A DNA stretch of 64,000 bases, from the NCBI GenBank assembly GCA_902523455.1, contig CABYZG010000002.1, positions 43,652-107,651 on the forward strand, given 5' to 3'. Below the pieces are notes generated by a model. It did not search any database and was not told where the DNA came from. It saw nothing but the letters and a program-made list of their open reading frames with translations. This stretch comes from an uncultured Pelagibacteraceae bacterium. Its GTDB lineage: Bacteria; Pseudomonadota; Alphaproteobacteria; Pelagibacterales; AG-422-B15. The translations under genes and the position numbers were made by a program. Every line of letters starts with the position of its first letter. The stretch's first letter is position 1. This document shows, piece by piece, positions 1-64,000 of this stretch.

Positions 1-2
1 CT

Positions 3-767
3 GCTCTTTCATTAAGTGCAAGTTTATGTCATGTATTAAGAGATCCGGGTGCTCAAGAATATGCAGCTAATCAAACAAGAGAAGAAGCTAGACATGTTGC
101 TGGTTTTACTAAATATATACAAGCAAGATGGGGATCACCTTTCAAGGTTGGGCCGACATTAGGTAGAGTAGCTAATGAGATCGTTTCATCTGATCTGGTT
201 TATAAAAAGATCATCGGAATGCAGATGATGATCGAGGGATTGGCTATGGGAGCATTTGCTATGGCATATGAAAATACTAATGACCCAGTATTGAAAACTT
301 TATTAAAATACACAATGAGTGATGAAGCTTTCCATCATAAATTTGGTAAAATATGGGCAGATAGAACAGTGCCAAAATTGACTAAAAAAGAGCATATCAA
401 AGTCGAAGATTGGGCTGAAAAAATATTTGTTGAACTTCTATTTAACCTAGTGAATCCATTTGAGAAGAAGCATGTATATTCCTGTGTTGGCTTAGATCAT
501 AAGTGGGTTGACCGAGAATTCCATAAATATATAGACCAAGGCGAAGTAATAAAAGACGAGATGAAAAATCAAAATAATATCTTTAGAGTCCTTGTCAAAA
601 CTCTTTTAAAAGCACACATAATTACTGATAGAACCAGAGCAACTTACGCAGAATTTGTTAACATGGATGAATTAAATAATGAGAGCGATACTGTTGCTGG
701 TCAGGAAATTGCTGATCAAGGCGTAAGTGCGTTAAGTGAAATCAATCAACTAAAGAAAACTGCATAG
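3..767 (+). CDS. Ferritin-like diiron-carboxylate protein (5'-truncated; frame is open from the window edge)
   Basis: The frame is open upstream of the 219 ATG and reads ALSLSASLCHVLRDPGAQEYAANQTREEARHVAGF...IIGMQMMIEGLA...SDEAFHHKFG. Two ExxH motifs plus an intervening Glu give the four-helix diiron ligand pattern. Confidence 0.75.
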   Translation, partial: ALSLSASLCHVLRDPGAQEYAANQTREEARHVAGFTKYIQARWGSPFKVGPTLGRVANEIVSSDLVYKKIIGMQMMIEGLAMGAFAMAYENTNDPVLKTLLKYTMSDEAFHHKFGKIWADRTVPKLTKKEHIKVEDWAEKIFVELLFNLVNPFEKKHVYSCVGLDHKWVDREFHKYIDQGEVIKDEMKNQNNIFRVLVKTLLKAHIITDRTRATYAEFVNMDELNNESDTVAGQEIADQGVSALSEINQLKKTA

Positions 768-771
768 CTAA

Positions 772-1326
772 TTATTTAGGGGATTTTTTCTGCAGTATTC
801 TCTGTAAAGTGCGTCTGTGCATCTTTAATCTTCTAGCAGTCTCAGAAACATTTCGGTTACACAGCTCATAAATTCTAAGTATGTGCTCCCACTTTACCCT
901 ATCCGCAGACATTGGATTTTGTGGGGGTTCAGGTGTAGATGAATAAGGAGCCTTTAGTGCAGCCTCAATGTCATCAGCATCCGCTGGTTTAGCAAGATAA
1001 TCACAGGCTCCCTCTTTTACAGCAGCTACTGCAGTTGGAATATTCCCATATCCTGTGAGCATTACTATTTTACTATCTGGCCTTTTATTGGATAAAATTG
1101 AAACTACCTCCAAACCATTACCATCATTTAGGCGTAAATCAACTACTGCATATTTTGGAGCATTTGTGTTAACCAATGATATAGCCTCTGAAACCGATGA
1201 AGCCCCAAAAGCATCGTAGCCCTTACGTTTCATTGCAGTAATTAACCTATTCCTAAACACATCGTCATCATCAATAATCATTAATGATTTTTCGTTATTC
1301 ATATAAACTTCTTTTACATTACTCAT
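772..1326 (-). CDS. regA: RegA/PrrA/ActR redox response regulator (start may be the ATG at 1302)
   Basis: Receiver domain (DDD, VVDLRL, LTGYG, KP) plus the highly conserved C-terminus NPMSADRVKWEHILRIYELCNRNVSETARRLKMHRRTLQRIL. Confidence 0.95.
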   Translation of the reverse strand: MSNVKEVYMNNEKSLMIIDDDDVFRNRLITAMKRKGYDAFGASSVSEAISLVNTNAPKYAVVDLRLNDGNGLEVVSILSNKRPDSKIVMLTGYGNIPTAVAAVKEGACDYLAKPADADDIEAALKAPYSSTPEPPQNPMSADRVKWEHILRIYELCNRNVSETARRLKMHRRTLQRILQKKSPK

Positions 1327-2617
1327 TGGATAAATTGAGGTAATTTTTTGATAAAACTATTTTTACCAATCCTCCACCACCTTCCCTTTGAGAAAATTTA
1401 ATCTCACCTTGAGACTTTGCAAGTAAGTTTTTAGAAATGAATAATCCTAAGCCAAGACCCTGATTTTTAGCCTTATTATTATTTCTGATATACGGTTCCC
1501 CAAGAAAGGGGAATATTTCAGGTGCGAACCCAGGACCATCATCTGCTACTTCAATAATGATATTATTTTCTTTGCTAATTAAATTGATATCTATTTGCGA
1601 GCTTGCAAATTTAAATGCATTATCAACTACATTAGTTATTGAATGAACTATTTCAGCTGACCTGGGAATTGTAACATTGATATTCTCAAAATAAGGATCA
1701 TTAGAAATTATAATGTTAATATTATTCTTATCATAAGAAGATGTTATTTCATTAATCAAACGAATAAAGTCTAACTGATTTATAAACTCATTATTTTTGT
1801 CGTCTAAACTATTTGATCTTAATCTTTCTAATATATCACTACATCTTTTAAGCTGTGATTGTATCACATTTAAATCTTCTTTTACTTGTTGATCGTCGTA
1901 ATTATTGACAAGTTCTTTTGTAATCACTGAAATAGTTGATAAAGGAGTACCTAGTTCGTGCACTGCAGCAGCCGTTAATCCCATCAATGCAGAAATTTTT
2001 TCCTCATTTGAAAGAGAAAGTTGCGTTTCTTTTAGTGCCTTACGAGTTTTTCTAGCATCATCAGCCACCCTAAAACAATAAAATGTGAGAAATATTGCTG
2101 CAATTATTAATGCTGACCATATTAAAAATATTTCAAACCTAGAAAATTCATTTTGACTGATACCCAATGCGTCGCTCTCTAACGGGTAATAAAAAAATGC
2201 AAGAAAATTTAATGAAATAATAGCTATCAAAGTAATAATAATAATTCGTTTTAAATCAAGATAGGTTGCCGCAATTACAAGCGGAGCAAGTATTAATACA
2301 GAAAATGGATTGGTTAGACCTCCAGTTAGGTAAAGGAGACCCACTAATTGGAGTAAATCGAATACAAGAATTAAAAAAGTTTCGTTGTAATTAAGTATTT
2401 TTGTTAAAGGATAAAAAATGCTAACAAGAATATTTAATACAACGCTAAGAAGTATTAAAATAATACAGAAATACATACTAAAACTTATTTCGAAATAGAA
2501 ATATGCAATTATAACGGCAAAGAACTGACCAAATATTGCTGTCCAATGTATTAGATTTAAAGTTCTTAATTTTAGATTAATTTCTTCATCAAAAGATTGT
2601 TTTAGTAAGTCGGTCAA
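1319..2617 (-). CDS. regB: RegB/PrrB/ActS membrane sensor histidine kinase
   Basis: Multi-TM N-terminus with the GGLTNPF quinone-binding motif, H-box AAAVHELGTPL, redox Cys (KRCSDIL), and N/G boxes NVVDNA, DDGPGF, GLGLGLFI. Directly upstream of regA. Confidence 0.92.
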   Translation of the reverse strand: MTDLLKQSFDEEINLKLRTLNLIHWTAIFGQFFAVIIAYFYFEISFSMYFCIILILLSVVLNILVSIFYPLTKILNYNETFLILVFDLLQLVGLLYLTGGLTNPFSVLILAPLVIAATYLDLKRIIIITLIAIISLNFLAFFYYPLESDALGISQNEFSRFEIFLIWSALIIAAIFLTFYCFRVADDARKTRKALKETQLSLSNEEKISALMGLTAAAVHELGTPLSTISVITKELVNNYDDQQVKEDLNVIQSQLKRCSDILERLRSNSLDDKNNEFINQLDFIRLINEITSSYDKNNINIIISNDPYFENINVTIPRSAEIVHSITNVVDNAFKFASSQIDINLISKENNIIIEVADDGPGFAPEIFPFLGEPYIRNNNKAKNQGLGLGLFISKNLLAKSQGEIKFSQREGGGGLVKIVLSKNYLNLSNE

Positions 2618-2683
2618 AATTTATTTCCTATCATAAGACATTTAAATCTAATAATATTCTATATACTTTCAATCATTAAAAAT

Positions 2684-5799
<3,116 letters not shown>

Positions 5800-5820
5800 T
5801 TATATTTTTTTTTAATTTCA

Positions 5821-6936
5821 TTATACAACATTTTTCATGTCAAAGAAAACAGTTTGGTTATTAATATTCTCAAATAGATTTTTTGAAACACCAGAGAACC
5901 ATACTTGTGATTTTAAACTCTCTAGTTCACTAAATAGAAATTCTTTATGTTCGGTGTCCAGATGTGCCATAGCCTCATCAATTAAAATAATAGGGGAGCG
6001 ACTGTTGTTTTGGTCTTTTACCATATTAGCAACTGATAAAAATATTGAGAGTAATATAGATTTTTGTTCCCCAGTTGAGCAATTTCTAGCTTCAATAATC
6101 CTTTCAATATTGTTGAATATGTTAATTTCCACCTTATTAACTGTTAAGGTAGTTTTGTTTAATGCAGAATCTATTTCCCTATTGTTTTTTAACACATTTA
6201 CATACTTTTCTGCAAAATCCTCTGAATTTCTAATATTACCCAATTTAGATAATTCATGATAAATATCAATTTGGCATGCGTTGAAAGGAACTTTAACAGA
6301 TCTTAGGTTATTGTTAAGCTGGTCGATAAAAGTTGTCCTGTCAATCAGTAAGCTAACCGAGAGATTTGCAATGTTTTTTTCGACAATAATCAACCAATTC
6401 GAATCGTAATTTTTTTCTTTCAATAAAGCTAATCTCTCACTAAGTAATTTTTTCAGTTTTGCATAATTTTTTAAGTGGGTTTTATTTATATTGAAAATAA
6501 GACGATCAAAAAAATTTCTTTTCTCTGAGTTACTTTGAATTAATACTTTTTCCATGATTGGTGTAATCCATAATATATTTATGAATTCTAATAATTGAAA
6601 ATTAGTAATTTTCTCGTTGTCTACTGAAATATAATTTTTATTTTTTTCCACAGATGAAAAACTTCGAAAAAGTTCTACTTCACCAGTGTCATATTTTACA
6701 TTTATTTTAATCTCAAAATTCTTTTGATCCCTATCCTTATTTGGCATCTCAAAAAAGCGTGAATTTTTTATACCACGACCAGGTGAAAAAAGTGATATCG
6801 CCTCTAATATATTTGTTTTGCCTGATCCATTATTTCCATTAAGGACAACAAATGAACCGAGATCTTTTAGATTTGTATTTAAATGATTTTTAAAATTAAT
6901 TAGTGAAATTTTGTCAATCCTAGTATTAGGATACAT
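5821..6936 (-). CDS. recF: DNA replication/repair protein RecF
   Basis: Walker A GNNGSGKTN, CSTGEQK signature, Walker B ILIDE; position in dnaA-dnaN-recF-gyrB. Confidence 0.93.
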   Translation of the reverse strand: MYPNTRIDKISLINFKNHLNTNLKDLGSFVVLNGNNGSGKTNILEAISLFSPGRGIKNSRFFEMPNKDRDQKNFEIKINVKYDTGEVELFRSFSSVEKNKNYISVDNEKITNFQLLEFINILWITPIMEKVLIQSNSEKRNFFDRLIFNINKTHLKNYAKLKKLLSERLALLKEKNYDSNWLIIVEKNIANLSVSLLIDRTTFIDQLNNNLRSVKVPFNACQIDIYHELSKLGNIRNSEDFAEKYVNVLKNNREIDSALNKTTLTVNKVEINIFNNIERIIEARNCSTGEQKSILLSIFLSVANMVKDQNNSRSPIILIDEAMAHLDTEHKEFLFSELESLKSQVWFSGVSKNLFENINNQTVFFDMKNVV

Positions 6937-6938
6937 AA

Positions 6939-8066
6939 TTAAATTCGCATAGGCATTAGAACGAAAAATAGATTTTCATCTGTCTTATCAAGAATAATGG
7001 CTGGTGAGACCGAGTCTAATAAACTTATGTCAACTTCCTCTCCATCGACTTCATTACAAATATCTATGATATATTTAGAATTAAAACCGATATCAACTTT
7101 ATCGCCATCATAGCTAATATCTATTATCTCATTTGCTGAACCTTTTGATTGACTTTCAACACTTAGATTCAGCTTATTATCCTCTAAAGACAGCTTGATT
7201 GCTTTAGATTTAGACTCTTCATTAGCTGCAACGGCAGAAACACGATCAATGGCATTTTTTAATTCATTATTATTTGTCTTAAAGTTTTTGTTATTATTCT
7301 GAGGTATAACTTTTGTGTAGTCAGGAAATGTGCCGTCGATAACCTTTGAGATAATTTTTAAATCATTAAAAGTAAATTTGATTTTATTTTCATTTAACGA
7401 AATACTCACATCTCCATTGGCATCATCAAGCACTTTTCTTAATTCAAAAATAGTCTTTTTTGGAATAATAATGCCAGTTATCTCTTCAGCACCCTGTGGA
7501 AGAGGAATATCATATTGAGCTAAACGATGACCGTCTGTGGCAACAGCCCTTAAAAATTGAATAGAATTTCGATCAGCTTTATGCAGAAAAATGCCATTTA
7601 AATAATATCTCGTTTCCTCGTTTGACACTGCAAATTTAGTTTTGTCTATAATTCTAATCAACTCATCAGCGCTTAAGACAAAGTTTGTTGATAAATCATT
7701 ATCAGAAATAATTGGAAAATCATCAGTTTTAAGAGTTGATAAGTTGAATTTAGATCTTCCACATTTTAGTATAATTTCATTTTCACCTTCTTCCATTGTC
7801 ATCATAACCTCTGAACCTGGTGGAAGTCGTTTGACAATTTCAAAAAATGTTACTGCCGAAACTGAAATTTCACCTGCTATAGAGACTTCAGCTTTAATTT
7901 TGTCTGCACAATATATGTCCAAATTTGTCGATGACAAAGTTAACTCATTATCTTTTGCTTTTAGTATAATGTTTGAAAGTATTGGCAAGGTATGTCTTAC
8001 TTCGACTATTCCATGAATATGGGATAGCGCTTTCAGCAGATCTGAACTATTTATTTGAAATTCCAT
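6939..8066 (-). CDS. dnaN: DNA polymerase III beta sliding clamp
   Basis: HTLPILSNI, ETRYYLNG, VATDGHRLA, IDGTFPDY, C-terminal VLMPMRI. Confidence 0.98.
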   Translation of the reverse strand: MEFQINSSDLLKALSHIHGIVEVRHTLPILSNIILKAKDNELTLSSTNLDIYCADKIKAEVSIAGEISVSAVTFFEIVKRLPPGSEVMMTMEEGENEIILKCGRSKFNLSTLKTDDFPIISDNDLSTNFVLSADELIRIIDKTKFAVSNEETRYYLNGIFLHKADRNSIQFLRAVATDGHRLAQYDIPLPQGAEEITGIIIPKKTIFELRKVLDDANGDVSISLNENKIKFTFNDLKIISKVIDGTFPDYTKVIPQNNNKNFKTNNNELKNAIDRVSAVAANEESKSKAIKLSLEDNKLNLSVESQSKGSANEIIDISYDGDKVDIGFNSKYIIDICNEVDGEEVDISLLDSVSPAIILDKTDENLFFVLMPMRI

Positions 8067-8090
8067 AAAGCATTAAGCATCAGTAATTGA

Positions 8091-9509
8091 TTAAATAGAT
8101 GTTATCATTTGAGTAATCAAATTAACGTCCTCATCAAATTTAGAGTCATGTTCTTTTAATTCATCAATTTTTTTTACTGCATGAATAACAGTCGTATGGT
8201 CTCTTCCTCCGAATTTTCTACCAATCTCAGGTAGCGATCTAGTAGTAAGTTTTTTTGATAAATACATTGCAACTTGCCTTGGTCTCGCAAAAGTTCTTAT
8301 TCTTCTGCTAGATATAAGATCGTCAAGCTTAATGTTGTAATAACTTGATACTTTCTTTTGTATTTCATCTATAGTAATTCTTCTATCATTAGACTTAAGT
8401 AAATCTTTTAAAACTGACTTAGTTAATTCAACGTCAATTTTCTTTCCCAATATATTTGAAAATGTATAAACTTTATTTAGAGCGCCTTCAAGTTCTCTTA
8501 CATTAGAGGTTACTGTACTTGCTAAAAATGATAATACCTCCTCATCTAGACTTAATGAATTTTTATTTCTTTTATAGAGTTCTTCATATTTATTTTTAAT
8601 AATTGAAAATCTCAAATTAAAATCCGCAGGCATAATATCTACTACCAATCCACCTGATAATCTTGACTTCATTCTTTCATTAAAGCTGCCTAATTCACTT
8701 GGGGATCTATCACCTGAAATTATGACTTTTTTGTTCATGTCCAATAGTGAATTAAAGGTGTGAAAAAACTCCTCTTGTGTTGAAACTTTACCAATCATGA
8801 ACTGAATATCGTCGAGTATTAACACGTCTACGGATCTAAATTTTTGTTTGAATGACATTGTATCTTTTTGTCTTAGAGATTTTATAAATTGGAACATGAA
8901 TCTTTCAGCAGAAAGATATAAAACACTATTAGCTATATTTTCTTCTTTTAATTTCCATCCAATTGCATGAAGTAAGTGAGTTTTACCCAAACCAACACCG
9001 CCATAAATGTAAAGAGGGTTAAAATCATTTACGTCAATTGAACAAAATCTTTTTGCAGAAGCAAAAGCAAGCTCATTAGATGGACCAACAACAAATTTAT
9101 CAAACTTAAATCTGTCATCTAACGGCCAGTCATCAATGTAATTAGAATTATTTGAGTTATTATTTATTTTTCTTTGGTCACTTGGATCTTTGTCAAGATT
9201 AAGCATATTAGCGGTAAGTGAATTATCAATATTTATTTTTACTCTTTTGATTTGCGAGTTTTCTTGGTTTAGAAAAAATATTATTTTATCTAAGTAATGT
9301 GAAGTAATCCAATCTCTAATAAATCTTGTAGGCACAGTAAAGTATAAAACATCTTCATCTAGGTTTCTTATTGAAATATTCTTGATCCAACTATTAAATA
9401 TCTCATTTCCATATTCTGTATTGAGCTTTTTTAAGACTGAATTCCATTGATCTTTTAGATTTACTGATGAAGCTTGATTCTGATTAAGATCTTGATACAT
9501 TTGTTGCAA
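8091..9509 (-). CDS. dnaA: Chromosomal replication initiator DnaA (TTG start preceded by GGAGG)
   Basis: NPLYIYGGVGLGKTHL, DDIQF, SNVRELEGA, RPRQVAMYL, GGRDHTTVIHA. Confidence 0.98.
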   Translation of the reverse strand: MQQMYQDLNQNQASSVNLKDQWNSVLKKLNTEYGNEIFNSWIKNISIRNLDEDVLYFTVPTRFIRDWITSHYLDKIIFFLNQENSQIKRVKINIDNSLTANMLNLDKDPSDQRKINNNSNNSNYIDDWPLDDRFKFDKFVVGPSNELAFASAKRFCSIDVNDFNPLYIYGGVGLGKTHLLHAIGWKLKEENIANSVLYLSAERFMFQFIKSLRQKDTMSFKQKFRSVDVLILDDIQFMIGKVSTQEEFFHTFNSLLDMNKKVIISGDRSPSELGSFNERMKSRLSGGLVVDIMPADFNLRFSIIKNKYEELYKRNKNSLSLDEEVLSFLASTVTSNVRELEGALNKVYTFSNILGKKIDVELTKSVLKDLLKSNDRRITIDEIQKKVSSYYNIKLDDLISSRRIRTFARPRQVAMYLSKKLTTRSLPEIGRKFGGRDHTTVIHAVKKIDELKEHDSKFDEDVNLITQMITSI

Positions 9510-9690
9510 GCCCCTCCAATAGCCCTAATAAAATCTTATCTAATTTACAAAAAAAACATATGTCTTTTTAAACTTTTTTTTGATGAAATCAAAATTTGAT
9601 CAAAAGAGACCTGACTAAATTTTTAATAATTTTAGTCTTAAAAAATTATTTTTTTTGAATAATTAAAAAAGATATTTTTTAATTTTAAAT

Positions 9691-9719
9691 AAAGTAGCTT
9701 CTCTAAAAATGAATCGCAA
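9691..9719 (-). promoter_or_regulatory. Putative sigma70 promoter for dnaA (TTGCGA-N17-TACTTT) with a GANTC site overlapping the -35/spacer
   Basis: Minus strand reads TTGCGA TTCATTTTTAGAGAAGC TACTTT; GAATC at 9711-9715. Motif match only. Confidence 0.45.
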
Positions 9720-9825
9720 TAGGAAAAATAATTAAGATACTTATAAAATTTAGAGTTAAATTACTGCGTTATGTTTGCATGTAACTTTCACTGCATATCA
9801 TAAGCTACGGAAAAGTTTGATGAAT

Positions 9826-10089
9826 CTATTTAAGAGACTTTATTTGACTTGATAGACGTGAGATTTTTCTTGAAGCGGTGTTTTTATGAACAATCTTTTT
9901 TGAAACAGCGGACATCATTTCAGACTCTGCGTGCTTTAGGGCCTCTCTAGCCTTAGTTTTATCACCTTTAACAATATTTAGTTCTACTTTTTTAATGTAG
10001 GTACGATATCTATTTCTCACAGATTTATTAATATCTGTTTTTTTAGAAATCTCTCTTACTTTACCTTTAGCAGATTTTGTATTGGCCAT
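9826..10089 (-). CDS. rpsT: 30S ribosomal protein S20
   Basis: MANTKSAK...VHKNTASRKISRL; upstream of dnaA as is usual in alphaproteobacteria. Confidence 0.96.
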   Translation of the reverse strand: MANTKSAKGKVREISKKTDINKSVRNRYRTYIKKVELNIVKGDKTKAREALKHAESEMMSAVSKKIVHKNTASRKISRLSSQIKSLK

Positions 10090-10105
10090 AATTAATTATA
10101 TTTTT

Positions 10106-10933
10106 TTATCTTTGACATTCAGAACAATAAAATGATGAACGTTGCGCTATTACTATTCGTATTATGGGCGACTGACAAGATCTTTTTACACATTTTGATC
10201 CTTCTCTACCATAAACATACAATTTATTTTGAAAATATCCCATCTTCCCAGAAACCATCGTATGATCGTTTATGCTTGAACCGCCTAATTTTATAGATTT
10301 TTTTAGTACACTTTTAATAGCGCGTACCAATTTTTCACAATCCCGTTTTGTAATATCTTTACCTAACCTGGATGGATGAATACCTGACATAAATAATGCT
10401 TCAGACGCATAAATATTTCCAACCCCAACAATATATTTTTGATTCATAATAATATTTTTAATCGGCGATTTTTTATTTTTCGTTACGTTTAAAAGGTATC
10501 GATCATTAAATTGTTCAATAAGAGGTTCAACTCCTAGGTTCACAAAGAACCTATGTGTTTCTAATGAGGCCGTTTCCGTAACGAAAATATATCCAAATCT
10601 TCTTGGGTCAATAAATTGCATAACTAAGTTCTTGTTAAATAAGATAGAGAAATGTGTGTGTTTAAATTTTTTTTTATTATTTTTTACAATAATAATCCTT
10701 CCTGACATGCCTAAGTGTATTACTAAGGATCTGTTATTTGATAAATTTATAATTATATATTTAGCTCTTCGAAAAACAGTTGTAACTGTAGAGCTCTCTA
10801 CTTTTGAAGATAAATTTTTTTGGATAGGATATCTTAATTTACTTATGTATTTCTTGAATCGTAAAATTTTATGCTTATTAATTTTGCTTTTTATACCATT
10901 TACAACTGTTTGGACTTCTGGTAGCTCTGGCAT
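10106..10933 (-). CDS. mutM: Formamidopyrimidine-DNA glycosylase
   Basis: N-terminal MPELPEV, HLGMSG, DPRRFG, GVGNIYASEALF, C-terminal zinc finger. Confidence 0.97.
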   Translation of the reverse strand: MPELPEVQTVVNGIKSKINKHKILRFKKYISKLRYPIQKNLSSKVESSTVTTVFRRAKYIIINLSNNRSLVIHLGMSGRIIIVKNNKKKFKHTHFSILFNKNLVMQFIDPRRFGYIFVTETASLETHRFFVNLGVEPLIEQFNDRYLLNVTKNKKSPIKNIIMNQKYIVGVGNIYASEALFMSGIHPSRLGKDITKRDCEKLVRAIKSVLKKSIKLGGSSINDHTMVSGKMGYFQNKLYVYGREGSKCVKRSCQSPIIRIVIAQRSSFYCSECQR

Positions 10934-10986
10934 ATATTACATTTATACTTTTTTAGTTTATAAGATATTAAATAAATAAGCGTATT

Positions 10987-11676
10987 ATGGAAACAAAAGA
11001 AGTTTTTGATAAAGTTGCGAGCAAATACGATATCATGAATGATATAATGTCACTTGGTGCACATAGATATTGGAAAGAATTACTAATCGATTGGCTTTCT
11101 CCGGAAAAGGAGATGCATATAATTGATGTAGCCGGAGGAACTGGTGATGTTGCAAGACGATTTTTAAAAAGGGTTAGAGGCAAAGGAAAGGCTACTGTGT
11201 GTGATCCTAATGAATTTATGGTTGAAGAAGGAAAAAAAAATCATACCTTTAAAGATAAAATTGAATGGATTGTTGCACCTGCAGAAGATCTCCCTTTTAA
11301 AGAAAATACATTTGATGCATACCTCGTATCCTTTGGTGTTAGGAATTTTTCTAATATTGAAAAATCACTGAGTGAAGCATACAGAGTCTTAAAACCCGGG
11401 GGAAAATTTTATTGCTTAGAGTTTTCCAAAGCTGAGAATGAAACAATTTCAAGTGTGTATAATTTTTATTCTTCAATTATACCAGTGATGGGTAAAATTA
11501 TTGTTGGAGATGAAAAGCCTTATGAGTACTTAACAAAAACAATTAGTAATTTCCCATCACAAGAAAATTTTAAAAAAATAATTGAGGGTACAAAATTTAA
11601 AGATGTAAACTATCGTAATATTTTTAACGGAATAGTAGCCATACACAATGCCACAAAAACTATAAATGCTCAGTAA
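10987..11676 (+). CDS. ubiE: Ubiquinone/menaquinone biosynthesis C-methyltransferase
   Basis: YDIMNDIMSLGAHRYWK, DVAGGTGD, SFGVRN, VLKPGG, YEYLTKTISNFP. Confidence 0.95.
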   Translation: METKEVFDKVASKYDIMNDIMSLGAHRYWKELLIDWLSPEKEMHIIDVAGGTGDVARRFLKRVRGKGKATVCDPNEFMVEEGKKNHTFKDKIEWIVAPAEDLPFKENTFDAYLVSFGVRNFSNIEKSLSEAYRVLKPGGKFYCLEFSKAENETISSVYNFYSSIIPVMGKIIVGDEKPYEYLTKTISNFPSQENFKKIIEGTKFKDVNYRNIFNGIVAIHNATKTINAQ

Positions 11677-13201
11677 TTTACTTTTTTTGTTCAAACTGAT
11701 TAGAGTACTTAAAAAGTACAATGTATTAATCTTAATAAATAAAAATATACGATTTAAATTTTTATTTATTTTTTTCACTAATTTAATCTCTATAGGCGTG
11801 TCTTATGATAGAAACCATAAGAATAAATCTGACGGGTTAAGGATTGCGCAAGCATTGAACGAACTTGGTCCTTCATTTGTTAAACTAGGACAGTTAATAT
11901 CTACAAGGCCTGATATCGTAGGCAACACAATTGCGGAGGACCTGTCATTATTAAGAGATAATTTACCGCCCTTTTCAAGAAAAACAGCTATTGAAATTAT
12001 TGAAGATGAGTTTGGAACAAATATTGATAATGTTTTTTCGCAATTTAGCGAACCAATTGCCGCAGCTTCAATTGCTCAAGTGCATTTTGCTAAAATAAAA
12101 TCATCTAATACAGAAATTGATGTGGCGGTGAAAGTTCTAAGGCCAGAAATAGAAAAAAAAATCAATCAGGAAATGGAAAGGCTTGAGTGGCTTACCTCTT
12201 TCATGGAAAATTTTACTGAATTTCAAAGGTTAAGGCCTAATTCTATAATAAAAAAAGCAAAGGAAGTCATAAAGTTCGAGCTGGATTTAAGATATGAGGC
12301 TGCGGCTGCTTCAGAGTTATCTGAGAATACGAATATGGATGAGAGTTTTTATGTACCAAAAGTTTATTGGGATAAAGTTACTCAAAAAATACTCACGATG
12401 GAAAAAATTATTGGTATTCCAGCAGATAAAATTGATGAGTTGAACGAAAAAAAAGTAAATAAAAAACAGGCAGCTGAAAATCTGATTATAAATTTTTTAA
12501 GACAGTCAATAAGAGATGGATATTTTCATGCCGACCTTCATCAAGGTAATTTGTTCCTTAATCCAAAAGGTAAACTTTTAGTGGTTGATTTTGGTATTAT
12601 GGGTAGATTAGATAAAAAAAATAGATCTTATTTAGCAGAAATTATTTATGGTTTTATAAAACAAGATTATTTACATATTGCAAAAATTCATCAAGAAGCA
12701 GGCTTGATTGACAAAAATCAATCTATAGAGGATTTTTCACAAGCTTTGAGATCAATAGGAGAACCAATCATAAATCAAAAAGCTAAAAATATTTCAATGG
12801 GAAATGTGCTCCTCCAGTTATTTGATATAACGAAGCAATTTAATATGTTTTTACAACCACAACTTTTACTTTTACAGAAAACAATGATAACGGTTGAGGG
12901 CGTTGCCAGAAAATTGGATCCGGATATTAATTTTTGGGAAATATCGAAACCTGAAATTGAAACATGGCTAAAAGATGAGTTAGGAATAAAAAATAGACTT
13001 CAACAAACACAACAAGCATTACAAAGTATAGCAAGAAAAGTTCCTGACATACCCGACTTTATCTCAAGAGCTGATCAAGCCTTTGATTTGATTGTAAAGA
13101 ATGAAGAGGATAAGACTCAAAAAAATAGCACTAGCAATTCATATGTAATAGGCGGTGTAGCCCTTATAGTTGGAATAATGCTTGCTTTTGTATTCATTTA
13201 G
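11666..13201 (+). CDS. ubiB: Ubiquinone biosynthesis atypical kinase UbiB
   Basis: LGPSFVKLGQLISTRPD, AAASIAQVH, VAVKVLRP, FHADLHQGN, DFGIMG; follows ubiE. Confidence 0.95.
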   Translation: MLSNLLFLFKLIRVLKKYNVLILINKNIRFKFLFIFFTNLISIGVSYDRNHKNKSDGLRIAQALNELGPSFVKLGQLISTRPDIVGNTIAEDLSLLRDNLPPFSRKTAIEIIEDEFGTNIDNVFSQFSEPIAAASIAQVHFAKIKSSNTEIDVAVKVLRPEIEKKINQEMERLEWLTSFMENFTEFQRLRPNSIIKKAKEVIKFELDLRYEAAAASELSENTNMDESFYVPKVYWDKVTQKILTMEKIIGIPADKIDELNEKKVNKKQAAENLIINFLRQSIRDGYFHADLHQGNLFLNPKGKLLVVDFGIMGRLDKKNRSYLAEIIYGFIKQDYLHIAKIHQEAGLIDKNQSIEDFSQALRSIGEPIINQKAKNISMGNVLLQLFDITKQFNMFLQPQLLLLQKTMITVEGVARKLDPDINFWEISKPEIETWLKDELGIKNRLQQTQQALQSIARKVPDIPDFISRADQAFDLIVKNEEDKTQKNSTSNSYVIGGVALIVGIMLAFVFI

Positions 13202-13256
13202 ATAAATTTTTCGTTTATTACTAGTCATTTAGAAAAAAAAAGTATACGTGTACAAA

Positions 13257-14453
13257 ATGCAAAATAAAAAAGTTCTATTGATTATTACTGGAGGTATTGC
13301 TGCATATAAGTCTTTAGAAACAATACGTGAATTAAAAAAAAATAATATAGACGTAACATGTATTTTAACAAAATCTGGGTCTGAATTTGTAACACCTTTA
13401 TCTATTGAAAGTCTCTCAGAAAACAAAGTTTATACTGACTTGTTTAATTTAACAGATGAGCATGAAATGGGTCACATTCAACTTTCTAGATTGTCAGATA
13501 TTATTTTAGTTGCTCCAGCAACTGCAAATATGATTTCAAAAATGGCTTACGGGGTAGCTGATGATCTTGCATCCACCGTTCTCATGGCTACAAACAAGCC
13601 AATACTGATTGCACCAGCAATGAATGTAAGAATGTGGTTGAATAATTCTACACAAAGAAATGTTGAGACATTGAAAAACGATGGCATCGAATTTATCGGC
13701 CCGGATAACGGTGAAATGGCTTGCGGTGAATACGGAGAAGGCCGTATGGCTGAACCAAATGAAGTAGTAAAATTTATTAAAAAATATTTTGATGAGCTTG
13801 ATTATAAACCTCTAGTAAACCGAACTGCTTTAGTTACTGCTGGTCCAACTAAAGAAATGATAGACCCCGTAAGATTTATCTCTAATGAGTCCTCTGGAAA
13901 ACAGGGCTATGCAATAGCAGAAACATTACAAAGCTTAGGCGCAAAAACAACTTTAGTTTCTGGCCCAACGAGCTTAACCAGGCCTAATGTAGAACAGGTC
14001 ATAAACGTGGACTCAGCTGATCAAATGTTAGAAGCTTGCGAAAGTTCACTGCCAGCAGATATTGCCGTATGTGCTGCTGCCGTAGCAGATTATAAGATTG
14101 CCAATAAAGAGATTACAAAGATAAAGAAAGATGGATCACGTCAAAATATGATTTTAGAAGAAAACCCAGATATTTTGGAAAGACTGAGTAAAAGAAACCA
14201 TCTAAGACCAAAACTAGTTGTAGGATTCGCAGCTGAGACCAGTAATCTTGAAAGAAACTCCAATGAAAAACTAAATAAAAAAGGCTGTGATTGGGTTCTA
14301 GGCAACGATGTTTCAGAAAATAGTGTATTTAATCAGGATACAAACAAAATATACTTTACATCAAAACTATATTCTGAAAACTGGGAATTGATGACAAAAA
14401 AAGAAGTAGCCAAGAAACTGTGTCAAAAAATTTCTCTTCACTTGAATAATTGA
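13257..14453 (+). CDS. coaBC: Bifunctional phosphopantothenoylcysteine decarboxylase/synthetase (ORF track starts at GTG 13248)
   Basis: TGGIAAYK, HIQLSR, APATAN, PAMNVRM, ACGEYGEGRM, TAGPTKEMIDPVRFISNESSGKQG. Confidence 0.96.
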   Translation: MQNKKVLLIITGGIAAYKSLETIRELKKNNIDVTCILTKSGSEFVTPLSIESLSENKVYTDLFNLTDEHEMGHIQLSRLSDIILVAPATANMISKMAYGVADDLASTVLMATNKPILIAPAMNVRMWLNNSTQRNVETLKNDGIEFIGPDNGEMACGEYGEGRMAEPNEVVKFIKKYFDELDYKPLVNRTALVTAGPTKEMIDPVRFISNESSGKQGYAIAETLQSLGAKTTLVSGPTSLTRPNVEQVINVDSADQMLEACESSLPADIAVCAAAVADYKIANKEITKIKKDGSRQNMILEENPDILERLSKRNHLRPKLVVGFAAETSNLERNSNEKLNKKGCDWVLGNDVSENSVFNQDTNKIYFTSKLYSENWELMTKKEVAKKLCQKISLHLNN

Positions 14454-14463
14454 TATTATTGAT

Positions 14464-14925
14464 TTGGCTAATCTACCATTCTCAGAAGTACAAATAAAAA
14501 AAACTTCAAAACTTAAGAATTTTGATATTCCTTCTTATCAGACTGATGAGGCCGCTGGAGTTGACTTAAGTGCATCCATTGAAAATTCAATTAAAATTCG
14601 TCCATGGGAAAGAGAAATTATTCCGTGTGGAATTTCAATTGCAATGCCAAAAGGTTTGGAGGCTCAAATTCGGCCAAGATCTGGTTTAGCATTTAAGCAT
14701 GGTATAACAATTTTGAATACTCCTGGAACAATAGACAGTGATTACAGAGGTGAAATAAAAGTTGTATTAATAAATCTAAGCAAAGATGAGTTTACCATTC
14801 ATCCAAAAGATAGAATTGCTCAAATGGTCTTCACAAATGCTATACAAGTAAAGTTGAAAGAAGTTCAAAATCTTGATCAAACAAAAAGGGGAGATGGAGG
14901 ATTTGGATCTACCGGAAAAGATTAA
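14464..14925 (+). CDS. dut: dUTP diphosphatase
   Basis: AAGVDL, RPRSGLA, GTIDSDYRGE, RIAQ, RGDGGFGSTG. Confidence 0.97.
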   Translation: MANLPFSEVQIKKTSKLKNFDIPSYQTDEAAGVDLSASIENSIKIRPWEREIIPCGISIAMPKGLEAQIRPRSGLAFKHGITILNTPGTIDSDYRGEIKVVLINLSKDEFTIHPKDRIAQMVFTNAIQVKLKEVQNLDQTKRGDGGFGSTGKD

Positions 14926-15515
14926 TCAAAATCTTTTATTAGAGCAGCTTTTACCTCATTAGTAAGTACAGAAATATGTGGATAGTGTTCGTGGTCGGTT
15001 CCAATCTCAACGGAGCAATCCATATCTTTAAAATCTTTAATATGATGATCTTCAAACTTAAAGTGTAGAAAATGAACTGATGATGTTTTTCCTGAGTTGT
15101 CTGTACGATCTACGTCATTTTCAGGCACAGCAAAAATTTTATTTCCATTAACCTTTATATATGTCTTATTTTCTACATTACCTAAAGATGACAAAACTTT
15201 TTTTCTAGTTAATGGATTATCTATTTCAAACATGAATGTGGCAACTAATTCTGAACCATTTGGTATCAGGGGATTATACGCCTCTAATTCATCTCTTAAT
15301 TGTTCGTCGCCACCTTTTTCAATATAAAGCATTTCCTGTATCTGAGCCTTCATTGTAAAAAAATTTTCAAAGTAGAAAGTGGAATGTGGTCCTAACTCTA
15401 CTCGTCTATTTTTTTTCATTGCAACAACTTCTTTTCGAATTGACTTACGCTCTTTTGAATAGGTAGTTAAGTCTAATAAATCTGACGAGTCGATTTTTTT
15501 TTGTTCGATTGGCAT
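14922..15515 (-). CDS. DUF3501 family protein (rubrerythrin-associated)
   Basis: KKNRRVELGP...FE...QIQEMLYIEKGGDEQLRDELEAYNPLIPNGSELVATFMFEI...GKTSSVHFLHF; lies downstream of the Fe-S oxidoreductase and rubrerythrin. Confidence 0.88.
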   Translation of the reverse strand: MPIEQKKIDSSDLLDLTTYSKERKSIRKEVVAMKKNRRVELGPHSTFYFENFFTMKAQIQEMLYIEKGGDEQLRDELEAYNPLIPNGSELVATFMFEIDNPLTRKKVLSSLGNVENKTYIKVNGNKIFAVPENDVDRTDNSGKTSSVHFLHFKFEDHHIKDFKDMDCSVEIGTDHEHYPHISVLTNEVKAALIKDFD

Positions 15516-15545
15516 ATCACTTACCTAATAATTAATCATTAAATA

Positions 15546-16886
15546 TCAAGTTAAATTATAGGATTTTGCTATAACTTCTATTGGGTGCATAGAAATATAA
15601 TTTACTTCTTTGTCATCATTTAAAAATTCATTTAAGTGTTTGCAAGCGAGTGGACAATCTGAAACCATATACTTGTTTTTTTTGTTTCGGATTTGACGAG
15701 CAGTCGCCCTGCCATATTTAATTGCCGACTTTCTTGTTTTTTTCATAACCCCAAAAGTTCCACCATGTCCAGCGCACTTTTCAACGACATCTACTTTGGT
15801 CTCGGGAATTTTTTTCAACATTTCTAGCGCTTTATTGCCCATATTTTGTGCCCGAGCATGGCAGGCGTTGTGAACAGTAATTCCATCATCAAAAGATTGT
15901 AAACCATCAACAAGTCCTTCTTTTTTAGCTATATCAACAATATATTCATCAATATCAAAAACATGCTTTGATAGCCGTTTAACATTTTTATTTTCTGGGT
16001 TAATTAACGGCCACTCAAATTTTAACATTAAACCACAACTGGCTGTGAGAGTTACTATGTCATAACCTTGATCGATAAGTTTACATAATTCTTCTGAGAT
16101 ATTTTCTGATTGAATTTTTACTTTTTCATGCTGCGCTTGCTCTAAATGTGGCATTCCGCAACAACCAGGGTACGTTGATATTGTGTCCACACCATTAAAA
16201 TTTAAAACATTATTAGCTGCTACTCCTACTTTTGAATTATTATGGTTAACATAACATGTTGAATAAATTGCGACCTTTCTTCCGTAAGCTGGAGCATTTT
16301 CATTTAGCTTATTAGAAATATTTTTGAAGTTATCATGAAATGACTTTTTTTCGAACTTAGGTAATTCAGCATCTTTATCTATACCTGTCATAAGTTCCAA
16401 CGGACTTCTTGTTAATTTATTTTTTTTATCAGATGACCAATTAGCTATACTGGGCGACAGTCTTGCCAGACTCGCATTTCGATCTACCTTTGCAAGTTCT
16501 TTTGGAATTTTAGATAATTTTTTTTGATTTTCTTGATAAGTTCTGTATCTGAGCATCAGATGAGGAAAATCGATATTAAATTCATGGGGTGGTACGTAAG
16601 GACATTTAGTCATAAAACACATATCGCATAATGTGCATTTATCTGTAACATCCTCGAAATGTTTTTTTGTTAAATCATCAACTGACTCATTTGGGGAGTC
16701 GTCAATAAAATCAAATAATGTTGGGAAACTATCGCAGAGATTAAAGCACCGTCGACAACTATGACAAACTTCAAACTGTCGACGCATCTCAGCATCTAAA
16801 GCTTTTTCATTTAGATATTCATCTGAGTTCCAATCTACAATGTCACGTGTAGGTGCAGCTAAACTGCCTTCTTTTTTTATATCCAT
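15546..16886 (-). CDS. Rubrerythrin-associated Fe-S oxidoreductase (GlpC/HdrD-like, CCG domains)
   Basis: EGSLAAPTR N-terminus, CHSCRRCFNLC and CTLCDMCFMTKC ferredoxin-like motifs, and two cysteine-rich CCG repeats (STC..GCCGMP..ASCG; HNACH..KCAGHGG..SDCPLA). Confidence 0.88.
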   Translation of the reverse strand: MDIKKEGSLAAPTRDIVDWNSDEYLNEKALDAEMRRQFEVCHSCRRCFNLCDSFPTLFDFIDDSPNESVDDLTKKHFEDVTDKCTLCDMCFMTKCPYVPPHEFNIDFPHLMLRYRTYQENQKKLSKIPKELAKVDRNASLARLSPSIANWSSDKKNKLTRSPLELMTGIDKDAELPKFEKKSFHDNFKNISNKLNENAPAYGRKVAIYSTCYVNHNNSKVGVAANNVLNFNGVDTISTYPGCCGMPHLEQAQHEKVKIQSENISEELCKLIDQGYDIVTLTASCGLMLKFEWPLINPENKNVKRLSKHVFDIDEYIVDIAKKEGLVDGLQSFDDGITVHNACHARAQNMGNKALEMLKKIPETKVDVVEKCAGHGGTFGVMKKTRKSAIKYGRATARQIRNKKNKYMVSDCPLACKHLNEFLNDDKEVNYISMHPIEVIAKSYNLT

Positions 16887-16891
16887 GATAG

Positions 16892-16919
16892 AAAAAAGGG
16901 GCTATTTAAGCCCCTTTTT
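16892..16919 (-). terminator. Intrinsic terminator between rubrerythrin and the Fe-S oxidoreductase
   Basis: Perfect 11-bp inverted repeat AAAAAGGGGCT-(5 nt)-AGCCCCTTTTT with a U6 tract on the minus strand, starting 2 nt after the rbr stop. Confidence 0.8.
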
Positions 16920-16921
16920 AA

Positions 16922-17341
16922 TTAATCGATTGAGTCTAATGTTTTTTGGAATTTGCCTGCGTGAGACTTTTCAGCTTTGGCCAATGTTTCGAACCAATCA
17001 GCTATTTCGTCAAAACCCTCTTCTCTTGCAGTCTTTGCCATGCCTGGATACATATCAGTATACTCATGAGTTTCTCCAGCTATAGCAGCTTTTAGATTAT
17101 CCTCTGTTGAACCAATCGGTTCTCCTGTTGCAGGATCACCTACTTCTTCCATAAACTCTAAATGTCCATGAGCGTGTCCTGTTTCACCTTCTGCAGTTGA
17201 TCTAAATACAGCCGCTACATCATTGTGGCCTTCTACATCTGCTTTTTGTGCAAAGTATAAATACCTTCTATTTGCTTGGCTCTCACCTGCAAATGCTGCT
17301 TTTAGGTTATCCAAAGTTTTACTATCTTTTAATTCAGTCAT
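16922..17341 (-). CDS. rbr: Short 'aerobic-type' rubrerythrin (no C-terminal rubredoxin domain)
   Basis: [45 protein letters not shown] diiron ligands; 139 aa with no CxxC; strong SD AAGGAG. Confidence 0.95.
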
Positions 17342-17367
17342 TTGTCTCTCCTTAATAAGTTAATACA

Positions 17368-17395
17368 AAGATATAATTGATTTAAAAAAAGTCAA
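17368..17395 (-). promoter_or_regulatory. Putative sigma70 promoter of rbr (TTGACT-N16-TATCTT)
   Basis: Minus strand TTGACT at 17395-17390 and TATCTT at 17373-17368, upstream of the SD at 17353-17348. Confidence 0.55.
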
Positions 17396-17398
17396 TAC

Positions 17399-17415
17399 AT
17401 TAGAATCGTTCTAAA
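17399..17415. promoter_or_regulatory. Iron control element (ICE, Irr box)
   Basis: ATTAGAA-TCG-TTCTAAA, 13/14 match to the ICE consensus TTTAGAA-N3-TTCTAAA; 3 bp from the rbr -35 and next to irr. Confidence 0.8.
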
Positions 17416-17417
17416 CT

Positions 17418-17439
17418 GATATTGAGAATTATTATCAAT
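17418..17439. promoter_or_regulatory. Classical Fur-type operator (7-1-7 / 19-bp box)
   Basis: GATATTGAGAATTATTATC (17418-17436) matches GATAATGATAATCATTATC at 16/19. ATTGAGAAT-T-ATTATCAAT (17421-17439) is a 9-1-9 palindrome with one mismatch. Confidence 0.6.
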
Positions 17440-17831
17440 TAATTATCTAAGTGAACTAGAACTTCTATCTTATTAATTTTTTTATTTTTTGGAGGCTTTG
17501 GGAGGCCACTTACTTTCATATCTACATTAATATCAATTAATTTTTGATCCTTTTTAGAATAAAAGTGGTGATGATGCTCAGTGTTAGTATCAAAATAAAT
17601 ACGTTCAGAATTAATCATTAATTTTTTTAAAAGACCTTTTTCGTAAAAATCGTGAAGGGTATTATAAATTGTTGCAAGAGATATTTCCGCTTTCATTTTC
17701 AAAAGTTTATTTGATAGAGTTTCAGCTGTTACATGCTTGTTTACACCGTCAAATAAATAATTAGCTATAATCACTCTTTGCTTAGTTGGTCTTAGCGAGT
17801 TTTGTCTCAAAAAATGCTTGATATCTTTCAT
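17439..17831 (-). CDS. irr: Iron response regulator Irr (Fur family)
   Basis: LRPTKQR, ISLATIYNTLHDF, YFDTNTEHHHHFY; divergent from fabA as in rhizobial irr-fabA synteny. Confidence 0.85.
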   Translation of the reverse strand: MKDIKHFLRQNSLRPTKQRVIIANYLFDGVNKHVTAETLSNKLLKMKAEISLATIYNTLHDFYEKGLLKKLMINSERIYFDTNTEHHHHFYSKKDQKLIDINVDMKVSGLPKPPKNKKINKIEVLVHLDN

Positions 17832-17851
17832 AAATTTATTTTTATTAAAAT

Positions 17852-17881
17852 TTAATGTATTTTACAATAATAATACATTAA
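17852..17881. repeat. Perfect 10-bp inverted repeat with 10-nt spacer in the irr/fabA divergent spacer
   Basis: TTAATGTATT-TTACAATAAT-AATACATTAA. Confidence 0.7.
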
Positions 17882-17922
17882 TCTTACAAACTTCATATAA
17901 AACAATAAGATAGATAAACCTT

Positions 17923-18423
17923 GTGGAAAAAAAATCAAGCTTTACAAAAGAAGATCTTTTAGATTGCGCTCGCGGCACAATGTTTGGAATTGGAAATGCA
18001 CGGCTTCCACTTCCCCCAATGTTAATGTTTGATAGAATAACAAAAATTACTGATAGTGGTGGTAAATTCGGCAAAGGTGAAATTGTTGCTCAATTGGACG
18101 TAACACCAGACTTATGGTTTTTTGATTGTCATTTTGAAATGGATCCTGTGATGCCAGGATGTCTTGGCTTGGATGCAATGTGGCAATTAGTTGGATTCTA
18201 TTTAGGATGGATTGGTGAACCTGGACGCGGTAGGGCGCTAGGTTCAGGAAACGTAAAGTTTGGTGGTGAAATTTTAAAGGACTCAAAATTGGTTGAATAT
18301 AAAATTGAAATGAAAAAAATAATAAAAAGAGGTGTTATTGTAGGAGTAGGTGATGGAGTGGTAGAAGTAGATGGTAAGCAAATATATTCTGCCGAAGGAT
18401 TAAAGGTAGGGCTGATTAAATAA
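17923..18423 (+). CDS. fabA: 3-hydroxydecanoyl-ACP dehydratase/isomerase
   Basis: [48 protein letters not shown] start. Confidence 0.96.
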
Positions 18424-19634
18424 TGAGAAGAGTTGTAATTACAGGCCTTGGAGTCGTATCATCTCTTGGAAATAATAAGGATGAAGTAAAATCATCATTA
18501 TACAATGCTTCATCCGGTATTTCATTTGACCAATCACAAAAAGAAATGGGTTTTAGAAGCCAGGTGAGTGGCCAGATAGATCTCAATTTAGAAGAGACTA
18601 TTGAAAGAAAGTTTCTTAGATTTATGGGAGATGGAGCGAGCTATAATTATATTGCTATGAACGAGGCCATTGAGGACTCCAGGCTTAATGAAGATGAAAT
18701 ATCGAATAATATGACAGGTTTAATTATGGGATCAGGTGGACCTTCTACTAAAAGCTTACTAAGAGCGTTTGACATCACTCGAGAAAAAGGTCCAAAAAAA
18801 ATTGGTCCTACAAGCGTTCCAAAAGTCATGTGCAGCACCAACTCTGCAACTTTATCAACGTATTTTAAAATTAAAGGCATAAATTATTCAATAAGTTCAG
18901 CGTGTTCTACTAGCGCTCATTGTATAGGTAATGCTTTTGAAATTATACAAATGGGAAAACAGGATCGTATATTTGCTGGGGGTGGTGAGGAATTAGATTG
19001 GACTTTGTCAGCACTCTTTGATGCAATGCCCGCTTTATCTTCAAAATATAATGATCAACCTTCAAAATCTTCCAGGGCTTTTGATAAACATCGTGATGGT
19101 TTTGTAATTGCTGGCGGCGGTGGGGTAGTCGTTTTGGAAGATTTAGAAACAGCGGTAAAAAGAAATGCCAAGATATATGCGGAGATAGTCGGTTATGGAG
19201 CTACATCAGATGGTCATGACATGGTTCAGCCATCAGGGGAAGGTGCTGAAAGATGCATGATGATGGCAAAAAAAGATATTGAAAAAATTGATTACATTAA
19301 TGCTCACGGAACATCAACACCTGTAGGTGATATTGCTGAATTAAAAGCAATAAAAAAAGTATTTAAAGATGATTTACCTCTTATCAGTTCTACAAAATCT
19401 TTAAGTGGGCATTCTTTAGGCGCTGCTGGTGTTCATGAGTCAATTTATACTCTATTAATGATGAATAATAATTTTGTTTCAGAGTCTGCTAATATTGATG
19501 AGTTGGATGATGAAGCAATTGGAATGAATATTCTAACTTCACGTCATGATGAAAAAATTGATACCGCAATGAGTAATAGCTTTGGATTTGGCGGTACAAA
19601 TGCATCATTAGTGTTTAAGAGGTTTGAAGGATGA
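18423..19634 (+). CDS. fabB: 3-oxoacyl-ACP synthase I
   Basis: [43 protein letters not shown]. Confidence 0.96.
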
Positions 19635-20410
19635 GTTTACTGCATGGAAAAAAAGGGGTGGTTATGGGTGTTGCTAATGACCATTCTATTGCTTGGGGAA
19701 TTTCAAAAAAATTATCTGATGAAGGTGCTGAGCTTTGTTTTACTTATCAAGGAGAGTCCTTGCATCGAAGAGTAAAGCCTTTGGCAAATTCAATTAAAAG
19801 TAACTTTTTGATTGAATGTGACGTATTAAAAGAAGGATCAGTAAAAAAATCATTTGATGAAATTGGAAATCATTGGGGCGAAATTGACTTTGTATTACAT
19901 TCAATAGCATTTTCTGAAAAAGAAGAATTAAAAGGAAAATATTTGAATACATCACGCAATAATTTTTCAAATACTATGCTTATTTCATGTTTTTCTTTTA
20001 CAGAGGTAGCTCACGAAGCTGAAAAACTAATGAAAAATGGCGGTTCACTTCTAACACTTACTTATGATGGATCTCAAAAATATATTCGGAACTACAACGT
20101 AATGGGTGTTGCAAAAGCTGCTCTTGAATCCAGTGTAAGATATTTAGCTGCTGATCTCGGCCCTTCAAATATTAGGGTCAATGCATTATCAGCAGGACCA
20201 ATGAAAACACTTGCTATGGCTGGTATTTCTGGTGGTAAAGACATGATGAAGTGGTCTGAGAAAAATTCTTTAATGAATAGAAACATTGATTTAGAGGATG
20301 TTGGAAAATCAGGCCTTTACTTACTCAGTGATTTGTCTTCCGGCGTAACAGGTGAAACACATTACGTTGACTGTGGCTATAATATTGTAGGTGTTCCTAA
20401 AGAAATTTAA
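19631..20410 (+). CDS. fabI: Enoyl-ACP reductase (NADH)
   Basis: [47 protein letters not shown]. Confidence 0.96.
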
Positions 20411-21858
20411 TTTTTTTCAGTTAAAAGAGAGAACTGTTTTGATATATTGCCTTTTTCACGATCAATCAAACTTGTAGGGTACTCGCCTGTAAAACAATGA
20501 TCAGTAAATTGAGGTTGATCGGGATTTCTAGAGTCATAACCCATAGCTTGATAAGTGCCTTCTAATGATAAGAAAAATAAAGATTTAGATCCAATAGCTT
20601 TATTAATCTCTTCAATGCTGTTTTTTGACGCAATAAGTTCATTATAGTCAGGTGTATCTATACCATAGAAATCAGGATGTTTTATCGGAGGACATGCTAT
20701 ACCCAAATGTACTTCTTTTGCACCTGCATCATAAATCATTTTAATAATTTTTTTAGCTGTAGTTCCTCTCACAATTGAGTCATCAATTAAAATAACTTTT
20801 TTATTTTTAATATACGAAACATTAGCATTGTGTTTTAGTTTTACGCCAAATTGTCTAATACTTTGGGATGGCTCAATAAATGTTCTTCCAACATAGTGGT
20901 TTCTAATTATACCAAGTTCAAACGGCATGCTTGACTGCTGAGCATAGCCAAGAGCGGCTGGAACCCCCGAGTCAGGAACAGGTACAACTATATCTGCATC
21001 AACTTGATGTTCTTTTGCTAATTCTATTCCAAGATTTTTTCTATAAGAATAAACTGTGTTACCTCCGAGCATACTGTCAGGTCGAGAAAAATAAATTCTC
21101 TCAAAAATACATGGTCTTTCTGCAACTTTTGGGAAAGGTCTAATGCTTTCCATTCCTTTTTCTGAAATTATTATTATTTCTCCATTTTCAATTTCTCTGA
21201 CAAATTTTGCACCAATAATATCAAGGGCACATGTTTCTGAGGCTAGAACTGGGGCCCCGTTAAGGTCACCAAGAACTAAAGGTCTTATTCCATAAGGATC
21301 TCTTACACCAATAAGTTTCTTGTTTGTAAGAATAACAAGTGAATAGGCTCCATGGATTTGAAATAAAGCATCTATAAGTTTATCAACTATTTGCTTTCTC
21401 TCAGACTGCGCAACTAATTGCAAAATTGTTTCAGTATCAGATGTAGATTGAAAAATTGATCCACGACTAACAAGTTTTTCTCTTAAAGCTGAAGCATTTG
21501 TGAGGTTTCCATTATGCGCACATGCAAAGCCGCCTGACATTAAATCTGCATACAATGGCTGAATATTTTTTAAAATTGAGTCTCCAGTTGTTGAATATCT
21601 TACATGGCCAATAGCATTGCTGCCCTTTAGCCTATCAATTACCTCTTGTTTATTAAAGTGATCCCCAACAAGTCCTGGTCTTCTAACGCCGTGAAACTTT
21701 TCTCCATCAAATGAAACAATTCCTGCACCTTCTTGACCACGATGTTGTAGGGCATGTAATCCTAAGGCAGTAAGTGTGGAAGCGTCTGGGCTTCCAAATA
21801 TACCGAATACACCACATTCTTCATGAAGCTTATCTTCTGAAGTATTAATATATTCCAT
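20407..21858 (-). CDS. purF: Amidophosphoribosyltransferase
   Basis: Propeptide ...LHEE followed by CGVFG, ALQHRGQEGAG, GHVRYST, HNGNLTN, PVPDSG, IDDSIVRGTT. Confidence 0.97.
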   Translation of the reverse strand: MEYINTSEDKLHEECGVFGIFGSPDASTLTALGLHALQHRGQEGAGIVSFDGEKFHGVRRPGLVGDHFNKQEVIDRLKGSNAIGHVRYSTTGDSILKNIQPLYADLMSGGFACAHNGNLTNASALREKLVSRGSIFQSTSDTETILQLVAQSERKQIVDKLIDALFQIHGAYSLVILTNKKLIGVRDPYGIRPLVLGDLNGAPVLASETCALDIIGAKFVREIENGEIIIISEKGMESIRPFPKVAERPCIFERIYFSRPDSMLGGNTVYSYRKNLGIELAKEHQVDADIVVPVPDSGVPAALGYAQQSSMPFELGIIRNHYVGRTFIEPSQSIRQFGVKLKHNANVSYIKNKKVILIDDSIVRGTTAKKIIKMIYDAGAKEVHLGIACPPIKHPDFYGIDTPDYNELIASKNSIEEINKAIGSKSLFFLSLEGTYQAMGYDSRNPDQPQFTDHCFTGEYPTSLIDREKGNISKQFSLLTEKN

Positions 21859-21873
21859 TAATGAAACCTTTGT

Positions 21874-23943
21874 TTAGATTTCAGCATCCTTTATTGATAA
21901 TTTAACCTTGCCTTTATCAAAACCGATTACTTTGACTTTAACTATATCACCTTCACTTACAACGTCAGTAACTTTCTCAACTCTCTCTTCAGAAAGTTGC
22001 GAAATATGAACAAGTCCATCCCTTTTTCCAAAGAAATTAACAAATGCGCCAAATTCCATAATTTTAACAACCTTACCCTCATAAACCTGACCAACTTCAG
22101 GCTCTTCAATAATTGAGTTTATTAATTCAATTGCGGCTTGAATTGATTCATTATTGGTTCCAGCTATTTTTACATTGCCACTATCACTAATATCGATTCT
22201 TGCTCCGGATTTTTCAATTATATCTTTTATAGTTGCACCACCTTTTCCAATAATTTCACCAATATTATCTCTTTTGACTTTCATCATTTCAACTCTTGGT
22301 GTGTAAGGTCCAAGCTCAGTTCTAGGAGAGTCTAAAGCTTTATTCATTTCATTTAAGATATATTCTCTTCCTCCTTTAGCTTGGTCGAGAGCTTTTTCCA
22401 TAATCTCATATGTGATTCCAGTGATTTTAATATCCATCTGCAATGATGTAACACCATCTTTGGTGCCTGCTACTTTAAAATCCATATCACCTAAATGATC
22501 TTCATCACCTAGAATATCAGATAACACAGCAAAATCATCGCCTTCTTTGATTAATCCCATTGCAATACCTGAAACAGAATTTTTGATGGGAACCCCAGCA
22601 TCCATTAGAGCGAGTGAAGATCCACAAACAGTCGCCATCGATGATGAACCGTTTGATTCAGTGATGTCTGATACTAAACGGATTGTGTAATCAAAATCCT
22701 CTTTACTAGGCAATACAGCTTTAAGAGCTCTCCAGGCTAATTTACCATGACCAATTTCTCTTCTACCTGCTGAACCCATTCTTCCAACTTCACCAACTGA
22801 ATATGGAGGAAAATTATAATGAAGCATGAAATTTTCTTTATAAGAACCTTGAAGTGCCTCAATTCGTTGCTCGTCTTCTCCAAATCCTAGAGTTGCAACA
22901 ACAATTGCCTGTGTTTCACCTCTAGTAAATAAAGATGATCCATGTGTTCTGGGCAACCATGATACTTCTGAAGAAATATCTCTTACTTCATCAAGCTTAC
23001 GCCCATCAATTCTAGATTTATCATTCAAAATTTGAGACCTGACGATATTTTTTTCAATTTTTTTGAAATATGACATTACTTCATTAATATTTTGATCTTC
23101 AATGTCAGCGTATTTTTCTTCTAAAACAGACTTAATTTCGCTTAATGAGTTTTGTCTTTCCATCTTATTAACAATTGAATAACTTTTTTTAATTTGATCT
23201 TCGAATTCGTTTTTGAGCTCATTCATCAACTCATCATTAACGTTATGTTCAAAATCCCATGGATCTTTAGCGCACTCCTCAGCAAGATTGATAATTATTT
23301 TAATGACTTCTTGCATCGATTCGTGCCCGAATTTTACTGCACCCAGCATAATTTCCTCAGAAAGTTCTTTAGCTTCAGACTCTACCATCAAGACTGCGTC
23401 TTGAGTTCCAGACACAACAAGATCTAATTGAGTGTCTTCATTTATTTTTGGATTTAATATATAATCCTTACCGTCATAACCAACTCTACATCCGCCGATT
23501 GGTCCCATAAATGGTATACCAGATAATGTCAAAGCACTAGAAGCGGCTATCATTGCAACTATGTCAGGATTTGTCTCTGTATCGTGAGATAATACAGTTA
23601 AAATAACTTGAGTTTCGTTCTTGAAACCCTCAGGAAATAATGGCCTTATGGGCCTATCAATTAGTCTTGAAGTGAGGGTTTCAAATTCAGTAGGTCTTCC
23701 TTCACGTTTAAAAAAGCCTCCTGGAATTTTTCCTGCAGCATAAAATTTTTCTTGGTAACTAACAGTAAGTGGAAAAAAATCAACATCGGGCTTAGCGGTT
23801 TTAGCTGCTACGACATTTGCCATAACAACTGTGTCTCCGTAACTAACTATAGTTGAAGCTGTTGCTTGTTTTGCTACCTTTCCAGTTTCTATTTTTAATA
23901 CTTGGTTTCCCCAATTCATTTCTCTTGAAATAGATTTTTTCAT
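21874..23943 (-). CDS. pnp: Polyribonucleotide nucleotidyltransferase
   Basis: [41 protein letters not shown] and S1 domains. Confidence 0.98.
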
Positions 23944-23981
23944 ATTCTTTCATTCCTCTAAAATTTTTAATTATCATTCCT

Positions 23982-24251
23982 TTATTTTCTAATACCGAGT
24001 TTTTCTATTAATTTCTCGTAAGATACTTTATTGCTTTTTTTTAAGTATGCTAGCAAGCTCCGTCTTTGGTTAATTAGTCGCATAAGACCAGTTCTTGAAT
24101 GGTTATCTTTTTTATGTGACTGAAAATGTTCAGTTAAATTAGATATTCTTTCACTTAAAATAGCTATTTGTACCTCTGGTGAGCCTGTATCCTTTTCGGA
24201 TCTTGCATATTCGTCAATTATTTTTGTCTTATTTTCTCTATTTATCGACAT
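23982..24251 (-). CDS. rpsO: 30S ribosomal protein S15 (ATG 24251; ORF track starts at GTG 24254)
   Basis: [36 protein letters not shown]. The SD AAGGG overlaps the truB stop. Confidence 0.97.
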
Positions 24252-24261
24252 CACTATTCCC

Positions 24262-25134
24262 TTATAAGTTAAAAACCCTAACAGGTTTTATTTTATCCTC
24301 TATAGCTTTACCTATACCCACGAACTTTGTGTTTGTTTCAATTAATAAATACTCATTCTCAGATTTTTTATTAATATATTCAAAGCTTAGACCATTCCGA
24401 AATTTATGGCTTATTTCTTGATCGATCAATACTGCCGGGATGTCGTCCAGTACTTCTCTTATTGAATGCATTACTTCAAAATGACCGCCAATATGAACTA
24501 ATTCTTCAAATTTATCTAGTAAAATAATATCTTTTTCATCAATTTTACCTATTTTAACTCTTCTTAAATCAGAAACATATGCATATGTTCCAAGCATTTT
24601 TCCTAAATCTCTTGCTACTGATCGCACATAAGTCCCAGTGGAACATTCCATTATAAAAGAATACTCATTCATATTTTTAGCACCCAAACATTTTATATTT
24701 TCTATAAATACATCTTTAGCTTTAAGTTCAATTCTTTGATTTTCTCTTGCAAGTTTATAAGCTCTTTTACCATTAACCTTTACAGCAGAATATTGCGGTG
24801 GTATTTGAGCATTTTTACCAATAAACTTTCTTATACATTGATTTATTTCATCCAATGTGGGGATAATATTTGATTTTTTAATTGTCCTTCCAGTTATATC
24901 GTCAGTATCTTTCAGTTCTCCAAAAACTACATTAAATTTATACACTTTATTTTGGTTAAAATAATGAATACTTTTTGTTGCCTCACCCAAAGCAATTGCA
25001 AGTATTCCAGTTGCAAAAGGGTCTAAAGTACCTGAGTGACCAATTTTCTTAATATTTAAAATTTTTTTAAGTCTTTTAATCACTTCAAATGAAGTTATAT
25101 TTTTTGGCTTATCTATAAATATCCAAGAGTTCAT
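24262..25134 (-). CDS. truB: tRNA pseudouridine(55) synthase
   Basis: [42 protein letters not shown]. Confidence 0.97.
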
Positions 25135-25137
25135 GAA

Positions 25138-25527
25138 TTAATTTGTTTTTAAATCATTAAGAATTTTTTTTGATCTTAATAATTTTTCTAAATTACTAAT
25201 TTCATTAATGCTTTTATCATTTCTAAAAACAAGTTTAGGAGAAAACTTTAAATTAATTAAACTTGTTACTTCTCTAGCAAGATATTGCTTACAGGAATTT
25301 AATTTAACAATAATTTCATTTTCATCAATTTTTTCATGCGTAATTACATAGATATATGCAATCTTTAAATCAGAATTCATTTCAACTTTTACTACATTAA
25401 TTGGAAAATTAAAAGGTACATCAAGTGGCAGTTCATTTCTAACTAAAACTTCACTTATAGCTTTTCTGATTATCTCAGAAACCTTTGATGATCTGCTGGT
25501 CTTTTCAGTTGTTCTTTTTAGGATCAC
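25138..25527 (-). CDS. rbfA: 30S ribosome-binding factor A
   Basis: V..VEMNSDLKIAYIYV and LKFSPKLVFRND; between infB and truB. Confidence 0.88.
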   Translation of the reverse strand: MILKRTTEKTSRSSKVSEIIRKAISEVLVRNELPLDVPFNFPINVVKVEMNSDLKIAYIYVITHEKIDENEIIVKLNSCKQYLAREVTSLINLKFSPKLVFRNDKSINEISNLEKLLRSKKILNDLKTN

Positions 25528-27923
25528 AGTGATTGTGCTATTTCTTCTATACTGAATGCCTCAATATAATCACCAACTTCGAAGTCATTAAATTCTTTAA
25601 TACTAATTCCACATTCTGTTCCTGATTTTACCTCATTCGCCTCATTTTTTTCTCTTTTTAAACTAAGAATGTCTCCATCATAAATGGTTTTATCATTCCT
25701 TGTTACTTTAACTTTTGCATTCTTATTAAATGATCCCTCAACTACTTTACAGCCAGCGATTGAACCGATTTTTGAAACTTTAAAAATTTGCAAAACCTCT
25801 GCTTTGCCAATAAAATTTTCTTTAATAGTAGGTTTCAATTTGCCACTAGCAAAATTAGATACATACTCAATAAGCTCATAAATTATATTAAAGTTTTGGA
25901 TTGAAACATTGTTAATTTTTGCTTTAGCCTTGGCTTCTTTTGTAGTTGTGGAATTGAATGATATCAATAATGCGTTTGATGCTGATGCAAGAGCTACATC
26001 ACTTTCATTTATAAAACCAACTCCGGAATGAATAACATTAATCATTATTTTATCACTTTTTATATTTTCTAATTGATGAATTATAGCTTGAGATGAACCA
26101 CGAGTATCAGCTTTGATTACAACCTCTAGTATTTCCTTACTATTTTCAAGAGAACCAAAAGCTAAGTCATTGTCTATATTTTTTATTTTTTTTGGTAAAA
26201 TTTTATTTTTTTTAATTTGACTTCTAATTTCACACAATTCTCTAGCTTTTTCATCACTTTCAACGGTAACAAAACTGTCTCCAGCCTCAGGTGGCTCATT
26301 AAGACCCAATACTTGTACAGGCATAGACGAAATTGCCTCCATTAAATTTTGTCCTTTATCATTCAATATTGCCCTAACTTTTCCGTACTCACTTCCAGCT
26401 ACAGCTATATCACCTACTTTTAATTTCCCATTTGTTATAATAATATTACAAAGAGGTCCTCTTCCTTTATCAACATTTGCCTCAATAACAGTTGCTTCAG
26501 CAAAAGTTTCATTGTTTGTTTTTAATTCTGAGAGTTCAGCCTGTAAAACAATGGCCTCAAGTAATCTATCAATATTACTGCCTGTTTCAGCCGATACTTC
26601 AACTGATTGAATCTCACCTGACAAGTCTTCAACTATTAAGTCTTCTGAAAGAAGTTGCTCTTTTATTTTTTGAGGATTTGAGTCGGGTTTATCACATTTG
26701 TTAATTGCAACTATAATTGGCACTTTAGCCGACTTTGCATGTGAAATAGCTTCTTTGGTCTGAGGCATTACTCCGTCATCAGCAGCAACTATTAAAACTA
26801 CGATATCTGTTACATTTGCACCTCTTGCACGCATATCAGTGAAAGCTGCATGTCCTGGAGTATCAATAAAGGTAATTTTTTTTGTATTATGAATTACTTC
26901 ATAAGCACCAATATGCTGAGTGATCCCTCCACTTTCCGCTGAGACAACATTTGAATTTCTTATCTTATCTAATAGAGAAGTTTTTCCATGATCAACGTGG
27001 CCCATTATAGTCACTATCGGCGACCTTATGTCATTTTTTTTTGCTTTTGTATCTTTTGATATAAGATCTTTTTCAATATCTTCTATATTTTCTCTTTTGA
27101 AATTATGACCAAATTCAGTTACTAAAATTTCAGCTGTATCAGCATCGATTGATTCATTTATTGTGGCCATCATCCCCATTTTCATAAGTGATTTTATTAA
27201 GTCGCCTGACTTTTCGGTCATTCTATTAGCTAATTCTTTTACTGTTATAAATTCAGGTATGTATACATCTCTAACAAGTTTTTTTGCAGGCTCTTGTTCT
27301 ACTTGAGTTTTTTTGGTTTTTTGTTTTGCTCTTTTGTAGGCTGCGAGACTTCTTGTTCTTTCGTCAATGTCGCTTAATGCTGTAACAATAGTAACTTTTC
27401 TCTCTCTTATTTTTTTACGGCCAAATGTATTTTGAATTTTCTTTTTATCTTCAAGCTCGTTAGGTTGTTCTGAGTTTTTTTTCTTATCAGAATCTTTTTT
27501 GTGATCTCTATTTTCTAAGTTCTCTAAGTTAATATTATTGTTTTCTATTATGGGTGAATTTTGTTTTCCTGAATGATGTGGTATATTTCCAGATCTAATT
27601 TTATTTATTTCCTCCTTTTTTTCTTTTTTACTATCGGCTTTTAAAATTCTTTTTTGTTCATCTTTGGTCAGCGGCTTTAGCAAAACACCTGATTTATTTT
27701 GTCTTTTTTCATTATTTTCATGAGGGCTTTTTTCGATAGTTTGCTTCTTTGTAACATGTGTTTGAGTCTCAGTTTCTGGATTGATACCTCTTTTATATCT
27801 CTTTTTTTCAACAATTACTGTCTTGCCCACTTCAATATTTCTTTTAGGCGTAATAGGGGGTTTAACCCCTAACTTTAAACTTAAAGTCTTATTCTTTTTT
27901 GTTTTATCTTTAATATCGGTCAT
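25524..27923 (-). CDS. infB: Translation initiation factor IF-2
   Basis: [39 protein letters not shown]-terminal ECGI. Confidence 0.98.
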
Positions 27924-27944
27924 TATAGAAATTCATAAATTGTA

Positions 27945-29480
27945 TTATTCATGCCATATTTTTCTTGCTTCTAAAATCAGTTGGTCACCCTCTTCTCGTG
28001 TTAAATTAAACTCTTCTAGTAATCCTTCTACTTTTGAATTTTTGTCTCCTTTTATTTCCAAGTAACCAATTAGATCATCTGTAGTCAATCCAGCAAAGTC
28101 ATCAAGTGTCTTAACATCATTTTCAGCTAATTTAACAATCATTGCTTTTGTAAGTAACTCAAACTGAATTAAATCATTAGAAACTTTCATGTTATTAATT
28201 TTTGTTTGATTTTCCTTATCTTTATCTGACAAGAATTTCTTTGCTCTTTCAATTAATTCTGATGCAATTTCTTCGTCAAATCCCTCAATAGATAATAATT
28301 CTGATTTGTCTGTATCTATTATTTCCTCTACACTACCAAAACCCTCACTGACGAGTAGTTGTGCAAGTGTTTCATCAACATCTAAAGATAAGACGAATAT
28401 GTCTGTTTTATTTGTAAAATCTTCTTGTCGCTTGGATGACTCTTCATCTTCAGTTAATATATCGATCTCGTATCCAGTTAATTCAGTTGCAAGTTTAACA
28501 TTTTGGCCTCTTCTTCCAATAGCGAGACTCAAGTGTTCTTCAGATACTACAACTTCAATTTTATTTTGGTCTTCATCAATAACAACTTTTAATACTTCAG
28601 CTGGTGACAGTGAAGCAATAGCTAAATTTGCAACATTGTCTGACCAATTTATAATATCAATTTTCTCTCCTTGTAGTTCATTTACTACAGCCTGAACACG
28701 GCTACCTCTCATACCAACACACGCGCCAACAGGGTCAATTGAGCCATCTTCAGTAAAAACTGCAATTTTTGCTCTACTGCCAGGATCGCGCGCTACACTT
28801 TTAATGCTAATAATACCATCATAAATTTCTGGCACCTCTTGGGTAAATAGTTTTGCCATAAATTGTGGATGAGATCTGGACAAGAATATTTGTGGTCCTT
28901 TTAATTCTGCACGAACATCATAAATATAAGCTCTTACCCTATCACCATTACGCAAATTTTCTCTTGGGATGGTTTGATCTTTTCTAATGACACCCTCGGC
29001 TTTGCCTAAATCAAGTATAATATTTCCAAATTCCATTCTTTTAACAATTCCGTTTACGATCTCGCCAACCCTATCTTTATATTCGTTGTACTGTCTATCT
29101 CTTTCTGCCTCACGAACTTTTGAATTAATCACTTGCTTTGCAGATTGCGCTGCTATTCTTCCAAAATCTAAAGGAGGAAGTGGATCAAGCAGTTGATCTC
29201 CTATTTGAGCAGCTCCATTTATTTTTTTTGCTGCTTTAAGAGTAATTTCCAAAAATTTATTTTTAACATCATCAACAACGAGCATTTTTCTTGATATTGA
29301 AATATCTCCATTATCTTGATTAATTTCAACAATAACTTCATTTTCTTCACCATAATTACTTTTGGCGGCTTTAGCAATTGCCTCTTCTAAAGCCTCTATA
29401 ACAATTGATTTATCGATCATTTTTTCTTGAGCAACAGCTTCAGCAATTCTTAGAATTTCAATTTTATTTGCACTAACCAT
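27945..29480 (-). CDS. nusA: Transcription termination/antitermination factor NusA
   Basis: GRIAAQSAKQVI, ARDPGSRAKIAV, DPVGACVGMRGSRVQ, AIGRRGQNV, acidic C-terminal repeats. Confidence 0.98.
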   Translation of the reverse strand: MVSANKIEILRIAEAVAQEKMIDKSIVIEALEEAIAKAAKSNYGEENEVIVEINQDNGDISISRKMLVVDDVKNKFLEITLKAAKKINGAAQIGDQLLDPLPPLDFGRIAAQSAKQVINSKVREAERDRQYNEYKDRVGEIVNGIVKRMEFGNIILDLGKAEGVIRKDQTIPRENLRNGDRVRAYIYDVRAELKGPQIFLSRSHPQFMAKLFTQEVPEIYDGIISIKSVARDPGSRAKIAVFTEDGSIDPVGACVGMRGSRVQAVVNELQGEKIDIINWSDNVANLAIASLSPAEVLKVVIDEDQNKIEVVVSEEHLSLAIGRRGQNVKLATELTGYEIDILTEDEESSKRQEDFTNKTDIFVLSLDVDETLAQLLVSEGFGSVEEIIDTDKSELLSIEGFDEEIASELIERAKKFLSDKDKENQTKINNMKVSNDLIQFELLTKAMIVKLAENDVKTLDDFAGLTTDDLIGYLEIKGDKNSKVEGLLEEFNLTREEGDQLILEARKIWHE

Positions 29481-29496
29481 ATGTATCCTTCAGCGT

Positions 29497-29524
29497 AAAA
29501 AAAAAGCGGGTTTAACCCACTTTT
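29497..29524 (-). terminator. Terminator-like hairpin in the nusA leader (candidate attenuator)
   Basis: Minus strand AAAAGTGGG-TTAAA-CCCGCTTTTTTTTT (one G-U pair, U9 tract), ending 16 nt before the nusA ATG. Confidence 0.7.
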
Positions 29525-29550
29525 GTTTGAATTAGCAATATTTTCGTATT

Positions 29551-29579
29551 TCTATACACCTGTAGAATTAATAAATCAA
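29551..29579 (-). promoter_or_regulatory. Putative sigma70 promoter for nusA (TTGATT-N17-TATAGA)
   Basis: Minus strand CTTGATT TATTAATTCTACAGGTG TATAGA, directly upstream of the hairpin. Confidence 0.45.
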
Positions 29580-29599
29580 GTAAGTAAAATTTAGTTATT

Positions 29600-30304
29600 T
29601 CACAGAGTTAGCAGATAGATTTTGCCCCCATTTTCTAGTGCTTTTCTTTGATATCTTGAGACTCCATATAATTCATCGTTTTTATTCAGTATAGATGAAC
29701 TAAATTTCCCGAAACTATCTTTATATTCATTTAGGAGTCTTACAGTGTCTCTCAGATAATCTGGAGAGTCAGTAGTCATATATATTGAATTTTTTGATTT
29801 TGTTATTTTATTTAAAAGACTTAATATTTCGTAAGACATTAATCTTCTTTTATGATGTCTTTTCTTTACCCAGGGATCGGGGTTAATAAGAAAAATTTTA
29901 TCAATGGATTTATGTGGCATTGCTTCTAAAAAATAAAAACTATTTAAATTGCTTAAGATTATATTTTTTAACCCAAAATCTAAAATTGACTCAAGAACTT
30001 TAGCAATACCATTTAAATAAACTTCGACACCTATAAATAATTCATTTGGTCTAGTGATTGCATTTTGAATCAAAAACTCACCATTTCCAAAACCAATTTC
30101 AATATTGGTTATATCATAACCATCAGGTATATCTATTTTTCTATTTATTTTATCGTTGTTAAGACATTCGATAACATCCTGATCGAAAGAAAAATCGTTA
30201 TAAAACTTATTTATCAAGTTTTTTTTAGGTAAAGAAATTTTTTTGGATATTTTTCTTCCTTGAAAGGAATAATACTTAGGATATTTGTTTTTCAATAAAA
30301 ACAA
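29600..30304 (-). CDS. trmB: tRNA (guanine-N7)-methyltransferase
   Basis: EIGFGNGEF, IGVEVY, PDPWVKKRHHKRR, TTDSPDY. Confidence 0.94.
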   Translation of the reverse strand: MFLLKNKYPKYYSFQGRKISKKISLPKKNLINKFYNDFSFDQDVIECLNNDKINRKIDIPDGYDITNIEIGFGNGEFLIQNAITRPNELFIGVEVYLNGIAKVLESILDFGLKNIILSNLNSFYFLEAMPHKSIDKIFLINPDPWVKKRHHKRRLMSYEILSLLNKITKSKNSIYMTTDSPDYLRDTVRLLNEYKDSFGKFSSSILNKNDELYGVSRYQRKALENGGKIYLLTL

Positions 30305-30312
30305 GAACTTTT

Positions 30313-31470
30313 CTAGAGTTTTTTTGCTAGGTCAATATTTTCCCAAGTAAATGACCCATCACTCTCTGGTTCTCTTCCAAAATGACCATATGCTGCACTC
30401 TTTTTATAAATCGGTTTATGTAAATTAAGGTGATCCCTAATACCTCTAGGAGTAAGATCAATGTTGGATGTAATTTTTTTAATGAGATCTTCATCTGACA
30501 TCTGAGAAGTTCCATGTGTGTCTACATAGATTGAAAGCGGATCTGAAACGCCAATTGCATACGCAAGTTGAAGAGTGCATTTATCTGCAATCCCAGAAGC
30601 AACAACATTTTTAGCAATATATCTTGTGATATATGCCGCTGATCTATCAACCTTAGTAGGATCTTTTCCTGAAAATGCACCTCCACCATGTGGGGCCGCT
30701 CCACCGTAAGTATCAACTATTATTTTTCTTCCTGTCAGTCCTGTATCTCCATCAGGACCACCTATTACAAACTTTCCAGTAGGATTAATTAATATTTCAG
30801 TTTCATTACTAATCCACTCTTCAGGCATAATATTTTTTATTATCGGAATAATAATTTCACTAACTCCTCGTTGATCAAGATTTTCATCATGCTGAGTGGA
30901 AACTACTATTTTAGTACATTTCTCTGGTGAGTCATTATTATATTGAAGCGTAACTTGACTTTTAGAGTCGGGTTGTATTCCTGGTGTTTCGCCTTTCTTT
31001 CTTTTAAATGCCATTTCTTCTAAAATTTTATGTGAGTAGTATATTGGTGCAGGCATTAATGACGGCGTTTCTTTGCAAGCATAGCCAAACATGATTCCTT
31101 GATCACCCGCACCTTGATCTTTATTTCCTGATGCATCAACTCCCATAGCTATATCAGCAGATTGACTATGTACACCTGAACAGTCAAAAGAAAACTTTTT
31201 CCAATGAAAACCTTCTTGTTCATATCCAATCTCTTTCACTGCATTTCTTGCAAGCGTCTCGTAATCACAATTATAATTTTCTGGACCTCTTACTTCTCCA
31301 GCCATCACTACTTTATTTGTTGTTACTAACGTTTCCATTGCTACCCTAGAATTTTCAGGATTTTCCTGAGAGAGAAAATCATCAACTACAGAATCTGAAA
31401 TTATATCACATACCTTATCTGGGTGACCTTCTGAAACTGACTCACTTGTAAAAAGATACTTGTTGCTCAT
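30313..31470 (-). CDS. metK: S-adenosylmethionine synthetase
   Basis: [55 protein letters not shown]. Confidence 0.98.
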
Positions 31471-31475
31471 ACGTT

Positions 31476-32909
31476 TTAACTATTTTGTTTAAAGCGCATA
31501 GCATAGCCAATTATAAAAAATAAAACTATTAAAAAATATACCCAGAGATTTCCATATTCTCTATAGACAGTAGTCTCCAATTTCTCAGGGATTTTCACAT
31601 CTAAGTAGGTTGTTTTACCAACATTTGTGACATTTAAAATTTCTCCAATTGGGCTTATTAAGCCTGAAAAACCTTTGTTAGAAGATCTAACTAGAGGTAT
31701 TCCAAGTTCAATTGATCTAAAGAGAGCGTGTGTGAAATGTTGTTGAGGGCCACTGAAGTTTCCAAACCATCCATCATTACTTATGTTTACTAATAAATTA
31801 GTGTTATTTGAAATACTATTACGAACGAAGTTTGGAAAAATCACTTCATAACATATAAGTGGTAATATATTTGCCTTAAATACCTGGTCACTACTTCCTT
31901 TAGTCAATTCGTTTTCAAAAAACTTATTTTCACTAAATAAAATATTCATCAGACTTGATAATGGAAAATACTCTCCAAAAGGTACAAGAATTTTTTTATC
32001 GTAAGTAAATCCATTATAATTAATTGAATTATAGAATTTATTTTGATCTCTTCTAATATATCCAACTAACCAGTTTTCTGGACTACTTGGATTAAGTCCC
32101 AATGAGGTTTCAGGGAAAACTGTAATTAAATTAGAAGACCCCATTGTCGCAGTATTTTCAATCGATTTCTTCGTCCATTTATCTTTTTGATTAAAATATG
32201 TATGTATTATTCTTAATTCATTTTCTGAATAGATTGTTTGATTATTATTAACTCTATACGAACCGTATAAGTATAATAAAGCGAGAATTAAAATTGCAGT
32301 AAATAAATAAAATTTATTTTTTATATCAGCAATGTAGCTAAATATACAAACTGAGCAAAATACAGTTATTATTCCAAGTCCATAAATTCCAAAAATTGAT
32401 GCAGATTGTGAGTAACTTAATGACCATGACCAACTATATCCAACTAAATTCCATGGCAGACCTGTAAATATTACACTTCTTAAAAATTCAAAAATTATCC
32501 ATATTGAACTAAAATAAAATAATTTTGAGTTAAACTTGCTCCATAAAAAAGCATTGATAAGTTGCATTACACCAAAAAAAATAGAGAGAGAAAGAGGAAA
32601 AAAAATCAAAATAATTGGTGCTACATAAAATAACTTTGCATCAAGTTCTATTATTGAGTTTGAAACCCAATACATACTTAATAGAAAAAAACCAAAACCA
32701 AAGCAAATACCATTAAAAAAAAAAATCTTGTAATATCTTTTAAAATTTTCAAAAATATAGTTATTGATTAAAAAGTAAGTTCCAATTGCAATTAAAGACA
32801 AGAATGGAACTTTGAATGGCTCAAAACTAAATGCTAAGAGTATTCCCAATAAGAAACAAGTAGCATGTACGTAAAATCTTCTAAGTGGAATCAATTCCAA
32901 TAATTTCAT
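31476..32909 (-). CDS. lnt: Apolipoprotein N-acyltransferase
   Basis: Multi-TM N-terminus, [11 protein letters not shown], and the catalytic triad motifs [20 protein letters not shown], plus NDGWFG. Confidence 0.92.
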
Positions 32910-33745
32910 TATTTTTTAGGTGTTGTTACTTTAACGGATTTAATTTTCATTGGATCTGCATCTTTTATTTCAAAAGTCGTGCCTGAACTGTGTTTTATAA
33001 TTTCCCCTCTTTGCGGAACTCGACCCGTTATTGAAAAAATTAATCCTCCTAGTGTGTCAACATCATCATTATCATATGAATTCAAAAATTCGACATTGGT
33101 TACTCTTTGAAGTTCATCTATTTCAATTCTAGCACTAGCCTCGAAAGTATTTAGAGAGGATTTAATGAGCATCGGCAAGTTCTTTTCGTCATGTTCGTCT
33201 TCAATTTCACCAGTAATTTCCTCAATTACATCCTCAATTGTAACAAGACCATCAGTACAGCCATACTCATCTATTACAATACCCATATGTAATCTGGTTA
33301 ACTGCATTTTTAACAATAAATCAAGCACTGGCATTGAAGGAGGGATTTCTAAAATTTCTCTTTTTAAATTTTGAAGAAAATTAGTTTCCGTTTTTTTTTG
33401 ATTTTGGTAATTTACCAGATCCTTTATGTGAATCATGCCAATAATATTATCAAGATTTTTCTCATATATTGGCACTCTAGAGTGAGCTTCCTTTATAAAA
33501 ACCTCAAGCACTTTTTCAAAGCTGTCATTTAATTCAACTGCACCAATGTCAGCCCTCGGTATCATTATATCTGATGATCTGATGCCATCAATTTTTAAGA
33601 TATTTAGAAGCATCAATCTTTCGTGCTTTGAAATTCCCTCAGTATCTTTCGAATCACTATCTAAAACAGTTTCAATACTTTGTTTTAAATTGTTATTTTC
33701 AGTATTTTTTTTTAAAAAAAATTTTTCAAATAATTTTCTGATCAT
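32909..33745 (-). CDS. corC: CBS/CorC-domain Mg/Co transport-associated protein (YbeX/TlyC family)
   Basis: DIMIPRADI, HSRVP, VIDEYG..DGLVTIEDVIEEITGEIEDEHD, TLGGLIF. Confidence 0.9.
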   Translation of the reverse strand: MIRKLFEKFFLKKNTENNNLKQSIETVLDSDSKDTEGISKHERLMLLNILKIDGIRSSDIMIPRADIGAVELNDSFEKVLEVFIKEAHSRVPIYEKNLDNIIGMIHIKDLVNYQNQKKTETNFLQNLKREILEIPPSMPVLDLLLKMQLTRLHMGIVIDEYGCTDGLVTIEDVIEEITGEIEDEHDEKNLPMLIKSSLNTFEASARIEIDELQRVTNVEFLNSYDNDDVDTLGGLIFSITGRVPQRGEIIKHSSGTTFEIKDADPMKIKSVKVTTPKK

Positions 33746-34197
33746 GATAAGTGCTTTATATTATCAAATATTATATTTTCGAACTTATTCATTTGCTTAA
33801 ACTGTTTTTCTGTATTGTGATCATAACCCAACAGATGAAGCATTCCATGAATTGTCATCTTACACAAATGGTCGTACTTTTTAGCTTTTTGTTCAACGGA
33901 CTCCTCCAATAAAAATTGATTTGATAAAACAATATCACCTAAAAGGTGTATACCATCTGAAGTAGATTTCATTGGAAATGATAGAACATTTGTTGGTTTA
34001 TTTTTATTTCTATATTGATTATTAAGTTTCTTAATTTCATTATTTGAGGTTAAAAAAATACTAACAACAATATCTTCATCAATCTTTATATCCATTTGCT
34101 TAAGCGTTTCATTTACAGCTTGTCCAATATATTTTTTGAAATGCGGAAAATGTTTTTTCCATCCTTTGTCCCCAATATTATAAGTTATCTTAGTCAT
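33742..34197 (-). CDS. ybeY: rRNA maturation endoribonuclease YbeY
   Basis: LNNQYRNKNKPTNVLSFP, LGDI, HGMLHLLGYDH. Confidence 0.96.
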   Translation of the reverse strand: MTKITYNIGDKGWKKHFPHFKKYIGQAVNETLKQMDIKIDEDIVVSIFLTSNNEIKKLNNQYRNKNKPTNVLSFPMKSTSDGIHLLGDIVLSNQFLLEESVEQKAKKYDHLCKMTIHGMLHLLGYDHNTEKQFKQMNKFENIIFDNIKHLS

Positions 34198-34200
34198 TAA

Positions 34201-35220
34201 TTATGATTTTTGATCAAAGAGGTCTTTTATTTGGTCATCGTATGAATCATACGCATTTATAATTTTTGTGACCATTTCATCTCTGACAATATCTTTTGAT
34301 CCTAGCTCAACAACTTCAATATTATCAATTTTTTCCAGGATTTTAATTGATTTTAATAACCCTGAATCACTTTTTCTATTGAGGTCTATTTGAGATGGAT
34401 CACCCGTAACTACCATTCTAGAATTTTTACCACATCTAGTTAAGAACATTTTTATTTGTGTATGTGTTGCATTTTGGGCTTCATCCAAGATGACAAATGA
34501 ATTATTTAATGTCCTGCCTCTCATAAAAGCTAGAGGAGCTATTTCAATTTCAGCGGATTCAATTTTTCTAATAGCTATATCTGATGGCATAAGATCGTAA
34601 AGACTGTCGTACAATGGTCTCAGGTAAGGATCTACCTTTTCTTTTAAATCACCAGGTAAGAAACCAAGTTTTTCTCCAGCTTCTACTGCTGGTCTAGATA
34701 GAATTATTCTATCAAATTTATTATCTAGTAATTGAGAAACTGCTGCTGCAACTGCTAAGAATGTTTTGCCTGTTCCGGCTGGGCCAACCGCAAAGATAAT
34801 TTTCTTTCTTTGAAGAATATCTAAATAATGATTTTGCATTTTACTTTTACCAATAACATCAAGTTTTGCTGTCTTAGTGACTGTCAAGTTTCTTATTTTA
34901 TCATTGTCATTTAAAAATTGCATTTTTAGATTCTCCTGAATTAAATTAATATTATTTCCTTTTCTGTTGGATTTTAAATCCTGTTGTGTTTTTAAAATTG
35001 CATTTCGCAAAATATTTCTGTATTTTTTTTCACCTTTAATAATTAGTTGATTTCCTTTTTGAAATACCTTAATGGGAATTTGATCTTCAAAAAAATTTAA
35101 ATTTTCATTGTTAACTCCAAATATCTCTACAACATCTAAGTTATCAATATTTATTATGGAAGATCCTGACGTCAGGTCCTTTTGATTTTCGGATATAGAT
35201 TTTATTTGTTTATTTTTCAA
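34201..35220 (-). CDS. phoH: PhoH-like ATPase (YbeZ)
   Basis: GPAGTGKT, RPAVEAGEKLGFLPGD, APLAFMRGRTL, DEAQN, GDPSQIDL. TTG start. Confidence 0.95.
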   Translation of the reverse strand: MKNKQIKSISENQKDLTSGSSIINIDNLDVVEIFGVNNENLNFFEDQIPIKVFQKGNQLIIKGEKKYRNILRNAILKTQQDLKSNRKGNNINLIQENLKMQFLNDNDKIRNLTVTKTAKLDVIGKSKMQNHYLDILQRKKIIFAVGPAGTGKTFLAVAAAVSQLLDNKFDRIILSRPAVEAGEKLGFLPGDLKEKVDPYLRPLYDSLYDLMPSDIAIRKIESAEIEIAPLAFMRGRTLNNSFVILDEAQNATHTQIKMFLTRCGKNSRMVVTGDPSQIDLNRKSDSGLLKSIKILEKIDNIEVVELGSKDIVRDEMVTKIINAYDSYDDQIKDLFDQKS

Positions 35221-35238
35221 ATTAAGCAGATAATCAAT

Positions 35239-36546
35239 TTAACAAATACCATATAAGCTCTTGTGGTTGCAAGATGTAATATCAATATCTTTTTCATAAC
35301 CTGGCACTAGATCATTAGACTTTATATAAACTGATTGCATAAAGGGCGTTCTTCCAAAGAAATATTCAGGATTACTTAAACTTTGATTCTCAATTAAAAC
35401 TTTTACAGTTTTATTACAAAACTGTTTATTAAAGGAGTATTGAATTTTCTTTAATTTTTCTTGCAACACTAACAGTCTTTCTTTTTTTACTGAAATTGGA
35501 GTATCGTCGACTTCTGTCGATGACTTAGTTCCAGGTCTTGAACTATAAATAAATGAATAAGATTGGGTAAACTCAATATCATCAATAAGTTTTAATGTAT
35601 CATTAAAATCTTGATCTGTTTCACCTGGATAACCAACAATAAAATCTGAAGATATTTCTATATCTGGTTTTGCTTTCTTTAACCTATCGATAGTTCTTCG
35701 ATAAAAATTGGGATCATATTTTCTGTTCATTTTTTTTAAAATTGACTCTGAACCAGACTGAACAGGCAAATGAATAAATGGCATAAGCTTATCATTTGTA
35801 GCATGTATATTAATTAAATCATCACTCATATTTATTGGATGCGAGGTTGTATATCTAATTCTTTTCACGTTTTCATTTTTACTAATTTCTTCTATAAGAT
35901 CAGAAATATTTACTCTTACTCCATTGTTAATAGACTCATAAGCATTAACATTTTGACCAAGTAAGACAATTTCTTTTGCGCCATTATTAGTAAGAACATT
36001 TACTTCTTTTAATATCGATTCTAAAGGACGGGAGTACTCTGGTCCTCTTGTGTAAGGAACAACACAGAACGAACAAAATTTATCACAACCTTCCTGAATG
36101 GTTATATATGATGAAACGCCTTGCTTTCTTTTTTGTTCACTTAGATAATCAAATTTTTCATTTACAATAAATTCAGTGTTGAGCTGTTTCGGGTATTTAT
36201 TTAAATCATCAATCATTTGTGGTAGTAAATGATAACTTTGTGGACCCAAAATTATATCAATCGACTTATTTTTATTAAACATTTCTGAGTTTTCAGCCTG
36301 GGCTACGCAACCGACAACAGCAATAGTTTGTTCCTTCTTATATTTATTTACTCTTCCAATATCAGAATAGAGTTTATGGGCGGCCTTATCTCTAATATTA
36401 CATGTATTAAATACAATCAGATCAGCATCTTCAGCATATTTATTTAGCTTCAAACCTTTATTTTCTAAAATTGAAGTTATTTTTTCACTATCGTAAATAT
36501 TCATTTGGCACCCATAAGATTTTACGAAAAAAGTTGAATGGCTCAT
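35239..36546 (-). CDS. miaB: tRNA-2-methylthio-N6-dimethylallyladenosine synthase
   Basis: SYGCQMNIYDS, NTCNIR, GCVAQ, QEGCDKFCSFC radical-SAM motif, HLPVQSGS. Confidence 0.97.
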   Translation of the reverse strand: MSHSTFFVKSYGCQMNIYDSEKITSILENKGLKLNKYAEDADLIVFNTCNIRDKAAHKLYSDIGRVNKYKKEQTIAVVGCVAQAENSEMFNKNKSIDIILGPQSYHLLPQMIDDLNKYPKQLNTEFIVNEKFDYLSEQKRKQGVSSYITIQEGCDKFCSFCVVPYTRGPEYSRPLESILKEVNVLTNNGAKEIVLLGQNVNAYESINNGVRVNISDLIEEISKNENVKRIRYTTSHPINMSDDLINIHATNDKLMPFIHLPVQSGSESILKKMNRKYDPNFYRRTIDRLKKAKPDIEISSDFIVGYPGETDQDFNDTLKLIDDIEFTQSYSFIYSSRPGTKSSTEVDDTPISVKKERLLVLQEKLKKIQYSFNKQFCNKTVKVLIENQSLSNPEYFFGRTPFMQSVYIKSNDLVPGYEKDIDITSCNHKSLYGIC

Positions 36547-37323
36547 TTAATTAACTTTTATGCTTTGATTTAAACCACTTAATATCTGCTTCTCACAATA
36601 AGCTGCCAGTTCTTTTCGATTTTTAAAGTTATTTACGCTCATGAGATCATGAAAAATGATATCTACTGTAATTCTACCAGATCTGAGAAAATTTGCCATT
36701 GCTGCAACCATTGAGGTATCGCCGACCCAAGCAATGTTTCGTCTTAAATAAATACCCATCGGAATATTATTTAACTTTGAATAACATATTGAAATTGGCT
36801 GAATTTTAATCTCGTTATTGTTGTCAAAAGCGCACTCAAGCATAGAAGATTTGAAATTCTTAATACCGTTTCCATCAGAAGTCGTACCTTCCGGAAAGAT
36901 AATAAAATTTTCACCAGCTTTTAGTTTTTTTTGAATTAAATAATTATATTCAACAATTTTATTTTTATTTTCATTATCTATAAAAAAAGTATTACTTAAC
37001 ATTGCTAAAAAACCAAAAATTCCCATTTGTGATACTTCTTTCTTAGCTATGAATCGTGCATTAAGTAGTGTTCCTAAACAAATTATATCAAACCAAGAAA
37101 CATGGTTTGCTATATAGAGAACTCCCATATTTTTTTTGTTAAGTCTTGTTGTGTTAAAATTAATATTAATACCTGTAACTATTTTTATCATTTGATAAAA
37201 GTAAAGAGGATAAATCCTCTTTAACTTAAATCCAATTATGTTACAAAAAATTTGAATAGGTATAGAAAAAGCAATAATTAAAAGTAGAAAAATCAAAATA
37301 AAAACGAGTCTTAAAATAGACAT
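36547..37323 (-). CDS. Lysophospholipid acyltransferase (PlsC/OlsA family)
   Basis: NHVSWFD (HX4D), FIAKKEV, FPEGTTSDG; in the fur-acyltransferase-miaB context. Confidence 0.88.
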   Translation of the reverse strand: MSILRLVFILIFLLLIIAFSIPIQIFCNIIGFKLKRIYPLYFYQMIKIVTGININFNTTRLNKKNMGVLYIANHVSWFDIICLGTLLNARFIAKKEVSQMGIFGFLAMLSNTFFIDNENKNKIVEYNYLIQKKLKAGENFIIFPEGTTSDGNGIKNFKSSMLECAFDNNNEIKIQPISICYSKLNNIPMGIYLRRNIAWVGDTSMVAAMANFLRSGRITVDIIFHDLMSVNNFKNRKELAAYCEKQILSGLNQSIKVN

Positions 37324-37743
37324 CTAATTATTTTTTTTTATTTTGATTCCATAAAGCTCTAACCTATGATCAACAAGATTGTATCCAAGCGACTTTGCAA
37401 CAGAACGTTGAATCTCTTCAATTTCTTCATTTGTGAATTCGTGAATTTCTCCTGTTTCAATATCAATCAAATGATCGTGATGATGGTCTTCAATAGCTTC
37501 ATATCTTGATCTACCATCTTTAAATTCATGTTTTTCAATAGCACCATATTCTTCAAAAAGTTTTACAGTCCTGTAGACCGTTGCAATACTAATATTTTTA
37601 TCCTGCTCGTTGGCATTTAGAAATATTTCATTTACATCAGGGTGGCCATTGGCACTCATCTCTGTAATAACATCGGCAATAATATTTCTTTGCTCTGTCA
37701 TTCTTAACCCTTTATCTCTGCACATTTTTTTTACGTCAATCAT
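37324..37743 (-). CDS. fur: Fur/Mur-family metal uptake regulator
   Basis: GLRMTEQR, HPDV, ISIATVYRTVKLFEE, HHHDHLID, HRLELYG; usual alphaproteobacterial fur/mur locus. Metal specificity cannot be decided from sequence. Confidence 0.88.
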   Translation of the reverse strand: MIDVKKMCRDKGLRMTEQRNIIADVITEMSANGHPDVNEIFLNANEQDKNISIATVYRTVKLFEEYGAIEKHEFKDGRSRYEAIEDHHHDHLIDIETGEIHEFTNEEIEEIQRSVAKSLGYNLVDHRLELYGIKIKKNN

Positions 37744-37752
37744 TTAAACCAC

Positions 37753-38379
37753 TCAATAATAATTATTTATATATAATGGTTTTGGGTCAATTTTATCAAT
37801 CATATTATTATCAATTATTTCTGGTAATTCTTTCAAATTATAATCTATTAAATGAAAATTCTCTTTTATTTTAAGAAAACTTCTATTTTTTAATGATTTT
37901 CCAAGTAAATTAATATTGCAAATATATATTGTTGAACTGTTGTATCTGAACTTTTCATTATCAAAATTAACTAATGTAGGTGAGTTAATGCTCTTATTGC
38001 CTTTGAATGATTGAACAAAAAATTCGTTATTTCTAAAGTGTAAAATTATACATTTTGTTTTTCTAATTTTACTCAGTCCCATTTTAAAATTGATTAATTC
38101 AAATTTAGATAATCCAAATACATTTAAATTCATGGTCAACTTAAGAGCTTTAGCAAAAGTTAATGCAGTTCTAATACCAGTAAAACTTCCCGGTCCTGTA
38201 ATAATATAAATTGATTTTATTTTTTTTATATTTGTATGTGATTTTTTTAAAAATTTATCAATCTCAATAATTAATATTTCGGAAATATTTTTTTTTATTT
38301 TTAATTCTTTATTAACTGATTTACCATTATATATTAAAGCTAATTTAAATGACTGAGTAAAATCTAAAATAAGAAACAT
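37753..38379 (-). CDS. tsaB: tRNA threonylcarbamoyladenosine biosynthesis protein TsaB
   Basis: ITGPGSFTGIRTALTFAKAL, C-terminal PKPLY; otherwise divergent. Confidence 0.85.
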   Translation of the reverse strand: MFLILDFTQSFKLALIYNGKSVNKELKIKKNISEILIIEIDKFLKKSHTNIKKIKSIYIITGPGSFTGIRTALTFAKALKLTMNLNVFGLSKFELINFKMGLSKIRKTKCIILHFRNNEFFVQSFKGNKSINSPTLVNFDNEKFRYNSSTIYICNINLLGKSLKNRSFLKIKENFHLIDYNLKELPEIIDNNMIDKIDPKPLYINNYY

Positions 38380-38420
38380 AGTATTGCTATTTTTTACATA
38401 TAGACTAAAAATTAGATGAT

Positions 38421-39455
38421 ATGAATAATTTTTTTTTTAATAATTTAAGCAAAAATTATTTTTTATTTTTAATAATTTTCTCCTCATATACTTTACCTGC
38501 TTTTTCTGAGTCTGGTGTTTCAGTATTCATGTATCATAGATTTGGAGAAGACAAATACCCTTCTACTAATGTTAGTGAAGAGCAATTTTTTTCCCATATA
38601 GATTACATTCTTAATAATGAAATTAAGATTATTAAGTTAGAAGAATTGATTAAAGATCTAGGTCAAAATAAAAAATTTAATGACAAGACTGTGGCATTTT
38701 CTGTTGATGATGCATATAGCTCATTTTATAAAATTGCTTGGCCAATTTTTAGAGATAATGAAATTCCTGTCACTTTATTTCTGTCTACTGAGATAATTGA
38801 CAATAGAACAAATGGTTACATGACTTGGGAAGAAATCAAAACATTTGTTGATGAGGGCGGAAGCATTGGACAACATACATCTACACATTTACACATGCCA
38901 TTAAATTCCATTTCGGAAATAAAAGAAGACATTTTAAATTCTCATAAAAGCTGGATTAAAAATATTGGTTACATACCTAAACTATTTGCCTATCCTTACG
39001 GAGAATCTAGTAATGAAGTGATTGATATACTCAAGGAGTTTGGTATTTCGCATGCATTTGGTCAACACTCTGGGGTTGTTTCCAGTTTTGATAATCAATA
39101 CTATTTACCTAGGTTTTCACTCAATGAAAGATTTGGAGATATTGATAGATTTGAATTTGCAGTTAATGCTTATTCTCTAAATATAAAGGATTTTTTGCCA
39201 GGAGATATGTTTTTAATCGATAACAAAAAACCCTTAATTGAGTTTAGTATTTTAAATAATTTGAAAGGAAGCCCTATAGATTGTTTTTCTAATCCTGGTG
39301 GCAAATGGGATAAGCAAGAAATAATAAATATAAAAAATAATAGATTCCAAATAAAATTAAAAGAAGATTATTTAAGTGGAAGAGCGCGTCTAAATTGTAC
39401 AACAAAGGTTGATGATGAATGGTATTGGTTTGGATATCAGTTTTTAGTTAAATGA
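38421..39455 (+). CDS. Exported polysaccharide deacetylase (CE4/NodB homology)
   Basis: Hydrophobic N-terminus, FMYHRF, FSVDDAY, GQHTSTH, FAYPYGE, LPRF. Confidence 0.88.
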   Translation: MNNFFFNNLSKNYFLFLIIFSSYTLPAFSESGVSVFMYHRFGEDKYPSTNVSEEQFFSHIDYILNNEIKIIKLEELIKDLGQNKKFNDKTVAFSVDDAYSSFYKIAWPIFRDNEIPVTLFLSTEIIDNRTNGYMTWEEIKTFVDEGGSIGQHTSTHLHMPLNSISEIKEDILNSHKSWIKNIGYIPKLFAYPYGESSNEVIDILKEFGISHAFGQHSGVVSSFDNQYYLPRFSLNERFGDIDRFEFAVNAYSLNIKDFLPGDMFLIDNKKPLIEFSILNNLKGSPIDCFSNPGGKWDKQEIINIKNNRFQIKLKEDYLSGRARLNCTTKVDDEWYWFGYQFLVK

Positions 39456-40416
39456 TATCAGTAATCAGTGGAGTCTGCTGATCAATAATTAAGTTTTCAA
39501 AATCTTGAAAGTCATTTATTTCAATAATATCTTTAATTTTATCAATATAATCATCTTCAATAGAGTAACTAGATAAAAACTCAGCTAAATAACTACCTTT
39601 CAGAGATATCTTATTTGAACGCAGCACAAATCTATTAATGCGAAACTCATTATAGTGAAAATTTGTATTTAGATTTTTCATATAAGACGCTACAGACTCA
39701 CTTAAATTATTAAAAGATTTAATTTTATATTTAGCATCAGTTTCTCTTTCGTTTGGAATGATACCATCGTTAGTTTTACCCCAAATGTACTGCCCAAAAA
39801 GTGCATTACCCTCGTATGCAAATCTGGAAGTGCCCCATCCGCTCTCTATAACAGCCTGAGCTAGTGCGAGTGAAACGGGTATTTCATCAACTTTTATTAA
39901 TAGAGAATCTAAAGTATCAGCCTTATATTCTTCCATTAAATTTTGAACCCAAATAGCTTCTTTTCGTGATATTTGATCAAAGCTACTTTTGATTAATTTT
40001 ATATTCTGGTTCAAAGATGAAATTTTTCTATTTTCTTGGACTATTAACGGTAATGTAATTTTTATAAATAATTCTTTTCTATTTTTAATGGATTTTATAC
40101 TTTTTAGATCCTTAGGTAGTTGAGACACTTTTATATTTGGTATCGACTTAGTTTCTCTGATTTGATCAATCCTAGTATCGTAAATTAGTTCATTTTGCTG
40201 GAGAGATTTTGCAGTTTTTAAATCAATTATGTAAGAAGCCTGCATATCTTTTTCAGCATGGTTTAAAGGCATATCTTCCATCGTATATGACTTTTGATAA
40301 AAGGTATTGGTATATATCAGCGAAGTTAAAACCGATAGAACGATGAGTAAAAAAATAAAATAATATATTTTAAATAGAAATTTAATATTTTTATCTTGAG
40401 TAATTAAAATATTCAT
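39448..40416 (-). CDS. Membrane-anchored glucosaminidase-domain protein (GH73/Bax-like); likely start ATG 40416 (ORF track 40467 overlaps nfuA)
   Basis: N-terminal TM segment, IPVSLALAQAVIESGWGTSRFAYEGNALFGQ, SYMKNLNT...Y..FR..R. Confidence 0.85.
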   Translation of the reverse strand: MNILITQDKNIKFLFKIYYFIFLLIVLSVLTSLIYTNTFYQKSYTMEDMPLNHAEKDMQASYIIDLKTAKSLQQNELIYDTRIDQIRETKSIPNIKVSQLPKDLKSIKSIKNRKELFIKITLPLIVQENRKISSLNQNIKLIKSSFDQISRKEAIWVQNLMEEYKADTLDSLLIKVDEIPVSLALAQAVIESGWGTSRFAYEGNALFGQYIWGKTNDGIIPNERETDAKYKIKSFNNLSESVASYMKNLNTNFHYNEFRINRFVLRSNKISLKGSYLAEFLSSYSIEDDYIDKIKDIIEINDFQDFENLIIDQQTPLITDII

Positions 40417-40429
40417 AGTGATTATTCTT

Positions 40430-40993
40430 CTATAGTACCTGCTCAACTTTTTTGACTTCAGGAACATTATGTTTAAGCATATTTTCGATACCGTTTTTCA
40501 ATGTAACCGTTGCACTTGGACAACCTGCGCAGCTCCCTTTTAAGGAAAGATAAGCTGTACCACTTTCATATTTTATAAATTTTACGTCTCCACCATCTTG
40601 CATAATTGCCGGTCTGATCTTTGATAATAATATACTGTTGATCATATTAACTACTTTCAGGTCATCGTAATGAAACTGTATATTATCTAATTCATTGATG
40701 TCATCGTCTCTTTTATCAATAGCTGGAAGGCCAGAGTTAAGATGATTAGAAATTACATGTAATATTGAAGCCTTAAGTTGATCCCAGGTATAATCATTTT
40801 TATTAACCGAGATACAATTTTTGTTAAATAATACATTATCAACCCCTTTTATTTTGAAAAGTTCGTCTGCTAATACTGAGTTTCTGTTAACTTGTGATTT
40901 ATTGAATTCAATTGGTTGCTCACACAGCTCATGATCAGTAAGAATGAACTTTAGTGAATTTGGATTTGGAGTTGATTCGGTTTGTATAAACAT
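40430..40993 (-). CDS. nfuA: NfuA/NifU-family Fe-S cluster carrier
   Basis: MFIQTESTPNPNSLKF, IRPAIMQDGGDV, LKGSCAGCPSATVTLKNGIEN. Confidence 0.92.
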   Translation of the reverse strand: MFIQTESTPNPNSLKFILTDHELCEQPIEFNKSQVNRNSVLADELFKIKGVDNVLFNKNCISVNKNDYTWDQLKASILHVISNHLNSGLPAIDKRDDDINELDNIQFHYDDLKVVNMINSILLSKIRPAIMQDGGDVKFIKYESGTAYLSLKGSCAGCPSATVTLKNGIENMLKHNVPEVKKVEQVL

Positions 40994-41080
40994 AATGTTT
41001 CTAAAGTTATATAGATAGATTCATAAAATTTTAAAGTTTAGATGCAGTTATTTATTAAGTTACTGAAATTTAATTGATTT

Positions 41081-41557
41081 TTAATCTGATCGAGATGCTA
41101 AATCATCTATTAGCTCGTCTGAAAGTCCTTGTGGAATTATAACAATAGGCACAGGTAATTTTCCAGATTTTTGTCCTGCCAAAAGTGATACAAGTGGTCC
41201 GGGTTGATCTGACTCAGCCGCAGCTAGAACAAGAAATCTAATCGCGTTGTCCTCTTCTAGTGTCTCTATAATTTTTTCACTTGTGGTGCCCTCTTTTATA
41301 ATAAGCTCAGGAACAATATTAGTTAGATCATTAATTACCTTAGACCATTTTTGAAGTTTTTTTTGTGCTTTCTCTCTTGCTTCTTGAAGTATTATATCTT
41401 CTATTGACTGCCATTGTTGAGGATCAAATTGTTCTATCACATTTAACAATGTTATTCCTCCCTTTGTACTCTGCGCACGCTTAGCGGCAAATCTGATTGC
41501 AACGTTCAATTCCTTAGTGTCATCAACTATTACTAAAAATTTTGATCTATGCTTCAT
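41081..41557 (-). CDS. Universal stress protein family
   Basis: FLVIVDD...AIRFAAKRA, LVLAAA...PGPLVS, PVPIVIIP; typical trpS-usp-nifU context. Confidence 0.88.
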   Translation of the reverse strand: MKHRSKFLVIVDDTKELNVAIRFAAKRAQSTKGGITLLNVIEQFDPQQWQSIEDIILQEAREKAQKKLQKWSKVINDLTNIVPELIIKEGTTSEKIIETLEEDNAIRFLVLAAAESDQPGPLVSLLAGQKSGKLPVPIVIIPQGLSDELIDDLASRSD

Positions 41558-42569
41558 TTCTATGTAGTCCTACAATATCATATACATCATTAATTGTTTT
41601 TTGCGCAACTTGATTTGCTTTATTTTGGCCATCTAATAATATTTCTGAAAGATAGCCTATGTCTTGCATTAGTTTTTTAACTTCTGTTGTTATTGGTTTT
41701 AGTCGTTCTACCAACACATCAGATAAATCAGACTTAAATTTAGAAAAATTTTGACCTTCATATTGTTCAACTAGCTTATATTTTTCAATTGCAGAAAAAC
41801 CTGAATAGATATTAAGCAAGTTATTAACCTCAGCTAATTTTTTTACTTCCTCAATTTTTCCTGGCATCACTGCATCTGCGGTTTTTGCTTTTTTTATCTT
41901 TTTTATAATTTCATCACTCTCATCTAAAAGACTTATACGTGAGTATTCAGATAGATCTGATTTACTCATTTTTTGACTCCCATCTTTAAGAGACATAATT
42001 CTTGAAATATTCTTATCTATAATTGGCTCAGGAATCGGAAAAAAGTTCTCGCAATTAAAATCCCGATTAAATTTCTGTGCAATATCTCTAGTGAGTTCAA
42101 GATGCTGCTTTTGATCATCTCCAACTGGAACATGTGTTGCTTTATAAACTAGTATATCAGCAGCCATTAAATTAGGATAAATAAATAGACCCGAACTGGC
42201 ATTCTCTTTATCTTTCCCAGCTTTATCTTTGAACTGTGTCATTCGATTCAACCATCCCATTCTTGTAACGCAATTAAATATCCAAGCTAACTCTGAATGG
42301 GCGGATACACTGCTTTGATTAAATATTACACTTTTTTTTGGATCTATACCTGATGCTATATAAGTTGCTGCAACTTCTAGAGTATTTCTTTTTAAAATCT
42401 TAGGGTCTTGTTTTACAGTTATCGCATGTAAATCAACTATACAAAAAAAACAATTATAATTATTTTGCATGTTTACAAAATTTTTAATTGCCCCAAGATA
42501 ATTACCTATATGAAGATCACCTGATGGTTGAACCCCTGATAAGACAGTATTGTTATTAATTTTACTCAT
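41547..42569 (-). CDS. trpS: Tryptophan--tRNA ligase
   Basis: SGVQPSGDLHIGNY (HIGH), VPVGDDQKQHLE, KMSKS. Confidence 0.98.
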   Translation of the reverse strand: MSKINNNTVLSGVQPSGDLHIGNYLGAIKNFVNMQNNYNCFFCIVDLHAITVKQDPKILKRNTLEVAATYIASGIDPKKSVIFNQSSVSAHSELAWIFNCVTRMGWLNRMTQFKDKAGKDKENASSGLFIYPNLMAADILVYKATHVPVGDDQKQHLELTRDIAQKFNRDFNCENFFPIPEPIIDKNISRIMSLKDGSQKMSKSDLSEYSRISLLDESDEIIKKIKKAKTADAVMPGKIEEVKKLAEVNNLLNIYSGFSAIEKYKLVEQYEGQNFSKFKSDLSDVLVERLKPITTEVKKLMQDIGYLSEILLDGQNKANQVAQKTINDVYDIVGLHRNEA

Positions 42570-44104
42570 TTTTGTAGAATCTTTTTAATTTCAGAATATT
42601 TAAACGGCTTGTAAAATGAAATTAGAATAAAATAAAGCAATATTGAAGAAAGTACTGAAAATAAAAGAAATATAATTTCATAGCCTTGAAGAAAATTAAA
42701 TAGAATTTCCAAATAGTTTTCTAAAAAAATTAAATACAGATACATGATAAAAGAAACAATAATAATAATTGCGCCAGGAAAGATAATTCCTCTACTAATT
42801 TGATAATAATTATTTTTATACAAGCTATAATTCATTAATAAAACACTTATCCATGCTGATAAACTAGTAGCTATCGGAATTCCAATAAAACCTAAATTGA
42901 CAAATAAGACTATACTTAAGGTTGTATTTATAACTAAATTTGTTGCAGTGATATACAAGGTAGGTCTTGCATTCTCATATGCAAAAAATATTGGTGTATA
43001 AATTTTCATTAGAATAAAAGCTACAAGACCTAAAGAATAGAATTTGAGAGCTTTAGAGGTAAATAATGAAGAGTTTTCGTTAAATTCACCTCTTTCGAAA
43101 AGTACGGCTATAATTTGCTCTGAGAGTGCAAAAATTCCTACAGATGCAGGAACTGCAAGCAGCAATGAGTAAACTAATGTTTGTTCTATTGTATCATGAA
43201 TTTTTTCAAAACTCTCCGATTTTATCTTACTTGAAATTGAGGGCAGCATGGCAACACCAATTGCTATGCCAATAAGGGCAAGAGGTAATTGATAGATACG
43301 ATCAGCGTAATAAAGGTATGAAATGGCACCACTCTCATATGAGGCAATGATTGTTCCAATTAAAATATTTATCTGCAACAACCCAGATGAAAAAAAACTT
43401 GCTGTAAACAACTTTATAAAACGCTTAACATAACTAGTGTATATTTTTTTAGTAAAGAAAAAAAATATTTTTTCTCTGACTAGTGCAATAATAAGAAATG
43501 CTATCTGTAACAGACCAGCAACAATAACGCTCCATGATAAGAATGTTAAAAAATCAGCTGCTGTATAAGCGGCAGTGATCAGTGCTATTATTAATGTAAT
43601 ATTTAATATTATTGGAAGAGCTGCTGACAATGCAAACTTGTTATGTGAATTAAGAATTGATGAGCAAATTGACGAAATACTTATTAAAATTAAAAAAGGA
43701 AAAATAATTCTTGAAACTGCAACTAGCTCATTAAATTTATCATTATCGTTTGCAAATCCAGGTGCTAAAATTGCAACAAAGGATGGCATAAAAACTTCAA
43801 TTAATAGAACCACCAGAGATGAAGCTACTAAAAAAATCAGAAAAATACTCCCTGAAAATTTTTTTGACTCATGACTAAAATTGTCTTTAATTAATTTAGT
43901 GTAAATAGGTACAAATGCAGAGTTAAGTGCTCCTTCTGAAAAAATTCTTCTAAACGTATTTGGCAGCCTAAAAGCAACAAAGAAAATATCAGCTATTACT
44001 CCTGTTCCTAAAAAGTTTGCAATCAAAATATCTCTTAAAAAACCAAAAACTCTACTTATCGATGTAAATATAGAATAAATAAGTGAGGACCTTATAACGT
44101 TCAT
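42566..44104 (-). CDS. murJ: Lipid II flippase MurJ (MviN)
   Basis: SRVFGFLRD, AFRLPNTFRRIFSEGA, YADRIYQLP; many TM helices. Confidence 0.95.
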   Translation of the reverse strand: MNVIRSSLIYSIFTSISRVFGFLRDILIANFLGTGVIADIFFVAFRLPNTFRRIFSEGALNSAFVPIYTKLIKDNFSHESKKFSGSIFLIFLVASSLVVLLIEVFMPSFVAILAPGFANDNDKFNELVAVSRIIFPFLILISISSICSSILNSHNKFALSAALPIILNITLIIALITAAYTAADFLTFLSWSVIVAGLLQIAFLIIALVREKIFFFFTKKIYTSYVKRFIKLFTASFFSSGLLQINILIGTIIASYESGAISYLYYADRIYQLPLALIGIAIGVAMLPSISSKIKSESFEKIHDTIEQTLVYSLLLAVPASVGIFALSEQIIAVLFERGEFNENSSLFTSKALKFYSLGLVAFILMKIYTPIFFAYENARPTLYITATNLVINTTLSIVLFVNLGFIGIPIATSLSAWISVLLMNYSLYKNNYYQISRGIIFPGAIIIIVSFIMYLYLIFLENYLEILFNFLQGYEIIFLLFSVLSSILLYFILISFYKPFKYSEIKKILQK

Positions 44105-44226
44105 ATAAACATTGTTTATTAATCTATTTTGATTTAAATAACTTCAAAAATAAAGGTTCATTCAATATATATCTTTTGAAATTGAAAAGCAGGTAAAAAG
44201 CTATATAAAATCCAAAAAAAGAAAAT

Positions 44227-46494
44227 ATGACAAAAAAAGATAGAGAAGAGCATTTCAGCGAAAAAGAAGCGTTAGTGTTTCATACCCAAGGTAAGCCAGG
44301 CAAAATAGAAATTAAAGCTACGAAACCTCTAGAGACACAAAGAGACCTTTCATTAGCTTACTCACCTGGTGTTGCGGCTCCTGTAAATGCTATAGCTGAA
44401 GATATTAGCACAGTTTACGACTATACAAGTAAGGGTAATATAGTTGCAGTTATATCAAATGGAACTGCAATTTTAGGCCTTGGAAATTTAGGAGCTCATG
44501 CATCAAAACCAGTTATGGAAGGAAAATCTGTTTTATTTAAAAGATTTTCGGATATCGACTCAATTGATTTAGAAATTGATACCGAGGATGCTGAAAAATT
44601 TATTAACTCTGTAAAGTATTTAGGACCATCTTTTGGAGGAATAAATCTTGAAGACATTAAGGCTCCTGAGTGTTTTATAATCGAAGATTCACTAAGAGAA
44701 CAAATGGACATACCTATTTTCCATGATGATCAACATGGAACTGCAATTATATCTGCTGCAGCACTTATAAATGCAATGGACCTTACAGGAAAAAAAATTA
44801 ATGAAGCCAAAATTGTTGTTAATGGAGCAGGTGCTGCAGGTATTGCATGTCTGGAGCTTTTAAAGGCAATGGGTATGCCAAATGAAAATGCAATATTGTG
44901 TGACACCAAAGGAGTTATTCATACTGAAAGAAAAGAAAATATGAACCAATGGAAATCTGCACATGCAGTAAAAACAAAGTATAGAACTCTTGAAGATGCA
45001 TTAAACGGAGCCGATATTTTTTTTGGTCTCTCAATTGGTAATATCATTAGTCAAAAAATGGTTTTATCTATGGCAGAAAAACCAATTATTTTTGCAATGG
45101 CTAATCCTGAACCTGAAATATTGCCTGAAAAGATTAAAGAATGTAGAAAGGATGCGATTATTGCTACTGGAAGATCAGATTATCCTAATCAGGTTAATAA
45201 TGTTTTGGGATTCCCCTATATATTTAGAGGTGCATTAGATGTAAGGGCAAAAACAATTAACCTTGAAATGAAGATTGCTGCTGCTAAAGCAATAGCTGAT
45301 CTAGCCAAGGAAGATGTACCAGATGAGGTAGCCAATGCTTATCCTGGGAAAAGACCTCAATACGGTCCAGATTATATTATCCCTTCTCCCTTCGATCCAA
45401 GACTTATTAGTAAGGTTCCTCCAGCAGTTGCTAAAGCCGCTATGGATACTGGTGTTGCAAGGAAAGCAATTGTTGATATTGAAAATTACTCGAATGAATT
45501 ATCTGCGAGGCTCAATCCTTCTGCTGGTCTTCTACAAAAGGTTTTTCAAGAAGTAAAAGAAAATCCAAAAAGAGTAATTTTTACTGAAGGTGAAGAGGAG
45601 GACATGATCAGAGCTGCAGTAATTTTTCTAAACAATAAAATGGGTACTCCAATATTAATTGGAAGAGATGACGTCATAAAAACTAAAATGCAGGAAATGG
45701 GATTAGATTTTTTTGATCAAATGGAAATTCACAGTACTAGGAATAAATCTGAACATGATAGGTATGCTGAACATATCTATCATCGTTTACAAAGAAAAGG
45801 GTTTTTAAAAAAGGATTGTTTAGATCTACTCAATCGGGAAAGAAATGTTTTTGCGGCATGTATGGTATCTTTAAAAGAAGCAGATGCAATGGTTTGTGGT
45901 TTAACAAGAAGCTATGCTGCGTCATTAGAAAGTATTGAGTATGTTCTTGATCCAATACCTAATAAAACCATTCTTGGCCTGACTGTGATGTTATGTAATG
46001 GAAGAACTATTTTTGTCGCTGACTCAAATGTGCATGATATGCCTAACGCTTCACAATTAGCAAATATTACGCAAGAAAGTGCTGAAGTAGTGAGAGAAAT
46101 ATTTGGCATTGAACCGAGAGCTGCGCTGGTTTCATATTCAAACTTTGGTAAGCCATTTACTGAAAGGTCAGTATATATGAGAGATGCAAAGAAAATTCTT
46201 GATGAAAGAAATATTGATTTTGAATACGACGGAGAAATGGGTGCTAATACTGCTCTGAATGAAAATTTAATGAGTCTTTATCCATTTTGTAAGTTATCCG
46301 GCCCTGCAAATTTGCTAATTATGCCAGCTATTCACAGTGCAAGCATATCAACTAAGATGCTTCAGGAATTAGGAGGAGGTACACTAGTTGGACCATACTT
46401 GGTTGGCTTTAAAGAAAGTATACAAATTGCTCCTTTAGGAGCAAATGTTGCTGACATTGTTAACTTAGCTGCATTATCAGCATTTAAAAGTTAG
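44227..46494 (+). CDS. maeB: NADP-dependent malic enzyme with C-terminal phosphotransacetylase-like domain
   Basis: LSLAYSPGVA, MEGKSVLFK, NLEDIKAPECF, HDDQHGTA, GAGAAG, TGRSDYPNQVNN; PTA-like C-terminal half. Confidence 0.95.
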   Translation: MTKKDREEHFSEKEALVFHTQGKPGKIEIKATKPLETQRDLSLAYSPGVAAPVNAIAEDISTVYDYTSKGNIVAVISNGTAILGLGNLGAHASKPVMEGKSVLFKRFSDIDSIDLEIDTEDAEKFINSVKYLGPSFGGINLEDIKAPECFIIEDSLREQMDIPIFHDDQHGTAIISAAALINAMDLTGKKINEAKIVVNGAGAAGIACLELLKAMGMPNENAILCDTKGVIHTERKENMNQWKSAHAVKTKYRTLEDALNGADIFFGLSIGNIISQKMVLSMAEKPIIFAMANPEPEILPEKIKECRKDAIIATGRSDYPNQVNNVLGFPYIFRGALDVRAKTINLEMKIAAAKAIADLAKEDVPDEVANAYPGKRPQYGPDYIIPSPFDPRLISKVPPAVAKAAMDTGVARKAIVDIENYSNELSARLNPSAGLLQKVFQEVKENPKRVIFTEGEEEDMIRAAVIFLNNKMGTPILIGRDDVIKTKMQEMGLDFFDQMEIHSTRNKSEHDRYAEHIYHRLQRKGFLKKDCLDLLNRERNVFAACMVSLKEADAMVCGLTRSYAASLESIEYVLDPIPNKTILGLTVMLCNGRTIFVADSNVHDMPNASQLANITQESAEVVREIFGIEPRAALVSYSNFGKPFTERSVYMRDAKKILDERNIDFEYDGEMGANTALNENLMSLYPFCKLSGPANLLIMPAIHSASISTKMLQELGGGTLVGPYLVGFKESIQIAPLGANVADIVNLAALSAFKS

Positions 46495-47453
46495 TTTTTC
46501 AAAAAATAAGCGATCTCTTTAAGTGCTTGTTTTGCCTCAGGCAAAAAACCAAATATTTGCCAAACATGAGGTAGATTTTTGTATACACTTAAAGTCACTT
46601 CATTATTTCCATCTTTGATTTTAGATTCAAGATCCAGGGAGTCGCTATACAATATTTCAATATCACTAACCTGTATCAAGATTTTTGGATAGTTAGAGTA
46701 TTTTGCAAATACTGGGGATATAAGAGGATTTTTATAATCTTGATTTGGAGCGTACCATTCTTTGACAGTTTTCTGCATAGAGAGCGATGTGTTTAGCCAA
46801 TTATCGTAAGATAAATAAGGATCTGACTTTGAATTTTCCTTAATGCTTCTTCCCTCGCCAGTAAGGTCTGTCCATGGAGATAATAAAAATAGTTTTGAAG
46901 GTAATTTTTGATTTAGCTCTTGTAATTTCAATGTGCTAACTAAAGTTAAATTGCCTCCAGCTGAGTCCCCTCCAAAATAAATATTTTCATTTTTAAATCC
47001 TTTTTCTAATAAGGCATTATAACTGCTTATAGTTTCGTCGATTGCTTTAGGAAAATTATTTTCAGGTGATAATGAGTAATCAATAGCAAATATTTGAATT
47101 GAAGACAACTTAGCTAATGTTATAAGCATATTTTGATGTGTCTCTGGTGATCCAGCTACATAACCCCCTCCATGAAGATAAAGTATACATTTTTCTTTAT
47201 CGGAGTTTTTATTTGTAAAATGTAAAGTTCTTGTTTCACTTAAATAAATTTCTTTAATATCGATAGATGATTTGCGTTTATTGAAGATTAATTTTTGCAA
47301 AAGTTTAGAGCCTAATGAATTATCTTGATCAACGTAACCTTCCTGATTCATCATCTTTCTTGCTTCAATGTAGGATCTTTCTTCAACAGGAGGCTGAACA
47401 TCTTTTACATATTTTTTAAGCATGAAGTTGAGTATTTTTGATTGTATGCTCAT
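46491..47453 (-). CDS. Alpha/beta hydrolase, hormone-sensitive lipase-like esterase
   Basis: LYLHGGGY, GDSAGGNL, LSPWTDL, LPHVW. Confidence 0.9.
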   Translation of the reverse strand: MSIQSKILNFMLKKYVKDVQPPVEERSYIEARKMMNQEGYVDQDNSLGSKLLQKLIFNKRKSSIDIKEIYLSETRTLHFTNKNSDKEKCILYLHGGGYVAGSPETHQNMLITLAKLSSIQIFAIDYSLSPENNFPKAIDETISSYNALLEKGFKNENIYFGGDSAGGNLTLVSTLKLQELNQKLPSKLFLLSPWTDLTGEGRSIKENSKSDPYLSYDNWLNTSLSMQKTVKEWYAPNQDYKNPLISPVFAKYSNYPKILIQVSDIEILYSDSLDLESKIKDGNNEVTLSVYKNLPHVWQIFGFLPEAKQALKEIAYFLKN

Positions 47454-47459
47454 ATCGAA

Positions 47460-48392
47460 CTAATTAGTTTTTAAAAGCTGATCCCAAATTATTTTTGAAA
47501 TATCAATCTTGTGAAGTTTTTTGATTTCTTGTATGCAGGTTGGTGACGTAACATTAATTTCCGTTAAATATTTACCAATTACATCAATGCCTACAAAAAA
47601 AAGTCCTTCATCTTTTAGAAATCCTCTGATTTCCCTACAAATATTTAAATCTTGTCTTGATATTTTGACTGCTTCACAATTTCCTCCCACATGAATATTT
47701 GAGCGTATTTCATTGTTCTTGGGTATCCTTCTCAAAGCTGCAATTGGTTCTCCATTAACAAGAATTATTCGTTTGTCTCCATGTTTGATTTCCGGAAGAA
47801 ATTTTTGAATTATAAATGGCTCTTTAAGCTGATCTATAAAACGTTCGATAATTTGATTATAGTTTTCATCTTGTTTATCAAGTAAAAATATACTTTCGCC
47901 TCCATTGCCGTAGAGGGGTTTAATTACGCACTTTCCATTTTGTTTTATAAAATCATTTATATCTTTTTTTTCTCTAGTAATAACCGTTGGAGGTATTATT
48001 TCTTTATAAGATAGCATTGAAATTTTTTCTGGTGCGTTTCTTATCCCATTTGGACGATTTATAAACTTAGTAGGCCCTTTTACTTGTTCTAAGAGATGCA
48101 TGGAAGAAATATATTCCATGTTATAAGGCGGATCCTGTCGAATGAAAACATAATTGAAATTATCAACCCTTACTTGTTTAAGATTACCAATTACATAATT
48201 TTTTAATTTATTATCTTTAAAAGAAATTTCTCTAGCCTGAGCATATACCAAATTATTTTTAAATGTCAGACTACTTGGTAAAAAATAAAAATTCTTATTT
48301 TTTCTTTTTTGGGACTCTAGAATTAATGGTAAGGAACTATCAGTCTTAATATTTAGCTTATCAATTTCATCAATTTGAAAACCTATGTTCAT
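47460..48392 (-). CDS. gshB: Glutathione synthetase
   Basis: IRQDPPYNMEY, RNAPEK, KPLYGNGG, GDKRI, RSNIHVGG, EINVTSPT. Confidence 0.96.
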   Translation of the reverse strand: MNIGFQIDEIDKLNIKTDSSLPLILESQKRKNKNFYFLPSSLTFKNNLVYAQAREISFKDNKLKNYVIGNLKQVRVDNFNYVFIRQDPPYNMEYISSMHLLEQVKGPTKFINRPNGIRNAPEKISMLSYKEIIPPTVITREKKDINDFIKQNGKCVIKPLYGNGGESIFLLDKQDENYNQIIERFIDQLKEPFIIQKFLPEIKHGDKRIILVNGEPIAALRRIPKNNEIRSNIHVGGNCEAVKISRQDLNICREIRGFLKDEGLFFVGIDVIGKYLTEINVTSPTCIQEIKKLHKIDISKIIWDQLLKTN

Positions 48393-48398
48393 TATAAA

Positions 48399-48989
48399 TT
48401 AAAATTCGTCTACTTTGATTGAGATATAGTCTATTACTTCCTCAACTCCATATACTTCTTTAGCAATATTTATTACTAAATCTCTTTCACTCTCACTTCT
48501 AGCAATGCCTATAATGTAGACCAGCTTATTAACTGTCTCAATGCTGTAATTCAATGAATTAATTTTTTCATTTAATATTAATTTTCCTTTTACTTTTGTG
48601 CTTATAACAAGATCGTCAGCAAAATTAATTATATTATCTGAGTTTGATATCTGGATTTCATTTATAACCGTTTGTACCCCTTTTACTCCCCATGCAATTC
48701 TTGTTGCTTCAATTTTAAGATCAATATTTTCTATTGTCCCAGTCAATAACACTCTCCCTTGTGATACCTCGACATCAATATTAAAAAATAGTTTTTCATT
48801 TTGATCAAAATATATATTTTTTATCAAAGTTTTTATAATTGTATCATCAACAAACTCTCCAATTGATCTTGCTTCTTGATTGACTGTAACTACTTTTACA
48901 GCTGTTCCAGTTGCTACTTGTGCACAGTGAGCTATCAGGATAGAGGGAAAAATTATATAAACTAATGTAAAAACAAATTTAATATTCAT
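48399..48989 (-). CDS. Dual BON-domain protein (DolP/YraP-like)
   Basis: Signal-like N-terminus, RSIGEFVDD, GRVLLTG, two BON repeats; next to rsmI. Confidence 0.85.
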   Translation of the reverse strand: MNIKFVFTLVYIIFPSILIAHCAQVATGTAVKVVTVNQEARSIGEFVDDTIIKTLIKNIYFDQNEKLFFNIDVEVSQGRVLLTGTIENIDLKIEATRIAWGVKGVQTVINEIQISNSDNIINFADDLVISTKVKGKLILNEKINSLNYSIETVNKLVYIIGIARSESERDLVINIAKEVYGVEEVIDYISIKVDEF

Positions 48990-49020
48990 TATCAGTAGTT
49001 ATTATATATCAAAATTGATG

Positions 49021-49911
49021 TCATTGCTTATTTTTTATTAGTAGCTGATATACCTCTCTTTTCGAAAGATTGAAGTAAGTTGAATAAATTTTTGAAATTT
49101 TAGAAATATTAAGCCCCGCTCCAATAAGTTGATTAGATAGTGTTATAATTTCTTCATTTGAAATTTTACTTTCTTTAGAATGGCAAAGAGGCTTAACCAC
49201 AAAGGTTATTTCTCCTAAAATCTTTTTTCTATTTGTCAATTTTTCAATAACTGCTGTAATATTTGAATTGATAACCTCTTCATTTTTTTTGGATAATTCT
49301 CTTACGAATGTTATCTCACAGCTACCATAATGATCATTGATAAAATTAAGTGTTTTGAGAATTCGCTGAGGTGATTCAAAAAATATTACAGGGCATTCGA
49401 GTTTTTTTATCAAGTCCAATTCTTTCAGGGCTTCCTTTTTTTGTCTTGGAAAAAAACTTCTAAACATAAAAGATTTTTGAGCAAAACTTGACAAAACATA
49501 GCTTGATATGGTCGCTGATGGACCAGGTAATGAAAATATATTGATTTTGTTTTCATCACAAATTTTTATGAGATCTGAACCAGGGTCTGAAATTATCGGC
49601 GTGCCAGCATCAGATATTAATGCAATTGATAATCCTGCTTGTAATTTTTTTAATATTAATGGAATAGAGTTTTTTGAATTAAATTTATGAAACGGTTTTA
49701 ATTGGGTTTTAATACCGTATTTATTAGTTAATTTTTTACTAATGCGCGTATCTTCGCATAAGATTAAATCTACACAAGAGAGAGTCTTAAGAGATCTTAG
49801 GGTAATATCACCTAAATTGCCAATTGGAGTTGCTATAATGTATAATCCATTTTGAACCTTTTCGTATTCTAATAATTCATTAATATAACGATTGTTTAAT
49901 TTTATGTTCAT
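49021..49911 (-). CDS. rsmI: 16S rRNA (cytidine1402-2'-O)-methyltransferase
   Basis: LYIIATPIGNLGDIT, CEDTR, SDAGTPIISDPG, FFESPQR, RELSK. Confidence 0.96.
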   Translation of the reverse strand: MNIKLNNRYINELLEYEKVQNGLYIIATPIGNLGDITLRSLKTLSCVDLILCEDTRISKKLTNKYGIKTQLKPFHKFNSKNSIPLILKKLQAGLSIALISDAGTPIISDPGSDLIKICDENKINIFSLPGPSATISSYVLSSFAQKSFMFRSFFPRQKKEALKELDLIKKLECPVIFFESPQRILKTLNFINDHYGSCEITFVRELSKKNEEVINSNITAVIEKLTNRKKILGEITFVVKPLCHSKESKISNEEIITLSNQLIGAGLNISKISKIYSTYFNLSKREVYQLLIKNKQ

Positions 49912-51204
49912 ATGTATCTAAAAAAAAAATTTATACTACTAATAGCTGTCTTTACATTCCTCGGTTTTCTAAGTTGTGAGACTCCAACTAATCACCAAAA
50001 TGAAACTACCACATATAATAAATCTATAAAATTAGATAATAAAAATAAAAATAATAATACATTATCATCACAGATTTTGAATGAAGAAAAAGATACTGCT
50101 CAAAGGGAATTTCTTAATATTGCTTTGATGCTACCTTTAAGCGGCAAACATTATCAAATTGGTAATTCGTTATTGAACTCAGCTCAACTGGCAGTTGAAA
50201 AAAAGAATAATAAAAAAATTAAATTTACAATAATTGATACAGGTGATGAAGAGCAGTTATTATCTCGACTATATAGAGTACTTGAGGATGAAATAGATAT
50301 TATTATTGGGCCAGTTTTTTCAGATAAAGTAAATCAGGTTAGGGAGATTACAAAAAATAAAGCTATACCCATCATAGCACTTTCTAATAATTCTGAAATT
50401 CAAGACAACAGATTATATGTGTTCGGGCTTAAATTAGAAGATGAAATAAAAGAATTATTAACCTATTCCATTAATCGTAATTTAAAAAAATATGCTGTAT
50501 TAGTTCCAAGAAATGAATTTGGAAGTCGTGTTGAAAAAGAAATTAAACAATTTCAGTCTAAAAATAATTTATCGTCCTTTGTCTTTAACTTCTATAATCC
50601 AGATTCTCCAGATTTTTATGATGTTTCAAAGAATGTTTCAAATTTTGAGGTAAGAAAAACTAACTTAGAAAAGAAAATTAAACTATTGGAAAGAGAAAAT
50701 TCTGAAAAAGCTAAAGAGGAATTGAAGAAGTTAAAAAAATTAGATACTTACGGTGAATTAAATTTTGAAGCCTTGATAATTTTTGCACAAAATTTTCAAG
50801 AGGTGTCAAACTTCAGCTCTATACTTCCATACTACGACGTAGATCCTAAAAAAGTGCAGTATATTGGAAGCTCATTGTGGGCTAAAAATTTATCACTAAA
50901 AGAACCAGGTTTAGAAAATGGATATTTCACATCACTTGACATAGATAATCAGAAAAAATTTGAGAATATGTATTTGGAAATTTTTAATTCTAAACCACAC
51001 CCTTTAGCAACATTAAGTTATGATATTGTTGGACTCATCAGTAATCTTCATCAAGATAAAAACAATTTCACAATAAAAAAGCTGCATAACTCCAATGGCT
51101 TTATTGGTATGAATGGATGGTTTAAAATGACTTCAGATGGCAATGTCTTACGTCAACCAAAAATATATAAAATAAAGAAACAAAAATTTAGTCTATTAAA
51201 TTAG
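49912..51204 (+). CDS. LpoA/LppC-like lipoprotein (penicillin-binding protein activator family, periplasmic binding fold)
   Basis: Signal peptide MYLKKKF...FLSC, IALMLPLSG, IIIGPVFS, GMNGWF; divergent from rsmI as in rsmI/lpoA synteny. Confidence 0.78.
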   Translation: MYLKKKFILLIAVFTFLGFLSCETPTNHQNETTTYNKSIKLDNKNKNNNTLSSQILNEEKDTAQREFLNIALMLPLSGKHYQIGNSLLNSAQLAVEKKNNKKIKFTIIDTGDEEQLLSRLYRVLEDEIDIIIGPVFSDKVNQVREITKNKAIPIIALSNNSEIQDNRLYVFGLKLEDEIKELLTYSINRNLKKYAVLVPRNEFGSRVEKEIKQFQSKNNLSSFVFNFYNPDSPDFYDVSKNVSNFEVRKTNLEKKIKLLERENSEKAKEELKKLKKLDTYGELNFEALIIFAQNFQEVSNFSSILPYYDVDPKKVQYIGSSLWAKNLSLKEPGLENGYFTSLDIDNQKKFENMYLEIFNSKPHPLATLSYDIVGLISNLHQDKNNFTIKKLHNSNGFIGMNGWFKMTSDGNVLRQPKIYKIKKQKFSLLN

Positions 51205-51815
51205 CCTTTAAATCTCTCTAAGTACGCTTTCATTTTTTTAAATGCTATTGCTCGATGACTTATTCTTTCTTTATAATTAAAATTCATTTCACCAAATGTT
51301 TTTTTATAACCAATTGGTACAAAAATAGGATCATATCCAAATCCATTTTTGCCCAGAGGGGGAAACTGAACATGTCCATATTTTTTTCCTTCGAATACTC
51401 TGTAATTATTATCTGGAAAATAAATGGATAAAGCACAAGAAAAAAAAGCTTTTCGAGAGCTCTTGTTTACATAATTATTTTTATGAATTTTTTTATGTAT
51501 TTTTCTGATTGCCGTGTTGAAATTTTTATCCTTTCCTGCCCACCTGGCTGAATATATTCCAGGCTGATTACCAAGAGACAAAATACAAAGGCCACTATCG
51601 TCAGCTATGGCAGGAATGCCTGATTGTTTGGCAGCATTTTTTGATTTTATTAGAGAATTTTCTTTAAAAGTTTTTCCGTTTTCGATTGGTTCATTGATAC
51701 AAAATTTTTTTGCAGAGTAAATTTTGAATCCCATTGGCTTTAATAAAGATCTGATTTCTCTTACCTTTCCTTCGTTATGACTGGCAATAACTATTTCTTT
51801 TATATTTTTAATCAC
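51201..51815 (-). CDS. rdgB: Non-canonical purine NTP pyrophosphatase
   Basis: ASHNEGKVRE, ADDSGL, PGIYSARW, GFGYDPIF, SHRA. Confidence 0.96.
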   Translation of the reverse strand: MIKNIKEIVIASHNEGKVREIRSLLKPMGFKIYSAKKFCINEPIENGKTFKENSLIKSKNAAKQSGIPAIADDSGLCILSLGNQPGIYSARWAGKDKNFNTAIRKIHKKIHKNNYVNKSSRKAFFSCALSIYFPDNNYRVFEGKKYGHVQFPPLGKNGFGYDPIFVPIGYKKTFGEMNFNYKERISHRAIAFKKMKAYLERFKG

Positions 51816-52521
51816 TTAAAATTTGTTTTTGCGTTTGGATGATCTCAGAGATCCCTGATTTTGCAAGCTCCAACATTGCATTAAATGACCTCTCTTCACA
51901 AAGCTTCTTTTCCGAAGTCATCTGTACTTCAACTAGTTTACCACTTTCTGTTATTACAAAATTTGCATCTACTTCAGCATTTTGATCTTCCTCAAAATCT
52001 AAGTCTAAATAAGGTTCACCATTTATAATTCCACAGCTGATTGCGGCAACATATTCACTAATTGGATTTTTTTTTATAATTTTTTTATTAAGCATATGAT
52101 TTATGCATAATTGAAGTGCGATAAATGATCCTGAAATTGAAGCGGTTCTTGTTCCACCATCTGCTTGAATAACATCACAATCTATTATTATTTGTAATTC
52201 TCTTAAATCTTCTAAATTAACTATAGATCTTAATGATCTTCCAATTAGTCTTTGTATTTCCTGTGTCCTACCAGATTGTTTACCTTTGGCGGCCTCTCTA
52301 GACATTCTCTCAGAAGTTGATCTTGGTAACATCCCGTATTCTGCTGTTACCCACCCAGTCTCTGAATTTTTTAACCATCTTGGTAAATTTCTATCAAGCG
52401 ATGCACTGCAGATTACATGCGTATCGCCACATTTAATTAAGCATGAGCCTTCCGGATTGTATGAAAAATTAGGAATTATTTCTATATTTCTTAATTGGTT
52501 AATATTTCTATTATTTCTCAT
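51808..52521 (-). CDS. rph: Ribonuclease PH
   Basis: GWVTAEYGMLPRST, GRTQEIQRLIGRSLR, DGGTRTASI, EVQ. Confidence 0.97.
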   Translation of the reverse strand: MRNNRNINQLRNIEIIPNFSYNPEGSCLIKCGDTHVICSASLDRNLPRWLKNSETGWVTAEYGMLPRSTSERMSREAAKGKQSGRTQEIQRLIGRSLRSIVNLEDLRELQIIIDCDVIQADGGTRTASISGSFIALQLCINHMLNKKIIKKNPISEYVAAISCGIINGEPYLDLDFEEDQNAEVDANFVITESGKLVEVQMTSEKKLCEERSFNAMLELAKSGISEIIQTQKQILSD

Positions 52522-52580
52522 TGAGTGATAAATTATACTATGTATTGACGAAAATAATATAGATCATTACATAATTAAAT

Positions 52581-53135
52581 ATGGCCAAAAATAAAAATAA
52601 AAAAAATTTAGAGCCCAAGCCAGCTAAAGTAGATGAAAATTCTGAAGTAAAAACAGAAGATGCGGGTGCTGATGATAATGATAAGCTGAAAGAGCTTGAA
52701 AGTAGGCTTCTAACAAGCCTGGCTGAAAATGAAAATCTAAGAAAAAGATTTGATAGAGAAAAAGAGGACTTAAGCAATTATGTGATTTCAAATTTCGCAA
52801 AAGAGATACTATCAGTTCTCGATAATCTACAAAGAGCTATAGCTTCAGTTAAAGTTAAAGAAGTAAAAGAAAAATCAGACAGTCTTTCACAACTATTTGA
52901 GGGAATTGAGCTTACCGAAAAACAAATTATATCTACTTTTGAAAGATTTAAGATTGAACAAATTAAATCACTGGGTGAGCAATTTGATCCAAATATCCAC
53001 CAAGCGATGTTTGAAGTTGAAAAGGATGATCAAGAAACAGGAACTGTTGCTGAGGTTGTTCAAGAAGGATACAAAATTGGAGATAGACTTCTAAGACCAG
53101 CACTTGTAGGCGTGGTAAAGAAAAAAGTTAAATAA
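52581..53135 (+). CDS. grpE: Nucleotide exchange factor GrpE
   Basis: LAENENLRKR, FDPNIHQAM, QEGYKIGDRLLRPALVGV. Confidence 0.97.
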   Translation: MAKNKNKKNLEPKPAKVDENSEVKTEDAGADDNDKLKELESRLLTSLAENENLRKRFDREKEDLSNYVISNFAKEILSVLDNLQRAIASVKVKEVKEKSDSLSQLFEGIELTEKQIISTFERFKIEQIKSLGEQFDPNIHQAMFEVEKDDQETGTVAEVVQEGYKIGDRLLRPALVGVVKKKVK

Positions 53136-53196
53136 TATCAATAGGATAGTATAATAATAATTAACAATCTCATTTTACTCTTTTTTTAAGTAAGGG

Positions 53197-53224
53197 GTTG
53201 TACTGCAAAATCAACTACCCATAT
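53197..53224 (+). promoter_or_regulatory. Putative RpoH (sigma32) promoter for dnaK-dnaJ
   Basis: GTTGTA-N15-CCCATAT, compared with the alphaproteobacterial RpoH consensus CTTGAA-N15/16-CCTATAT; 30 nt upstream of the dnaK ATG. Confidence 0.6.
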
Positions 53225-53254
53225 ATAGAACAAATATTAATTCAGAGTAAGAAT

Positions 53255-55180
53255 ATGGCAAAGGTAATAGGAATAGATTTAGGCACTACAAATAGTTGTA
53301 TCTCAATAATGGATGGAAAGGACCCTAAGGTTATTGAAAATGCTGAAGGATCTAGAACTACGCCTTCAATTATAAGTTTTGGAAGTGACGAAGAAAAGTT
53401 AGTTGGACAACCTGCAAAAAGGCAAGGCGTCACAAACCCTGAAAATACATTTTTTGCGATCAAGAGACTTATAGGCAGGTCGTTCGAAGACCCAATGGTC
53501 AAAAAAGATGCTGACATGGTGCCTTTTAAAATCATTAAATCTGAAAATGGTGATGCATGGGTAGAGTCAGGATCTGAAAAATACTCACCTTCTCAAATTT
53601 CTGCCTTTGTACTTCAAAAGTTAAAAGAAGATGCAGAAAGGTATTTGGGAGAAAAAGTTGAAAAAGCAGTCATCACTGTTCCTGCTTACTTTAATGATGC
53701 TCAAAGACAAGCTACTAAAGATGCTGGTAAAATAGCTGGACTTGAGGTTGAAAGAATAGTCAATGAGCCAACTGCTGCTGCACTAGCATATGGTTTAGAT
53801 AAGAAGGATGGCAAAACTATTGCTGTATATGATTTAGGTGGTGGTACTTTTGATATTTCAATCTTAGAAATTGGTGATGGAGTTTTTGAAGTAAAGTCAA
53901 CTAATGGTGATACATTTTTAGGTGGTGAGGACTTTGACACTCGTCTTTTAAATTATCTTGCTGAAGAATTTAAGAAAGAAAATAATATTGACCTTACTCA
54001 GGATAAATTAGCGCTTCAAAGATTGAAAGAATCTGCTGAGAAGGCTAAGATCGAATTATCTTCAACATCTCAAACAGAAATTAATTTACCATTTATTACA
54101 GCTGATCAGTCAGGCCCTAAGCATTTAAATATCAAGGTAACAAGAGCAAAGCTTGAAACACTTGTTGATGATTTAATTGAAAAAACAATTAAACCATGTG
54201 ATGCCGCTCTCAAGGATGCCGGTTTGAGTGCCGGTGAAATTGACGAGGTAGTCTTGGTTGGTGGAATGACAAGAATGCCAAAAGTTATAGAGACTGTTAA
54301 AAACTTTTTTGGTAAAGAACCAAATAAAGGTGTGAACCCAGACGAAGTTGTTGCACAAGGTGCAGCTATTCAAGCCGGTATTCTTCAAGGGGATGTTAAG
54401 GATGTATTACTACTTGATGTTACACCTCTATCTCTTGGTATTGAAACTCTTGGTGGCGTCTTTACAAAATTAATTGATAAAAATACAACAATTCCAACAA
54501 AAAAAAGTCAGGTATTTTCAACTGCTGATGACAATCAAACTGCTGTAACAATACGAGTGTGTCAGGGTGAGAGAGAAATGGCTGCTGATAATAAATTACT
54601 TGGTAACTTTGACTTAGTAGGCATACCACCTGCGCCTAGGGGTGTTCCTCAAATTGAAGTAACATTTGATATTGACGCCAATGGAATTGTAAATGTTTCT
54701 GCAAAAGACAAAGGTACAGGAAAAGAACAACAAATTAAAATACAAGCATCGGGTGGTTTGAGTGAAGAAGAGATCGACAAAATGGTCAAGGAAGCTGAAG
54801 CCAACGCGGAAGCAGATAAGAAAAAGCGAGAAGGCGTTGATGTTAAAAACCAAGCAGACACAATGATACACTCTGCAGAGAAAAATCTAAAGGAATTTGG
54901 TGATAAGGTTTCTGAGCAAGAAAAGAATACAATTGAAAACGATATTAAGGCTTTAAAAGAAGCTGTTGCTTCAGATGACACCGATAAGATTAAAAGTGGA
55001 CTTGAAGCATTAACTCAATCGTCTATGAAATTAGGTGAAGCAATGTATAAGGCTCAACAACAAGATGCTCCTAATCCAAACGAGCCATCTGACAATACAG
55101 CTGCTGGATCAGACCAGAATAATGAAAAAGTTGTTGATGCTGAATTCGAGGAAGTCAAAGAAGATAATAAGCAATCGTAA
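53255..55180 (+). CDS. dnaK: Chaperone DnaK (true start ATG 53255; the ORF-track extension from 53198 runs through the promoter)
   Basis: [40 protein letters not shown]-terminal VVDAEFEEV. Confidence 0.99.
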
Positions 55181-55192
55181 GCAGGTAAGCTT

Positions 55193-56329
55193 ATGTCAAA
55201 AAGAGACTATTATGAAGTTCTTGGCGTTTCCAAGTCAGCTGATGACTCAGAAATAAAAAAAGCCTACAGAAAATTAGCAATGAAATATCATCCTGATCGT
55301 AATCAGGGTGATGCAGACGCGGAAGTTAAATTCAAAGAGGCGAGTGAGGCATACGCTGTACTTCATGATAAAGAAAAACGTTCAGCTTACGACCAGTTTG
55401 GTCATGCGGCAGTGGATGGTAATACAGGCCAAGGTGGTTTTGGTTTTGATTTTAATTCATCAGCTTTTCAAGATATTTTTGAAGACTTTTTTGGAGACTC
55501 ATCTTTTTTTGGTGGTGGAGGAAATCGTAGAAGAAAAACAAATAATCGTGGCTCAGACTTAAGATATGATATTGCTGTTAGTCTTGAAGAAGCTTTTAAT
55601 GGTAAAAAATTTAAAGTAAAAATTCCAACTCAAGTTCAATGCGATTCTTGTTCAGGTTCTGGCGCGTCTCAAGGAAGTCAGCCAGTAACTTGTCAGTCAT
55701 GTGGAGGCAGGGGACAGATTCGCTCGCAGCAGGGGTTTTTTTCAATTCAACAAACTTGTCCAACTTGTCAGGGAAGTGGTTCAACTATTTCAGATCCATG
55801 CAGACCATGTAGCGGAACTGGGAGAACGCAGAAAACAAAGAGTTTGATGGTGAAAATACCAAAAGGCGTTGATGACGGTTCTAGAATAAGACTATCTGGA
55901 GAAGGTGAAGCGGGTCTAAACGGCGGGCAGCAGGGCGACCTGTATATATTTGTAAATGTAAATGAGCACGAAATATTTGCTCGTGAGAATGAAAATTTAT
56001 TTGCTGAGGTCCCAATATCTATGGTCGATGCTGCTGTTGGCGGCGCTATTGACATACCGACAATAGATGGCGGTAAAGCAAGGCTAAAAATACCTCAAGG
56101 TACTCAATCTGGTGACCAATTCAGATTAAAATCAAAAGGCATGCCTAATGTTCGCAACGGTTATTTAGGTGATTTGTATATTCAGGCAAAAGTTGAAACA
56201 CCAGTAAATTTAAGTAAGAAGCAAATTGAAATATTGAAATCCTTTCAAGAAACCAGTGATCAAAATGAGAGTCCTTTAGCATCGGCATTTTTCAAAAAAG
56301 CTAAGGATTTTTGGAAAACAAAAGCTTAA
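55193..56329 (+). CDS. dnaJ: Chaperone DnaJ
   Basis: J-domain with HPD, G/F region with DIF, four CxxCxGxG repeats. Confidence 0.98.
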
Positions 56330-56368
56330 AAAACTTACTTTTTCAATTATTTCGATTATCCTAAATTA

Positions 56369-57178
56369 ATGAAAAAAATAAAAATTGTCATAACTGGCGT
56401 AACCGGACGCATGGGAATGCAAATCGCTAAAAGAGTTTTGAAAGATAAATCACTTGTTTTATATGGTGCAACCGAGAGAAGTGGGCATAAAGCTATTGGC
56501 AAGGATTTAGGTCAATTACTCAAAACGAAAAAATTAAAAATTAAAGTCACAGATAATATAATTCCATTATTTGCTAAAACTGACGCTGTTATTGACTTCA
56601 CAACTCCTGAAGCAACTATCATGCATACAAAATACGCAGCTCAAGCAAGAATAGTACATATAATTGGAACTACAGGTTTTAATAGCTCTCAATTAAAAAA
56701 AATTAAACTCGCTGCGCAGCATGCAACAATCATAAAATCAGGTAATATGAGTTTAGGTATAAACCTAATAAATAAATTAATTAAAATAAGTTCCTCAAGT
56801 TTAAAAAATGATTTTGACACAATAATAAACGAAACGCATCATCGACATAAAGTTGATGCACCTTCAGGCACTGCAGTAATGATGGGGCAAGCTGCAGCAG
56901 AAGGTAAAAATAAAAAATTTGAAAAAATTAAAAAAATCTCTCGTCTAAACATAAAGACTAAAATTACTAAAGATAAGATTGTAATTTCATCCTTCCGCAA
57001 AGGTGAAGTAATTGGTGATCACGAAATTATTTTTTCAAGCAGGGATGAGGATATTACTATCAAGCATACAGCGAAAGATAGGGGTATTTTTGCTAACGGA
57101 GCAATACAAGCTGTGAAATGGGGCGTGAACAAAAAACCCGGCCTGTTTGACATGTCGGATGTGCTAAATATAAGTTAG
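56369..57178 (+). CDS. dapB: 4-hydroxy-tetrahydrodipicolinate reductase
   Basis: GVTGRMG, IDFT, IGTTG, ETHHRHKVDAPSGTA, GEVIGDH. Confidence 0.97.
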   Translation: MKKIKIVITGVTGRMGMQIAKRVLKDKSLVLYGATERSGHKAIGKDLGQLLKTKKLKIKVTDNIIPLFAKTDAVIDFTTPEATIMHTKYAAQARIVHIIGTTGFNSSQLKKIKLAAQHATIIKSGNMSLGINLINKLIKISSSSLKNDFDTIINETHHRHKVDAPSGTAVMMGQAAAEGKNKKFEKIKKISRLNIKTKITKDKIVISSFRKGEVIGDHEIIFSSRDEDITIKHTAKDRGIFANGAIQAVKWGVNKKPGLFDMSDVLNIS

Positions 57179-57195
57179 GTTGAAAAAGAACCATA

Positions 57196-57849
57196 ATGTT
57201 AAAGGCTGATAAGGCAAAAAAAATTATTAGTATTTTAAATAAAATTTATCCCGAAACCCCAATTCCACTAAATCATAAAAATAATTTTGAATTATTAATT
57301 TCTGTTCTTCTAAGTGCGCAGTGTACAGATAAAAGGGTCAATGAAGTAACTCCATTGCTTTTTAAGAAAGCAAATAATCCTGCGAAAATGGAGAAGCTGC
57401 CAGTCAAAACCATTTATAATATTGTGAGACCCTGTGGTCTTGCTCCACAAAAATCGAAAGCTATCTCAAAGCTATCAAAAATATTAATGAAAAATTATAG
57501 TGGTAAGGTTCCAGAAACTTTTGAAGATTTAGAGGCGCTTCCTGGAGTAGGGCATAAAACAGCTAGTGTTGTAATGTCACAAGGTTTTGGTCACCCAGCA
57601 TTTCCTGTTGATACTCATATTCATCGACTTGCCCAAAGATGGGGGTTAACAAGTGGTAAGAGTGTAAAGCAAACTGAACATGATTTAAAAAAAATATTTC
57701 CCGAAAAACTATGGAACAAGTTACATTTACAAATAATATTTTATGGAAGGGAATATTGTGAAGCTCGAAGTTGTTTTGGAATAGAGTGTAAAATATGTAA
57801 AACTTGTTATCCAACTAGAAAAAAGCCAATTAAAACAAAAAAAGCATAG
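57196..57849 (+). CDS. nth: Endonuclease III (HhH-GPD), atypical C-terminal Cys spacing
   Basis: LISVLLSAQCTDKRVN, LPGVGHKTA, FPVDTHIHRL. Confidence 0.93.
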   Translation: MLKADKAKKIISILNKIYPETPIPLNHKNNFELLISVLLSAQCTDKRVNEVTPLLFKKANNPAKMEKLPVKTIYNIVRPCGLAPQKSKAISKLSKILMKNYSGKVPETFEDLEALPGVGHKTASVVMSQGFGHPAFPVDTHIHRLAQRWGLTSGKSVKQTEHDLKKIFPEKLWNKLHLQIIFYGREYCEARSCFGIECKICKTCYPTRKKPIKTKKA

Positions 57850-57908
57850 ATGGTTATAAAAATAAAACACCTTTAACTGTCTATTGTTTGCTGATAACTT
57901 TATTCATT

Positions 57909-58640
57909 ATGATTAATAGAGAAGTAGCACTCATTATTGGCGCGGGTGACAGCCTTGGATCTGCAGTAGCGAGAGTATTTGCACAAAATAACTTCATTAC
58001 AGTAGTTGCTAGAAGGAACGGGGATCAATTATCGCCACTTAAAGAAGAAATAGAAAAAAATGGCGGAAAGTGTTTCGCATATAGTTTAGACGCAAGAAAA
58101 GAAGAAGATGTAATTAACTTTATTAATAAGATTGAAACAGAGATTGGTGAAATTAATGTGGCCGTATACAACATTGGAGCCAACATTCGTTTCAACATTT
58201 TAGAAACAACCTCGAAAAAATATTATAAAGTATGGGAAATGGCGACTTTTGGAGCATTTCTAATGGGAAGAGAAGTAACAAGAAAAATGATACCAAGAAA
58301 AAAAGGGACAATCATATTTACCGGCGCGACAGCAAGTATAAGAGGTAAAGAAGGATTTGCTGCATTCTCCAGTGCTAAACAAGCGAAAAGAGCTTTGGCG
58401 CAAAGTATGGCGAAAGAATTAGCACCAAAAGGTATTCATGTCGCTCATGTTATTGTTGATGGAGCAATTGATACGCCGTGGGTGAATAAGCTTTTTCCTG
58501 AGTATGTCAAAGAAAAGAAAAAAATTGATGGTTTGATGAAGCCAGATGATATTGCGCGAAACTACTTGATGATACATAATCAACCAAAAAATGCGTGGAC
58601 GTTTGAGTTAGATTTACGTCCTTGGGTGGAGACATGGTGA
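57909..58640 (+). CDS. Short-chain dehydrogenase/reductase (likely start ATG 57909)
   Basis: IIGAGDSLG, VYNIGAN, IFTGATAS, FSSAK (Phe in place of the catalytic Tyr), HVIVDG, WTFELDLRP. Confidence 0.85.
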   Translation: MINREVALIIGAGDSLGSAVARVFAQNNFITVVARRNGDQLSPLKEEIEKNGGKCFAYSLDARKEEDVINFINKIETEIGEINVAVYNIGANIRFNILETTSKKYYKVWEMATFGAFLMGREVTRKMIPRKKGTIIFTGATASIRGKEGFAAFSSAKQAKRALAQSMAKELAPKGIHVAHVIVDGAIDTPWVNKLFPEYVKEKKKIDGLMKPDDIARNYLMIHNQPKNAWTFELDLRPWVETW

Positions 58641-59587
58641 GTCAAGAATTTGACATTGTTGGTATAGGAAATGCAATTGTAGATGTAATCACCGATGTCA
58701 ATGATGAATTTATAAATCAACAAGAGCTAAGAAAAGGGCTTATGTCACTTGTAGATTTAGATACTATCAAATCCCTATCAAACAAAATTGAGATAAAAGC
58801 TAATGTCTCTGGAGGATCAGTCGCAAACTCAATCGTTGCATTAGCTCAAAATAATATCAAAACTGCTTTCATCGGCAAAGTAGGTAAAGACGAAGTTGGA
58901 AATTCATTCATTCGAGGTCTTGAAAAAGAAAAAGTTGTTTTTGCAAATAAAGCCCGATCAGATGAAAGTGAAACTGGAAGATGTCTAGTAATGGTAACGC
59001 CAGATGCACAACGAACAATGAGTACATATTTAGGAATTTCTCAAAAACTAAAATCAAATGATATCAATGAGGATGTTATAGCGCAGTCAAAAATTACTTA
59101 TCTTGAGGGATACCTTTGGGATCTTGATGATGCACAAGAAGCAATTAAAAAAGCAATAAAAATTTCTAAAGAGGCAAACAGGTTAGTTGCATTTAGTGTG
59201 TCTGATGTTTTTTGCGTTGAACGATTTAGAGAAAGTTTTTTAAATCTAGTTAATAATGAAGCTGATATAATTTTTGCAAATGAAGAAGAAATTAAATCGC
59301 TTTATCAAAAGGATAGTCTTAATGATTGTCTCGAAATTATAAATCAGCATGATAAAATATTTGCTATCACACTTGGTGAAAAAGGTGCTATGATTGCTAA
59401 TAAAGATCAGCTTATACAAATAAAAGCTCAGCAAATTGAAAATTTGGTCGATACTACTGGAGCAGGAGATCTATTTGCTGCAGGCTTCTTACTTGGATAC
59501 ATAAATGGTGAAAATTTAGAACAGTGTGGGAATGAAGGTGTAACATTCGCCTCTAAAATAATACAAATCTACGGAGCAAGGTTATGA
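58634..59587 (+). CDS. PfkB-family adenosine/inosine kinase (likely start ATG 58634 with SD GGAGA)
   Basis: GIGNAIVD, GGSVANS, RTMSTYLG, LEGYLWD, DTTGAGDLFAAGF. Confidence 0.92.
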   Translation: MVSQEFDIVGIGNAIVDVITDVNDEFINQQELRKGLMSLVDLDTIKSLSNKIEIKANVSGGSVANSIVALAQNNIKTAFIGKVGKDEVGNSFIRGLEKEKVVFANKARSDESETGRCLVMVTPDAQRTMSTYLGISQKLKSNDINEDVIAQSKITYLEGYLWDLDDAQEAIKKAIKISKEANRLVAFSVSDVFCVERFRESFLNLVNNEADIIFANEEEIKSLYQKDSLNDCLEIINQHDKIFAITLGEKGAMIANKDQLIQIKAQQIENLVDTTGAGDLFAAGFLLGYINGENLEQCGNEGVTFASKIIQIYGARL

Positions 59588-60435
59588 GCAAAAAATCTAT
59601 TATGATAACAGGTGTCTCTACTGGTATTGGTCTAGGAACACTTAGTTATTTTGTGAAAAACGGTTTTCACGTTTATGGAAGTATTCGTAATTCAAAAGAT
59701 GCAAATAGATTAAGAAAAATTTATAAAGATAATTTTACACCTCTAATATTTGATGTAACAAAAGAAGCTCAGCTAAAAAAGGCTGTCACATTTTTGAAAA
59801 AAGATCTTAAGAGTTCAAATCTTCTTGCTTTAGTTAATAACGCAGGTGTAGCAATATCTGGCCCTCTATTGCATCAAAAAGTGAAGGATTTTGAAAAACA
59901 AATTGATATTAATTTAAATGGTGCATTTAGAGTCATAAAGTATTTTGCGCCATTATGTGGAGCGGAAAAAAATAATAATTCAAAGAAGGGTGTAATTTTT
60001 AATATAAGTTCAATTTCTGGAAAAATTGGAATGCCTGGTGTTGGAGCATATACTGCATCTAAATTTGGATTAGAAGGTTTAAGTCATAGTTTAAGAAGAG
60101 AATTGATAAGATACGGAGTTGATGTTGTAGTTATTGGTCCAGGTCCAATAAAAACTGAAATTTTTGATAAAATTGACAAAAAATTTTTACAAAGCCTCAA
60201 AAAAACCGATTATGCAAACGAAGCTAAGGGAATACCTAAAAGAATGAAAAATGCTAAGAAGATTGCCTTTCCGGCTGAAGAGGTTGGAAAATTAATCTTT
60301 AATGCGCTACATAATCCAAATAGAAAAACACGGTATACTATTACACCAAGTAGAATGATGTATTGGACTCTTCCGATGTTATTGCCTGACAGATTCTTAG
60401 ATCAGCTAATTAGAAGAAGGTCTGGGCTCCAATAA
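59584..60435 (+). CDS. Classical short-chain dehydrogenase/reductase
   Basis: ITGVSTGIG, LVNNAG, ISSISG, YTASK. Confidence 0.9.
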   Translation: MSKKSIMITGVSTGIGLGTLSYFVKNGFHVYGSIRNSKDANRLRKIYKDNFTPLIFDVTKEAQLKKAVTFLKKDLKSSNLLALVNNAGVAISGPLLHQKVKDFEKQIDINLNGAFRVIKYFAPLCGAEKNNNSKKGVIFNISSISGKIGMPGVGAYTASKFGLEGLSHSLRRELIRYGVDVVVIGPGPIKTEIFDKIDKKFLQSLKKTDYANEAKGIPKRMKNAKKIAFPAEEVGKLIFNALHNPNRKTRYTITPSRMMYWTLPMLLPDRFLDQLIRRRSGLQ

Positions 60436-61401
60436 TTCATTTATCTTTTCAATAACTCTTTCTACAGGTATTAAAGACATTTCTTTACCACCATAATCAT
60501 TTGATGAAATAAAATGAATATTCTCAAAATCATTATTAATAAATTTCTGTGCATTAGTTGGGCCACATAACTTTAATAATGGACATAAATTAGTTGCCAG
60601 CATATTAGAGGTGCCACTATCATTCCCAATAGCACAACTTAAAAATTGAGTTGATGCCATAACAATTTCAACTCCGGATACATCTTTTAAAATATCTTCA
60701 GGAAAAATGATTTTGCTATTAAATTTTAATATTTCTCTTTTCAAATTTTTTTCTAAAGGTCCAAGAAAAAATACTGGTTTTAAACCTTTTTTTTCAAAAT
60801 ATTCAGCAACCATTAAATAATTTTTAAGACTCCATATTTTTTCCTTTTGCCCTGCACCAGGGGCAAAACCAATGTATCTTTCATCTTTAATGAATATTTT
60901 TGTAAGCATGCTTTTTACATTTTCGGGTATTTCTAATTTAAATTTTTTTTCACCTCGAAAGGTGGAAACTAAATCTAACATTTGTAAAATATTACGAACA
61001 TAGAAAGTATTTTTTTTATATCCTATTTTTGGTTTTACATCTGAAAAAATCCAATTAGCAGTTGCTGAAACAAATTGTTTTGTCTTAATTCTTTTTAGAG
61101 CAATTGTTCTTAACAAAGTTTTTTGGGTATCAATAATAATGTCGAACTCAAGATTCTCTAGCTCATACTTATCAGAAATATTATTCCAGAAATATGGACT
61201 TAGGTTTGATTGGCTCCAAATTACATCAATATAATTTCTTACAAATTTGTTTAATACTGAGTCATAAACTGTTTTAATTTTATCAGTTGCCCAATAAATT
61301 TGATAATTAGGAAACCTTGCTCTCAATTGATATATAAAAACAAGTTTTAAGATTCCATCTCCAATTTGTTCTCCAATACTAAAGATCAATACTTTTTTCA
61401 C
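60406..61401 (-). CDS. Glycosyltransferase family 9 (heptosyltransferase-like)
   Basis: IGDGIL, GFAPGAG..KIW, IGNDSG, GPT. Confidence 0.82.
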   Translation of the reverse strand: MKKVLIFSIGEQIGDGILKLVFIYQLRARFPNYQIYWATDKIKTVYDSVLNKFVRNYIDVIWSQSNLSPYFWNNISDKYELENLEFDIIIDTQKTLLRTIALKRIKTKQFVSATANWIFSDVKPKIGYKKNTFYVRNILQMLDLVSTFRGEKKFKLEIPENVKSMLTKIFIKDERYIGFAPGAGQKEKIWSLKNYLMVAEYFEKKGLKPVFFLGPLEKNLKREILKFNSKIIFPEDILKDVSGVEIVMASTQFLSCAIGNDSGTSNMLATNLCPLLKLCGPTNAQKFINNDFENIHFISSNDYGGKEMSLIPVERVIEKINELLEPRPSSN

Positions 61402-61411
61402 TATGAAATTG

Positions 61412-62431
61412 TTAATTTGGTTCAGATATTTTAATAATTAACTTACCCTCATTTTCTCCAGAAAATAATTTTTTTATTGCACTACCTGCATTTTCAATTC
61501 CTGGAATGATATGATTTTTATATTTAATTTTATCATCTTTAAGCCATTGAGTAATATCTTGATATGCCTCCATATATCTTTTGAAATAGTCAAAAACAAT
61601 AAAGCCTTTTAGTTTTATTCTTTTAATAAGTAAATTTCCCCATGCCGGACCTGGTACAATTGACTCGGCATTATACCCTGAGATAAGGCCGCAAAGACTT
61701 ATTCTTCCATTGATATTCATGCGAGTTAAGACTGCCTCAGTAATGCTACCACCTACATTTTCAAAATATATATCTATTCCATCAGGACAATTTTCTTTGA
61801 GTTTTTTTCTAAGATTTTCAGATTTATAATTAATCGCAGAATCAATACCTAGTTCATCAACAAGCCATTTGCATTTTGTATCTGAGCCTGCAATCCCTAC
61901 TACTTTACAACCTTTAATTTTACCTATTTGACATACAATTGATCCAACGGCACCTGCTGCTGCAGAAACAACTAGAGTTTCGCCAGGCTGTGGATCGGTT
62001 ATATCAAGCAAACCAAAGTAAGCTGTAAGGCCTGTCATTCCTAAGATACTCATATAACTGTCAAGGGGAAAGCCTGTGCCTTGGGGAATTTGCCTGACAC
62101 CTTTTCCATCGCTTACACAATACTGCTGCCATCCGCCCATACAATTAACAATTTCACCTTTTTTAAATTTTTCATTTTTACTCTCTTCGATTATACCAAT
62201 TGTGCCACCTCTCATGGTGTCTCCAGTTTGCATCGCGTCAACATAAGATTTTTGTCCACTCATCCACCCGCGATTTGCTGGATCCAAAGAGAGATATATG
62301 TTTCTTATTAATATTTGACTATCTGAAAGACTGGAAACTTCATTTTCCTCCAAAACTAAGTCCCCTTCACTAATTTCACCAACTGGAAATTTTTTTAAAA
62401 TCCATTGTTTATTTTTCATTATTATCTCCAA
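61412..62431 (-). CDS. NADP-dependent alkenal/double-bond reductase (CurA/YncB/prostaglandin reductase family); start may be 62419
   Basis: YLSLDPANRGWM, LGMTGLTAYFGL, VSAAAGAVGS, YFENVGG, CGLISGY. Confidence 0.92.
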   Translation of the reverse strand: MEIIMKNKQWILKKFPVGEISEGDLVLEENEVSSLSDSQILIRNIYLSLDPANRGWMSGQKSYVDAMQTGDTMRGGTIGIIEESKNEKFKKGEIVNCMGGWQQYCVSDGKGVRQIPQGTGFPLDSYMSILGMTGLTAYFGLLDITDPQPGETLVVSAAAGAVGSIVCQIGKIKGCKVVGIAGSDTKCKWLVDELGIDSAINYKSENLRKKLKENCPDGIDIYFENVGGSITEAVLTRMNINGRISLCGLISGYNAESIVPGPAWGNLLIKRIKLKGFIVFDYFKRYMEAYQDITQWLKDDKIKYKNHIIPGIENAGSAIKKLFSGENEGKLIIKISEPN

Positions 62432-62870
62432 TCATTTTTTTAAAATTTACCTGAGGCATATCAACACTTACACAAGTTGATGTTGAGGTAACAACAGTCC
62501 TATTATTTTGCTCCAGTCTACCCTCTAAGAATACAATATTTTTTCCAGATTTCACCACTCGTCCATATCCAATAACTTTTCCTGGTTTAGTTGGATACAA
62601 ATAATTTGTTTTCAGTTCTATTGTTGGTGGTCTTTTTTTGAAATGATTTTGAAATATAAATGCTAATGCAGTTGCATCATCTACCATTCCACTTACAATA
62701 CCTCCTTGGACGTCACCTGCAGGGTTGCAATATTTTTTATCTATATCAAACTCAACTTTGATATTGCCAGCTGTAGTATCAACTTCAAGAACAGTCATAT
62801 TAAAAAGATCGAATAATTTATTCTTATTAAACAGCTTGATGAGTTCAGCATCTGAGATTTTTTCAGTCAT
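62409..62870 (-). CDS. PaaI-family hotdog thioesterase
   Basis: NPAGDVQGGIVSGMVDD, TIELKTNYL, GKNIVFLEG. Confidence 0.85.
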   Translation of the reverse strand: MTEKISDAELIKLFNKNKLFDLFNMTVLEVDTTAGNIKVEFDIDKKYCNPAGDVQGGIVSGMVDDATALAFIFQNHFKKRPPTIELKTNYLYPTKPGKVIGYGRVVKSGKNIVFLEGRLEQNNRTVVTSTSTCVSVDMPQVNFKKMIGDNNEK

Positions 62871-62875
62871 ATTGA

Positions 62876-63265
62876 TTATTCGTATTTAAGTTTTTCTGGA
62901 AATACCATTGGTCCCAATGGTCTTCCCGCGAGTAAATGAAAATGTAAGTGAGGTACTTCTTGATGCGCATCCTTACCAGCATTTGCAATGAGCCTATATC
63001 CTCCTCCTCCAGATTTTTCACTTATACCCAACATATCTGCCACGTTTGAAATAGCCCGGTTGAAACCAACTATTTCTTCGTCAGAGGCATTCGCACTAAA
63101 ATCATTTATGTCTATGTATTCCCCTTTTGGAATTACTAAGGCATGTGAAGGTGCTTGCGGACGAATATCTTTGAATGACAGGACATATTCATCCTCATAA
63201 ATTTTATCACAAGGGATTTCACCTCTTAAAATCTTAGCAAAAATATTTTCCTTATCATATGACAT
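62876..63265 (-). CDS. Histidine triad nucleotide-binding protein (HinT-like)
   Basis: NIFAKILRGEIP, FKDIRPQAPSH, QEVPHLHFHLLAG. Confidence 0.95.
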   Translation of the reverse strand: MSYDKENIFAKILRGEIPCDKIYEDEYVLSFKDIRPQAPSHALVIPKGEYIDINDFSANASDEEIVGFNRAISNVADMLGISEKSGGGGYRLIANAGKDAHQEVPHLHFHLLAGRPLGPMVFPEKLKYE

Positions 63266-63576
63266 TAATCTCTAAGTCCTGTTTTACCCTCTCTTTTTTC
63301 TAACTCTTCATAGACTTGGTCAGGAGTAATATCAAATTTTTTCAACATGACTAACAAATGATAAATAAGATCTGCCGATTCATAAATTATTTGCTCTACA
63401 TTATCTTCTTCAGCGGCCTCCACAGTTTCAAGTAATTCCTCTTTTAACTTTTCTATACATTTACTTTTTCCTTCTGATATAAGTTTTGCCGTATAAGATT
63501 TTGAAGGGTCTTCATTAGCATGTGAAATAATTGTATCAAAGAGCCGAGCTAATACATCAACTTTTTTACTACTCAT
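63265..63576 (-). CDS. hisE: Phosphoribosyl-ATP pyrophosphatase
   Basis: SYTAKL, KLKEELLE, ESADLIYH, EELEKREG. Confidence 0.93.
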   Translation of the reverse strand: MSSKKVDVLARLFDTIISHANEDPSKSYTAKLISEGKSKCIEKLKEELLETVEAAEEDNVEQIIYESADLIYHLLVMLKKFDITPDQVYEELEKREGKTGLRD

Positions 63577-63860
63577 TCCACTCCCTCAACAATTGCAAAA
63601 ATTCTATCCTTTTCGTCTCCCAAGATTTTTTTTGCATTTTGATATTCTTCTGAGTTATAAGCCTGTTTAGCTATTTCAATTGTCTCATACTCAACTATGA
63701 CGTTTCTTTTAAACTCTTTACCTTCCATAGTTGTTTGTTCGCCACCCCGTACTAAAAATTTACCATTGTATTTTTTGACTGCCTCAGTTGCATACTCTGC
63801 ATATAATTTTTGCTTGTCCGGATGTAACACATTAACTTTTACTACCCAATAACCTTTCAT
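63573..63860 (-). CDS. DUF1330 domain protein
   Basis: KYNGKFLVRGG...MEG...RNVIVEYET...AYNSEEYQ. Confidence 0.88.
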   Translation of the reverse strand: MKGYWVVKVNVLHPDKQKLYAEYATEAVKKYNGKFLVRGGEQTTMEGKEFKRNVIVEYETIEIAKQAYNSEEYQNAKKILGDEKDRIFAIVEGVE

Positions 63861-63862
63861 AA

Positions 63863-64000
63863 TTAAATCCTAACTGCTATATTTTGTTCAGCAAGATATG
63901 TTTTTACATCTTTAATACTATATTCTCCGAAATGAAAAATAGAGGCAGCTAATAGAGCGCTAGCTCCCCCCTTTAATACACCTTCAACAAAGTGCTCAAG
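63863..64000 (-). CDS. hisF: Imidazole glycerol phosphate synthase cyclase subunit, 3' end (not in the ORF track)
   Basis: Manual translation [45 protein letters not shown], the typical HisF C-terminus; upstream of hisE. Confidence 0.92.

Follow-up and report, generated by a model that had tools for sequence, protein, structure and literature searches.

An Irr box and a Fur-type palindrome side by side in front of rubrerythrin in SAR11 and other Alphaproteobacteria

The 97-bp spacer between the genes for an Irr-type regulator (irr) and rubrerythrin (rbr), located at 17342-17438 of the 64-kb window (the whole stretch of 64,000 nucleotides analysed here, from a Pelagibacter-type marine bacterium of the SAR11 group), carries two putative operators of the Fur family: an Irr box (ICE) next to the -35 hexamer and, farther upstream, a Fur-type palindrome that we call box 1. 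Phylogenetic footprinting identifies them as two separate conserved palindromes. On balance, it is probable that they form a composite operator, in which Irr would repress beside the -35 hexamer while Fur would bind upstream with a most likely positive effect, the two amounting to a push-pull switch. The ICE half of this finding was known before, and the control of one promoter by two Fur-family proteins has precedents; the whole adds to a recognised type of regulation and does not establish a new one.

The irr–rbr spacer and its genes

Both irr and rbr are encoded on the minus strand. The irr gene (17439-17831), divergent from fabA, encodes a 130-aa protein with a Pfam FUR match of 68 bits, and its TAA stop codon occupies 17441-17439. 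The best NCBIfam matches of this protein, to IrrA (146 bits, cut-off 150) and Irr (142 bits, cut-off 170), lie just below the curated cut-offs; together with the SLATIYN recognition helix, the EHHHHF motif (HHHH) and the synteny with fabA, the best match to IrrA supports the preliminary description of this gene as that of an Irr-type regulator. Pelagibacteraceae single-cell genomes encode proteins 100% identical to it. The second Fur-family gene given in that description, fur (37324-37743, minus strand), is real as well: its product yields a Pfam FUR match of 129 bits, NCBIfam best matches to Fur models (below cut-off) and a recognition helix SIATVYR, and the gene resides in a conserved tsaB-fur-plsC-miaB arrangement. 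Besides Irr, it is the sole Fur-family protein found within the 64-kb window and is the candidate binder of box 1. The rbr gene (16922-17341; Pfam Rubrerythrin, 106 bits) encodes an aerobic-type rubrerythrin of 139 aa that lacks a rubredoxin domain. It is followed on the same strand by a gene with a Pfam CCG match and GlpC-like NCBIfam matches below cut-off (15546-16886) and by the gene for a DUF3501 protein (14922-15515; Pfam DUF3501, 205 bits), the third gene of the aerobic-type rubrerythrin cluster (rbr–RFO–DUF3501) described previously (PMC5114695).

Read along the sense (minus) strand, the TAA stop of irr is followed by T, TGATAATAATTCTCA, AT, ATCAG, TTTAGAACGATTCTAAT, GTA, TTGACT, 16 nt and TATCTT and, farther on, by AAGGAGAG and the ATG of rbr. 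A consensus scan (TTGACT-16-TATCTT) recognised the -35 hexamer TTGACT at 17390-17395 and the inferred -10 hexamer TATCTT at 17368-17373, and the Shine-Dalgarno sequence AAGGAGAG of rbr was read directly from the sequence at 17346-17353. A motif scan recovered the ICE where the preliminary description had placed it, at 17399-17415 (TTTAGAA-CGA-TTCTAAT on the sense strand), with 13 of the 14 positions of the consensus TTTAGAA-N3-TTCTAAA. This is the only match with at most one mismatch in the 64-kb window, against 0.21 expected by chance on both strands, and, again as described, the -35 hexamer (17395-17390) begins 3 bp after its end. In its sequence attributes, namely a 17-bp dyad in the promoter of an iron-related gene, conservation in orthologous positions and an Irr orthologue encoded by the genome, the element is an ICE.

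Box 1 is a 7-1-7 palindrome, TGATAAT-A-ATTCTCA on the sense strand (17423-17437), and agrees at 13 of 14 positions with TGATAATnATTATCA, which is the 7-1-7 or Fur-alpha consensus and not a bona fide SAR11 Fur site. It is the only sequence in the 64-kb window with at most one mismatch to TGATAATnATTATCA, 0.12 being expected. The extended dyad covers 17421-17439 and takes in one base (17439) of the irr stop codon. Of the two scores previously given for this element, the 13/14 match to the 7-1-7 form stands, but the match of 16/19 to the classical 19-bp Fur box (0.11 expected) belongs to the register 17418-17436; the 19-mer at 17421-17439, to which it had been assigned, agrees at only 9-10 of 19 positions. 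The centres of box 1 (17430) and the ICE (17407) are 23 bp apart, as had been noted, and a linker of 7 nt, ATATCAG on the sense strand (17416-17422), separates the 15-bp dyad from the 17-bp dyad, such that the two are adjacent operators at the level of sequence. A PerR box, TTATAATnATTATAA, was considered as well and rejected: it has T at position 2 and A at position 14, and box 1 matches it at only 11 of 14 positions; the G and C that box 1 has there are invariant in all lineages. Either box alone could arise by chance at the scale of a genome of ~1.3 Mb, but both in one 97-bp spacer, above all with conservation, cannot be attributed to chance.

Palindrome and degenerate-motif scans yielded no second convincing box-1-like site in the 64-kb window; a match at 53152, where two unannotated genes leave a short gap, is weak. 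The annotated genes of the window do not include the sfu/fbp operon. Half of box 1 recurs exactly, as the 13-mer AATTGATAATAAT, at 37804-37816, 61 nt upstream of the fur start and inside tsaB, where it encodes I-I-D-N-N. Three other SAR11 fur loci (L176-L184) lack the 13-mer; it was rejected as a codon artefact, and autoregulation of fur through this sequence was dropped as an argument for Fur binding.

Other readings of the spacer gained no support. An alternative promoter that would use the ICE half TCTAAT as its -10 finds no -35 to match, and other lineages have TCTAAA as this hexamer. An RNA-level explanation is ruled out as the spacer matches no Rfam family and shows no excess of folding over shuffled sequence (z = -0.28). 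Owing to the imperfections in both dyads, a repeat finder reported no inverted repeats with an exact seed, and a scan of the spacer detected no terminator between irr and rbr.

Conservation of the module in SAR11 and beyond

Alignment of rbr upstream regions, which had been proposed as a check on the two boxes, resolved both as separate palindromes conserved in five SAR11 lineages. The block consisting of box 1, 7 nt, the ICE, 3 nt and TTGAC is almost unchanged in these lineages, although their Irr proteins are only 54-77% identical and the 50 nt that follow the block only 52-65% identical. Box 1 is conserved at 12-15 of its 15 positions. The half-sites of the ICE are kept at 13-14 of 14 positions, with a variable central N3, and other SAR11 lineages attain 14/14 to the consensus. 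The linker is 7 nt long in all SAR11 lineages, with 4-7 of its 7 bases conserved. No lineage compared departs from TTGAC or from its distance to the ICE. The -10 counterparts (TATATA, TATACT or TATTTA in other lineages) keep the 16-nt spacing although the spacer sequence has diverged. At locus L040, A>C in one half-site is mirrored by T>G in the other, giving TGCTAAT-A-ATTAGCA in place of TGATAAT-A-RTTATCA; such a dyad-preserving change is what selection by a dimeric binding protein would give. Furthermore, at L040 and L041 rbr is replaced by a 61-aa gene and the module is still present with the promoter. The rubrerythrin protein itself proved unsuitable as a probe for other SAR11 clades and was dropped: SAR11 lineages share 99% identity in it, and it retains 88-93% identity with its counterparts in other alphaproteobacterial orders, and because a protein that is ~90% identical across orders does not separate them, its matches were taxonomically mixed.

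The two-box arrangement is not peculiar to SAR11 or to the source genome. An ICE located 3-4 nt before TTGAC was found at 120 metagenome loci, of the irr→rbr type in most cases, and at 25 of the 113 non-redundant ICE+TTGAC loci (22%) a TG…CA 7-1-7 palindrome lies 2-5 nt upstream of the ICE, which is a 16-fold enrichment over the same placement at control positions (1.4% of 15,816 anchors). Because about three quarters of the ICE+TTGAC loci are without box 1, it is an accessory element. Examples of modules outside SAR11 are TGAGAATGATTCTCA and TGCGAACCGTTCGCA; the hosts, where named, are Reyranella, Rhodospirillales and Rhodospirillaceae. In a comparative study of iron regulons, Rodionov et al. 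(2006; PMC1698941) assign to Rhodospirillales both a Fur-alpha regulator and a minimal Irr regulon. The linker between box 1 and the ICE is 2-5 nt long in these high-GC relatives, and the spacing between the box centres is 23 bp in SAR11 and 18-21 bp (mostly 19) elsewhere. In the high-GC relatives, non-coding DNA tens of bases long separates the irr stop from the equivalent of box 1. The irr neighbours at 19 such loci all possess the SLAT[VI]YN helix (ALATVYN at L075), as opposed to SIATVYR in the Fur of the window. Elsewhere, in other AT-rich lineages, the module precedes peroxidase genes (prx, katG), and lineages that have two Irr sites carry the second ICE-like sequence between the -35 and the -10.

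Binding and effect at box 1

On the reading we favour, the spacer would be a compact composite control region for rbr–RFO–DUF3501, which would encode iron-requiring peroxide-defence proteins, and would consist of one sigma-70 promoter and two dyad operators for two different Fur-family dimers. Irr in its low-iron/low-haem form would occupy the ICE, block polymerase at the -35 and the UP-element region and thereby repress rbr. The most likely binder of box 1 would be Fe2+-loaded Fur. Irr and Fur would be competent for DNA binding under opposite conditions of iron supply, and the footprints expected of them adjoin each other, from which we infer that the two would occupy the spacer alternately. 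Box 1 is located at about -62 to -76 (centre about -69), upstream of both the ICE and the -35 and ~27 bp from the latter, with no core-promoter overlap, unlike in classical repression. Occlusion of the core promoter from this upstream position would be impossible, and the effect of Fur would most likely be positive, either through activation as in Caulobacter or by keeping Irr off the ICE. Such a push-pull switch would ensure that an iron-costly peroxidase is made only when iron is sufficient. In the SAR11 strain HTCC1062, the iron regulators named are indeed Fur and Irr (Smith et al. 2010).

Observations in SAR11 also stand against this composite operator. HTCC1062 was found to lack a classical Fur box (Steindler 2011), and fbp is the only Fur target listed in the main text of Rodionov et al. 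(2006; PMC1698941); therefore, at least one SAR11 clade may lack box 1. Moreover, iron limitation raises rbr mRNA of HTCC1062 1.57-fold (PMC2864753), contrary to the prediction of a simple model of expression only under iron-replete conditions.

The same 1.57-fold rise fits relief of Fur repression, as in a rather unlikely alternative, that of the preliminary description, which presupposes that Fur represses from box 1. Irr at low iron and Fe-Fur at high iron would then both repress rbr, and the gene would be on at intermediate iron alone, or once peroxide has inactivated the two sensors. Repression is the classical role of Fur; 2 bp separate the ICE from the 19-bp register of box 1 (17418-17436), and extended or oligomerised Fur could thus reach the -35; and with no terminator between irr and rbr, a protein on box 1 could block read-through from irr. 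The prx and katG targets in other AT-rich lineages likewise suggest a peroxide-linked logic. However, the whole of box 1 is upstream of both the ICE and the -35, where Fur sites are associated with activation in Caulobacter (PMC2724300), and with repression at both extremes of iron supply an extremely conserved gene would mostly be silent.

It is improbable that box 1 is a second, weaker Irr site, with two cooperating dimers about two helical turns apart. The boxes do resemble each other, in that both can be read as 7-3-7 dyads with the same type of axis and share 5 of 7 half-site positions (TTGATAA and TTTAGAA), box 1 adjoins irr itself, and tandem Irr sites are known in related promoters. 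If Irr were the binder of box 1, however, drift towards the ICE sequence would be expected, and instead the G at half-site position 3 and the lack of G at position 5 are kept in five SAR11 lineages and in Rhodospirillales. In addition, lineages with two Irr sites employ the true second ICE-like sequence between the -35 and the -10, Irr of Rhodobacter sphaeroides did not bind a Mur-box (sitA) fragment (PMC3413700), and the difference in centre spacing between SAR11 and other lineages means that helical phasing is unconserved. Of the dual metal-sensor control put forward in the preliminary description, the version with two different sensors is the best reading, with two real and conserved boxes and an Irr-type neighbour, while its option of two Irr dimers binding cooperatively is disfavoured, the Fur-type TG…CA being kept in every lineage.

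We regard binding by a regulator from outside the Fur family, for instance the Rrf2-type IscR, as very unlikely. The main text of Rodionov et al. (2006; PMC1698941) gives TG-N11-CA as common to Fur-alpha, RirA, Iron-Rhodo and IscR boxes and includes IscR among the regulators present in Pelagibacter; the SAR11 versions of box 1 fit TGA-N9-TCA, and an Fe-S protein is encoded in the rbr operon. Against this, the L040 and Rhodospirillales versions are TGC…GCA and not TGA…TCA, and the half-sites GATAAT, GAGAAT and GCGAAT are Fur/Mur-like over their whole length, in line with the 13/14 match to the Fur 7-1-7 consensus. Finally, that box 1 is a functionless AT-rich match or a by-product of the irr stop codon is barely credible and effectively already refuted: a 13/14 match is indeed expected a few times per genome (0.12 per 64 kb), Asp-Asn codons readily produce GATAAT, 37804-37816 being an instance, and box 1 begins directly after the TAA stop, but it is conserved across lineages while the flanking spacer has diverged, its dyad is preserved by the change in L040, and its counterpart in high-GC relatives is found tens of bases past the irr stop at 16 times the control frequency.

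A broader version of the composite operator, which we put forward tentatively, is that it represents an ancient modular toggle of two paralogues in Alphaproteobacteria, in which Fur and Irr may compete for abutting operators, with Fur as an anti-repressor or activator. If so, SAR11 bacteria with their streamlined genomes would have wired their only two iron sensors onto one promoter that decides whether iron is spent on peroxide defence, and SAR11 Fur would act at a second target through a near-consensus Fur box, of which earlier work had reported none.

Relation to known systems

The irr promoter of Bradyrhizobium japonicum, as Hohle and O'Brian reportedly found in 2010, is repressed by Fur and anti-repressed by Irr, with occupancies that are said to be mutually exclusive according to iron status; the Fur site there is reportedly atypical and the target is irr itself. 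As is predicted for the spacer analysed here, both Fur and Irr target one promoter, but in our case this promoter serves rbr, with the ICE next to the -35 and the Fur-type box farther upstream, and the roles of the two proteins would be reversed if they compete.

In Caulobacter crescentus, Fur directly activates genes for iron-using products from sites upstream of the -35 (PMC2724300). At sdh, nuo and acnA, a Fur-alpha box is located upstream of a TTGAC -35 with ~16-nt spacing, much as in front of rbr; however, Caulobacter has neither Irr nor an ICE, and activation was demonstrated there by reporter and site-mutant data and is proposed here from sequence (PMC2724300). Adjacent or overlapping operators of two Fur-family proteins have been shown by DNase I footprinting for Brucella Mur and Fur4 at virB, bab2_0131 and fur4, but that pair represses redundantly in response to the same metals, whereas Irr and Fur answer opposite iron states (PMC12748984). 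An Irr box at a peroxide-defence gene is likewise present in R. sphaeroides, where that of the peroxidase gene ccpA lies ~40 nt upstream of the transcription start site and mediates weak repression; the Irr boxes of ccpA and mbfA are single and have no Fur-type partner (PMC3413700).

The closest antecedent is the prediction for Pelagibacter ubique, which is the same in regulator type (Irr), motif (ICE) and target, rbr constituting the minimal Irr regulon (Rodionov et al. 2006; PMC1698941). There only the ICE is reported and Fur has the single target fbp, whereas here rbr has a second box, of which the main text of that study makes no mention. The preliminary description had considered the two-box arrangement undescribed; this holds for the Fur-type box at rbr, for which we found no description in the searchable open-access literature, but not for control of rbr by Irr and the ICE, predicted in 2006 (PMC1698941).

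Earlier work thus credited SAR11 with one Fur target, one Irr target and no classical Fur box; if the composite operator is real, the two sensors would converge on one gene, rbr. SAR11 bacteria live under chronic iron scarcity and possess very few regulators, and a 100-bp fragment with both boxes would offer a concrete test case for the trade-off between iron economy and peroxide defence. To our knowledge, SAR11 has no genetic system; the presence of the module in Reyranella and other Rhodospirillales makes it testable in cultivable and possibly genetically tractable relatives.

Downstream of rbr, a GC-rich hairpin followed by a U-run occupies the gap before the next gene (16893-16919, minus strand; RNA fold -16.3 kcal/mol, z = -3.7). 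The sub-threshold Rfam matches of this region all fall on the hairpin, which is likely an intrinsic terminator or attenuator.

The irr–rbr spacer

The 97-bp spacer between irr (17439-17831, minus strand) and the rubrerythrin gene rbr (16922-17341, minus strand) contains, as the preliminary description had recognized, both an Irr operator (ICE, 17399-17415) and a Fur-type 7-1-7 palindrome (box 1, 17423-17437). Each matches its consensus in 13 of 14 positions, box 1 being scored against the Fur 7-1-7 consensus, and each is the sole match with no more than one mismatch on either strand of the 64-kb window (0.21 and 0.12 expected by chance, respectively). Read on the sense (minus) strand, the spacer consists of the irr stop codon TAA, a T, TGATAATAATTCTCA, ATATCAG, TTTAGAACGATTCTAAT, GTA, TTGACT, 16 nt, TATCTT and, further downstream, AAGGAGAG ahead of the rbr ATG. 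The 23 bp separating the centers of box 1 and ICE, and the 3 bp between the end of ICE and the TTGACT −35 element, were likewise recovered. The match to the classical 19-bp Fur box reported at the outset (16/19; 0.11 expected) is real but lies at 17418-17436, whereas the 19-mer at 17421-17439 to which it had been assigned yields only 9-10/19. Box 1 is located upstream of ICE; counted from the inferred start site, it falls at about −62 to −76. The promoter itself (TTGACT-16-TATCTT) comes from a consensus scan, and such matches occur at chance level in the AT-rich DNA here. A terminator scan of the spacer detected no terminator between irr and rbr, and folding and Rfam searches yielded neither an RNA structure signal nor an Rfam match.

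Judged by its sequence, the regulator adjoining rbr is of the Irr type. Among NCBIfam models, IrrA (146 bits against a cut-off of 150) and Irr (142 against 170) match the irr product best, the recognition helix SLATIYN is Irr-type (the rhizobial form is SLATVYN; PMC12748984), and the His-rich motif EHHHHF is present. Several Pelagibacteraceae single-cell genomes encode proteins with 100% identity to this Irr. The second Fur-family gene, fur (37324-37743, minus strand), scores highest with Fur models and encodes the helix SIATVYR. In the window, which is part of a SAR11 (Pelagibacteraceae) genome and has a GC content of ~31%, the genes for DUF3501, a CCG-domain Fe-S oxidoreductase (RFO), Rbr and Irr occupy the minus strand between two plus-strand arrays, ubiE-ubiB-dfp-dut, which adjoins the DUF3501 gene, and fabA-fabB-fabI beyond irr; the divergent fabA neighbor of irr is retained across the group. 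The rbr-RFO-DUF3501 trio corresponds to the 'aerobic-type rubrerythrin' cluster of Cárdenas et al. (2016; PMC5114695).

Conservation of the two-box module

Orthologous spacers were obtained from the genome collection, from contigs encoding diverged Irr proteins and by a metagenome pattern scan. The module, that is, box 1, linker, ICE, 3 nt and TTGAC, is carried by five SAR11 lineages: the window group (12 distinct sequences; Irr 98-100% identical to that of the window; box 1 TGATAATAATTCTCA), a second group (L017-L029 and L169; Irr 73-77%; TGATAATAGTTATCA, within the perfect 8-3-8 dyad ATTGATAA-TAG-TTATCAAT), L024 (Irr 76%; TGATAATAGTTATCA), L070 (Irr 57%; TGATAATAGTTATCA), and L040/L041 (Irr 54-55%; TGCTAATAATTAGCA and TGCTAATAACTAGCA, respectively). 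Conservation in orthologous spacers, which the preliminary description had put forward as a test, is evident: in pairwise comparisons between these lineages, box 1 is identical in 12-15 of 15 positions, the linker, always 7 nt long, in 4-7 of 7, the ICE half-sites in 13-14 of 14 (the central N3 being variable) and the 3 nt plus TTGAC in 6-8 of 8, whereas the 50 nt past TTGAC are at best 52-65% identical under optimal alignment. Within the window group, substitutions are confined to the ICE N3, the 3-nt gap and the sequence following TTGAC. Two symmetric changes, A>C on the left and T>G on the right, set the L040 box 1 apart from the others and leave a perfect 7-1-7 dyad, which is the mark of selection by a DNA-binding protein that acts as a dimer. 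In L040/L041, a 61-aa ORF rather than rbr follows the module directly, so that the operator-promoter cassette is maintained as a unit. A SAR11 clade with Irr 62-65% identical (L032-L039, L051-L052) lacks the rbr operon and both boxes in the irr–dut interval. As a conserved cis-element, box 1 is thus well supported.

When metagenomes were scanned for the exact pattern ICE-(3-4 nt)-TTGAC, chosen to avoid bias for box 1, 120 loci were retrieved, with GC contents from 0.26 to 0.68 and mostly in the irr→rbr arrangement. The abutment of ICE on the −35 element is therefore an ancient trait of rbr promoters that is widely distributed in Alphaproteobacteria; in a high-GC lineage (L053/L054), ICE lies between −35 and −10 instead. 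A TG…CA 7-1-7 palindrome is found within 15 nt upstream of ICE in 25 of the 113 non-redundant loci (22%), nearly always 2-5 nt away; among 15,816 control anchors located on the same contigs, only 1.4% reach such a score. Examples outside SAR11 are TGAGAATGATTCTCA, TGCGAACCGTTCGCA, TGCGAGTCATTCTCA and TGCGAATCGTTTGCA, with half-sites that we take to be of the Fur-alpha/Mur type. The text of Rodionov et al. (2006; PMC1698941) gives only TG-N11-CA and AATGATAATnATTATCATT as box forms; it credits Rhodospirillales with Fur-alpha and with an Irr regulon of minimal size, and already predicts Irr/ICE control of Pelagibacter rubrerythrin. Where named, the Irr proteins of two-box loci come from Reyranella, Rhodospirillales and Rhodospirillaceae, and the irr neighbors translated from 19 such loci all encode an Irr-type helix (ALATVYN in L075). 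The module is therefore common to Rhodospirillales-type and SAR11 lineages, whereas some irr-rbr lineages, such as L048/L049 (43% GC), lack it. In line with the preliminary description, the open-access literature that could be searched yielded no account of an rbr promoter, from SAR11 or any other group, in which ICE has a Fur-type box as its partner.

Candidate binder of box 1 and proposed mechanism

We infer that box 1 is bound by Fur. The G at position 2 and the C at position 14, which separate Fur from PerR-type boxes, are invariant, and the PerR box matches box 1 in only 11 of 14 positions. No Fur-family genes other than fur and irr were found in the window, and Smith et al. (2010; PMC2864753) named the same two in strain HTCC1062. 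The presence of the module in lineages with Fur-alpha also favors Fur.

In Rhizobiales, Irr binds ICE at low iron and haem and represses genes for iron-using proteins, and Fur binds DNA when loaded with Fe2+. Irr on ICE would block the −35 and UP-element region of the rbr promoter; at R. sphaeroides ccpA, an Irr box ~40 nt upstream of the start site confers weak repression (PMC3413700). Fur on box 1 would be unable to occlude the core promoter, and in Caulobacter, sdh, nuo and acnA are directly activated by Fur from sites upstream of TTGAC-type −35 elements (PMC2724300). Because only 2 bp separate the 19-bp Fur register from ICE, the two footprints should collide, and a hand-over or anti-repression would be possible, mirroring the B. 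japonicum irr promoter. There, as Hohle and O'Brian are said to have found in 2010, Irr relieves Fur repression. This promoter and those bound by both Mur and Fur4 in Brucella (PMC12748984) are precedents for the dual occupancy by two Fur-family proteins proposed here. The outcome would be a push-pull switch, with the iron-costly peroxidase system expressed when iron suffices, which we propose as the most likely mode of action.

The main rival is the model of the preliminary description, in which Fur also represses and rbr is expressed only within a limited range of iron status or under peroxide stress. The 1.57-fold increase of rbr mRNA in iron-limited HTCC1062 (PMC2864753) fits this model better than a push-pull switch; however, the effect is small, no classical Fur box was found in this strain (PMC3090418), and its rbr promoter lies outside the compared set. 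Binding of Irr instead of Fur to box 1, with two Irr dimers on the two boxes, is disfavored, given that two half-site positions differing from ICE are maintained everywhere, that lineages with two Irr sites have their second ICE-like sequence between −35 and −10, that R. sphaeroides Irr did not bind a Mur-box fragment (PMC3413700), and that the center spacing differs between groups (23 bp vs 18-21, mostly 19), so that helical phasing is not kept.

Further observations on rbr and irr loci

Between rbr and the RFO gene, at 16893-16919, RNA folding identified a strong hairpin with a U-run behind it (GGGGCU…AGCCCC; −16.3 kcal/mol, z = −3.7). Although missing from the output of a simple terminator scan, this element probably serves as a terminator or attenuator, raising rbr abundance above that of the downstream genes. 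The fabA–irr intergenic region carries at 17854-17879 an inverted repeat, AATGTATT-N10-AATACATT, within a block (…TTGTAAAATACATTAA…TTTTAATAAA) showing high conservation in SAR11 lineages, including those without rbr; the repeat resembles neither ICE nor the Fur box and may be an irr/fabA promoter or operator. The 13-mer AATTGATAATAAT, with which box 1 begins on its left side, recurs without mismatch at 37804-37816 within tsaB, 61 nt ahead of the fur start codon. Other SAR11 lineages do not conserve this copy, which probably reflects codon usage by coincidence.

Among SAR11 clades, the rbr-RFO-DUF3501 operon and both operators (14922-17438) are either present or missing as a whole between irr and dut. 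Conservation of Rbr is exceptional: it is 99% identical between SAR11 lineages with Irr only ~74% identical (L001-L029), and the window Rbr is 88-93% identical to proteins named Sphingomonadales, Novosphingobium and Hyphomonadaceae. In the low-GC lineage L042-L047, rbr lacks ICE and does not adjoin irr; here, TGCTAATAGTTTGCA, resembling the L040 form of box 1, immediately precedes the ribosome-binding site, at a distance of ~20 nt from the rbr ATG; as all six loci are identical there, they give no measure of its conservation. In the same lineage, the conserved 61-aa ORF (MIKxALIKKLEG…AEHIDYVVTAEKKLE…; L040 3003-3188, L042 2423-2608), which has no Pfam hit on record and no homolog within the window, is encoded behind rbr.

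Where AT content is very high (lineages with GC 0.26-0.36 and Irr 40-48% identical), the irr-[ICE-TTGAC] cassette drives a peroxide-defense gene instead of rbr, namely one for a Prx5-type peroxiredoxin (L057, L060, L090, L096, L133, L168) or the catalase-peroxidase KatG (L078, L084, L134, L150, L155), so that Irr looks like a dedicated peroxide-defense regulator in these streamlined genomes. Between −35 and −10, several of the prx and katG promoters, as well as the rbr promoter of L093, have an additional box that resembles ICE (e.g., TTTAGAATAATTATAAA).
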